The notes beneath the pieces were generated by a model that was not told the DNA's origin, ran no database searches, and saw only the letters and a program-made list of their open reading frames with translations. Shown here piece by piece: positions 1-64,000 of a DNA stretch of 64,000 nucleotides. This stretch comes from Epiperipatus broadwayi (taxonomy: Eukaryota; Animalia; Onychophora): positions 682,001 to 746,000 of the forward strand of contig JAQFVV010000003.1 in NCBI GenBank assembly GCA_028023455.1. Direction: 5' to 3'. How positions within the stretch are numbered: position 1 is the first letter of the stretch; each line of letters opens with the position of its first letter. Made by a program: the position numbers and the translations under genes.

Positions 1-603
1 ACCACACATTATATATACTATTAAAAACTACCCACAAATCCATTCACTTCCCATCCACCCTTAATATTAAAAGAACTCTTAAATAAGTTAATTGCTTCAG
101 AATAATAAATTTTCAATAATAAAGACTCTTTAATTCTTCTTTTGATTTCATTTCTCTCAAAGAAGACAACCTTAGCTTCATCAAAATCAATAGTGTGGCC
201 TGTATCTTTTTCATGGACATACAAAGTAGAGTTAAAAATAGATATCTTAGTTCTGCTTTGTATGTCCATGAAAAAGATACAGGCCACACTATTGATTTTG
301 ATGAAGCTAAGGTTGTCTTCTTTGAGAGAAATGAAATCAAAAGAAGAATTAAAGAGTCTTTATTATTGAAAATTTATTATTCTGAAGCAATTAACTTATT
401 TAAGAGTTCTTTTAATATTAAGGGTGGATGGGAAGTGAATGGATTTGTGGGTAGTTTTTAATAGTATATATAATGTGTGGGTTTTTTTTTTGTAGTTCTT
501 TACACTTGAGAAGTCTGCTTGTAGCAGTGAAACCTTAGGTTGTGTTTTAATATTATTTTTATTCTGGTCTGGTTTAATTTTAGATTTGGGGTAGTTTTGA
601 TTT
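1..603 (+). mobile_element. Penelope-like element 3' fragment (GIY-YIG C-terminal half plus 3' tail) with an inverted copy, forming a ~480-bp fold-back; the left arm runs off the window
   Basis: Bases 2-230 are the reverse complement of 252-480 (centre ~241). ORFs 195..461(+) and 21..287(-) give the same peptide HEKDTGHTIDFDEAKVVFFERNEIKRRIKESLLLK, which resembles PLE endonuclease C-termini. An HHR-like motif at 502-545 follows, and the tail ends in (TA)n at 604-625. Confidence 0.75.
502..545 (+). ncRNA. Degenerate minimal hammerhead ribozyme motif in PLE 3' tail
   Basis: ACAC-ttgagaa-gtCTGCT tgt AGCAGt-GAAA-CCTTAGG-TT-GTGT. Stems I, II and III are present, but the CUGANGA box is mutated. 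Confidence 0.5.
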
Positions 604-651
604 TATATATATATATATATATATATTCTATATATATTTATATATTTATAT

Positions 652-661
652 TTTCAAATAT

Positions 662-699
<38 letters not shown>

Positions 700-714
700 A
701 TTTAATATTTGAAA
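652..714. repeat. 17-bp perfect inverted repeat enclosing a (TA)n tract
   Basis: TTTCAAATATTAAATAT (652-668) and ATATTTAATATTTGAAA (698-714). Confidence 0.7.
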
Positions 715-2770
715 CTTACAGCTGCACAATAATATGTTATAGATTCCAAAGAATAAAAAATCATAAATGCTATATAAACTGAAATACCCCAGAAGTACCT
801 AATTTTCCTTGTTTGTGGGGGAAAATCTTTTATATTGCATATGTATATAATCATATTTTTTAAATGTTATTCTTTAATTTTTTACTTTATGTTATAAAAA
901 TGAAATATGCCTATGAATATGGAAAGGAGAATTTTTAATAGCCATTCTAACTATCATAAGAACAATTACAAAGACTTCAGACTATTAAAATAAAGTATGG
1001 AAGATATATGTTACAAGTAGCAAGAAGATATTTGAAACAAAATATACAAGTGAGAGAACAAATGTAACACTGAAACAATTAAAAGACTAAAAAGAAGTTG
1101 GGTTGGTATGTATTACTAAAAGAGATGATAATTTAAAAGAATGTAAAATAATTTAAGAAAGTGTGCTAATGTGATAACAGCACTACCATGTGATAAAAGA
1201 TATCTTTGTGCAAGGTAAATTTTAGGCTTCCCCATTTTCTAATAAATAAAATTTGTAAATTAGAAAAACTTGAAAATATGGTTTTACTCATTTAACATGT
1301 TTGGTAAATACTTTAAGTGTTTTATTCATTTATTTCTAGAAAATAAATAAACCCAGAGATCATGCTGAAATAAAACAAATTAATGTTCAAAAACTAATTT
1401 TTGAAACAATAATTAAATAATACCTTAAAACAAAAATATTTATTTAATAAATTTAAAATATTTAATTTTATCTTTCAAAATATTTGATACTATTTTTTGG
1501 ACAATTCTCTGATATTGCTAGTAGAAATAGAAAATATCTGCAAATAAGATAATTTCTTAAAAAAATAAGTGTTTTTATCACATATAAAAGAACCACCACC
1601 ACACACAACCATGAAGGCATTGCACTTCTCCTCCTCCTCTCAGACTGGTTCTGATATTATATAAACAATTCTAATTTATGTACATGATTATTAAAAATAT
1701 TATCTACAGCAGAGTATGATTCTCTTGAATGCTTTTACTTTGAGCTCCATTCCACATGGTGAGGAAAAAAGAGAGATGGACTTATCTCCATTATTTTTTC
1801 TAAACCAATATTTAGATCAACTTTAAGTGCATTGTTTATTTTAAAACTCATTCAAAGTCTCTCATGCATAAACTTATTCACATTTTCTATTAACAAAGTT
1901 ATACTTCTTCAGTAATAAAATATTTATATTATTATTTAATTGTCATGTGTGTGTTATTCCACTAATAATAATTATAATTTATTATAAATAAAATATCTGA
2001 TACTTTAACTTTTATACTTAGATTATTTATTGATATAACTTTAATATTTCATTAAAGCCACCAAACTAGGTCAATTTTATAACATGTCTATTTTAATCTT
2101 TTCATTTTCATTAGCAGCTAATCATTAAATATAGTTCTTTGTTTTAAAAGATCAATTACTTTTAATTCAGAACTCCTCATGCACATAACTTGTTTACATT
2201 TTTTATTAAAGAAAATAAGGTAATTTCACTTGTTTTCATTCCATAATAAAATGTGTATGCTACCATATTATTTTATTTTTTAATTCTTGTTATTAACTAG
2301 GTCTTAATATATGTATTATTATACTTTATTATATAATATGGCAATTAGAAAATTAGTCAGGATTTATTTAAGGGAAGACATTTTAAATTTTCATATTTAG
2401 ATTGTTTATTCAATACATTTTTAGAAGCCACTAAAATGTTTTATGCTTTATTTTGTTTATTTATAGATTATATTGAATAACTATATAAAAAAAATAATCA
2501 AACACTTGATTTGTTTTACTAGATGTATTTTTAATTTTGTCATTTGTGCAACTATGTGCAGGTTTTATTATAATCAAGAGAATTGCATTAAAAATATCAT
2601 TATCATGTAATTTATTAAAAATTGCATATTTTGGCATGCAATAATATATTTTTAAAAATTATGTTTTTTATTTATTCTGATATCCTTAGATTTGAATTGT
2701 ACTGTGTTATGGATCAATTATGAGTTTTTAGCTAGAGAACAAACTTGAGTTCATGTCCAAGGAAAAACTG

Positions 2771-2990
2771 TTTAGTAAAACGTGTAAAATAAAAATATGG
2801 CATAAAGAAAAATATAATATTATTATTAAATATAGAAAAAGATATTTAGTAAAACATGTAAAAAGATAATACAGCATAAAAAACTGATAATATTGTTTTT
2901 AAAAACAAGAAAAACTATTTACTAAAATATGTAAAAAGATAATACAGCATAATAAAAAAAGAGAGAAGGATAATATTGTTATTAAAAAAG
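2771..2990. repeat. Degenerate tandem repeat, ~73-74 bp x3
   Basis: TTTAGTAAAAC(G/A)TGTAAAA-like starts at 2771, 2845 and 2918. A similar stretch follows the hairpin at ~27285-27350. Confidence 0.6.
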
Positions 2991-3124
2991 CCTTGCACAA
3001 GACAGCATAGGAATTGTTCCTGGGACTTCACATTCCAGAGTCAATGATTACTCTAAATTGAAGAAGACATATAAAGTCTGTAAAATATCATTTATAAACA
3101 TAATTTTATAACATGCAGAATTAC

Positions 3125-3730
3125 TGTAATTATGAGGCAATATTTTTAAATTAAGTTTTATTTTTAAATAAGTTATTAATACTAATGTGGTACTTCTTAT
3201 ATAAATTAGGATATTTAAATAAAATTGATTGGAAAATCTAAACATTTCATTTACATATAAATTTTATTAATTATTGTGATGAAAGAGCTTGGTTTGCTAC
3301 AATTGTAGAATATATATGCAATATATTTCAAGACAGACAATTGTCACAATAAGTTAAATTAAAGAAGTATTCTTTTTATATTTAAATAAACAATATTTAC
3401 AATTAGAATGTGCTTCTAATAATAAAATAACTTAGAAATCTAAACATTTACATATAAGTTTATAATATTAACTATTATGACAAAACATATTTGGTCTGTT
3501 TTGGTTTAGTGCAATAATAAGAGTAGATTTGCTGTGTTTTTGATCTCAAACCTCGAAATTCAAGGCTCTGACAATTTTACAATAAGTTTAAATGAAGTAT
3601 TTACACTCAGAAGGTATTTCTATCAATGAAGTGATAAAAAAATGTAAACATTTTTATTTACATATAAATTTTATTAGATATCTTGGTGTCTTAGCACCAT
3701 CATTACTTTGTGCTCTACACAATCTGCACA
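3125..3730. repeat. Old dispersed repeat with internal ~200-bp periodicity; a related copy lies at ~28340-28750
   Basis: AAATCTAAACATTT..TTTACATATAA recurs near 3235, 3437 and 3640. The block ATTATGAGGCAATATTTTT..AAATAAGTT is shared with ~28345. Confidence 0.5.
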
Positions 3731-6700
3731 CCCGCACATGTCAATCCTGTGTAATGCAATAAAGAGAGAGGCTAGGGATTAAACTTGGAGAGACACTTAT
3801 CTCATAGTGAATTAATAATGGTTGAAAATAATGATGATGATGATTTCAGACAAGACAAATCTTTTTAACATGGAATATCATAGACAACAATATTTTTTTC
3901 ATGTTAACCATAGCCAAAAGAGAAAATATTATATTAAAACTATAAGACAGCACATATCAAAAGAAGTCCAATCCTAAACATATAATGTAATGAATAACAA
4001 TTATTATATTAGTATATTTCAAAAATATTGTTTTAATATTTTAATACAACAAAAATTAAATTAAAAAAATATATGTAAAATATAAAAGATTTTTTAAAAA
4101 AAAAGTGTTTTGTTTTTGAACATATGTACATTTTACCTTGTTACATTGAACACTGTGTAATCCTCAATGGGTAAGTGTACCCGAAAATTTTTGTAATCTT
4201 TTATTAATAAAGGTTACCTTTGAAAGTAAAAAAAAATTATTATTTATACAAAAGTACTCACGCTTTTATAAAAATTTAAAAAAATCATATTTGATCGCTT
4301 TTTTATTTTTTTTATTAAAATAAAATAGAAAACAAAAAGATTTTTGACTAATTGCATAAAATGCATGTCTAAAAGTAAAGAAAATGTTTCTTTCATCTTT
4401 TTAAAATTTTTATCACTGCATTCATTAGCTCAAATTTGATTTATTATTCTGCAACTATTCTCCATGATAAAAATTCTCAACCACTTCTCAATTCCCATGA
4501 TAGCAACTACCTAAAGTATTGGGGACTTCGTTCCATCTACATTTAATATCTTATATTAAGAATAAATAATCATTGTGCTGTAGAAATATTTTTATTTTTT
4601 TTAAAGACATTTATCAATACTTTCGTTATCTCAAATTGTATTATCTCATATTTATCCACAAATGAAAAATAGTTAATATAACAAATAGGGAATAGAGATA
4701 TTTGAAAAAAAGTCAAAACTGCATCAAATCACATTAAAAGTGTTTAAAAAGGTCCTTCAACAACAACAACAACAACAAATAAATTAAAAGTTTCTATTAC
4801 TTTAAAAAATTGTTTCAAGTTTTTAATTTCTTATAATTATTTTTTTCATGTTTCCAATATTTTTTTTTATAGTATAATATCAACAGATATTTTAAGCTAA
4901 TGAAATTTATACTAAGAGTATTGTATTAACTGCCACTATTTCTATATCCGTTTTGATTAAAATTGAAATTTTATCACATAAGGCAGTATTTTATGTTAAA
5001 TATTTATATGTAAGGTTTATTCTATATATATAAACTATAAAAATTGCCAATTATTTTAGTTATATAACACACATTATTCTAATTCTTACATGAGAAAACT
5101 TGAAAAAGTTACCTACGAAGTAAAAAAAAAAAAGGACAACTTTCTAAATAAAAAAAAAAGTCATTTGTCATTGCCAAATTCTTTTTATCAGCTATCTGAA
5201 CTCATTAAAATAACTTGGAATCACAGACATTACAAATAACTAGAAACCATTTCTAAGATTTTAACTTCATCTTTCATTATCCATGAATTTATGCTAACAC
5301 TTTGAAACAAATCTTTAGAAATACTGTTAACTGACAACAAACATTTTTAAATGTCTATTCTCAGAAGTTTAAAGTCTGTCAAACACAGACTTTTTTTTTA
5401 TTTAAAAAACATTAGTATGTTATATCAGAGTAGGTTTACAATTAAATTGATAAAAAAAAAAACAATGTCTGTATGTGTATCGGATCTTTTTACTTTAAAT
5501 AATTTATTTTTAATATTAAATAAGCAACAAGCTCTCTTCTTTATTTCACATTTTGCTCGTATTTCTAAATCAAAACAACTATGTAATAGTAGAATAAATT
5601 AATGGAAAGTAAATGGCAGTATAAATATATTTATTATGACATTATTCGCCCTATTGATTTGCAGTCTTAACGTTAAACAGTAGGTTAGAGGTAAAAAATG
5701 AGTAGTGTCTGCAAAGAGTAGTTAGTATCTTCTACCCCAAAGCAGATTATAGAAAGAAATCTGCTCTTTGTGTCGATAAATTATTGGAAAAACACATGTA
5801 ACTATTTTTTAAATGCCATATGACTTCAGAGCAATAGAAATGCTTAAAACAATGCTGAAAGTGAACAATCTGTTATAGGAAATCAAAAAAATATTTTTCA
5901 AACAATCCATCAATAGATAATTCAATTACTTAATGATGTGACAAATTTGACTAGATAATCTCAGTTAAAACATCAAGATAAACGACCTAATTTCTGAAAT
6001 GATCAGTTTATACACATTTCTAAAAACAGCATGTTGTGTTTTGTGTATAATGTAATCATAAATGATATTTTATATAAATAATGTATTCACTGTTTCAATT
6101 TTTTATGAGACATAATCTAATAATAATCACAATTTTAGTGCAATTGTAATTTTAAACCATTTTGTATATTAAACAATTAAATAAATCAAATCAAAACAAA
6201 TTCAGAAAGTCAAGCATCACTAAAGTATCAAAATGACACACACTCATTACTTTCATTCAGTTGATCAGATTATAATATTTTTTTTATTTTCTCCAAATAA
6301 GAATTTATCTGGGAACCTTTAGTTTTTTGATCATTTTTACACTTAGCCATTTTAGTTATTTAATACATCAACCACATGCCTTTAAGAGAGACTTTTAATA
6401 ACTTAAAAAAAACAAAGGTCTTATTTTTCTAAATAACCTTTAAATCACTATTATGCTAGGCCATTTCAGTTAGTTAAAATATTTTCACATCCAAATAAGA
6501 ATCTTTTAATACCTTTGAAAGTTAAATTAAATTTTATTCAAATTTTATATGATTGATGATGGCTAACAAAAAAGTTGAAATATTTTAATAATTGAAAACA
6601 AAATAAATTTTCTTTCATTGACTAAATTTTAGTCACAGTAATAAATCAAAATATCCATCTAATCATTATAAATAAATTAATAATTGTTTCTTCATTTCTT

Positions 6701-7283
6701 TTATCTTCTTTTAAAATAATCTACTCATAATTAAATATATATTTAAAAAATCTTCAATCTATCTTTTTTTTTCTTCAAAGTTTGTTTAATTAAACAAGAG
6801 TCATATAATTTTTATACTAAATCATACAAAAAAATAAATACACCTTGTAGTTTAGTCATATATTATAATTATTTCCAGTAGTTTAAAATCTTCTTTAAAT
6901 AAACATAAATAAAAGATTGCAAAATATACCTAATCTGAAACAATACTCACAGTGAGTTTAAATACAAAATTTAATTATATTTATTGTTCTTAGTATATAA
7001 AAAGGCATTAAATTATTAAAATGAAAATTTTCTCATAACAACAAATAAGCAAAAAATAATTAAATTCAAAATTAAAATTGAAACTATTTAATTAAAATGT
7101 AGTGAAGTACTATTAAAAGAGAATTAGATGAATTGAAATTTTTATGTTTAGGATAGATAATGGAAAAACAAAGATGAGTAAATATCAGTGAATGTAGAGA
7201 AAATTTTAAACTTTATTTAAACTTTTCAAATACAAACAACTTGTTAGTAATAACACATAAATAGACAACACAGGTTAGTAATT

Positions 7284-7328
7284 ACACAATATTTCGAGTA
7301 GTATTATTCTCCACTCTTCTTCAGGTGT
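7284..7328 (-). ncRNA. Minimal type I hammerhead ribozyme, core intact
   Basis: ACAC-CTGAAGA-A-GAGTGG agaataata CTACTC-GAAA-TA-TT-GTGT. Stem III is the palindrome ATAT and the cleavage triplet is AUU. Confidence 0.7.
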
Positions 7329-7363
7329 TGCTGGCCTATATGCACAGTGACAATGTTTACTTA

Positions 7364-7435
7364 GAAGTTGAACTCGCACCTTTAGATTCTTGAATAATGA
7401 ATTTAAGGCAAACGCTCTACCAACTGAGCTATTCT
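7364..7435 (-). promoter_or_regulatory. tRNA-Phe-like Pol III internal promoter (A box/D arm and B box); not a functional tRNA
   Basis: Minus strand reads AGAATAGCTCAGTTGGTAGAGCGTT...AAGAATCTAAAGGTGCGAGTTCAAC. The D arm GCTC/GAGC is intact and the flanks resemble eukaryotic tRNA-Phe (GAGCGTTAGACTGAAGATCTAAAGGTC). There is no acceptor stem and the anticodon region carries an insertion. Confidence 0.65.
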
Positions 7436-7789
7436 TTTAATATCTTTTGTGTTGTATATAGTAATATGTTGGACTATTTCCAATATCTAGTTGAATTATT
7501 AAATGGTTTTAGAACATTTTATAATTTATTTATATTTTAAAAAAACATTCAATTATTACTGTGGTATGGAGCACAGTGTTTCAAGTGGTATTTTTTCTTC
7601 TTTGGATGCTGTTGATCTTTGATGGCTACCATAGCACTCAGATTCATAAATATTAATTTAAGAACTCACTAATTAATTAGGCTAATCAGTCAAAGACAAT
7701 TGTCAGTAGATGTTTTATATGTTTATCAGGACTCTCCTCATTTCTTCATTATTTATTTTTAAAGACAAGGTTAATGAGTGTTTTTTAAC

Positions 7790-8370
7790 TATTACGAACT
7801 ATCACACTAAGTTTATATATGAAAGTACTTGCCATTTAATATGAGCAATGTCTTTATGTTATTTTTACACCCTCTTTTTTGCCCAGTATATTTTCTACTC
7901 CCTAATTAAACATATTTTCATTGGTACATACATGGTTTTTTTATTTTACACACATGCAGCTTTTTATTTTTAATCATTGTTTTATGTTATTTTAATTGTT
8001 AATTTGTGAGATGTCTACTTTCAGTAATATGTTTTCTTTTCTATCCACATGATATTTCATAGATTTTATTTTTCAGTATTTTAATTTTAGGTTTGTGGAA
8101 GATAGGATATTTCATAGTATTTGGGAAACTGTTCTAATATTATGTTAATTGCAGATGCATTTTAATTCATCTATCATCACTGTTATACATAATACAAGAT
8201 ACATATCATTTTTGATGTTCCTTTTTGTTGTATATTTAAAGTTTTTTAATGTTAGCTCACCCTTTGTGAACCAAGTCAATGTCTTCTGAACAACTTGTTT
8301 TTGCTTTATTCTACAGTAATAAACTAATTCTATTTCCGAGGTTTTAATAATAATTGAATGCATATTTTAA
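7790..8370 (-). pseudogene. Heavily degraded PLE linker plus GIY-YIG region, same family as 57770-59150
   Basis: Minus strand AAAATCTATGAAATATCATGTGGATAG (KIYEISCG*) at ~8041-8067 aligns by eye with IYEIPCKCG at 58498. The flanking blocks also align. Confidence 0.55.
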
Positions 8371-9829
8371 GTATTGTCCTAATGGGGGAAGGGGGGAGTA
8401 CATGCTTTTTAAAGAATAGTCTTGATTTTGCTATGAGCTAATTTTATTACCAGGAATATCTAACAATGCCAGTTGTTATTTTTGATCTAATTCCAGTGCA
8501 AATATATCCAGAAAAGTGTATATAAAGTTTGAATTATTCTAAAGACATTTAACAATTCAACTAATTTATGGAAATAGCCTAACATGTAACTATAAATAAA
8601 ATATCAGCACAAACTTTCAAACAACAATACAATGTAAAATGTTATTTTATATGAGATATTAATTTTCATAATATGTTACTTTTCATATTATAATCTATAT
8701 ACTTGTTTTATTTTTTTAGATAAAAGGATTGCAATCTTTTAAATAATGACCATAATATTTGATTTACACATAGGATATATTAATTTTATTGCTTTTTAGA
8801 ATAAAATTTGAATGATTCATATTAATAAACAAATTTAATAAAATAAAAAACGGCTATAGACCCCTGCTCCTGTGTAGTATTTTTAATAATTGAAGGTTTA
8901 CAAGTAGCTAAGTTTCTTAACTCAGTCTTTAATTGTTTATTATTTATAAAAGAAAAAACAGTATTAAATTTAATTTGAAATTAATTAAAAAAAGTTAACA
9001 ATATGGAATTCATAAAAAATAAAAAAATAAAAACAATCATAGTACATGATGTTGTCGGTGACTGCATTCTTTACAAAGTTTTCTCTAAGCTATACATTTT
9101 TCACTTCAATTTAAAAAAAAAAAAAAGAATTAATAGTCTTGAAGAATCCTGTGTAAAAACTGCTTATGAGAAAAGCAGGATTTTTCTAAACAAAAGTCAT
9201 GGGTTTAACAACAATAAAAAATATTAATTTAAGTTATCTTCATGGTTTATTTATATCTTGCAAATTAGTAAGCATTAGCTAATTCTAAAAATCAAAACCA
9301 ATTACTTTTTGATTTATTTTGTTTTTAAACATTTTCATATTTATTTCATATCATATACATAGAATTGATGGGGAAAAAAAAATCATAAAACAGAATAGAT
9401 ACAGAATGAAAATTTTTTAAATATATAATTAATAAATAGTGACCCATTATTATTTTTTTAATCAATTAATATCCTGCAGTTATACAATAATTATTTTTTC
9501 TAAAATTTATAAAACATTTGTAATCATTTTAACATCAATTTTTTTTTGGTTTTACTATTCTCCCAAATTTACTGTGTATTTTTAACATATGCCTAGATAG
9601 GATCATGTTTGCAGCTTTTCCTTTCTATAACATATATATTCGATATTTATAACCAAACATTTCTCTTATTAAATGTTCATACTGTATATCATTCATCTTC
9701 ACTGTTTTTCTTATGTTATTTTACGTGTAGCTTTCCTTTACATGATATTTAATAAATCTGTTTAACTCAATCATTTCCATCAACTCTTTTTTACATTTTG
9801 GATCATCTCCCCCCCTCCACTCCATTTCT

Positions 9830-10450
9830 TGTTTTTCTCTAAATATATTCAAAATGTACATAAAATATACACAATTAATTTCATAAGATGTATATTTTTT
9901 AAAATTATGTGTTTCACGTGTTTCAGTATTCTCAAGCAATCTTTTCCTTGTCTTTCTTCTCTATATTTTAAAATAGTTATATTCAAAATGTGTATCATGA
10001 ATTCTCACATTCAATTTTATAAGATGTACATTTTTGAAATTATTTTAATTTTTTGTTTGAATTTGTCCAGCAATCTCTTTCTCTCTTTCCCATCCTTATT
10101 TCTAAGTTAACATATTCAGAACGTGTGATACAAGTACACATATTTAAGTTTATAAAGCGTTTATTTTTTAAATTATTCTCTTTAGCTCACTTAAATTTCT
10201 CAAACCTTTGCTCTCGCTATTTCTGTCTCCTCCCTAGTTTTAAATGCATATATTCAAAATATGTGTCATAATACAGTCATTTAATTTTATGAGGCGTATA
10301 TTTTTTAAATCATTCTTTTCATCTTTCACGACTTCCTCTGTTATTCTCTTTCTTGCCTTCTCCTATCTCTCTCTCTGAATACTTATATTTAAATTGTGTG
10401 TAACAAACACACATTTAACTTTCATAGAAGTATATTTTTTTAAATTACCC
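9830..10450. repeat. Diverged tandem repeat, ~135 bp x ~4.6
   Basis: TATATTCAAAATGTG-like starts near 9844, 9978, 10111, 10248 and 10385. Each is followed by TTT(C)ATAAGATGTATATTTTTTAAA-like and CT-rich blocks. Confidence 0.75.
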
Positions 10451-12206
10451 TCATCATCATAAATTTTCATAATTATAGACAGATTCCTGAAAAAAAAAAA
10501 GGGCTGTAAAATTTTAATCCGAAACTTACACTAAATTCTACTTTTAAATCAGTGCATCTTTAAACTTTTAATTTGAAAATTGCAATAATTTCTTTTTAAT
10601 TTTGTCTAAAATAAAATAGTGGGTAATTAAAGTTTTATTATTTTAAAGATAACTGCTAAATTCTTGAGAGATGATTGAATGCTGTTCTCTGGTGATTAAT
10701 AAAACATCTCTGTAGTTCTTTTATGAGATGCGGTGGAAGACATTTACAGCCAAAACAAAACACCAATAAAATAGAAAATATTATTTAGAGTTTTTAAGTG
10801 AGAAATAACTGCAATATGTCCAATTAAATTTAAACAATGATTAAATATCGCTGTTATTGCATTAAGTCATTAAATGAACTTATTTAAGATGTTAAATAAC
10901 AAACAAGTAATTTAAATAATATTTGTCACGATCAATTGATCTATAGCAGATTACCAAAATTTGTGACACTCTCCTTAACATTGTTCAATAATATGATAGA
11001 ATTTTTTCACACAATAATACCCCCCCCCCATTAATAGCCATTACAATTTTGGATTACTGTATATAATTTAGTGATACCAACTATTTATATAAGAAACAAT
11101 ATTATCTCTGGATATTTTTTCATTGGACACTTATTGAACAAAAGTCAAGTATCACATGCTCTACACAATCAAGTGTCTTGTTAGTTAATAATAAAAAACA
11201 CTCGGACATATAAATAGATTGAGCTGATTTCAGAGTTATATAGCTGGTTATGAATACTGACTTGAATTTATAATCTTAGAATAGAAGTAATCAATCACAA
11301 GCTAAGTAGTAAATATAAGTAAAGAGACTAATTTGTAAATGAAATGAAACAGCTTCTCATATCTGAATTAGATAAAGCCAGAAAAAAGTCATTTTTTTAA
11401 GTGTTTACTTATACTGTGATGTATAAAATAAAATTTTAAAAAATCACAGTTATCCTTTATATTTAGTCTAAAAATTTTGTACAAGTTATGAAATCACATC
11501 CAACTTATAATTAACTTCTCTGCTAACTTAACTGTTGCTGTTAAACATTAAAAAAATAATTGTACTGTTAGTTGCTCAGGAGGTCATGTCAATTTTGAGG
11601 ACATGAACGGCAGATTAAGCATCCTTACGTGATTTTTTAAACTTTAATTGGTTAAAAATCAATCCAAAATCTTTTTTTTTTAATTTATGTTATCGATTAC
11701 ATGCTAATGAAGTAAATATTTTAATTATTTACAATTAATAAATCAAATGATTTATTGATTGGGAATTCATAAAAAAATTGAGCACCATAAGTGACAGATC
11801 TGGCGCCTTAATTCATGATCTTTGAGGTCCGGGGTCTATCACTCTATTGTTGCAACAAACTATACAGAGTTATTCACAAGTAATAAATTGTTACATTAGA
11901 AAACAACTATTTATATTTATATACACACATTTACTGAATGTGCAATTATTTATCCTTACCATACCATTAGTATTAATTGTTTTTTCTTAATAAGTAAATA
12001 TTTAGTTGCATCAACCAATTTGACTTTTTTAATATACTTGTTTTTATCAAATATAAAAATTTATTTTTTTCATTAATTTTGACTAGTATTCTTTGAATTA
12101 ATTAAAAGGGATTTGAACACAGCCTTTCAAGCGCCCTTCAGTTATCCAGTTTATCTTATATAAGCGATACACATGATTACATACATGTGAAAAAGATAAA
12201 TGATCT

Positions 12207-12254
12207 TCAATATATATATATATATTTCATGCTAAATCGACACTCATCAGTTGG
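12207..12254 (-). ncRNA. Hammerhead ribozyme: core boxes intact, stem II damaged, stem III is (TA)n
   Basis: CCAA-CTGATGA-GTGTCGATTTAGCAT-GAAA-TATATATATATA-TA-TTGA. Confidence 0.6.
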
Positions 12255-12491
12255 TCCAGATCATCTCTCTCTCTCACACACACATATATAATCAATGCTC
12301 AGATTATATTAAGATAGCAAATCTACAATCTTTAATGGACAGACTTCAATCATCTCTACTCACTAACTCTTCAGTCATCCATATCATTGAAAATCTGATG
12401 ATTGAAGCCTGACCATTAAAATTTATTGATTATCTATCTTAATATAAACGAATCACTGATTACATATGTGTGTGAGATATGATAAACTGGA

Positions 12492-12533
12492 CCAACTGAT
12501 GAGTGCTGGTTCAGCATGAAATACATATATTGG
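12492..12533 (+). ncRNA. Minimal type I hammerhead ribozyme
   Basis: CCAA-CTGATGA-GTGCTG gtt CAGCAT-GAAA-TACATA-TA-TTGG, with cleavage triplet AUA. Confidence 0.8.
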
Positions 12534-13329
12534 AGACCATTTGTCTTTTTCATGTATGTGGCCATGTGTATTGGTTATATAAGATAAAGTGGGTGACTGA
12601 AGGGAACTTGAAAGTCTGTGCTCAAATCCCCTTTATTTACATCTACCTTAAATATATACACTATATTGTATTTAAATATTCTTAGAATTGTAAATAGGAT
12701 TTGATAAATTCATGGGTTATTCATCCATATCAATAACCTGACTCTGTCATAATTAAGTTTATGATAATGTTTTATTAGATTTGAAACTTGCTTAAATCTC
12801 TATTGAAGTATATTATACTTCTGAGTAATATAGACATTTTAGGTTATTGCACTTCAAAGTTACCTTTCTACGACAATTAGTATGCAAGATCAAAGGATTA
12901 TGTCAACAATCTGTGAAAAGAATTTTTTTTTCTGCTGTCGTGTTAAATCTATAACATTTGAAATATAGTGGTTTTGATTTTTCTTTTTGTTTTTAAACAA
13001 TATATATATATACAAAAAAAGTGACAACATGAGAAAAAAAGTTATAGTAAAACAATTATTGATTTTTATTGTGATTGACTCAATTATTGGCAGAAGGATG
13101 AATGTTAACTACCTATTATTGTTTAATGCATAAACATATTAAAGCATTGTCAAAAGCACACACACAAAAAAAGGGAATATACTTTCATAAACTAAATCAT
13201 AAAAATGTATATACAAGACTGAACCAATGCCTGATAAATATCATTATTGTCTTTTTGGTTTTATTTTTTTCATATAAATGTTTTCTTCTTTTTTTTTTAT
13301 GAAGTATTAATAACTTTATTTTTAGTAAG

Positions 13330-13700
13330 TGTTAAAAACATATCATGGGCACTCAGAATACTGAACACAAAATATTGAGATACGATGGATAGTGGATTGG
13401 TTTTCAAATCTTAAGTTAAGTGTAAATAATCAACGAGAAATGTTCAAACAAGACTGCATTCAGATGCTTTATAGAATATGATGCTAGATTTTCAAAGGCT
13501 AGTTGATGTTTTGGAGATAACCACTGCTGATAAAAAACTAATTAATGTAAGATGGAAAGAGATTTATTAATTTTAATGAATGAAAGGGAATATTAAGCAT
13601 TTTTAACAACATCCAATAAATATAACAATTGATAGTAATATCTCTACAACATCTGTTTTTCAATTATGTGGCTACAAAAGACATCTGCTCTCATTGCCAA
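13330..13700 (+). pseudogene. Very degraded CR1/L2-like RT fragment
   Basis: WIVDWFSNLKLSV-like segment followed by a possible FADD-like remnant, with many frameshifts. Confidence 0.3.
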
Positions 13701-16700
13701 AAATATCTCTTTTTTTTTTAGTTTTTCAAGACAAAGTGAGTTAGTTAAGTGATTGCCAATGAAAATTAACCATAAAGAATAAACACACATAAAGTAAAAT
13801 GAAACTTTCACTGTACAAAAAAAAAGAGTAGGAGAGAAATTTGATGAAATTACAATTGTTTGGCTATATATATTATTAAAAAATGACCAAAAGTTAAAAT
13901 CTGTAATTTTTTGATATTACATAAAGCCCTAATAAAAGAGTAAACACACTTAAAATTTCTGAAGAAACCATAACACAACTACAGAGCTATGACAATAATT
14001 TCTCATAATAGTAATTATGATGTTAACACAGAGCGTTTCAAATCTATATGGGAGTAACTCAAGATTTTATTTCAGTCATCATAATAATTCAGTTTCAAAT
14101 CCGTAGCATCAGTTCTAAAGTTTATTTTTACTAAGACAAATTACTTATGATAAGTTTAGTTTTTTTTTTTTAAATCTTAATATAATCCTTTTTTTAAATA
14201 AGTAATATATTGTTGTTTTATTAATAGTTTTATCCTTTATGATTCAGAGCAATGGCAAAATGGTGAATTCTAGAGATCATGTTACATGAATTGTAGCTTG
14301 GCTCTGACACTTACAGTCCTCAAACATATTATAAATTCCTGATAACTAAACTATTCAAATATTATTATTGTTAATCATTTTAATTATGGATTTTAATATT
14401 ATACTTAAATAATAATATGATATAGAATGAAAACAATTATAAAATACCATATGTAAATGCATACATTTTTAGAAATATATCACAAATCCAGAAGGTGCTT
14501 CTGATTAATGAAATGAAAACAAAACTAACAGAATTTCAATAATACTATGATTTTTCAGCTTTATAATCATATGATAGAATGAAAGGCTCTGACAAATTAT
14601 CACTAATAAATTAAAACATTTTTATTGCTTTGTAGAATGTCCAAAGCTGAGATTTTATCGAAACCACTCATAATTGATTATATCGTTCTAACTCCAAAAA
14701 CTAAAAAAAAAAAAAAAACAACAAAGAAAAAACACAAGGAACAAATGTTAAAAATGAGCTTGTTGATGATGGTATAAGCCAAATGTATAAACTACAAATA
14801 TCTTAACCCTTTAGTCTATTTATTTAACAGCTTGCAATATTGTCTTTCTTATTTTTTTTACAGCCAACACCTTGTTTAATTAACTCTCAAAATTATTTTA
14901 TTTTCAACAATATTATCTCAGTAAAAAAAAAATCAATATATCATCTTTTTAAAACGTCTTTCAATAAGCTCTATAATGCAAATGAGACTTATTTTCTTCA
15001 TTAAAGCATGCATAAATTTACTATAAATATTTTTTACAAAGTCTATTATTCTTCACATATCTAATTACAATTTCCATAATATTTACAAAATTTTACAGAA
15101 CACTACTGAATTTATTTTTTTTATGGGTTAATGTTGCACTATTAGTATATGTGTATCTCACATGAACACTGCAATAATTTGGTAGAATATAATTAATTTA
15201 TTTTAAAGCAATTATATCTCTATGATAAAATATTATTTGTTAAAAATAACAGCTGTGCACTGGAGTTTATGTTGCATCTCTAGACCCAAGCATGCCTTAA
15301 TATCCATAAATATATTATTGCATTTCAACAAATGCACTTTATATCTGAGTTTCTAAAAAATTTTCCATCATTCTGCAATAAAACTCCTACATATTTTAAT
15401 ATTAATTAGTAAAATAATGTTTTTATAGGTTGCATTCAAAATATTAAGAACATTATATATACCATCTTTTGAATTGGCACAATTGTCAGCATAATGTAAA
15501 TATAAAAACCAAGAGAATAAACCTTTTGCTTTTTTTTTTTAATCATTTCAAATTAAAAAAAAATTCATCAAGTCTACACCATATTTTGTTCCCTGCTAAA
15601 TGAATCTGAATATCTAACCTGTTCCAAATAATAATGGCATAAAACCTGTAAGTATATCATTACTATGATCAGTTTTTTTTTATATCAAATGGCTCAGATT
15701 TTCCAAAAACACCAACCAGAAAATACATCCTTACTATCATCAATTTTTTTAATGCCAAATGGCTCAAATTTTCTACCAGCAGTAATAATGCTTTCTTTTA
15801 TTTCATCATGGTAAAATTATAATAATATGAATAAATTTCAGATGAAATTTATAAAAGCAATATAAAAATACCTTTTAATTTTCACACTTGCAAAGCATTT
15901 GACTGCCAATAAAAAGCATGCTTCTTGAATTTTCCAAAACCACATTAAATGCTGGTAAAACATTTATTATGTCAAAATTCTATTTATTCAACAAATCAAT
16001 GAAGTACTTTGCTAAAGTGGATAACAATAATATTTCATTTTGATATTTATAGCTTTATCTCCATTATTTTTTTTATATATTAAACAAGAGAAGCATTATT
16101 TTGATCAGCTGGAATTTATATATTTCAAAACAATTCTGATAGTTAGGAAATATATCACCATGACATTTTAAGATAGGTTTTCATGAATTGCAACCTTTTT
16201 AATATTGCAAAAGATTATTTAAACATTAGTAAGCTGTGTATTTTTGTCCAAATCTAAATGAGTAGCTAAGATAGATATAGTTATAAAAACTCTCATATCA
16301 ATTATTATATTTTTATTCAAAAAATTACCAAATTATTCCTTCCATGTATTCAAAATATTATTATATAAAATATTACCATGAATGAATTTAATAGAGTAAT
16401 GATATTATAGGTTAGATTTGCATGCTACTTTCACTGCACCAGACAAAGATATAAGTAGCCATAATAAGCAAATCACTTACTTCATTGCAATTTTAATCCA
16501 TCAATCTTTAATAAAACTTATTGCCAATCATTAAACTTCATCTTTAAATTCTTATATTGTTGATAAAATAGAATTTTTTATTTATTATCCAATCAGAGAT
16601 TTTCATTGGTTTGTATATATAAAAACACGTTATTGCCAAAAGAAAATATTTACAGTTATAAATATACTCATATTTTTTTTTAATATTGCTTGCATACACT

Positions 16701-19700
16701 ATGACATGATATGAATCATAATATTAGTTTATGGTAAGATTTTCCCACACTTACTAATCATCAACAATTATCATTACTACTGATATAATACATTAATTAG
16801 AATTTATATCACCATCAAAATCACATACAATAACTTTTTAAACCTAGCATGATTACACAGACATATCAGAATGTCATGTCTTAAACTTGACACTTGTAGA
16901 AAATAAACACATAAGTGCATATTTTAATTATTTTATTTAAGATAGTAAATTTCTAATTGTTAAATAAATAAATGTGATGGTCTCATTATTCTGAAAGTGT
17001 TGATTATAACATAAACATTATATGGATCCGAATTGTTTGCAATATGTTTACATAGCAACAGATTGAAATTAATTGACTATTAATGTAAAGTTTATAGAAT
17101 TATTAATGCTAAGTGTGTGCAGAACTAAAATAAATGTGTTTTCTATTGGTGTTTATCACAAAGGACCCATGCAGTATCAATGTTTTATCCAGCATTGTGG
17201 CATGCAAAGGTTATGCAATCTGGATAGAATATCAGTAATATGTTTTAATATACAGAAAATATACTGTTGATAAATAACTTTTATATTGTTATAAGTAATG
17301 CCGGAAATGATTTAACATTTTACTAACCAGTTAAATCAGTAAGCTAAAATCATGGCTTGTAGTGCAGTTTAAAAATTAATTGGAGTAGGTTAAAATCAAA
17401 TCATCTTTAAAAATAAAAAACAAGGAGTATTGCTAGATAAATATTGGAATAAAGTAGGCCAAATATATTATTTGATCAAAGAATTTAGCACATTAATTAT
17501 AATATTGATTATATGTACCTAAGGAGAGATTATCGATTCAAATCTTAATTAAAAAACTGAAATAGCTTCAAAGAAAATATTATAACTTTGCATTCAGTTT
17601 AATTATTAATTTATTTAATGGATATCTTGATTTAACTTTAGTCAGATTAAGCAAAATGATCAGAAAAGCTAATGTTGTTACCATAGAATGCCAACAACTT
17701 AGAAACTATCACAAAGAAGATTTATTGAGCTGTAAAAAAAGTTAGTACTAAATTGAAAGGTATTTAAATATTAAGACCCAGTAATTATTAAATGAAGTAG
17801 AAAGACCTTATCTAACTTCTTCTAATTGTTACTTGAGGAATTTGAATTTTTTATGATAAATATTGAAGCAAGCAATACCTGCCAAATATGTATGCTAAAT
17901 TTAAATGGTACAGTTACTTACATAACTAAAAATAACAAGTAAAAAATATCCATGATATGATTGATGTACTGTTGAAAACAGAATATCTCACCTTAAAAAG
18001 CAAAACATACTTTGAAACTAATCTGACAATTAATAAAATTTGTGTACTTGTTCATCTTAATAAATATAAAAATTTCCTACACCAATGACGAGACCTTAAA
18101 ATTCTGACATGATGAATATAACCATTTGTGACTGACATCAAGAATTAGATTTATTCTGAGTTCATTATGTTCTTTTAAACTACAGATTTCATAAATAACA
18201 TTGTTATATGTGATATAACTATTAAATGTTTATAAGAGTAACATAATGAATGAAAGGCACTTGGTAACTAATTACAATAAGTAGTTATATTAATATCAGA
18301 CACAGCAACATATGAATCACAGAAATATGATAAATGGATATCATAGCGTAATAAATAAATTTCTTGTTAAAAAAAAATATGGTTAATGGCAGTTTATTAT
18401 TTATAAACCAAAAAAAAAAAAACTCATAAAGTTTCTTAATAAAAAAATGCCAGTAAATGCAGAATTAATATCATCAAAGGGTAACTTAATTGAATTTTAA
18501 GTAGCAAATCTTATTTCTTCTATTCCTGTTCTGCCACCTAATGTAAATTTGAGTAATATTAATTATTTTCTTAGACTGTCTATTATCTTCCATTACTTCA
18601 GCACATCCAAGTCATTTAATCTACTAGATATAAAAATATTAGGTATTAGGGGAGGATAAAAATTCTTATGGGATAGTGTTTGTTATTTTTTCCAACTTCA
18701 TGACCATAACCTAAGGTTCAAATGCAAGGTAAATAAGTTTAGGATTTTTTTTTTTCAGAACTAGCCAAGACGTTTAGATTTTTTTTCAGGTAGACAACCT
18801 AAGGTTAGTTACATATTCAGAAATGACTAGTAAATATATATTTAAGTATCATGAGCTATATGATAAGTAAATGCTGCAGCTTAATTAGGTTAATATTTGG
18901 CTGATTGTAAAGGTAAAAACATGGTTGTAATATGATGATATGGCCTTCATCTTTAATAAGGAAGATGTTATACTCTTTGTGTAAAACATAACAGTTGTTT
19001 ATTCTCTCTTCTTCAATGTCTTTTACAGAGCCAACGTTATCATAAATATGTAGACAAACATTCTTGACGATATATATATATATATGTATGACTGCATTAA
19101 TCCCAGTTCATTCAATAAATGATTTTAGACTACCTTTTTTTTTTTTTAATTTTTCTTATTAAAGATTTTTTTTAATGCTTTTTTTTTTTCGGACTTATTT
19201 TTTGCTTTATATGTACACAAATATAAACATAATTTATCATTGATCACGACTTATTCAAACAAAATAAAAATGCTAATAACAACTGAAATGCCTTTCTAGT
19301 TTAACATGTGTTTAGAAATAGTTTTTATGGCAAACAGTGAACTAACGTTGAACTTTGAACATATTGTACAATAAATAAATAATAATAAAGAAATATAAAA
19401 GTGCGAATATCTATTTACCAAAAAGTGAATGTTATAATACCATTAGTGAGGGGAAATGTTATTTCTTTTTAAAAAATTAACCATTTTCCAACAAAAACGG
19501 ATATATAAAAAAACTTACTTTGATTAATTTATTAACTTCATAAATAAGAACAACTCTGTAAAATAATTTAAAAAGCACGAAAGAAATGGAAAGTTTACAA
19601 ATGTATGCGTGTGTGTATCTATAAATTCGAATCAAAAAAATTGTGATTTTACTAATATGATTTAAAACAGATTCAAGTCAATCTAAAATGATAAGACACT

Positions 19701-20076
19701 ACAAAATGTCAAAGATTCTCATATAAGAATAAATGTAAAAGTAAAACCATGGGCTTAGAACTTATATGTGCATGATATTTTCCCCAAAAGAGTATTATAT
19801 ATCTATAATAAAGTTGATTTTTTTTTATTTTTAAAGTAAGATTATTAATGTTTATCTCCACTTTGCTTTTAAACCTTTATTCACTGTCTAAATAGAAAAC
19901 ATGTATGTGCATGGAATTCAAAAAGGACATGAATATAGCCAAGTACCCTGTAAAATTTTTATTTATTTAGCTATCAAAACAGTAGTGAAATTAAAATTTG
20001 AAAGATTTCAAAATTTTGTATTTTTTTCATATATATATATATTAATTTTAATATTCTAACAGATAAAAGATGAATT

Positions 20077-20211
20077 CATAGTATTATTTCTGTACATTCT
20101 TATGATTTGAGAAAGGAAAAAACTGAAGATAATAGTTGTTATTGTACAGAAATGTCATCTATTTAATTATTATATTTTTATTACACGGAATCTCTCAGGA
20201 AAAATACTATG
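20077..20211. mobile_element. MITE-like element (internally rearranged copy of 48803-48969)
   Basis: Termini CATAGTATTATTTC and GAAAAATACTATG, flanked on both sides by AATT. Shares TTGTTATTGTACAGAAATGTCA with 48893-48915. Confidence 0.6.
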
Positions 20212-20519
20212 AATTCATATATATATCCATAACAAAATTTAAAAGAGCTATGATTATGATATAGCATATATAATGAAATCATGCTAAGCATGAATAGAAG
20301 ATAAAATTTATAAACAAATGTCTACTTTTTCTGTGTTAAATGTTCGAACATTTATATTTTTAACATATACACTCACATTAATATATACATGCGCAACATG
20401 AAAAATTCAACTCTAGACCTTTTACACATCACTAAATTTTAAACACTTCACCAACATAACTTTCTTAACTTAAATTAAAATGATTTTCAGTATGACTAAC
20501 TTTCCCAGTTTATATTAAT

Positions 20520-21100
20520 AAAAGTGTCTTATTATTTGTTTCCAGCTCTAGAAACCTGAGTAAAATAGTGGACACTAGATGGCAATAAATCCATATATTT
20601 ATGAATTTCTAAGGGTCTATTAATATCACATTAAGATTTTTCATATTGAAAATAGATATCATTCTTCCAATAGTTTATTTAGTAATAAAAAACTTTTAAA
20701 TCTAGCCAAGGTATTCCATTGGGCTTATCCCTTAACATCACTGCTATTTGCAATATATGGAAACCCTATGAACACAGAAATTGGGCAGAGCACAAAAGGT
20801 CTCTTTCTTCCTCATCTTGGAACAACTCTTAAAAGTTTTTATCTTTTTTTGTTAATGTACTGATAGTCTTCAGAGACTTACAGACAATTTCTCTCATTTT
20901 TTATATTCTCAACACATTCCAAACAATAACAGGGTCTTCAATACAAGCTTGTAAATCACCCATGTAGAATATAGTTATAGATCATAATCTATCTACTATT
21001 TTCACATGTTCACACTCATCATTTTATGAAATTCCAAAAAAAAAACAACAACTAAAACACAATTAAATAAGCATCTAAATTATCTAGTTGTCAGCAAGTT
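20520..21100 (+). pseudogene. Degraded L1/Tx1-like RT fragment
   Basis: SQGIPLG..LTSLLFAIY (resembling G.PQG.PLSPLLF.I) at ~20705-20760, then KGLFLPHLGTTLK-like and TG..I..K-like remnants. Confidence 0.45.
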
Positions 21101-21236
21101 CAATACAAAATAAAAACTTTCTGCCCAAAATTGCCTTATTATATAATAAAAGTTCATATAATTAATGCTTTTCTGTGTGTTATACTTATCACTCCAGTCC
21201 ATACATGCATCTTTTTAGGTCAACTGTTAAAAATAT

Positions 21237-21709
21237 CTTGTAAGTTATAAACAATGAGGATTGCCAATTCATCTACAAGCTCTGGATAAGCATTTATCAC
21301 AAAGCTTGTAGAGGAATTGGAAACCTCATTGTTTATAACTTACAAGCTTAAGAGGTAGGGTAATGTGATCTATGACTCTTATTTTGCCTATTTATAGTCT
21401 CTGCCATAAGTCTTATGCAAATTTATATTGTAAGACTACTAATATATGGTATGGCTGAAGATCTATCAGCCCCATATAGCTATTTGAGTTCCACTCAATA
21501 GATAACTTTTAGATAAGTGCTTGGCTTTGGGTTAGTATTTATAGATCTAGTGTCTGAACCTACCCTGACACCTCTCTGAGGGGTGACAAAGTATGATACC
21601 ATGGTCAGAGATTTGGGAAGGGGTTCCTGACAGAAATATTTTAAATGCTGGCTCTGGCTAAGCATTTATCACAAAGCTTGTAGAGGAATTGGCAATCCTC
21701 ATTGTTTAT
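21237..21709. mobile_element. 372-bp monomer with ~58-bp terminal redundancy plus a short 5' inverted arm (retrozyme/pLTR-like architecture)
   Basis: Direct repeats at 21279-21336 and 21651-21709. Arm 21237-21281 is the reverse complement of 21303-21346. Confidence 0.6.
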
Positions 21710-22186
21710 GATATTAGTATCTTTCATTTTTTGTAGTAGTCCTTCAAAATGTATTTTCATACAGGGATTTGCAGTGAATATGTCATCCCCAGTAACATCC
21801 CTTATAACAAATAGGTAATATTGATCAATAATTAGTCTAATTTGAATATTATAATAAATAACTTCAATACAGTTTGTAATTTATTAAAAATTACTACTAA
21901 AATATTCACATATACAAAATAAAATAATAAAATAAAATAAAAAGTGAATGAAATACTAAATTCAGAGTTAAGCTTGAGGTACATAAGTTAGTAGTTTAGA
22001 GTCAGTGCAATGTAATATTATTTATCCTATCTTAAATAACTGAAACACAGGCTTGTTATATATCTGTGGCCATATATATGTAATATAGGGTATATGAGCA
22101 CAGAGTTTCACATCACCCACCTCTCTCCACTCTATCTAATAACACTGATACACCTAAACACATATATGCTGAAAAGATAAATAATC

Positions 22187-22230
22187 ACCAATATACGTAT
22201 TTCATGCTAAACCAGCAATCATCAGTTGGT
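22187..22230 (-). ncRNA. Minimal type I hammerhead ribozyme, intact
   Basis: gatagtc TGG ACCAA-CTGATGA-TTGCT ggttt AGCAT-GAAA-TACGTA-TA-TTGGT gattatt. Stem III is the palindrome ATACGTAT and stem I is extended with a TGG bulge. Confidence 0.9.
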
Positions 22231-22682
22231 CCAGACTATCATCTTTACACACATATATAGTATAAGTGCTCAGATATATATTAAGATAGACTATCCTCAT
22301 AGTTTAATGGACAGGCTTCAATCCACTCCACACTCCAACTCTTCAACCGTCCATCCAATTGAAAATCTGATGATGTAATGCTCAAAGGCCACCCTGAGGC
22401 CGAGATTATTGTCACACCCATGTTGACCTAAGGTCAATATGAACCCCACATGTACAGGACATAATACATTTAATACATATGCAAGGATGGGCAGACATCT
22501 CTATAATGTAATAACTGAAACACAGGCTTGTTATATACCTGTGGCTATATATATATATATATATATATAGGGTATATATATAGGGTATATGAGCACAGAC
22601 TTTCATTAAACTATGAGGATAGTCTATCTTAATATATATCTGAGCACTTATACTATATATGTGTGTAAAGATGATAGTCTGG

Positions 22683-22726
22683 ACCAACGGATGATTGCTG
22701 GTTTAGCATGAAATACGTATATTGGT
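22683..22726 (+). ncRNA. Hammerhead copy with a core mutation (CGGATGA)
   Basis: Identical to 23157-23200 except T>G at 22689 (U4), so probably inactive. Confidence 0.8.
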
Positions 22727-23156
22727 GATTATTTATCTTTTCAGCATATATGTGTTTAGGTGTATCAGTGTTATTAGATAGAATGGAGAGAGGTGGGTGG
22801 TGTGAAAGTCTGTGCTCATATACCCTATATTACATATATATCGCCACAGGTATATAACAAGCCTGTGTTTCAGTTATTACATTATAGAGATGTCTGCCCA
22901 TCCTTGCATATGTATTAAATGGATTATGTCCTGTACATGTGGGGTTCATATTGACCTTAGGTCAACATGGGTGTGACAATAATCCGGCCTCAGGGTGGCC
23001 TTTGAGCATTCCATCATCAGATTTTCAATTGGATGGATGGTTGAAGAGTTGGAGTGTGGAGTGGATTGAAGCCTGTCCATTAAACTATGAGGATAGTCTA
23101 TCTTAATATATATCTGAGCACTTATACTATATATGTGTGTAAAGATGATAGTCTGG

Positions 23157-23200
23157 ACCAACTGATGATTGCTGGTTTAGCATGAAATACGTATATTGGT
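23157..23200 (+). ncRNA. Minimal type I hammerhead ribozyme, intact
   Basis: ACCAA-CTGATGA-TTGCTGGTTTAGCAT-GAAA-TACGTA-TA-TTGGT. Confidence 0.9.
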
Positions 23201-23859
23201 GATTATTTATCTTTTCAGCATATATGTGTTTAGGTGTATCAGTGTTATTAGATAGAGTGGAGAGAGGTGGGTGGTGTGAAAGTCTGTGCTCATATACCCT
23301 ATATTATCCTATCTTTATAGGTTTTGAGGGCTCATATTGCTTCAAGCTACTATGACCCTAAATTTAGTAATAGCTTCATCAACTGCCACCTCTCTTTGCA
23401 TTTAATATGCAGCTTTGAAATTTACATTGCAGTAGTGTATAATTGGCCTAAGTTTATATACTGTCAAAGTATTTGCATATTTTTATTATTATTAAAATGC
23501 AGACAAGAAATTATAGAAAAATCTAAATCAGGGCATAATATTTGCAAAATATGCTTATCTTTGTCTCATATTACCTAATTCATATATAGGACCCAAGCCC
23601 ACATCATACCATAAAATGCAGATAATTCACAATATAAATTTACACAATCAAAAGCTATTTTTTTTGATCAGCATATATGTTAGTTTCAATAATAATTTTT
23701 TCATATATTTTTTATCAAATATAAATTCAAATAATAATTTAAAAATACATTCAAATAATAATTAAAAAATATATAAAAATAAATATTTACCATCGGCTCC
23801 CAATAATTTTTATCCCACAAAGCTCATTGGTATAATTTTTTTTTTTTTCCAATGTAATT

Positions 23860-24090
23860 TTTAGGGTGAATATTGTTCTGTTAACAATGAAAAAACAGAG
23901 AAAGACAAAAAAATTTAATTTACTTGATCACAAAAATTTTTAATTTTTATCGTAAAAAAGTAAAACTTACCTTTTCTGAAACTAGAAAGAAAGATGGAAA
24001 TGTAGGTGTAAAAAGCACATGTGTAGATTGCATAGATTTATGATATTTTCGAGCTTAAACCAGATGTTGTAATTTAAAAATTCATGGCAT
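23860..24090 (+). pseudogene. Possible PLE RT thumb relic
   Basis: NLPFL..ERKDGN..KST-like remnants with stops. Confidence 0.3.
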
Positions 24091-24108
24091 TTGTGTCTAT
24101 TAATTATT

Positions 24109-24844
24109 GAAGCTTACATGCCATTAGGAAAAATTTATATGATATTGTCAATTGGATTATTAGGACTTACTATCTGGACACATCATATATTTACAATTGA
24201 AATAGATATTCATACTGGAGCATATTTTACAGTGGTTACAATAATTATTGCTGTTCTAACAGGAATTAAAGCATTTAATTGACCTGCTACTATACATGGG
24301 ATTATAATATTTGAGTCTGCTTTATTATGAGCAATAGGTTTTATCTTTTTATTTACTATTGGTGGGATAAATGGAATTGTGTTGGTGAATTGTTTTTTAA
24401 ATATTATACCTGTTATGTTGTTGCACATTTCTATGATGTATTGTCAATAATTGCAGTATTTGCAATTTTTCGGGGGGGGGGGGGTCATTGATTACCTTTA
24501 TTTGTTGGGGTTAGAATAAATGCTAATTGATTAAAAATTCATTTTTTATCAATATTTTTAGGTGTAAATGTAACTTTTTTTCCTCAACATTTTTTAAAAT
24601 TATATGGAATACCTCATCGATATTCTGATTATCTTGATGTGTATATATTGTGAAATATTATTTTTTTAATTGGGAGTATAATTTCTTTAGTTTTTGTTTT
24701 GTTTTTATTGTTTGGGAAACATTAGTTATGAAGTAATTGGTTAGATGAGGAAGTCTTCCTTATATAGTTAGATTTTTAGAGTGAGATTATAGGATTCCTT
24801 CTTGTGATCATACATATAATAAGTTAAGAATATTAAATAATTAA
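24109..24844 (+). pseudogene. cox1: NUMT: 3' half of mitochondrial cox1, with frameshifts
   Basis: LG.[49 protein letters not shown] resembles cox1 helix VII-VIII. The C-terminus LEWDY.IPSCDHTY ends at TAA 24842-24844, and TGA reads as Trp. Confidence 0.92.
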
Positions 24845-24845
24845 T

Positions 24846-25280
24846 ATGGCAAAATGAAATGTGTTAATATTTCAAGTTGTGTCTTCTCCTTTAATAGAGC
24901 CGTTAATTTTTTTCATGATCATTCATTGTTAATTTTAATTTTAATTACTATTTTAATTGGATATAGGTTAATTAGTTTAATTTTAATTAAAAATTTAATG
25001 TGATTTTTATTGAAAGGACAATGGGTTGAGGTAATTTGGATAGTTTTACCTGTTTTTATTTTAGTATTTATTGCTTTTCTTTTATTATATTTTATATGTT
25101 AGATTAAGTTTCTGATCCATTTTAACTACTAAAATAGTAGGACGTCAGTGATATTGAAGATATGAACATAATGTTTTATTGATGTTGAGTTTGATTTATA
25201 TATAATTGGAATTGATGATTTAGAAAATGGAGAGTTTCATTATCTTGATGTTGATAATTGGTTAATTTTACCCTTTGTCT
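24846..25280 (+). pseudogene. cox2: NUMT: 5' part of mitochondrial cox2
   Basis: ATG GCA AAA TGA start, then FFHDHSLL, EVIWIVLPVFIL, KIVGRQWYW.YE and LDVDN.LILP. Confidence 0.88.
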
Positions 25281-27175
25281 GTCGATAATGTAGTGTTTAA
25301 AAACTATCAAAGATATTATCAAAATCATTGAAGTTTTTATAATAGATTAAAATATAGCATATCATTTTACCACCCTTGTTCCAATTCCAGTTTTTTTAGG
25401 AGAGAAACCTTAATTTCAAATACAGTAATAGTTTTTAATATCATTGTAAAGCAGGCAAGGCAATCATGAAGAATGAGAGCAATCATAATGCAACAGAACT
25501 AGGGATAGCTACTGCTTTTGTCTATGAACCTATAGTCTAATTTGTTGAATTGTTAACTGTTTTTCTCCTCTCCATTTGGTGTTAATTTAATTATAAATAG
25601 AGAAATACAAATTTTAAAAAATATTTATTTTGTTCTCCTCTTAGTCCATTTCATTGAACCCTACTTTATTACCTAAAGTAGCCTTTGCCTTTTGGAAATA
25701 AAAAAAACTTCCAAGTTTTTATATATTATCACTTAATCACAGGGGTAACTGTATGGCTAAGAAGTGACTTTGTGCAAAATAAATATCCAGCATCCCTTGT
25801 TCCATGAACAGAGTTGTCCTGAGGAGATAGGAATGGTGTAAACCCTCACATTCATCAAGGCCCTGGAACTGCATAATCTAAGTCTTTTATAAAAATAAAA
25901 AAAAAGAAATATTTTATCTTATGAAAAGTGAAACTACATTTCGTTTTTTGTCAAATCGCTGTAATTTGTAGGCCCTACACTGAATATCATATGTGAAATA
26001 ATACAATTGTAGAGGCAACTGATGTGGTAGTAAAGACTTTTCAGTTATGCATACTGTGTATACCTAAATTTTTTAGTGTTCTGGTCATGTTAATGTAAAG
26101 TCAGCCATCATTGGCATTTTTTTCTATTTAATCAGAATTAACAAAATCAAATTAAAATAGGATGATGATGTTAATGGATTCGCAACAAAACAATATGTAT
26201 ATAGTTGTTGTATTTTTTTTTTTTTTGCATTATAAGTATTTTTTGTTTTCTCAAATATTGATTTAATAAAATTGCACAAAATTATATTTATAATAAATAA
26301 GTAATTATTATACATTTATAAATATCAGTTTGAGAAATTTTAACATATCTCTATTTGCAGATAAAATATTTTTTATTTTTAAACATCTAAGTGATTTTTT
26401 TTAAATCATGTGAAAAGTCTCCCTCTTCCTGCATGAAAGTATTACTTTGGTCGGCTTTATATTAGGCCAGCTTTCCCCATGAAATAAAATTGTTAAATTA
26501 AAACCAAAATGAATTCTATACAATTTTGTTTAACAAAAGGCACAGAAAGAGTAGAATATTAGAAAATTATAAATATTTACACTTTTATTTTTTATTTACA
26601 TATTACGCCTGATTTTGGTGACAACAAAATAACTTGAGAAATTTTATATGTAATAAATAATGTTTAGTTTTAATTAGGTCAACTGTAACCAGTGTGTTTA
26701 TTACTTAGTTAAAAAATAACTTGTTTGTTATTGTCTTTCAATGGGAATTGTTTGTGCAAAACTTTACATTTGCTATTAACTAAATTAACTTCTTAAATAT
26801 TCTTTCAATAATGTAATATATGCATTTACTTCATGATTTAATTTTTTGTATGCTTGTTATTTCAGTATAATAACATAGTCATGCTATATAGTCTGACTTC
26901 TAGGGATTAAGGATATACATTACAGTTATTTAAGAGAAGAAATTTTTATACCTACCTTATTTATTCAATAACTTTTTAGAATCTATTACCATACCCTGAA
27001 CTTTCTTTGATTTAATTATAGATTATGATGATAACTAAAAAAAAATCAAGCAATTGTTTTCAAGTGATGTTATGTGATTGTTAAAATCAACATAGTAGCA
27101 TTAAATGATAATATCATTTTAATGAAATGCACACAATAATATCTTTTTAAAAACTGTTTTTTTAAAATAAGTCTA

Positions 27176-27271
27176 TTTCCTTGGATTTGGACTGTTATGT
27201 ATTTGGATAATATTATGGATCAATTAGATTTCTGAGCTATGCAATTCCATGACAGTCCAAATCTAAGGAAA
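27176..27271. repeat. Hairpin with 24-bp arms (MITE-like); a relic copy lies at ~2675-2765
   Basis: TTTCCTTGGATTTGGACTGTTATG pairs with CATGACAGTCCAAATCTAAGGAAA (2 mismatches). The internal TTATGGATCAATTA is shared with ~2707. Confidence 0.65.
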
Positions 27272-28757
27272 AGTAGATTAGTAAAACATACAAAAAAGTA
27301 ATATTGATATTAAAAGAAAGATTATATAAAAAAGATAATATCAGTATTTAAAAAAAAATATTGCCATTGCATCAAAATTGATTTCTGAATCATTTATTTT
27401 AGTAGATGATACTCTAAATCAACCATTTTCAGCCAGCATTCCATTGTACCTTAGGGTACTGTAAAGACTTCATTGGAATATTACATGATGTAGTAATAAA
27501 AAAATAATATAAAATTTTCAGATAAATACTTGTATATTTGATCAAACAAAGCTTATATTATCACCGGTGTTCTAAGTATGCAATAAAAATGTTCCTTTTC
27601 ATTTTTGGTACAATAATGTGGTGTAGAAAAGATACCATTCTGGTCATGATCAAGATATGGTTTTTAAAACAAATTATTACTGAAATAAAATCATCACATT
27701 TTGCTGTGATATTTGAGAGCATTTTTCATCTAGGTTGCCTAACTCTGAATTGTTTATCATTACTTGGCCCTTCTGGAGCTACATTGTAAACATGCAAACA
27801 TGGTTTCCATTTCGCTGGGCATTTTTTAATGCTGCAAGGGTTTTCTGCACTATCATTTTCCATCAATAGTAACTGGATTTATGTGTAAGTTTTTGGTGTT
27901 GACATTTGGCAGACATTTATAAATTACATTCAGTTCAGTTTTTTAATATTACTGTTATTTTTTTTTATTGTATCTGAACTTAGCACCAATAAAATCAATT
28001 GCTTTAAGTTTAATATTACACTATTGTCTTAATTCAATTAGTTTAAATTTCATTACATTCATTTTACAATAATAATTAATAAATGAATAAACAGAAAGTT
28101 AACAGCAATAAACTATTATGTCTCTTACATAACTAAGAATTAGAAAATAAATCAATTTAATAAATTAGGTGTTTTCTCAAGGATACTGTAAGATATGAAG
28201 AGCAAAGTCAAGCATTCTGTAACATTGAAAAAATTGGGAAATACTGTTCTAAATACTATGCTATACTGAACATATGATGAAACAACTTATAAAATACCAT
28301 TAATAAACTTAATTACCTACTATGTGATTGTTATCATAATTATTATGAGGCAATATTTTTTAAATAAGTTTATTTTTAAATAAATTATTATAGTAATGGC
28401 CATTTTCATATAAATTGGGGTGTTTAAGTAAAAGCAATTCAGAAATCTAAATAGTTTTATTTATATATATATATCTTTTATTATTTATCATGGTGAAATG
28501 TCCACCCATTTCTTTGGTTTAGTGTCATGATAGTCATGATAGACTATTTAATGTAATTCATATATTTGTTGCTGACTAAGTAAAAAAGTAATCCACTTAT
28601 ATTTAAATAAAAATTTGAAATCAGAACATGTTTCCATTCAAAAATTTAAACATTATTTATATAAATTTTATTATCACTACAATTTGGTATTTTTATAAAT
28701 CGAGTACCTTTGTACTCTACACCTCTATACATGGTAACCTTGCTTAAGCACTGTAAA

Positions 28758-28920
28758 TTACATTTACTATACCAATGACCTAGTTATTTTTCCCATCAAA
28801 ATATGAAGAGCACTCTCTCTAATCTTTTCCTATTCGTGGTTACATTTACTATACCAATGACCTAGTTATTTTTCCCATCAAAATATGAAGAGCACTCTCT
28901 CTAATCTTTTCCTATTCGTG
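28758..28920. repeat. Exact 81-bp tandem duplication (period 82)
   Basis: TTACATTTACTATACC...CCTATTCGTG occurs at 28758-28838 and 28840-28920. Confidence 0.9.
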
Positions 28921-31900
28921 ACAATTATACAGAATAATATTCTCTTAAATTTAACAAAAAATAAGTAATTTTTAATCAGTATGCTCATAAGTAATATCAT
29001 CTCTTTACTGACATATTTTAGTTATATAAATTCTTAGGGTTTTTTGTTTATCTTCTGTCTAATGCAAAGAGCTCCATATTTCAAAATATTTTATTGATCT
29101 AAATTAAAACCATCATAAACTACTACCCAAAGTCTACTTCTCTATTTAGATTATGGTTTTCCTTTTTAATATGGTTTTTTTTATTATCATGCTGATTAAT
29201 CCAAAAACCTCATATTATATGTCCATCATCAACTTCACTACTGCATTCAAGAAAGATCATTTTATAATGTAACAAATTATACAGGGAAAGGAACAGTGGC
29301 AGAGAGAAAACTATTGAAAAGCATGACAAATGAAACAACATTTTAATTTGCTACAGCTAAATACTTAATTAACAGGAAGCAGCAATAAATATATTCACTA
29401 GATTAATTAAGTCCAACTCTAGGCTATTCAACTCCTCTTCTAATCCATAAAATATCATACTTATGATACAATCAAACACACTACATATAAAAACTGCTGT
29501 CTTTTGATTCAATTTTTAAAACTTATTATTCCATTTCTTAATCATTTCTCAAAACAGATTAAATAGTTGGAAGATTATAAATTTGCAAACAAAACTGAGC
29601 TTACAAATATATCATAAACCATTTACACATTTAACAACAAATGCATCATTCAGTTGATTAAGCATTAGTACTTAGAGCTGTAAGTAGATGTATTTCCTAA
29701 ACAAAATACACCTCAAAGTTCTATTCACTAACAGCTTCCTAGTTTTAAAAAATGACATATGTTGGTATCGATTTCCATTGATTTATATTTCATATAGGGA
29801 AAAGGAATCTTTTATATTATGGGAATTCCCTTCATTATAAACTTATTATAATTTACATATCCTCATTACTAATTCACAAGCCTCTTCATTAAAAACTTAA
29901 GTAACAGTATACAGGAGTGTTTTTTCCAACATTCAAATAATCCCATTTTACTCTTCTTCAAGCATTTGTTATTGAAATGTGTTTTTTTAATCAATTTTGT
30001 ATCACAGTAAATCTTTCTAAACACATTGGAAAAAAATCAAAATTAGAGATCAGGATTACATGCTTGTAAATATTTTTGCAGCCATTCAAAGTTGGTCTCA
30101 ATTACACAACCACTTAATTGTATTAGCAGTAGCTAAAATTTAGTTTATTTTTAACACTTTTTTTAACAATTTAAGACCAATGTGTTCAACCTAAATATAC
30201 CCCATGAACAATTAATGTAGTTAATTTAATTTTCTTTTTGGCATTTTTTTTTCAAATTACACATTTTCTTTTCTTATGTTCTTTTAAAACCATTTCCACT
30301 GCATAAAATATTGTATTGTTTATGTTAATTGATGTAATTTAATATGCTATCTGGGTAAATACATCAATAATAAAGTATATATTAACAGAGTTTATAAAAT
30401 ATTCAACTTCATGCAATGCACTCATGCATAGATCTTTATGTAAAAATTTCCAGATAGGTTCAAATTCTGGTTATGCAAGTGTATTATACATGTTTTGGAA
30501 ATAGTATTAATTTAATCTCTTTAATTTTTTCCTAGAATGAACATCACATTCTTAGATAAGTTTCTAATTATTGTTTTTTATCAGTGAAAAGCTTTGAACT
30601 TGCATCTATATATCCAACAGCCACTTTTAATGTTTATATGCTATCAATCTAATAAATTGAAATGAGTGTTCCTAAAATTGTAAGATAAATAGAAACATAA
30701 AATTCATGTAAAGGGCATTATACTTTCCATGTCTGTTCTTAATCTCAGTATAACTTTAAGAGTTAATTTATTTTTATGCATTGCTGCAAGTTAAATGTTT
30801 TAATTAACTTGTTGCAGGATAAAAACTTCTTTCGCACTATTCTACTAAAAAATTGTGTAGAAGAAAACAATACTCACAACTTAGATAAGAAATGAGTGGT
30901 GAGATTTGAAATGTGATTGGTTTTTTAATCATTTCCATATTTTAATGTCTAGCCAACAAGATAGCTATTTGGAAAAAAATTCAACTTGCAATCCAAAAAA
31001 TTTTTTAAGTTTAACCTGTCCTGAATTTGAATTTCAGAACTTGGTCATGCAAAGTGGATGTGTTAATCATTACATTCTCATGTTATTACCCTTTAGTTAT
31101 ATTTCTAAAATTCCATCTTCTGACTTTTCTCATGGTGGTAAATTACTATAAAATAAACCACCACCCACGTTCACGAAGCAGTTATACATTTTTTCTCGGG
31201 GGGGGGGGGAGGGAGTAGGGGAAAAATCTGTAAATGATATTAAACAGATTTTTGCCTCATTTATATTTTAAAATGTTATCGACCTTTATCATTAAAAAGC
31301 AAATGGTTTTGATTCTCTTCTCTCTTTTTTTTTTTTCACTTTCTGATATCATTATCTGTATGAAATGAATTGTTTAATTTGTTAAAACCCATTAATATAA
31401 ATCGCACAGTTTGAAATAAACTATCTTTATTAAGCTTCAATAAGTCTCACAATAAGAACATGAAAAATTTTGAGTTTAAATTTTTTTAAAAACAAATCAC
31501 AATTTTAACATACCAAGGCTAACAAGTAAAGATAATAATCTGTTAACAAAAGAAAATTTTACAAATTTATTATGAGATAATATGCCATATTGTAAGCATT
31601 CTGTGCAATGACAGAGAGGTGAAGTCAAAACCTTGAGATATAAAAATCGCGATTCTATCCATCAATCACTTGAAGCTCTAATTTCATATAATTTTCAAAG
31701 CGAACAGCGAATCATTTTCATGTTTTTTTTTTCCTCTTTCATTGTATTTAAGCAATGGAAAGTAGATTTGTGAATCCAAAGAATGACATAGAAAACAGCA
31801 TAATCATCAAGCGATAACATATTCTATCATCCTCAGTGATTACTTGCCACTTTTTGATCAACTAATACCAAAAATGGATTCACTATATATATGATAAAAA

Positions 31901-32997
31901 AAAAAACTTTTATGACTCAGATTGTCTATTGTTGTTAAGCAGTAATAAAACTTAAGATCAACCTCAGTAATGTAATTGATAATGTTTTTTTAACTACCTC
32001 TTAACAATGACATATATGTATATTAAAAGTAGATTTCTTGACTGCAATGAATCTAATAACGCAGAAAATCATATACATTATTATCAATGATAGTTTGATA
32101 TTGTGTTTTCCTATCAGTAATGGCCACAGTTAGACATATACTTTAAGCTTGGGCTAAGTGAATGTTGATATTTTTTAGAAGACAGGATTTTTAAACAAAA
32201 GATGACTCACAGGCAACCTATGTAGCCATTACTAGTGCTTGGTAAATATATATCTAAGCTATTTTAACTATGAAAATTTCAGATTGATCCAAATCAGATG
32301 GGGGCTTATTCCAAAATATAAAAATTAAACAGTGTAATTAGAGCATGATGTTGACTTTGCTACTAGTAAAGGCATTTCATATTTTTATGAAGAGTGATGT
32401 GTTAGTATAACATTTTTGAACCAAAGACAGGAGATATTTTTATCAAATTTCAATAGTGCTGGAAAAATTCAAAGTAGTTTTATATATAATGCTTCCACCC
32501 AAAGCAACACCACACAAGAACTGAATAACTGAATCTTTGTAACATATGTATTTTGCACAGAGAAACAAAGAGATCATTAAACGTGCTGAAATAATATTTA
32601 CAGTTCCATACAGAAAATTTAATAACAACTCTGCACATGTGAAAGGTGATTATATATGTGTGCATGTTAAAGGTACATTTTCCCAACTTATATACATATA
32701 ATTGATAACATATTGTTTTGATAAAAAATATTACTTTAAAAATATTATAGAGACAGAGTGAAAAACACATGGAACTATATTTAATATCTATTCAATCAAA
32801 ATAAATGTGCATTTAATATTGTTCTATATGTTGCTTTTAGGGTGGAGTACATATATTTTTTTCACATGTTTGGTTTATGATTACATCCCTGCACAAAATG
32901 TTAAAAGTGAATAAAAACCAGGCCATACCTTGTGGAAGAGTGGTATAGTGAGAATTACACTACAGAAATGTTGATCATTATTGAATAATCTCTAGTC

Positions 32998-35402
32998 CAG
33001 TGTTTCTCAGAGGGTCTGCCATGGCACATTAGTGTGCTGTGAATCTCCAAGTGTGCCATAAACTCAGTCTAGATTACTAAATAAATAAATATGCAAATTT
33101 GATTCTTAAAAAATATCACTCAATTCTTAATTATAAATAATAAATAATTATACACAAAGCAATTTAAAATTAATTTTTAGCTCATCCAAAAATAGATATA
33201 AAAGAATTTGTTACAGCAAACGGAATTAAAGATGACAGCAATACTAGTAGTTCTGCAGCAAATATAAATGCTAAATCCATTGACAAGATTAATAAAATCA
33301 GTGAAACCAGCATGGATGAACCTTAAGTCAAAAATTAGTGCAAGAAAATATAGTGAAGATTACATAAATTTTGTTTTTATATGGACAGAAAACAAAGTTT
33401 TTTTCATTGTCTTTATGTAAAACAAACAGTGCAATGGTTTCTAACAAGCTAAAATGGCATTTGGAAAAAGTACATTCAAAATTACTGTAATGAAAAATAG
33501 TGCCAAACAAATTCAATAATTCCAAAAAACAATAAGGGTATCTGATAAAGCACAAATTGCCTCCTATAAAATAGCTCTACTTATTGCTCATAGGATGAAA
33601 CTTCATAGAATTGCAGAAATGTTAATTGATCCCACTTGTCATATAATGGTGGAATGTATATTTGACAAAGAAGCAGAAGCTGAAATAAATAAAATTCCTC
33701 TCTCCAACAATACTATTATTCGAAGAACAATTTTATGTCAGAAAATATAATCAAAAATGTTCAATAGAAATGTAATATCCAAATTTTTGCACTATAATTT
33801 GATGAATCAACAAACATTAGTAGAAAAGCATAATTAATGGGATTTATTTGATTCAATAATGGGATTCAATTATGAACCAATTTTTTATTTTGTCAGTTTT
33901 AAGGAAAAACAATCAGAAGAGAAATATTTAATTGTCCTGACAATTTTTTCAAAAATACAAGCTTATCATGGGATGTCTGTATAGATACTCCCTCAGTGGT
34001 CAGACATGAAAAAAGTTTCTGGATGTTGCAAATAAAAAAAAAATCAGATATTGTTTCAAACATATTGCATTATTTATTGAAAAGCTTTAGAAGCTAAAAC
34101 TCTTCCCACAGAATTAAGCACTGTTTTGGATAATATGATAAAAATTGTTAATCATATTAAAAGCATACCAATAAAATCATGATTATTTAAAAAAAATATG
34201 TAACAGCATGCAAGCTAATTACGATTGCTTATTATTGTATAATAAAGTTTTTTGGCTTTTGAGCTAAGAGAAGAACTTTGTATCTGCTTTAAAAAAAAAA
34301 CAAGTATGACAGAAAATGAAAAAAGGAATATTACAAAAACACAAAAAAATTACAATTGTTTGAGCAATAAAATGTGGTGAGCAAAGCTGTCTTACTTAGA
34401 ACATACATTTGCTCATTTTAACATTTTAAATACAAATTTGCAAGTATAAAATGAAAACATTTTAACATTGACAGATACATTAACTGCATTTAAGAAAAAT
34501 ATACATCTATAGACAAACAAGATCAATGAAAATATTTTAACCATATTCCCAAAAATTTCTGAATATAAGAGAAATTTTTTTGCACCATTGGTGAAAACTG
34601 TTTGGATATGCTTCAGAAGACAATTAGTAAACATTTTCCATTGATCCAAACAAATAAATATGATTGTATTTGAAATTCTTTTACTGATGCAATAGACTTC
34701 AATCATTGCCTTGAAGAAGAGGAAGAACTGATTTCCCTCTCATCTGATCAACATTAAAAAATAAATCATTCAACTTCCATTGGATACATTTTGGATATTA
34801 TTAAGTGACAAATATTCAAAGCTATTTAAAACAGCAATAAATATTTTATTACAATTTTTTACATCATATTTATGCAAGTTAGGATTTTCAACTCTCACTA
34901 ATATAAAAAATAATAAGCAATCATGTCTGAAAAATCTTGAAGATGAACTGAGAGTTGTTCTGTCAGAAAGAAGATCAGATATAGAAGAACTACCAAAACA
35001 TCATCAATGACATAATTTACATTAAGTATCATTTTATTATAAAAATTCTGTTGATATTAAATCTTAATCAAATTAAAAGCATTGTTTATAGTATTTTTAG
35101 TTTTTTGTTTATTTTTATATGTTAAGACAATACGTACGTGTTACCTACTTGTAATTTTTCTATACAAAATTTTTGCATGTGAGCAAATGTTAAGACTTAA
35201 AAGTTTACTAACTTATGATTCATTTTTCTGTTTAATAGTGTGATTCATCATGACTTCTACCTCAAAATTAAGAATTCTGTTTAAATTGTCTTTTGTTTTG
35301 ATTTATTTAGAAGTTGTTTTTTTACAACAATACATAGGTGAACTGCAAAAAGGGATTTCTTCTAAAAATTTGTTGTGAGAATAAAAGGATTAAATAATAC
35401 TG
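32998..35402 (+). mobile_element. hAT (Buster/Charlie-type) DNA transposon, near full length, dead transposase
   Basis: Left end CAGTGTTTCTCA and right end ...AATACTG. The 8-bp TSD is CTCTAGTC (32990-32997) and CTCTAATC (35403-35410). Peptides ASYKIALLIAHRMKLHRIAEMLIDP, IPLSNNTIIRR and FAL*FDEST are typical of Buster/ZBED5-like transposases. Confidence 0.85.
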
Positions 35403-35722
35403 CTCTAATCTAATGAATGATTGTTCTTTGGTATTATTCCTGCTACGATGTATTATTCAGGTAACATTTTTGTCCAGTAATATTTATTCCAAAGTTTTTG
35501 TTTATGATGTGCAACCACAAATCCTGACATGATTAATCCATGTCAAATAAACTGACTTTTTTCTTTCCATTTTAGAAGATATTAAATAGTTCACACTACC
35601 ACAGCGACTTTTTTCTCCCCATAATATAATCCATCTCTGGCATCATTTGTAAGTAATGCAGTTTTATATTTAAAAATACATTTACTTTATATATTTGTAA
35701 TAAATATAGCTTTACTGTCACT

Positions 35723-35937
35723 ATATGTAAAATCTATAATTGTTAATTAGAGAAGATATAAATTAGTATTAAAGTTTATCGGCTAAACGTTTTCGAGGAT
35801 CCATGCCTCATATTCATAACCTTCATAAAATGTATGAAGGCTATGAATATGAGGCATGGATCCTCGAAAACGTTTAGCCGATAAACTTTAATACTAATTT
35901 ATATCTTCTCTAATTAACAATTATAGATTTTATATAT
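35723..35937. repeat. Near-perfect 215-bp palindrome made of two outward-facing PLE-type 3' ends, each with an HHR-like motif
   Basis: Arms are ~105 bp with 2 mismatches and the loop is 35828-35832. The right arm 35839-35879 reads GGCT-ATGAATA-T-GAGG catggat CCTC-GAAA-ACGT-TT-AGCC. Confidence 0.85.
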
Positions 35938-37346
35938 TTGTGTTGTTGTTGTTTTTTTTACTAAAACTTTATGTGTTTTTTTTTTTAAATACTTAAAATA
36001 TATCATTAAACTTGCAGCATATGTATCACATTATTGGTAAGTAATTTATTTTAATTTAAAAATTCAGTAGTAAAAGTTGTTATATTTTTAGATTTTTTTG
36101 CTAAACTTTATATACATTCTAAGTTAATATTTATGGGATTTTTGTAAAAAAAGATATTTAAAATATAAGGTTAAACTTACAGTTTGCCATTTGGTTTTTA
36201 TTATTTTAAGTTGAAAAAATAATGGAAATCTAAAACTTTGTTACAACTCATCATTTAAAAAATGTTTCAGGGTTTATCTCCAACATTGGAAAGTATATCG
36301 TTTTGTTTTTTTAATTTGAAATTTGCTATTACTCATGGAATATGACAACACAAAGCATTGTAGTATGCCAGAACAGAAAAGGATAGCTTTCACGACACAG
36401 AGTGTCATATTAAAAAGGCATAACTCACAAATACTTGTTTTATTTAATATCATAATTTTTTATTTTTTTTCTATAATGAATATATTTTTTCATTATTATT
36501 TTTTTAGATTTGAACTTTCATAGTACACATGCTGCGATATATTATTCCTGTGATGAATTATAAGTTTGTGATATGCTTAAAATAACACCACCACAGGATC
36601 TGCAGACAAATTTTATCGATTAAGTTTGTAAGTACATTCCTTGGAGGTAATATTGCAAACCTAGAATAATACATCATAGCAGGAATTATACCAAAGTACC
36701 TAAATGACTAAGAAAAATTATTAATACAATTGCTAGTGTTTATTTATTATGTACTTTTGAGATGATTTTATATAATATACACATATACAAACTGATATAT
36801 ATATATAACCATAAAGAATGAAAATGAGGAGATTATTTTCATGTAAATAGAAATAACTTTAACTTTGATTTTACCAAGAAATTATCAATTACTACACAAT
36901 CCCTGAAGCCAAACCATTTTTTTAATAAATCTATAATTGCTCATTTGTTTAACTGTTTTTTTGAAGTAAAATGGGTGTTCTTTTACTTCAAACTTAAGTT
37001 TTTATATGAATTTTAAGTCCAGAAAAAAAATCAAACAAAAGAGCTATTATAAGTTTAATAAAAAAGCTCATTTGGCCTTAATGATTGTCAATTCTTGGGA
37101 ACATCAAAGGTTAAAGATATTTATTTACATGAATATTAGCCCATGTCCAATCTTTATTATAATAACAGTCCTTGGAAATATTTAATTCACTATATAACCA
37201 TAAGCATTAACGTTAAATATTTATAATATCTGCATCTCACCACCACAACCAATGCTTAAATAAATCAATAGAATATCAACTATTCTGTAAAAGGCAACGC
37301 ACATTTATTATTGCCATGACAATATATTGCTAATATCCTATTGTTT

Positions 37347-37380
<34 letters not shown>

Positions 37381-37385
<5 letters not shown>

Positions 37386-37481
37386 TTATAACTCTGTGGA
37401 TGGCTTGTGTGACCAAGTCGAAACGTCAGTGTATTGATATTAAAAGTTTTTAACACGGATGAACCCGCAAAATATGTATTT
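37381..37481 (+). mobile_element. ~100-bp PLE-type 3' end with minimal HHR motif embedded in (TA)n
   Basis: 37391-37430 reads ACT-CTGTGGA-T-GGCTTG tgtgac CAAGTC-GAAA-CG-TC-AGT (one core change, GUC triplet). (TA)n flanks both sides (37349-37380 and 37482-37500). Confidence 0.7.
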
Positions 37482-39699
37482 TATATATATATATATATAT
37501 ATTGTAACAGAATAAATATGTACCATGAGAGAACAACATTGGATTAAGGATGCACCATGAATTGCATCATCATTTGTAACAATAAAAGTGTGGACATGCT
37601 CTTCTTTTAATGCTTCACCGATTTGGGAGCTGTTTGTATAATTATAATAATCATGGGAAATGAAAACTTTAATATAATCTACATGAAAATATAGCTGTTG
37701 GTCACCATTTGCAATTGAATAAAAATATACATTGAAGTCGAATGCTATTTATGACAAAATAAAATTATGGTTCATATAATTATTGATCACCATTTGTAAC
37801 AGAACAAAATTATGACTCAAGGAAGAACAATTATAATTTAATAATGCCCATGAATTGTAGGGTAATTTCTAACAAAATGAAAATAATAATATAAGCTAAA
37901 GTGAATATCAGTCAATGAATAATGAGCTAACACTTAATTAAAAAAAACAATGATAATAATCTTTGTTGTAATCTCATGAATTCAAGTAGAATTTAGAATG
38001 AATAGAAAACAAGCAAAATCATTAGATTAACCTACCCTAAAATATTGGTATTATTTGCAATAAGCTAAATATAGAGCAATAAAAGCAAATATCATTGTCT
38101 TATAAACAACAATCTATGCTTATTCTATAACCCCTTATAATAGAATAAAAAGAATGACAAAGAATTAGATAGATAAATTTTTAATATTCCTTATGAATCA
38201 AAACACTTTTTATAATAATATAAACTTGAAACTAAAAGTCAAACATTATTTAGTTTATTTAAATGAAATAATTCATAGATGTATGAGATAATAATTTTAC
38301 TATGCCTTTCAAATTTAAAATATCAATGATATTGAAATAAATATATATAACTCAGTAAGTGATTTCTAATTACAACCAAATAAAATCAAATATAATACTA
38401 ATTTAGGTATACTATTTTACTAATATCAATATACTCTTATTAACTAAGTCAATTATAATAAGATTAAATACTTAATAATAATACAAAATCAATTAACCTA
38501 ACATATCTTTCTACTTTCATCAAAGTAAACTATTATAAAATCAAATCATCCTATTAAATAACATTAAGATTTTCAATATCCAATAATAACAATACATAAA
38601 ATAAATGACAGATTAACTATCTGCAAACTGAATTTATGATCCACATCCATGAACTTTAAATATAATTAAAAAAAGTTGTTTTAATTTGTAACAGATTAAA
38701 ATATATTACTATTACCAGTTCTATAACAGAATAAGATTATTATCTTTATGGCTGTCATGTTGATTTAATATAATATTCACTTTAATCAATAATGATTTAA
38801 AATAAAATAGATGAACATTTATTTGCAACTACCTTTACTCACCTTCAATAATCATCATATTAGTACTTTCATCAATCATCAAATCAATTATATAGTTTTT
38901 ATCTTAATATAACTATTACTTGTTACTAACAAAATAGTTACAGTAAGTTTTGAATTTCTTATTAAATATTTAAAAAGTTAAATCAATTAATTTATTGCTG
39001 TATAAAATTTATATCTGGTCAGATAATAAACATTAAATTCAATACAAAGAAAATGATATGTAATTATACACTTTTACTAAATCTGTGGTTTGTTTTCCAA
39101 ATTATTTTGCACCTGCTTCAAATGAATTATGTTGTATAATCAGTTAGTGAATATCATCTCATCCAAATGCATATTAACCAATAAATTTTCAATGTAAAAT
39201 TGAATGAATTCAAAATTTATTAATAAATAGAGATAAATTAAAATTATATATATATATATAGTGCAAATAAGCATTTAAAATATATGCATATGATCCAATT
39301 ATGTTTGATGCAATACATTTTCAATTGACACTAACTTCATATATAAATAGACAAGTGCACATCAATCTCCATCTATTGGATAATAAATACAAAACACATG
39401 TTTATGTAACACAAATATGTTGTAGAATGTTTATACTTCCCAAAATATAAGAGAGTTCAAATTATCTATTTCTTTTTATACTTTATACCAAAAGATAATT
39501 AATCGAAGTAAATAAATAAATATATTATGAAGTAAAATGTCTGTTAATTAAAAACTATTGTAATAACAATAAAAATAATAAATATGATGATAATAACTAT
39601 TGCATATAGACCCTCAATCCACAGAAATACTTTTGGTTAATTCCTTAATCCTCCTGAACCACCATTGAATTAAAAAAAATATAACAGATGCAAACCTCA

Positions 39700-40050
39700 T
39701 CAACTCAAATGCCATGGCTTCCAAATTTTAATCTTTAGCAGCTTGTCTATAAATTTTATTTTAATTTATTAAAATTGCCTCTAATTTTTCTTTTATTATG
39801 CTTTCTCTCTTTATGAAGAATCCTAACACTTTCAATATCAAACTTAAATTTGTATTTACACATTCTTTCATGATCCAAGAAAACTGAAGCTATCAATAAA
39901 TCACTATTATTTTTACTGGTCAAACACTTGTATAACACTCCATGCTCATTTAAGCTTTTCAAATACTGCACATCAATTTGCTTATAAATGATAACATATA
40001 TCACAAAAAATGTGATAAACAACATTATTTTTCTGGTTGATAGGTATGAC
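39700..40050 (-). pseudogene. PLE GIY-YIG C-terminal relic
   Basis: ORF 39756..40052 contains HERMCKYKFKFDIESVRILHKERKHNKRKI, matching the H..FDF....IL..E....R pattern also seen at 195-461. Confidence 0.45.
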
Positions 40051-40284
40051 ATTTTTAGAATTATTCACTAACTTATTCATATTATTTGTAACACAAAATA
40101 AAACATTAAACACATCCTTATATATATATATATATCTTTAAAAAATTTCACTTAAGCATTTGAAATATATGGAATAGATATCCATTTTCTATTATCAATT
40201 TTCAATTCTTTTAAATCATTATAACTTTTTCTGTTGATTGAAAGACTGTATACAATAGTTAATTACCATTATATTTATTTATTG

Positions 40285-40285
<1 letters not shown>

Positions 40286-40346
<61 letters not shown>
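40286..40346. repeat. (TA)n microsatellite
   Basis: Direct reading. Confidence 0.95.
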
Positions 40347-40350
<4 letters not shown>

Positions 40351-43300
40351 AATCGACTTATTATGATATAATCCTTTTGAACTCCTAATATAATTGATAT
40401 AACAGAAGTTAATTTATAATCAATAAATAAAGAAAAATGAATATTTTAAATTAAAACAACAATTACTATGCTGCAAAATATAAATTCAAACTTAGAAAAA
40501 CATAATTGTCTTATATTTAGGTATATAAATAAATCACTACTTAATCTAAAATTATATTACTATTTATATCAATAAATACTATACATTTTAAATGAAGAGA
40601 AAAAATCTATAGCAATAATAATGATAAATATAAGTAAATGACCCGAGTAATAGCCTTTAATTACATTTCCAAAATAGTACCCTAGTTCTAATGTTTATTT
40701 CTTAAATCACAATTTGATGCTGTTCATTATTCCAGAGAAGGAATGAATATCATGAAAAGCTATAAGATTCAAAGCATATTTGATTTAATGTGATATTTTC
40801 CAAATTCCAAATCTTTTTTAAGCAGAAATTTTATCTATATAATGTAATAAAAGTGAAACACTTATTTATATCCATGACAATATAGTATAGATATTCTTTC
40901 ATTTAGCAAGTAATTAATTCATAAAATTACAAATGAAAAGATGTTAGTTTCATCCATGATGATGCTATGAAAATTGAACTAATATCTCTATTGTATATAA
41001 ATATTCCATCAAACTCATAAAATTATATCAACAGGTGAACATATTCTTGAAGTACACTTTTTCGTTATTAGCATTTAAACATCATCATTGAAAGTAGGTA
41101 ATATCCATCTTTAAAGCAAAGAAATGTTTCATGGTTTTTAAAAGTGCTAAGAACTAATTTTCATGTTTTCAATAAATTGGCATCTCTTACAAATTCAACG
41201 AACCTGTCAAGCCAATAGATGAACATTATTTCTTTCACCCTATGATTCTATCCACCTTACAATCATGTACTTTTAAAAACAAGCAAAAAAAAATATATGA
41301 AGGAACTTAAATTCATTTCTACTAAAGCCAAAATAAGATAGAGCTTGTTTTGTCTGCTGAATTCTATTTATAAGCTTTTTCCATTGATGTAAGCAAAACC
41401 ATTGCAACACTCTGTATTAACTCTTTGGTCAATTCTAGCCAGAGTTTTATAAATAAAAATCTTATTACACAATAATGACAAATAAAAAAAAATTCAAAAT
41501 TATTATATATAACAAACATTTACATTTTAAAAATACAAATAAGATTCTTTCATTCCAACATAAATTAAGCAACTAGGATTATATTTTTTCATACTACAAT
41601 ATACCAGTTACACATATTTTTCAATTATAATATTATACAAACAAAATGTCAAACATTCTTGAGACATTAAACATTTAGGTGTATTATTTGTAATGTACTA
41701 CTACGAATGCAATAACAAAAATATATGTAATAAAGTAAGAATAATAATTTCATCAGTACTAAAGACTTTATTATTTATTTTTAAAACGAATAAAGGCAAG
41801 TCACAATTTTTACAAGCTATAATTAATAATAAACATTTCTTTCTTCAATATTATATGTTGTCATAGCAACATAGTTCAATGCAGTTTAGGTTAATATATT
41901 CACCATTAAAATTAAATAAGAATAGAAAAAAATATGATTAACATTCCATCACATATGCAAATTTATTTCAAATTTCAGTTGGAACAATATATATATATAT
42001 TGTGCTGGTCGATTGATGTATATATTATTTTAATCCAGTTTGAATACCAGGTGAAAGTACCTAGATGCCACTCATATGCGAAATATAAAAATCAAGAATA
42101 CTAAGGCCTCTGCCCTATTCATCTATTTTCGAGTCTAAACATGAACCAACAACATATCCAAGACACACATAAATTATTTTAAAACCATGGCCCACAGCTT
42201 AGCATCAGGGAGCAACAATGGACTAGAATACTAAGTCAAATATGCACATACTATAATGTGAGTTGAGTGTTGATGTGTGCTTGAATCATTGGACAAGTAA
42301 TATAAAAGGTTAAGCTAATAAAAAAATTGAAATAACATTAGAAGACTTAAGCCTTTTAGTTGAAATAATATATTTTAATAAACATAATTTTAAAATATTT
42401 AAAAAGTTTTAACTATCTCCGCTATTCCCCAATTGATTACTGATAATATATTTTACAATGAGGTGGTTGGCAATTGCTTAATATTTTGCAGTCTAAGTAT
42501 TATTTTCCAAATTTAAATAAAATTATTAACTCTTGTCCCCTTGATAAAGCAAAATTAAAATAACTCTTCCACAAACATTCTCTAGTTGCTTTGTGCCTTA
42601 TAAACAATTTTAAAAATATTTAATGATTTCTATAAATAACTATTATTTAAATGTGGAATAAATGCAAACAAAGTAAATGCTATTGAGATCAAGTTGGCAA
42701 ACAAAAGGAAACTTAACTAATATTTAAATGATAGGTATTATTTCAATTGGAAATATTTTAAATGAAAGATAATTTAAACCGCAATAAAACAAGAAAGCAT
42801 ATATATATGACACATTAAAAATGAGAAATAGTGAAGGGGAAAAATTTAAGTATAAAATAGATGATCAAATGAAAGATAAATATAAATCTAATATTACTCT
42901 AATTAGAGAAAAAATGGTTACATTATGAATATATAATAAAATAATGAAACATTTAGTGAAAGGTATTTATAAAAGGTAAAGTAATAGTTCATGAGGAGAT
43001 CTATAAAGTTACCAGTCCTTGTTCCTTTGGTCCAGTTCCCTCAATGTGGTGGCTTGATTATGTACATAGTGATTTGTCCAGACAAAGGGATTTGAAATAT
43101 GCAACATTTTATATGAAGGTCACAGACACAGCCCACAGTTCAGGTTTACTATTGTTTTGACACATTATGGCATTTTGATGGATTTAGGATCCCAATGGCA
43201 GGCAAAGCTGTTGTGCCTAGCCACTGACCATTGTCATGTCCACCAAATTAATAGAACTTTTAACATGTCACATGCTGGAACTCTGAACAGGAATTTTCTG

Positions 43301-43366
43301 CAAAACTAGGACTCCATTGTTTTCTGCATTTGTTTTCAGAGCAACCTAGGAGAATCACTTAAAGCA

Positions 43367-43529
43367 CAAAATCAGAATGATTTAGAGGACAAAATCTAAA
43401 TAACTTCAGGAACAAAATCTGAATGATTTGAAAAGCAAAATCTGCATAATTCGGGAACAAAATCTGAATGATTTTAAAAGCAAATCTGAATCATCTCAGT
43501 ATTAAAAGACAAAAGTCTGAATAATCAGC
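43367..43529. repeat. ~22-bp minisatellite with alternating (45-bp dimer) structure
   Basis: CAAAATCTGAATGATT-like units alternate with endings TCAGGAA/TCGGGAA and TGAAAAG/TTAAAAG. Confidence 0.75.
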
Positions 43530-43902
43530 ATAAGAACCCAGTCTTTTGTTCTCCCCTCCTTTTATACCTTTCTCAAGATACTCTTCTATTGTTTTTCGTA
43601 TGATTTTAGATCTTGATAAGTCCCCTATGCTCCTTTGTTTCAAAGTAACTTTTTGGTAAAAATTAACTTTAATTTCTTATTATCAATTTCTGCATTTAAC
43701 TTTGAGTTTGATTTAATTAAAAAGACCATCTTTAATTTGCCTTGAATGGACTAACTAATTGAACAAATGCCATTCCTTTAGAAATGCTATCAGGTTTATC
43801 TTAAAATAAAATCATATGCCATATTTTAACAAAAATTAAAAGAAAAAATATCTTATTTCTTTTAATAAATTAACATTTTAGTTCAACAGAATTTTGCATT
43901 TA

Positions 43903-43905
<3 letters not shown>

Positions 43906-43946
<41 letters not shown>

Positions 43947-43952
43947 TATATA

Positions 43953-43985
<33 letters not shown>
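43906..43985. repeat. Interrupted (TA)n microsatellite
   Basis: Direct reading. Confidence 0.95.
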
Positions 43986-43988
<3 letters not shown>

Positions 43989-45419
43989 TGATCAATAAAT
44001 TTTGAAAAGGAAATTTTAATAATAATTTACCTTAAACAGAATTTCATTTAAAAAATTTTTTTTAAAAGTAAATAGCTCATTTAATAAGCATTAAATGTAC
44101 AAAATGAAACACGTTAATTTTATATTTAATGCAAAATCCTGTTGATACTTGGATATAAACTTCACCCAGGTTTACAATATCAGTAAGTTTATAGAATGCT
44201 GTGAAGCATGGATCAGACTTCCGGATTCATTGCTTCAATATATTGTAACATAATGAGATTTTATCTCATGTGGTAATAGATTAGCTAAGTTATCATAGTG
44301 AATAAGAGATTCTATCTTGAATCCTTGTGCTTTATATCCACATACCCTTTAATTTCATTCCTGGGAGATATGTTAATAATCACATAAATATTAAACTATA
44401 AACCTACACTCATCTTGTCCTTACTATCTTTCATTTCCATTATTGCCAGGTTTCAAACTCATGGAGAATCTGCATAGTCATCTAGTTCAGGGTATATTAA
44501 TATCACTTCAAATTGAAACATGCATGAATGTGCATAGGTGTATAAGGATAGATGTGAATACATAAATATATATATAAATGTGTAAAAATATCTGTACGTA
44601 TGTGAGGCTATATGACTAATTGAAAATTGAGTATAGAAAAATACACTAAGAGTTTTTAATTTAAACATTTATATATATAATTAACAAATATATTTACAAT
44701 AAGTAACATTTTAATAACAAAATTTATGACAACATATAAAATATTTAATTTAACATCTATGGTTATTTTTTTATTATAGTTTATTTCAATTATTGTTCTA
44801 AACCCTTATCTGTTACAAAGAACAGCCATTTGATGTCCATATTAATATAAATGAAATTTATTTTATACATTGATTGTTTAAATCATTCTTGCTTGCTATA
44901 CCATTATATTGGAATTATAATTTGCTTTATTTTTATTAACTTGATAGGGTAAATTCATATCAATCATAATGATGATATGGGATCTCCCTGTTATATAATA
45001 ATAATTATAATATAGATAGGAAAGACCATTTGTAATAAAAATAATTAGTTAAGTATACTGAAAACATTTAACTAAAATATTAGTATGAACAAACAAAAAG
45101 ATATATACATAATGCTGTAAATGTATAAATGTTGGGAATAAATATGTATGAGGTAAAATCTTATCTTTCTCTTGATGATGATCAGATTTGTAAACAAGAA
45201 AGTTCTCATTGTAACCTATATTTTAACTTATTTATAATAATGGCAACAATATTTATCCATCATGTTACATATTAACACTTATTTCCTCCCTTTTTATATC
45301 CATATTAAAGGAAAGATATGAATGTAAACTTTGATATATAAAATATATAACTAAATAAAATTCATGATGTCAATCTAAATATAGTTTTAAAGTTCATAAG
45401 AAAAAATATCATAGTGAAT

Positions 45420-45700
45420 CATTTTAATAATCCTCATTAATCCATTTCAGGTATTGATGGTAAATTTGTGAGTGTTCTAGAACATCCATTAAGTCACTTG
45501 TACTTTCTATTCTTGGAACTTCTACTTTGGAGTGTAGAGTTGTTTGATTCATTTATTAATGGTAAATTTATGTTTTGTAGCACAGATGTTAAATACTATA
45601 TAAATTTCATCCCAGTTCTGACAATTATTGCTTCATGAATGATTACTTTCTTTTCCTGATGTAATTTTGCAATTAGCAATGCATGGTTGTCTGTATTGCT
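45420..45700 (-). pseudogene. Degraded PLE GIY-YIG domain
   Basis: With frameshifts the minus strand resembles IYAIxCQNCDEIYI(G)xTSVLQNRINLH. Confidence 0.35.
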
Positions 45701-45931
45701 ATTTATTTATTTATTAGAATATCTTGAATGAAATAACAGCGATATTTTCACTATTATATCTTCTTAATTAACCAAGTTAGTTTAATCTATGGTTTAAAAT
45801 TTAGAAACATTTTGGAAATTTGAATAATTTGAATTTAATTTTCAAGATTTCAGTTTCAAATTCTTCAGTTGGCTAGTTTTAACTTGATATGCTTTTTATT
45901 ACTTTCTTGAATATTCAAATAGTGACCTGGG

Positions 45932-45971
45932 CCAACTGATGAGTGCTGGTTTAGCATGAAATGCATCTTGG
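45932..45971 (+). ncRNA. Minimal type I hammerhead ribozyme, intact, related to the 474-bp family
   Basis: gtgacc TGG gCCAA-CTGATGA-GTGCT ggttt AGCAT-GAAA-TGCA-TC-TTGG ggatcac. Stem III is the palindrome ATGCAT and the triplet is AUC. Confidence 0.85.
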
Positions 45972-46355
45972 GGATCACTTGTCTGTTATTGTATCTTTAT
46001 TTATATGAAATTTATAAAGGTTGGGAAAGTATGGAGATTGTTCAATATATCTATGCAGATATTACACATGGAAAAGAGAAAAGTGAATAACTCTGTGTGT
46101 GTATGTTTAAAATTAAAAAATCAGATATGTTAATCTTAACTGAAGTTTAAACTCTATATCTGTGCTAGAGATAATCTCTAGTTTAATGAATCTCTGTCCA
46201 TCACTTTCACCAGTGAGTGGATTCTGGTAGAGGGCACACAGATCTTTAGGATATGATTCATCTTCCTTCTATCAACCATCATTCATCTCTCTTTCTAAGG
46301 ATCCACCTATTAGCCCAGACTAAAAACATATTGTGGTTCAATCTAAACCAACTTG

Positions 46356-46466
<111 letters not shown>

Positions 46467-46988
46467 ATATAGATCTGAAAGCAATTCAGTATTTATAAAT
46501 TATTGTGTTTTTAGTTTTTTTTTAGCAAATATAAGCACTTTTATCCTGTGAACATGACTATATTACATGACTTCAGCTTAATTATTCTGTTTCAGCAAAA
46601 TAATATTTTTTTTCATACCTCCCTTTCATCTGCTGTATTGCTTAGTAACTAGTAGATACTAAATGATAGCACTTAATAAATATTTATCTAGTGCTATCTT
46701 ATCCAATATTCTCAGTATACTTTAAAAAAGAAGGTAAATGATGGCTGCTAAAAGAAGATGCACTAGATCCCAAAGATGTAATTTCATTATTCCATGAAAC
46801 AAAGCAGCTTACTGATAAAAGCAATAAGATTGAAACTACCTAACATCACATGATCACCATTTCTTATGCTTGCTTTTAACAGGCAAAACTCTTCATACAA
46901 TAGTACCATTCAGTGCAAGCCAGATTAATCAATGAAGGCCATAAGGGGTGTGCATAAAATCCCTATCTAGCGCCTACTCATACAATAT

Positions 46989-47028
46989 CCCTAGACTAGT
47001 TTCTAGCTTGTGGCTTTCATCAGTGAGG
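46989..47028 (-). ncRNA. Minimal type I hammerhead ribozyme, core intact; an older inverted relative lies at 46807-46845(+)
   Basis: CCTCA-CTGATGA-AAGC cacaa GCTA-GAAA-CTAG-TC-TAGGG, with stem III palindrome ACTAGT and GUC triplet. The plus-strand relic reads ctta-CTGATAA-AAGCaataagatt-GAAA-CTAC, and upstream flanks are homologous (GATGGCTG..TGCA(C/T)TAGATCC). Confidence 0.8.
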
Positions 47029-48802
47029 AACCTTGGATCTAAGAGCACTGCTCTGAGAGCACTACTCCAAGAGCACTGCACCTAGATCTTAGGATCTAAT
47101 GCAACCTTCCATCAGCCATCTTTTAGGCTTTATTGAAGGGGTCTGGATTAGGTGTGTCATGTAGTTTCTCAGAGGTAAATGATTTAGACAAAATGGTTCA
47201 GTTAGGAATCATAGCCATCTTCTGAGCATAGGATAATGGTTTGAAAGATGTTTGCTAGATTTTATGATTGGGAGCACCATTTAGTGAAGGGAAGTCTTTG
47301 GATTTCTTGTTTAAATTGATTGTTTTATTTGGGTGTTGATACTCAAAATCATTGCAATTGTTTGCAGTAAGTAGTTTAGATACTGAATGTTTACTTTTTT
47401 GAGATAGTTTGGCAGTTTAGACTTAGGTGTGAGGCTTAGAGAAGAAAAGTCAGTACCAATTCCATTCCAGTATAGGTCTGAGAACATAATAGATTCTCTT
47501 ATGAGGTGTAGTCAGTATTATTAATTTGTAAATCGGGTGAGTAGTCAGAATTTGCTGTAGTGGAGGTCTGGTGGTTTAAATTTTGAGGCATATTGATTGA
47601 AGATGTTGATTTAGACCTTATTATTGATATTTATATTTAGCTGTTATAAAGAATTTATTATTATTTTCTAAATATTTATTATATATGCTGTGTGTTAATA
47701 AATTGAATTGCTTTAAAACTAATCTTATTGAAAGAAACAATCAATGTTTATTTGATTTCTATATTACATAAAAAAAGACCAGTATTTTCTTTCTTTCTTT
47801 GCAGTTATACGATAATTACATATTTATTTTGGAGACTTATTAACCCAATGTTGATTTATAAAAGTTTAGTGGATGATTATTTTTTTTATAATTTTTAGTT
47901 TAGCTTTATGTGTTTAATATATAGATGTATATTTGATCTCAGGATTAAGTTCAAAGAAAATAAAAATGGTGATCTCAAAATAAAAAATCAATGAAGTGAA
48001 TATATTTTTGCTAATAAACAAACAAACAAAAAAAGATTATTAATTGTTCATACCATTGAATTCACTTCACTTTAATTCAAATCAATTGATTCCAATTTTA
48101 TTTTTAAACAGGTTTGTTTATGATAACTTTTTTCACATATGTTAAAAACTGCTGGCAATGCAACATGATAATAAAATATTTCAGATTGTCTCCATCTCCT
48201 GGTTTGTTTACTTTAGAGAGTGGTTGGCAGGTAGAATTTTAGATGTAATTCTTTTTGTAATTTTAGATGTATTGATGTCGGTTCATTACGTTTTCAGTGA
48301 TGCACATGAGAAGGTGAAATATATTTTTAAACTCTATTTTTTTTAAAAAAAAAGATTACACTAAAAAATATTATAATGATCAATTAATATAGAAATAAAA
48401 GTAAATATTACTTTCAATTTATTGTAAAAGTTGCTTCTTTTAATATGGACGAAAGTGTTTTTATTGATTTTTAATTTACCATAAATTTTCTTTAAAATGT
48501 AAGACTGCAATAATGCTTTTATTCAGTATTTTAAACAGAAATAATTACAAAAAATATCATTAAAACAATAAAAATAATACATATAAAAGTATTTAAAATA
48601 AAAGTTTTTATTTATTGTAAAAATACTAAAATGTTAAAAATAATATATATATTATAAAATTTTTATTTACTATGCATTAAAAAGACAAAATTGTTTTCTT
48701 CGATCACAATTGGTGTTTTTATATTTATCTTGAAATTAAAGCATGTGGTGTCCAGAAATTAATGCAAAGTAAATAAAACATTTACTATAAAATACATATA
48801 TT

Positions 48803-48969
48803 CACAGTATTATTTCCAGGGTTTTCCGTGTAATAAAAATATAATAGCTAAATAACTGATGTTTCAGTACAATAACAAGTCACAGGAAAGTACTTGTTAT
48901 TGTACAGAAATGTCAGCTATTTAGCTATTATATTTTTATTTCACAGAAACTCTAGGAAATAATACTATG
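48803..48969. mobile_element. Palindromic MITE-like element (~78-bp arms)
   Basis: CACAGTATTATTTCC...GTACAATAACAAGT pairs with ACTTGTTATTGTAC...GGAAATAATACTATG. The loop is 48881-48891, and the right end has a 12-bp duplication. Confidence 0.75.
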
Positions 48970-50074
48970 AATAATACTATGAATTTATTTATCTATGAGA
49001 ATATTAGAAATTTTTTTTTTTTTTGGATATCAAAAATTTTGTAATAATTAGTATGAATAGAAAAATGAAATCGGCAAAATCATATTTCTTTTATGACTTG
49101 GTTGTAAGTTTACGTATGACTATACTTAAGCCACAACCCCTGAATGAAATAATTTATATACAGATATTTATTATAAATAGATAACAATGCAAATTGCTTT
49201 ATAAGAAAAGTTTTAATATGGGATCATATTAATGCAGCATATATAGTTATTTCTATTTGCTAATATTTATAATATTAGACTTAATATCCCATGTAATAAT
49301 ATTTATAAAAAATGCATATTAAATGTTTGCCTGTGTATGGTTGCAAAGTTTATATATATGTTTCATTTTATATTTTTTTCTTCTAAAGATATATCTACTA
49401 TAAAAATTGATATATTTTTTTAAAAAAAATTAAATTTGGAAAATTCATGTTAGCTTGAGTTTAAAATCTTAGCATATTTGAATCTTAAATTATTAGCCTG
49501 GCTAATCTAAAAAAGTTATTGAACCACTGGATGTGCAGATGCAAATCTAATTATCTTCATTAGTTGAATGGCTTTATTGCTCAGGATGTCATCCAGAGTC
49601 AACATTTAATGACTGCACTAAACCACACTTGGCAATGATCTTCACTGATACATGACTAATATCCAGAAACAATAATAAAATTTAGAAAGATAAAAACAAT
49701 TATAACTAAAATTATATATTTAAAATCCATAATTAAAATTCAGTTATGGCATACCATATCAGCTATAGCTTTTTAGGAGTTAATATTCATGTGAATTTTA
49801 AATTTACCAATAATGACCTTTTTATGCACTTTATTTAAGATATACTTTCTAACAATCAATAAGCATGGAATGTAAAAACAGATATAGGTGAAAACAGATA
49901 GGTTTTTTTGCTAATTTTATAAAATGAATAAAATATCCATTACATAGAAACTAAAGGTGAACTATACACAAACAATAATAATAAATCATTTAATTTCTTA
50001 ACTTACAAAATATATAATAAAACAAAAAAAGATATCTGCACTAGTACTATCTATAATAAGTTTTAGAAATTATT

Positions 50075-50520
50075 AATTACCAGATGATACTGTATTTTAA
50101 ATCTCTATCCATAGACTTATTCCTGGATTTTGCTTTTATCAGTAAGGCTTAAAATTCAATTTTGGAAATAATGCAGTTAAATGTCTAACAACTAAAATTC
50201 TATTTTATGGTTCAAACTAAAAGCCCAAAATTCAAAAGACTCTAAGTTGTTAATTCATACCAATTTTCTTGGACAATTAAATTATATAGACTTGACTCCA
50301 AATTAGTAATTATATATTTTAGTAACTTCAAATTATCCACTCACTAAGAATGTTAATAATAGAAGATCAATTTCTTAGCTTATAGCAATAAAAACAGATT
50401 AGCTCTCTACTTTATTACCAATTATAGGATGTTTAATAAGCAAAGATTAGCAGATGACAATGCACTTAAATCTCTACTCCCAGACTAGTTTCCGATTTTT
50501 GCCTTTATCAATAAGAACTA
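50075..50520 (-). repeat. Two decayed tandem copies (~365-bp period) of the 46989-type HHR family
   Basis: CAGATGA..TG.A.TT.AAATCTCTA..C.AGACT recurs near 50082 and 50450. Minus-strand relics read CTGATAA-AAGC..GAAT-AAG-TC (~50110-50148) and TTGATAA-AGGC..GAAA-CTAG-TC (~50479-50515). Confidence 0.5.
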
Positions 50521-51037
50521 TTTTATGAGCTGTTCTTGTGTTATTATGTACTAAGCTAAAAAATTAAGCAATTTTCTATTATTATTATTTCTAGACAGAG
50601 AAAAAAGATATACTTAATGTTAACAATAATTGGAGATAATAATATATAGAGTTCTGGAATCTGATTTATGTAATTGTTTAAGTGAGCTGGCTTAGATTCA
50701 AAACTTTAGAATATTTTTAATTTCAAGCCTTTAGCTTGAATATTAAAACATAATTAAAGCTGTTGATTCATAACTAAATTACATCTAGCTTTGAATACTA
50801 ATCTTTATTCATAAAGAAAAACGTCAAAACAAAACAAAAAATCGCTTTGGGGATAGAGATTTAAATATACTATCATTCAGAAAAGCACTAATTAGTCATG
50901 CATACTATAGATGGTGCTAAAGTGGAGGGCTGCTCTTATTTTATAATACATAAACAAGCCGTGTTTAATTCTTTAATAAAAACTTATTAAATATGTTAAA
51001 TTATTCCAAAATATTTAGTATTAGTATTTTATAACAG

Positions 51038-51156
51038 ATTATCTATTTGTTTGGGATTTAGTGCAGCAGTAGAATACTGGAATGTAAGATGTCAGGATCA
51101 ATTTTCACCTGAGAAAGCTCAATTTGCTCATTTTTTCTGCTCAACTTACTTATTAG
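51038..51156 (+). CDS. Candidate internal coding exon of an unidentified host gene (119 nt)
   Basis: Acceptor ttttataacag, open frame LSICLGFSAAVEYWNVRCQDQFSPEKAQFAHFFCSTYLL, donor gtaatg. Composition is protein-like amid AT-rich DNA. No partner exons were found. Confidence 0.4.
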
Positions 51157-53923
51157 GTAATGAGAATCTCTGATAACTTCTAAAGCAACTTATTGTGCAA
51201 ATACTTTTACTTGACAGATTATTTAAACACTCGGTGTCCAAGGAATTTTTCTGTTATTTTGTTTTTACAAAGTACATTTCACATCATATATAATAAAATG
51301 TATAAAAAATAAATTGTTTTCGAACGGGGTTTAGCTTATAGACTGTAATTAGGGAATCCCTGGTTTAAATTAAGAAAATATTTGTACCACGATTTTTTAT
51401 AAAGTGATTATAACAATCTATTATGACTCAGATTTACAATTTGAAAGCTTTTTAAAACTTGAAAATAAATTTATCCTGCAGCTTAAAATAATCCAATATA
51501 CTTTAACATATTTAATAACTTTTTATTAATCTTTGTTTTCAATCCTTTTTAGAAACAGTAATTTAAATGCTGAGAAATATAATTAGTTCAACTATTATTA
51601 TTTTTTATATCTCTTTTCTCTATGATTTTTTCCTTCTATCCTGTCAATATTTATATAACAACCCACTTCAAAACCTCTTTTTTCTTTGCAGTTTTTCTTA
51701 AAATTATAAGCATAGCGGATGACAAAGATATTTTAATAGTCTATAAAGATTATTAGTTAAACACTGTCCACTTTGGACCAATTAAAACGAATATAAATTT
51801 ATTTCTGCTTTACTGCCAAATATCTCATTACTTACAGCTAGTTAGATTTGTTTAAAAGTTCAAATGAAAAAAAAAGAGAGAAAATAAACTGCCAGCAATC
51901 AGCACAGTTGTAAGGATGCAAAGGTTACTTGTGAAAAGATCACAGGTGAAAGGTCAAAGATAAGATCAAAGGTGAGATAGCTTTTCCTGTGGGAGAATTG
52001 CCAGTTCTACCCAACTTGAAAGATTGATAGCAAAGCTGTGAGTTAAGCTGATAGCCATCATATGACACAACAGCAATTAATCCTCGACTACACCTCTAAC
52101 CTTAATTAACATCCCGCTAGGAGGTTTATAAGACAATTTATTAACAAATGATATGGTACAAATAATTGTGTATACAAACTCACATAGCTGCATATATGTG
52201 TTTATAAAAAATGTGTACAGCATTTATACATATATTAGCGTATTTATAAATACTATAACACACATTGATTATAAGTATATACAATTATTTGTGCATGTGT
52301 TCAACTACATGTGTACGTATGCGTATAATATTAAAAACATATGTATGCACACATTTATAAAATGGATGTTTATATACAAAATGTATATGCGTATATTCAA
52401 ATAAAGCTAACACATATATTTCTATATGTCTGTAATATATACTAAAAAGATATTGTTCTTCTGCAATAAATAAGACCAAACATTTGTTTTAATAGTATCT
52501 GAAATAAGTAATTTTTTAAAGTCAGTAATTTTTCAAAAGTATAATTTCAAAAGCATGTAAATAAATGACAATCTGAAGAAAAGTCTGCCTTTGTAACAAA
52601 TTCTATTCTTAAAAAAAACAAAAACATTGTTTATTTAGAATCACATTGCATGTAAAAAAAAAAAAGTCAATGATATAAAAAAATGAATTATAAGACCTTT
52701 ATAAAAAAACAAAATGAAATTATTTCTATATAAAATATCAATGGCATCTGTCATAACTCTAACTTGAACATATAGATGATCTCATGATGGAAAAGATCGA
52801 GGTAATATAAGTAAAAGAGCAACATAAGGTTACTTTTCTCTCAGAAAATGGCAAAAGAATGATAGAAATAAATTCCTTTTTCAATAACATTTACAAGTGA
52901 CTTAAAGTGAGGCTAAATATTAACGATAAAGGTTTATTGATTATTTAGATCATTATTGTAATGATACATTTATTTTATTAAACAAGGAATAAATCTCTGT
53001 ACATTTGCAAACATTGTCAATTAAAATGAACATTCTCATTGGTTTATAAGTCTAACAATAAACCAGGTAAAGAAGTTTCAGTTTTAATCATTAATTGATT
53101 TATTACTAGCAAAATTCAACCCTCTGATTGTGCATATTATAGAGTTCCTGTTTTTATTTCTGGATATTTATTACTTAAAAAGATGGAACTATTACTAAAT
53201 AGAGAGATGACATCATGAAAGATGTAGAAGAGTTCTATCAAAAATTATATATTAATAAAGACAAGGAAAAGTACCTCCTACAACATCTTATGAATTGACC
53301 GGGATTTTAAATGAAGATATGAGGAGGCATTCAAGTAAATTTATGAAAAAAATAAAAACTCCATACAGTAATGATGGAATTATAATCAATACCTCAAAAG
53401 AAGCAGCTGAAGAAATATAATTTACTTTGGTAAAGTTATATATCAAATGTCTAAATGATAAAGATGTACCGGATTATTAAAAGAATGCAGTATTAATATT
53501 TAAAAAAAAGATGATAAGGAAGGTATTAGAAATTATAGATCTATCAGTCTTTTATTAATTTTATACAAAATTTTTACTAAGATAATTACAACTTGTTTTC
53601 AAAAAACTTTGGAATTTAATCAAGCCAATGTACAAAATGGATTTAAAAGAAGTTTTAGTACAGTGGATCATATCCAAGTATTGAGAAAAGTTATAGAAAC
53701 AATCAATTAATATGAGTTGCTATTATTCTTTAAATTTGTAGATTATGAAAAGGAATTTGATTCTATAAGCATTTCTTCAGTAATTAAAGCATTAGATCAC
53801 CAAGGTATAGATCCAGGATATTGTCATATTCTGAAGAATATTTTATATAATTGCAATTTATTTAAACTTTTCTTGGAAAAATGTAAATCAATATAACTAA
53901 TACATACAACATATACAATAAAA

Positions 53924-53997
53924 AAGCTTGTTTAATACTTTAAATTAAAAATGTTAAATATATGTAACATTTTAATTTGAAAGTATTAAACAAACTT
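53924..53997. repeat. 74-bp near-perfect palindrome inside the RTE insertion
   Basis: AAGCTTGTTTAATACTTTAAATTAAAAATGTTA pairs with TAACATTTTAATTTGAAAGTATTAAACAAACTT. Confidence 0.75.
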
Positions 53998-54089
53998 TTC
54001 TTAGTTTATATGTTGCTTATTTATACTGATGAATATTTAAAATATATAATTAGATATTTATTTATATAGCACTATGTTTTAATCTGTAA

Positions 54090-54267
54090 CAATCATTAGG
54101 ACTCACTCCATTACACATATGCTGTATAGATTTAAACACTTAAAAAAACATAGAATGATTCATTTTATCTTTTAAAAAGACTTTATCTTGTGTTTGGAAA
54201 GGATAATATTCCTTAAAGTGTTTAAATCTATACAGCATATGTGTAATGCAGTGAGCCCTAATGATTG
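54090..54267. repeat. Inverted repeat, 52-bp arms, 74-bp spacer
   Basis: 54090-54141 is the reverse complement of 54216-54267 with 2 mismatches. Confidence 0.85.
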
Positions 54268-57141
54268 AAAAATATTCATAAAAATATAATAACAACAATT
54301 AGATTACATAATGACATAAGGAGAATTAACACTGGGGAAAGTTTATGAAAGAGTGATTCCATACCTCCAAAACATTTTACAACAGTGCTGCAAGAAGTAT
54401 TCTGTCAATTAACATGAGAATAAAAATAAATGGAGAACATTTAAGTCATCTAAAGTTTGCCAATGATGTAGTTGTTTTTGCAAATATTGCTTTAGAACTT
54501 CAGAAAATGTTGCAAACGTTATTAGATAAAAGTAAGAAAATAGGGCTAAAGGTAAAGTTAAAAAATGAAAGTAATATTAAAAAGACTAAAGTAATGTTCA
54601 GTAGATTTCTCAAAAGATTCAAATAAAGATGGATAATGATGAGTTAGAAGTTAACAACTACAAATACTTTGATCAGATTATTACTACAGATCAAAACATA
54701 ATAGATTAAATTAATCACAGAATTAAACTTGGTTGGAGTGCTTTTGATAGAAATAACTTAATATTAAAATGCAATATGCCAATGGGTTTAAAAAGAAAGG
54801 GTTTTAATAAATGTGTTTTATCAGTTCTTATTAATGGATCTGACACTTGGACATTTCACAGGAGAGCAATACAGAGACTTCAGACCATTCAATGAAGTAT
54901 GGAGAAATAAATTTTAGGAGAAACAAAAAGAGATTGAGAACAAACTACATGGTAAATGAACAAACATGTATTATTGACATCATTGAAAGAATTGAGAGAC
55001 TGAAGTGGATTTGGTCTTGACATATTGTTAGAAGAGATGGTAGAAGATGGACAGTTGAAATCTTAAATTGAATTTGAAGATATTGTAAAGGAATTAGAAA
55101 GAGATCACATGTGAGATGGGTGGATCAAATAAGAAAGTGAGTGGGGATTGGAGAAGATGGATTGAATTTGGAGAGATCTTCATTCTGCAGTAGAGTAAAA
55201 ATGGTTGAAAATGATTATGAATTTATTATTTAGATTCAATAGCTTTATTAAAAGAGATATCATTTGCCATTTATAATACTCAATAAAATTATGCAAGAAT
55301 GTGATAATGTCACTATTTCTAAAAAATATTAATACATATTAGCATTAATTTATTTATTTTTCTCAAAGTTGATTAAAATATTTACAAATTTAGTGACTTC
55401 TTTTCATCTCCCAGTATTTATTCACTCTGTAGTTGAAATCCTTTACATTTTTGCCATATGAATTGTGAATATAATTACCAGTTAATTCAAATCTAATTTA
55501 TTCTTCATCTTAGAAATACAGCACGAGGGAAATATTCTAGGTATAGTAAAACTCACTTGAGATCTGCATATTATTTTTATTCATCTTACCTCTCTTCTCC
55601 TATGTGTTATGAGAAATTGATAAATTATGAATGCCTTGAATTGAAATATCTAAAAGATGTTAAAATCAACAAAACTATTTTCACTGTTACAATGTAATAA
55701 CCTCTATTGTTTATTAAAAATTATCAAAGGTATGATGAACAAGAAGTGCAAACAAGATGTATGTATTCATTCACATATATGAATGACATAATGCCGAGGA
55801 GTACATTAGCCTTCCAAATCTATGATCTAAATAAATTATTTTTCAAAAAAGATTAGGATTTTTTCTTTAGATTGCTGGGTTATAAACAATCCACATAATT
55901 ATCTAATATTGGTCACTAAATGAATATCTAATTTATTATTACCTAAATAGTAAAACAAAGATAAAAGTCCATTATTGGCAATACCATCAAGTATTTCTTT
56001 CTTTTTTACTGTTACTTCATTGGGAGATATTGAGGAGTGTTTGTCCTGCAATGAACTATTTATTAAAAATTTATTAAAAAGTTTGTTTTATTTTTTTTTA
56101 TATGTAATCATTTTGTATAGTTCAGGTTATTAATTAAGTCATTAATTATTCAAGACTTATAAATCAATAATTACAATTTGAGAATATTTGTTTTGTTAAA
56201 CAAATAAATGTGCATGTTTATTCTTTTATAAATCAATGTTTTATATAAACTTCACATTTTATATATGTCTCAAATGTATGATATTCCATTTTTTTTAGGT
56301 TTGCTTATTCTACACCTTCAAGATTTTGAAGGTTTTTTTCCTTAGAATAGTTACAGAAATAGTTCCCAAAAAATGATATATGAAATAAATTATCAAGCCC
56401 AAAATCACAATTTGTTGTAGGTTTGATTTTAAACCATCCTCTATGCATAAGCAGCTCCATATATTTTAACATAGTCTTTTGAAACAACAACATCATGTTT
56501 TCTTATTTATTTAAAAAGGTAATATGCAGGTACCATTTATGTAATATTTTTAACTATACAATAATTTAATTTCAAATTATTTGTAAGGATAATATTATTC
56601 GGTAACTTACAATCCAAAACTGATCTTTAATTATCCAGCACTCACCATCAAATAAAAAAATAATAATAATAAACTGAAATAATACACTGATTAGGATGAA
56701 ATTCAAAAGGTTTAAATCAGCTTATGCTTATAACATGATCACAATTAATTAATTGTTGTTAAATCAATGCTACCTATTAAGCTGTAATAAAGTATCTATT
56801 GTCCTATGTGTCTTAGATAGTGGGGGAGGGTAAGATTCTGGAATGTGAACTTCTCAGATTAATTCCATTAGCAATGCTTCCAGTGCTCAAACTTTTTAAG
56901 AACTCTTAAACAATAAAGCTATTTGATTATTTTGCTGTTCTTATCTTTATAAAAGTTGCTATCTTGTGTTGTGGTTTGAGAGGTCTCTCTATTATAAAAA
57001 TTTCAAGGCGCATTTGATATAGGTTATAACCTGTCTTAAAAGTATTTATTATTTAATAAAAAAGTATGCAAGTGTATTACTTTTAGAATGGCTTGCTGTT
57101 ATTATTTACAAAGAAATCATGGCCTGATTTAATAAGATTTA

Positions 57142-57216
57142 TTACAAATGTTATATATAGAGCTCACCAAAGCTTGTTAAGAGCTTATTTGCAAGCTCTA
57201 TATATAACATTTGTAA
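57142..57216. repeat. Perfect 23-bp inverted repeat with 29-bp spacer
   Basis: TTACAAATGTTATATATAGAGCT and AGCTCTATATATAACATTTGTAA. Confidence 0.85.
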
Positions 57217-57266
57217 TGTAAGCTTAGTAAATTAGGTCATGTGACATATGACTTGATTTCTTTATA

Positions 57267-57379
57267 ATAGATAGATAGATAGATAGATAGAAAGAAAAAT
57301 AGGTAGATAGATAGATAGATAGAAAGAAAAATAGGTAGATAGATAGATAGATAGTTAGATAGATAGATAGATAGGTAGG

Positions 57380-57441
<62 letters not shown>
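57267..57441. repeat. (GATA)n microsatellite with interruptions
   Basis: Direct reading. It explains ORF 57224..57472. Confidence 0.95.
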
Positions 57442-57442
<1 letters not shown>

Positions 57443-57608
57443 CAAACCACTACAGTTTATTTGATGTCTCAAATGTGTAGTCCTAACAACTTTAACACAA
57501 ATCTTTTATTGAAAGTACATAAATATTTTTTATTTAGACTAGAGATTATCCAACAATGAATTAAACTGTAGTAGTTTGCTATCAAGATATGTGTAAGAGA
57601 TTGTAGTA

Positions 57609-57655
57609 TGGGCCAACTTATAAGTGCTGGTTCTTCATAAAATGTGTGTCTTGTG
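57609..57655 (+). ncRNA. Dead hammerhead relic of the 474-bp/45932 family
   Basis: TGGGCCAA-CTTATAA-GTGCTGGTTCTTCAT-AAAA-TGTGTG-TC-TTG. Confidence 0.5.
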
Positions 57656-57769
57656 AAACAAAGATCTTTTTCACATCTTTGATCATATGTTTATGATTAA
57701 AACCCTCAGCAAGATGTTAAAAGTGGATAAAAAACATTTCTTATCTTGCATGAGAGATATGTAATGAAA

Positions 57770-59150
57770 ATTATACTACAAAAATAGTATTGACTTTATG
57801 GATTTTAGGTAGTCCATATAGGTGAGTAATCTTGCTGAAATGTGAAGTTAATTTCTTTTTTTTTTCCGAATCACTGAAATATCAGTAATGCTTCTGGAGT
57901 AATATTAGTAATTTTACCTATATTGATGATACATTTGTGGTATGGTCACATGGTGAGGTGCAATTGCAGTCATTCTGCTTGCATATCAACAATCTATCTC
58001 CTTCAGTTAAATTCCCAATGGAATCAAAATGAGAATAAAAATTGGCCTTCTTAAATATTGAATTATTCAGGGCAAGGTGAAATCAACAGTCTATTGGAAA
58101 CCAACACACACTGGCAAGTATTTGGCATGTACATACAACCATACCAGAAGCACTAACATGGAATTATATCATCACTATAGAATAGAGAAAAGGAAATTTG
58201 TTTAGAAATCAGTGATTTGGAAAATAAAAAGATTCACATAGAACAAACTATCATGAAGAATGGTTATTCATCAGCAGATATATAAAAAATCATTAATAGA
58301 CAATAAAAATAAACACCAAAGGAAAAAACAAATATTGAAACTGCAGTTTATCCATACATACCAGGAATGGCATACAAATTAAAGAAAGTCTGCAGTTAAT
58401 ATAAAATTAGAATAGCTTTCCATAGCCATACCACACTTCAAGAAAAATTCTTATTTTCACCAATCCTAAACTAGAAATGCTGAAGAACAAAAACTCCATC
58501 TATGAAATACCATGTAAATGTGGGAAGAAGTATATTGGTCAGACCTGTTGCCCTGTTGAACAGTGATTGAAAGAACACAAACTACTGTCTAAAAGAAAAA
58601 AAATCAGTCAGGAGCAAACTATGTATATACTAATGACCATATATTTAATTGAGAAAATACAAAAATATTGGATAAAGAGGAAAAGGTGCAAAGAAAAAAA
58701 TTCAAAGAAGCTGCTCATATGACAATGATATCTAATCCCATTAGTCAATCTAATATGACAATATACACTGTATGAGAAATGTATAATTACTTTTGCCCCT
58801 AAAAAATAATATAAAAATCTTACCAACTCTCATATATAACAGGAAATTTCTACTATATGTTGTTTTTGACAGAATACTTCAGTTGGTTAAAGCATTTGCC
58901 TTAAATTTGATATTCGAGATATAAAGGTGTGACTTCATTCCTATGCTAATACTGTCACTGGTCAAACCAGGAACACTTGAAGAAGAGTGGAGAATAATAC
59001 TATTTGATATATTATGTTATTACAAACCTGTGTTGTCTATTTATGTGAAATTACTAACACATTGTTTATAATTAAAAAGTTTAAATAAAGTTTACATTTT
59101 TCTATACATTCCACATTTACTGATAGATGATGGAAATAATCCAACATATT
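57770..59150 (+). mobile_element. 5'-truncated Penelope-like element: RT plus GIY-YIG (both disrupted) plus tRNA/HHR-type terminal repeat
   Basis: YIDDTFVVWSHG (57919), HINNLSPSVKFPME..LAFL, YWKPTHTGKYL and IYEIPCKCGKKYIGQT (58498-58545). The terminal repeat is 58865-59150. Confidence 0.88.
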
Positions 59151-59592
59151 ATTGTAGTATCATCCTTGTTTCTGTGACAGCTGGGTCCAAGATGTTTTGC
59201 ATATAAATAATTCAAAAATCCTAGAAAACTATCTTATAATATACACTTTTAGTATAATAGTATACTACAAATACCTGTATATTCATTGTGAACTAAAACA
59301 TTAAAATATATAAAAACAAAAAAAAAAAAAACATTCGGTAATATGATTTTGAGTTATGGGTAATTGAAATTATATATATCAAAATTACGTATGCAATGAA
59401 AATATTGTCTCTTTTTTTATATACTTTTTTTTTTTTAATACTATTTCCTTTGAAAGAAAGTGATACTTAAAGAACATATTAGTTACATTCTTACTATGAT
59501 GTGATTTTAAATCTATTCTCATATGAATGGTTTGTATATTAATGATGATCACAAAATATAACCTATAGTTTTTATAGAGATATTGTATACGA

Positions 59593-60757
59593 GATGTGAT
59601 ATTTTGGATTATTTCCATCATTTATGAGTGAATGTTGAATGTATAGAAAATTTTAAACTTTATTTAAACTTTTCAAATACAAACAACTTTGTTAGTAATA
59701 ACACACAAATAGACAATACAGGTTAGTAATTACACAATGTTTCAAATAGTATTATTCTCCACTCTTCTTCAGGTGTTGCTGGCCTATATGTACAGTGACA
59801 ATATTTGCTTAGAAGTTAAACTCACACCTTTAGATTCTTGAATATTGAATTTAAGGTGAATGCTCTACCAACTGACTATTCTGTCAAAGGCAACATATAG
59901 TAGAAATTTGATATATTTATATATGAGGGTTGGTTCAAATCCTCTTGAGTCCTTCAATTTTTTTTTAATTCTAATTATCTTTATTTTTATTTTCTTGTAA
60001 GAGCAAGATTAATTAGAGGCTTCCACACATTGTGTATTGCCACACTGGGTTGACTTATAAGATTATTTACCATTGTCATATGAGCAGCTTCCGTGAATTT
60101 TCTTCTATGCATTTTTTCCTCTTTATCCAATATCTTTGTATTTTCCCACTTAAACATATGGTTATTAGTACATACATGATCTGCTATGGTAGACACATCT
60201 GTTTTTGCTTTTTTAACCATTAGTTTGTGCTTCTTCAATCACTGTTCAACAGGCTGACAGGTCTCACCAATGTATTTCCTTCCATATTCACATGGTATTT
60301 CATAGATGCAGGTTTTGTTCTTCAGCATGGAAGCCTCTAATTAATCTTGCTCTTAAGAAAAATTAAAAATAAAGATAATTAGATTTAAAAAAAAATCGAA
60401 GGACTCAGGAAGATTTGAACTAACCCTCATATATAAATATATCAAATTTTTACTATATGTTACCTTTGACAGAATTGCTCAGTTGGTAGAGCATTTGCTT
60501 TAAATTCAATATTCAAGAATCTAAAGGTGTGAGTTCAACTTCTAAGCAAATATTGTCACTGTGCATATAGGCCAGAAGAACCTGAAGAAGAGTGGAGAAT
60601 AACATTACTCAAAATGTGTAATTACTAACCTGTATTGTCTATTTGTGTGTTATTACTAACAAGTTGTTTGTATTTGGAAAGTTTAAATAAAGTTTAAAAT
60701 TTTCTATACTTTCAACATTCATTCATAAATGATGGAAATAGTCCAACATATCACATC
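59593..60757. mobile_element. PLE fold-back insertion: two ~430-bp outward-facing 3' ends around a 302-bp minus-strand GIY-YIG fragment
   Basis: 59593-60025 is the reverse complement of 60328-60757. The spacer reads CIYEIPCEYGRKYIGETCQPVEQ*LKKHK...NHMFKWENTKILDKE on the minus strand. Each arm has a tRNA-like head and a decayed HHR (59732-59776 minus; 60582-60620 plus). Confidence 0.9.
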
Positions 60758-60927
60758 TTATACTTTATCATCATTACAAACCTTCAGACAAATATTGGAT
60801 ATGACTTTTTACAAAAAACAGAATACATGGTTTCATTACTTTTACTATTTTAAACATTAAATATGAAAATCTCATGATATATAAATTAAAATAAGTTGAT
60901 GACTAACAACATATAATTTCATCATCA

Positions 60928-61087
60928 AAGTATAACTGGTTACACAATGTTAGCCCATCATAGGCCAAACTAAATTCAAAAATATAGTACATAAATATTA
61001 TACCATGAAGTATAACTGGTTACACAATGTTAGGTCATCATAGGCCAAACTAAATTCAAAAATATAGTACATAAATATTATACCATG
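60928..61087. repeat. 80-bp tandem duplication
   Basis: AAGTATAACTGGTTACAC...TACCATG at 60928 and 61008 with 2 differences. Confidence 0.9.
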
Positions 61088-61261
61088 TAGTAATGATGGA
61101 GATTATTACATAGGCAGTACCCATGAAGTGTCCAGTTTTTTCATCCCATTACATTGTTTATTTTGGTTTTTCTTTATATGTAATAAAGAATATTCTACCA
61201 TTCCAAGTATATATGTATAAAAATATAAAATTATACTATTACAAATATATATATATATATA

Positions 61262-64000
61262 TATGTCCACAGATGGCGTCCTACCAAGACTGCCAATCAA
61301 GCGTATGTTTTGTTTACATAAACGTCAGAGTAGTTAGTATTCACTATCTCTAACTATAATTCCACTTTCAGATCATGATTTCAAGCTATTTGCTATCGTC
61401 AGTGAAAGACAGGAATAAAGAAACTAGATCTGAATACAAACTCTGAGCGTCTATGAAACAATTTCTATTCAGCTTGCAAGCGTGAATTTTTTAGACACGT
61501 AATGTCTTCAAACTCAGCATAGCAAACCAGATAGCTACATGGGTCTGATCTCAGTTCAGCATCACCACATAGTAGAAGCCTCTGCAATCTATATCATTGC
61601 AAGAAAGACCTCAAAGGTACATTTATGATAAACAAAAATGCAAGTTAAAAAACTTGCTAACGCTTGTATTTATGTCCACAGATGGCGTCCTACCAAGACT
61701 GCCAATCAAGCGTATGTTTTGTTTACATAAACGTCAGAGTAGTTAGTATTCACTATCTCTAACTATAATTCCACTTTCAGATCATGATTTCAAGCTATTT
61801 GCTATCGTCAGTGAAAGACAGGAATAAAGAAACTAGATCTGAATACAAACTCTGAGCGTCTATGAAACAATTTCTATTCAGCTTGCAAGCGTGAATTTTT
61901 TAGACACGTAATGTCTTCAAACTCAGCATAGCAAACCAGATAGCTACATGGGTCTGATCTCAGTTCAGCATCACCACATAGTAGAAGCCTCTGCAATCTA
62001 TATCATTGCAAGAAAGACCTCAAAGGTACATTTATGATAAACAAAAATGCAAGTTAAAAAACTTGCTAACGCTTGTATTTATGTCCACAGATGGCATCCT
62101 ACCAAGACTGCCAATCAAGCGTATGTTTTGTTTACATAAACGTCAGAGTAGTTAGTATTCACTATCTCTAACTATAATTCCACTTTCAGATCATGATTTC
62201 AAGCTATTTGCTATCGTCAGTGAAAGACAGGAATAAAGAAACTAGATCTGAATACAAACTCTGAGCGTCTCTGAAACAATTTCTATTCAGCTTGCAAGCG
62301 TGAATTTTTTAGACACGTAATGTCTTCAAACTCAGCATAGCAAACCAGATAGCTACATGGGTCTGATCTCAGTTCAGCATCACCACATAGTAGAAGCCTC
62401 TGCAATCTATATCATTGCAAGAAAGACCTCAAAGGTACATTTATGATAAACAAAAATGCAAGTTAAAAAACTTGCTAACGCTTGTATTTATGTCCACAGA
62501 TGGCGTCCTACCAAGACTGCCAATCAAGCGTATGTTTTGTTTACATAAACGTCAGAGTAGTTAGTATTCACTATCTCTAACTATAATTCCACTTTCAGAT
62601 CATGATTTCAAGCTATTTGCTATCGTCAGTGAAAGACAGGAATAAAGAAACTAGATCTGAATACAAACTCTGAGCGTCTATGAAACAATTTCTATTCAGC
62701 TTGCAAGCGTGAATTTTTTAGACACGTAATGTCTTCAAACTCAGCATAGCAAACCAGATAGCTACATGGGTCTGATCTCAGTTCAGCATCACCACATAGT
62801 AGAAGCCTCTGCAATCTATATCATTGCAAGAAAGACCTCAAAGGTACATTTATGATAAACAAAAATGCAAGTTAAAAAACTTGCTAACGCTTGTATTTAT
62901 GTCCACAGATGGCGTCCTACCAAGACTGCCAATCAAGCGTATGTTTTGTTTACATAAACGTCAGAGTAGTTAGTATTCACTATCTCTAACTATAATTCCA
63001 CTTTCAGATCATGATTTCAAGCTATTTGCTATCGTCAGTGAAAGACAGGAATAAAGAAACTAGATCTGAATACAAACTCTGAGCGTCTATGAAACAATTT
63101 CTATTCAGCTTGCAAGCGTGAATTTTTTAGACACGTAATGTCTTCAAACTCAGCATAGCAAACCAGATAGCTACATGGGTCTGATCTCAGTTCAGCATCA
63201 CCACATAGTAGAAGCCTCTGCAATCTATATCATTGCAAGAAAGACCTCAAAGGTACATTTATGATAAACAAAAATGCAAGTTAAAAAACTTGCTAACGCT
63301 TGTATTTATGTCCACAGATGGCGTCCTACCAAGACTGCCAATCAAGCGTATGTTTTGTTTACATAAACGTCAGAGTAGTTAGTATTCACTATCTCTAACT
63401 ATAATTCCACTTTCAGATCATGATTTCAAGCTATTTGCTATCGTCAGTGAAAGACAGGAATAAAGAAACTAGATCTGAATACAAACTCTGAGCGTCTATG
63501 AAACAATTTCTATTCAGCTTGCAAGCGTGAATTTTTTAGACACGTAATGTCTTCAAACTCAGCATAGCAAACCAGATAGCTACATGGGTCTGATCTCAGT
63601 TCAGCATCACCACATAGTAGAAGCCTCTGCAATCTATATCATTGCAAGAAAGACCTCAAAGGTACATTTATGATAAACAAAAATGCAAGTTAAAAAACTT
63701 GCTAACGCTTGTATTTATGTCCACAGATGGCGTCCTACCAAGACTGCCAATCAAGCATATGTTTTGTTTACATAAACGTCAGAGTAGTTAGTATTCACTA
63801 TCTCTAACTATAATTCCACTTTCAGATCATGATTTCAAGCTATTTGCTATCGTCAGTGAAAGACAGGAATAAAGAAACTAGATCTGAATACAAACTCTGA
63901 GCGTCTATGAAACAATTTCTATTCAGCTTGCAAGCGTGAATTTTTTAGACACGTAATGTCTTCAAACTCAGCATAGCAAACCAGATAGCTACATGGGTCT
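61262..64000 (-). repeat. 409-bp hammerhead-containing tandem array (retrozyme-like satellite), 6.7 copies, runs off the window
   Basis: Units start at 61263, 61672, 62081, 62490, 62899, 63308 and 63717. Only 3 substitutions were seen (62096, 62271, 63757). The array begins in (TA)n and has no ORF. Confidence 0.95.
61365..61408 (-). ncRNA. Intact minimal type I hammerhead ribozyme; identical copies at 61774-61817, 62183-62226, 62592-62635, 63001-63044, 63410-63453 and 63819-63862
   Basis: attcc tgt CTTTCA-CTGACGA-TAGC aaata GCTT-GAAA-TCATGA-TC-TGAAAG t ggaat. Stem I is a perfect 6 bp plus an extension, stem III is the palindrome ATCATGAT, and the triplet is AUC (cut between 61371 and 61370). 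Confidence 0.92.

Follow-up and report, generated by a model that had tools for sequence, protein, structure and literature searches.

What writes a run of near-identical, ribozyme-bearing repeats into a single place in an animal genome? The question is raised by the end of a 64,000-nucleotide stretch of DNA from the onychophoran Epiperipatus broadwayi (contig JAQFVV010000003.1, here G000:C3:682001-746000; hereafter the window), which comes from an AT-rich assembly of 5.6 Gb. The initial annotation of this locus proposed a retrozyme-type satellite written by the reverse transcriptase (RT) of a Penelope-like element (PLE). Tandem Repeats Finder places a repeat of period 409 at window positions 61258-64000, with 6.7 copies, 99% matches and 0% indels. 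The unit is low in GC (36%), and an ORF check per unit revealed no sizeable ORF (the longest has 49 aa and a TTG start). The near-identical, ORF-less units of the earlier description are therefore real. The repeat is short and lacks an ORF, LTR, PBS and PPT throughout its 6.7 copies in the window and the 15 copies of the whole insertion described below. No tRNA-like head was found by ARAGORN over 60500-64000. Two other repeats stand nearby in the window, an (ATAG)44 microsatellite at 57267-57441 and an 80-bp repeat at 60928-61092 (2.1 copies, 96% identity). The features of the array are:

61245..61261, no strand: (TA)n tract that adjoins the short insertion end and represents either the microsatellite targeted or a target-site duplication (TSD) inside it; read directly
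61262..64000, minus strand: minus-strand arm, of whose 13.5 units 6.7 lie in the window; the short 3' end is at 61262 (...GGACATA, unit position 103); evidenced by the short-end junction word at C3:743258-743277 and the long-end junction word at C3:749407-749428
61365..61408, minus strand: hammerhead motif of unit 1, minimal type I, predicted cut between 61371 and 61370
61774..61817, minus strand: hammerhead motif of unit 2, motif match
62183..62226, minus strand: hammerhead motif of unit 3, motif match
62592..62635, minus strand: hammerhead motif of unit 4, motif match
63001..63044, minus strand: hammerhead motif of unit 5, motif match
63410..63453, minus strand: hammerhead motif of unit 6, motif match
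63819..63862, minus strand: hammerhead motif of unit 7, motif match
61624..61670, minus strand: 'tail' segment of 47 nt (unit 104-150), bounded by the two end points of the insertions; it recurs every 409 bp, at 62033-62079, 62442-62488 and onward

The hammerhead ribozyme (HHR) motifs are seven identical 44-nt sequences on the minus strand, the first at 61408-61365 and the others at intervals of 409 bp. Each reads stem I CUUUCA, CUGACGA, the stem II hairpin, GAAA, stem III, C17 and stem I UGAAAG. The conserved core is complete (CUGACGA, GAAA, A15.1-U16.1 and C17), there is one HHR per unit, and the motif is of type I because stem I is the open helix. The stem II hairpin, AGC-AAAUA-GCU, has 3 bp above a U.U at its base. 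Stem III is palindromic, (A)UCAUGAU, and its segment AUCAUGAU is an 8-nt palindrome that is unable to close on itself. The ribozyme of the 409-bp unit is a minimal variant without a stable helix III. Two motifs are predicted to cofold through an 8-bp intermolecular stem III at -15.2 kcal/mol, as against -5.1 kcal/mol for a single motif. The whole monomer RNA has a predicted minimum free energy of -122.3 kcal/mol (z = -5.84; 0/100 shuffles as stable), and stem I closes the molecule in this predicted fold.

A generic HHR motif scan over both strands of the window returned 11 matches, all within two repeat families, and the same scan returned 0 matches in each of 40 Markov shuffles. The complete minimal type I HHR that had been assigned to the minus strand of each unit is borne out by these counts, and the predicted cut derived from the motif falls at the position given earlier (61371/61370). 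The initial annotation had also suggested an Rfam scan, and here the outcome was negative: no hammerhead family matched at the gathering score or at E<=10, and the sole match was mir-3149 in the TA tract, a chance hit. Since none of the 11 window motifs was detected, the Rfam models appear to be blind to the helix-III-less type. In the helices of the predicted monomer fold, substitutions between subfamilies are mostly G-C/G-U or A-U/G-U exchanges, a pattern of low statistical power. The only subfamily change inside the hammerhead lies at N7, a free core position (CUGACGA to CUGAUGA), and the N7 variant was again the sole HHR variant seen in four sequencing runs. The inactivating changes G5A and G8A occur as private mutations only.

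The array does not end with the window but runs on for 3.4 kb, and the whole is a single insertion of 6,163 bp (C3:743262-749424). Its 13.5-unit minus-strand arm reaches C3:748761; from there an inverted plus-strand arm of 1.6 units leads on to C3:749424. Both outer ends adjoin (TA)n, and 10 of the 14 units are identical. An empty or allelic site for this locus was not found in the assembly because the right flank is unique there, and a TSD is therefore inseparable from the TA tracts at this locus. Of the earlier 'retrozyme-type satellite', the non-coding hammerhead tandem element of retrozyme type thus stands, but the satellite does not: the stretch in the window is one arm of a discrete 6.2-kb head-to-head insertion.

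How general is this architecture? Thirteen insertions at 12 loci were read. All 13 consist of two inverted arms placed head-to-head, and in all 13 tandem copies stand next to an inverted 5'-truncated copy. The junction at the centre may fall anywhere in the unit, with microhomology or overlap of 0-12 nt. On the outside, the arms stop at two fixed points of the unit, ~103 (...GGACATA) and ~150 (...AUCAUA), and each insertion has one end of either kind. The 47 nt between these end points form a one-sided 'tail', at whose centre lies a hairpin, GCAAGUU-UUUU-AACUUGC (61640-61657 in the first full unit). Reverse transcription would start at the two bounds of the tail, which both end in CAUA, flank the hairpin and follow the HHR cut by 109 and 156 nt. 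The arms pass uninterrupted through the HHR sites, and their ends never coincide with the cut. All 12 young insertions (12/13 read) have (TA)4 or longer on both sides, and the thirteenth (L019), an older copy outside a TA run, carries a duplication of AATACATA.

Insertions of this kind have been described for PLEs. Their hallmarks are partial tandems next to which stands an inverted copy truncated at its 5' end, a tail of 30-40 bp on a single side and a bias towards (TA)n (Craig et al., 2021; PMC8557442). A purified PLE protein was shown in vitro to nick and extend both strands of an AT-rich target. It begins reverse transcription at two positions inside the RNA, both in a stem-loop that follows the hammerhead, and the stretch separating these positions makes up the tail; hammerhead cleavage was dispensable in vitro (Frangieh et al., 2024; PMC11167929). 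The inverted arms, one-sided tail, two fixed start sites, (TA)n target and TSD where readable form the signature specific to PLE integration and support the PLE-type writing that had been proposed for the array.

Some further observations were made while reading these insertions. The tail hairpin is repeatedly 'flipped' in single units of otherwise identical arrays (L013:5084-5109, which lies just beyond the window end, L021:2718-2745 and a unit at L016:4020-4428). Its loop reads AAAA instead of TTTT, and two of the cases also have one flank exchanged for the complement of its partner. They represent independent events at the presumed RT start stem-loop, possibly through strand switching at the hairpin. 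At the right flank of L017 and the left flank of L021, insertions of the 409 family directly abut the end of a 474-type hammerhead element, and older insertions may, through their AT-rich ends, become targets again.

The same structure recurs across the genome. Exact matches number 14,305 for a 38-nt hammerhead word, 12,469 for a tail stem-loop word, 11,382 and 6,516 for words at unit positions 255-292 and 200-237, 1,954 for the short-end junction word and 3,164 for the long-end junction word; the reversed control gave 0 in every case. The 409 family therefore comprises at least 14,305 exact HHR copies and thousands of complete insertions. For the copy number, ends and TSDs that had been named as a genome-wide check of the array, the outcome is 14,305 HHR words, fixed ends and the AATACATA duplication in L019. 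The excess of intact HHR words over other 38-mers was considered as proof of selection and dropped; arm geometry alone favours the HHR word and largely explains the excess.

The pairing of ends was determined on contigs C1-C15 among the matches listed (the first 100 genome-wide per junction word). Among these, 46 pairs combine a short with a long end, 1 combines two long ends and 0 combine two short ends (binomial p = 7e-13), always in the orientation (-,+), so that the left end is on the minus strand and the right end on the plus strand. Insertion sizes, again among the matches listed, range continuously from 65 bp to >6 kb. Many insertions are shorter than one unit, a length that 5'-truncated reverse transcripts should produce but a satellite should not. 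The 65-bp 'insertion' (G000:C1:8545180-8545243) consists of a long end and a short end placed back to back, and is the minimal product of two-site priming.

The units of an insertion also share a history. Divergence is 0.2-0.9% within young arrays versus 1.6-3.5% between arrays, and the two arms of one insertion are as similar to each other as the units within one arm. Array-specific variants occur in every unit of both arms, namely 284A>G in L015, 9 sites in L018 and ~14 in L019. Private differences in the arrays are mostly CpG transitions. In L019, variants at positions 34, 70 and 160 are present in some units only, a hint of a heterogeneous template or of template switching.

Which PLE could be involved? 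The initial annotation pointed to PLE relics upstream of the array. Such pieces are indeed present: an RT with a YIDD motif and a GIY-YIG domain at 57889-58719 (plus strand), and the C-terminus of a PLE endonuclease at 59990-60238 (minus strand) that belongs to a family termed here PLE-809. Both are decayed. At 60615-60676, a 31-bp duplicated stretch resembles the pseudo-LTR of the same family. The relics are real but are bystanders of the array, because their family has no similarity to the 409-bp unit and a different start-site geometry.

The PLE-809 family is nevertheless informative. It has 51,276 first-look candidates, and many copies carry an intact 809-aa RT/GIY-YIG ORF; judged from these sequences, it is apparently an active autonomous family (L055-L058, e.g. 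G000:C6336:2211001-2221000). Its tandem unit of 2,813 bp contains a minimal hammerhead with the palindrome AACGUU and an extra A after CUGAAGA. Complete insertions have head-to-head arms with a junction overlap of 3-5 nt, ends at ~182 and ~216 and a 34-nt tail, and a TSD is present where it can be read (CAATGTT in L057). The start sites lie 145 and 179 nt from the hammerhead cut, and there is no (TA)n preference. Comparison of the 409-bp unit with the 2,813-bp unit gave no significant similarity, and comparison with 34 PLE loci gave none except in the window's own neighbourhood. Since PLE-809 shares no sequence with the 409 family, differs in geometry and does not insert into (TA)n, it serves as a model of the mechanism and not as an identified partner.

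Are the 409-bp units themselves a piece of an autonomous PLE? They could be the pseudo-LTR part of such a family, left as an ORF-deleted tandem whose coding copies lie elsewhere. PLE tandems do form pseudo-LTRs (PMC8557442), a preprint derives animal retrozymes from pseudo-LTRs (10.64898/2026.07.22.740005), and the hammerhead is the minimal helix-III-less PLE type and not the canonical retrozyme type, as these are distinguished in a review (PMC7761336). This origin is nonetheless unlikely. Among the matches listed, HHR spacings are ~399-409 bp or multiples thereof and none is ORF-sized. None of the 13 insertions read and none of 30 PLE loci links the 409-bp unit to an ORF, and an autonomous PLE sharing sequence with the unit was not found among PLE-809 and the 34 PLE loci compared.

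The end-pairing statistics already contradict an ordinary satellite in which a passenger hammerhead-like motif was amplified by unequal crossing-over or replication slippage. Such a satellite would be tandem, near-identical and ORF-less, as the array is, and would fit the lack of an Rfam hammerhead match. It would not have thousands of dispersed loci with the same two sharp ends and inverted arms, sizes continuous from 65 bp upward, array-specific variants common to both arms, a TSD that can be seen at a target outside TA runs, and a motif with 0 chance matches in 40 shuffles, so that this explanation is highly improbable. A DNA-level foldback or hairpin transposon, or a replication-error palindrome, would look alike in its inverted arms and central microhomology junction, but is the least credible explanation of all given that the arm lengths are unequal and uncorrelated (13.5 versus 1.6 units in the C3 insertion), both 3' ends point outward, the ends are asymmetric with one tail, and an RT-encoding PLE of the same genome has the same plan, matching the in vitro PLE biochemistry (PMC11167929).

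The stretch in the window is thus very probably one arm of a single insertion of a non-coding, retrozyme-like HHR element that is mobilised by a PLE. The element is non-autonomous because the unit has no ORF and so lacks the RT and GIY-YIG of an autonomous PLE. The architecture of its insertions, their regularity, their copy number and the plan shared with an autonomous PLE of the same genome are observed; for the enzyme, the order of steps, the activity of the hammerhead and the form of the template, we infer the following. A PLE RT-endonuclease would bind RNA of 409-nt units, whether still a multimeric transcript or already circularised following HHR cleavage. The PLE protein would nick both strands of an AT-rich target, here (TA)n, and each 3'-OH would prime reverse transcription at one of the two internal RNA sites around the hairpin. 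Both cDNAs would extend through many units and would be joined by microhomology in the middle of the insertion. The product would have two inverted multimer arms, fixed outer ends, a 47-nt tail on one side and a variable centre.

What form does the template take? Because the arms run through the HHR sites, the RNA that was copied would have been multimeric and uncleaved, religated into a circle, or made up of monomers between which the RT jumped. Slightly better than an even chance goes to linear multimers or template jumping, and the heterogeneity of L019 and the in vitro PLE data fit linear multimers. A circular RNA copied by rolling circle has a chance a little short of even; the long homogeneous young arms and the continuous sizes fit an endless circular template. 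The four sequencing runs contain the 409-bp repeat as contigs of unknown library type, with a flank depth of zero and a unit depth compatible with DNA alone in a family of at least 14,000 copies. One contig from run X3 (ATATATATA) has (TA)n joined exactly at the long-end position 61624. These contigs were rejected as evidence of expression because the library type is unknown and the depth is within reach of DNA alone.

A second hammerhead family with a unit of 474 bp is present in the same window. One copy is inserted head-to-head at 22034-23303 between 12-bp TSDs (TTATCCTATCTT, at 22022-33 and 23304-15), and solitary 474-type hammerhead motifs lie at 12492-12533 and 45932-45971, both on the plus strand. 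The family has the core CUGAUGA, the palindrome AUACGUAU and a 49-nt one-sided tail that holds a hairpin. The HHR cut is 108 and 157 nt away from the two ends, versus 109 and 156 nt in the 409 family. An alignment of the cut-to-tail modules of the two families was not significant (z = 0.7 global, 1.6 local). A tentative and rather doubtful reading is that PLE integration is an obligately asymmetric, concerted priming of two strands. Of the two DNA strands of each insertion, one would begin at the short site and its counterpart at the long site (46:1:0), with one template lineage for both arms. On this reading, the nearly equal site-to-cut distances in the two unrelated families suggest that the HHR and stem-loop module is a molecular ruler and dock for a dimeric RT-endonuclease, and the ribozyme fold might be as important for recognition as for cleavage.

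How does the 409 family compare with known systems? In the twin priming of L1, reportedly described by Ostertag and Kazazian in 2001, both target strands are said to prime cDNA and the resulting inverted segments to be joined by microhomology. Twin priming in L1 is occasional and its second site arbitrary, whereas two-strand priming appears to be the rule in the 409 family and both start sites are fixed.

Cervera and de la Pena (2020; PMC7229834) defined the metazoan non-LTR retrozymes together with their circular RNAs. PLEs are the likely mobilisers of these retrozymes, and helix-III-less hammerheads have been assigned to PLEs, according to a review (PMC7761336). The 409 family resembles non-LTR retrozymes in its non-coding tandem units, whose length falls within the published 150-450 bp, in its single type I HHR per unit, low GC and highly self-paired predicted monomer RNA, and in the co-occurrence in the genome of PLEs, the proposed mobilisers. 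Axolotl HHR_Amex2 likewise has a U.U at its stem II base. Unlike in classical retrozymes, the ribozyme is the minimal dimer-type variant with a palindromic stem III, which the literature assigns to PLEs. Text searches of PMC7229834 and PMC7761336 gave no match for inverted arms, fixed ends or a tail, nor, in PMC7229834, for a head-to-head arrangement.

Shared with PLE insertions are copies in full or partial tandem next to an inverted one that is 5'-truncated, a tail on one side, an AT-rich or (TA)n target, two start sites around a stem-loop and a minimal hammerhead (PMC8557442; PMC11167929). Unlike PLE insertions, the 409 element has no RT-endonuclease ORF, its arms reach 13.5 units and its tail measures 47 nt versus the 30-40 published. 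Its start sites are at 109 and 156 nt, counted from the cut, versus ~85-92 nt for the first site in PAc (PMC11167929). A 2026 preprint concludes that animal retrozymes are non-autonomous PLE sequences (Li, Clavereau and Pollet; 10.64898/2026.07.22.740005). In that preprint, where a text search for a tail or head-to-head arrangement gave no match, the argument is made from co-distribution and pseudo-LTR phylogeny in vertebrates, whereas here it is made from the insertion signature.

The 409 family is thus a very abundant instance of a published kind of element. The link between retrozymes and PLEs had already been proposed, and what is added here is structural confirmation: a small, very young, high-copy non-coding element shows the full PLE insertion signature and quantifies the rule of one tail per insertion. 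How do PLEs integrate, and are circular RNAs their template? For both questions, the 409 family offers a natural data set and a minimal substrate.
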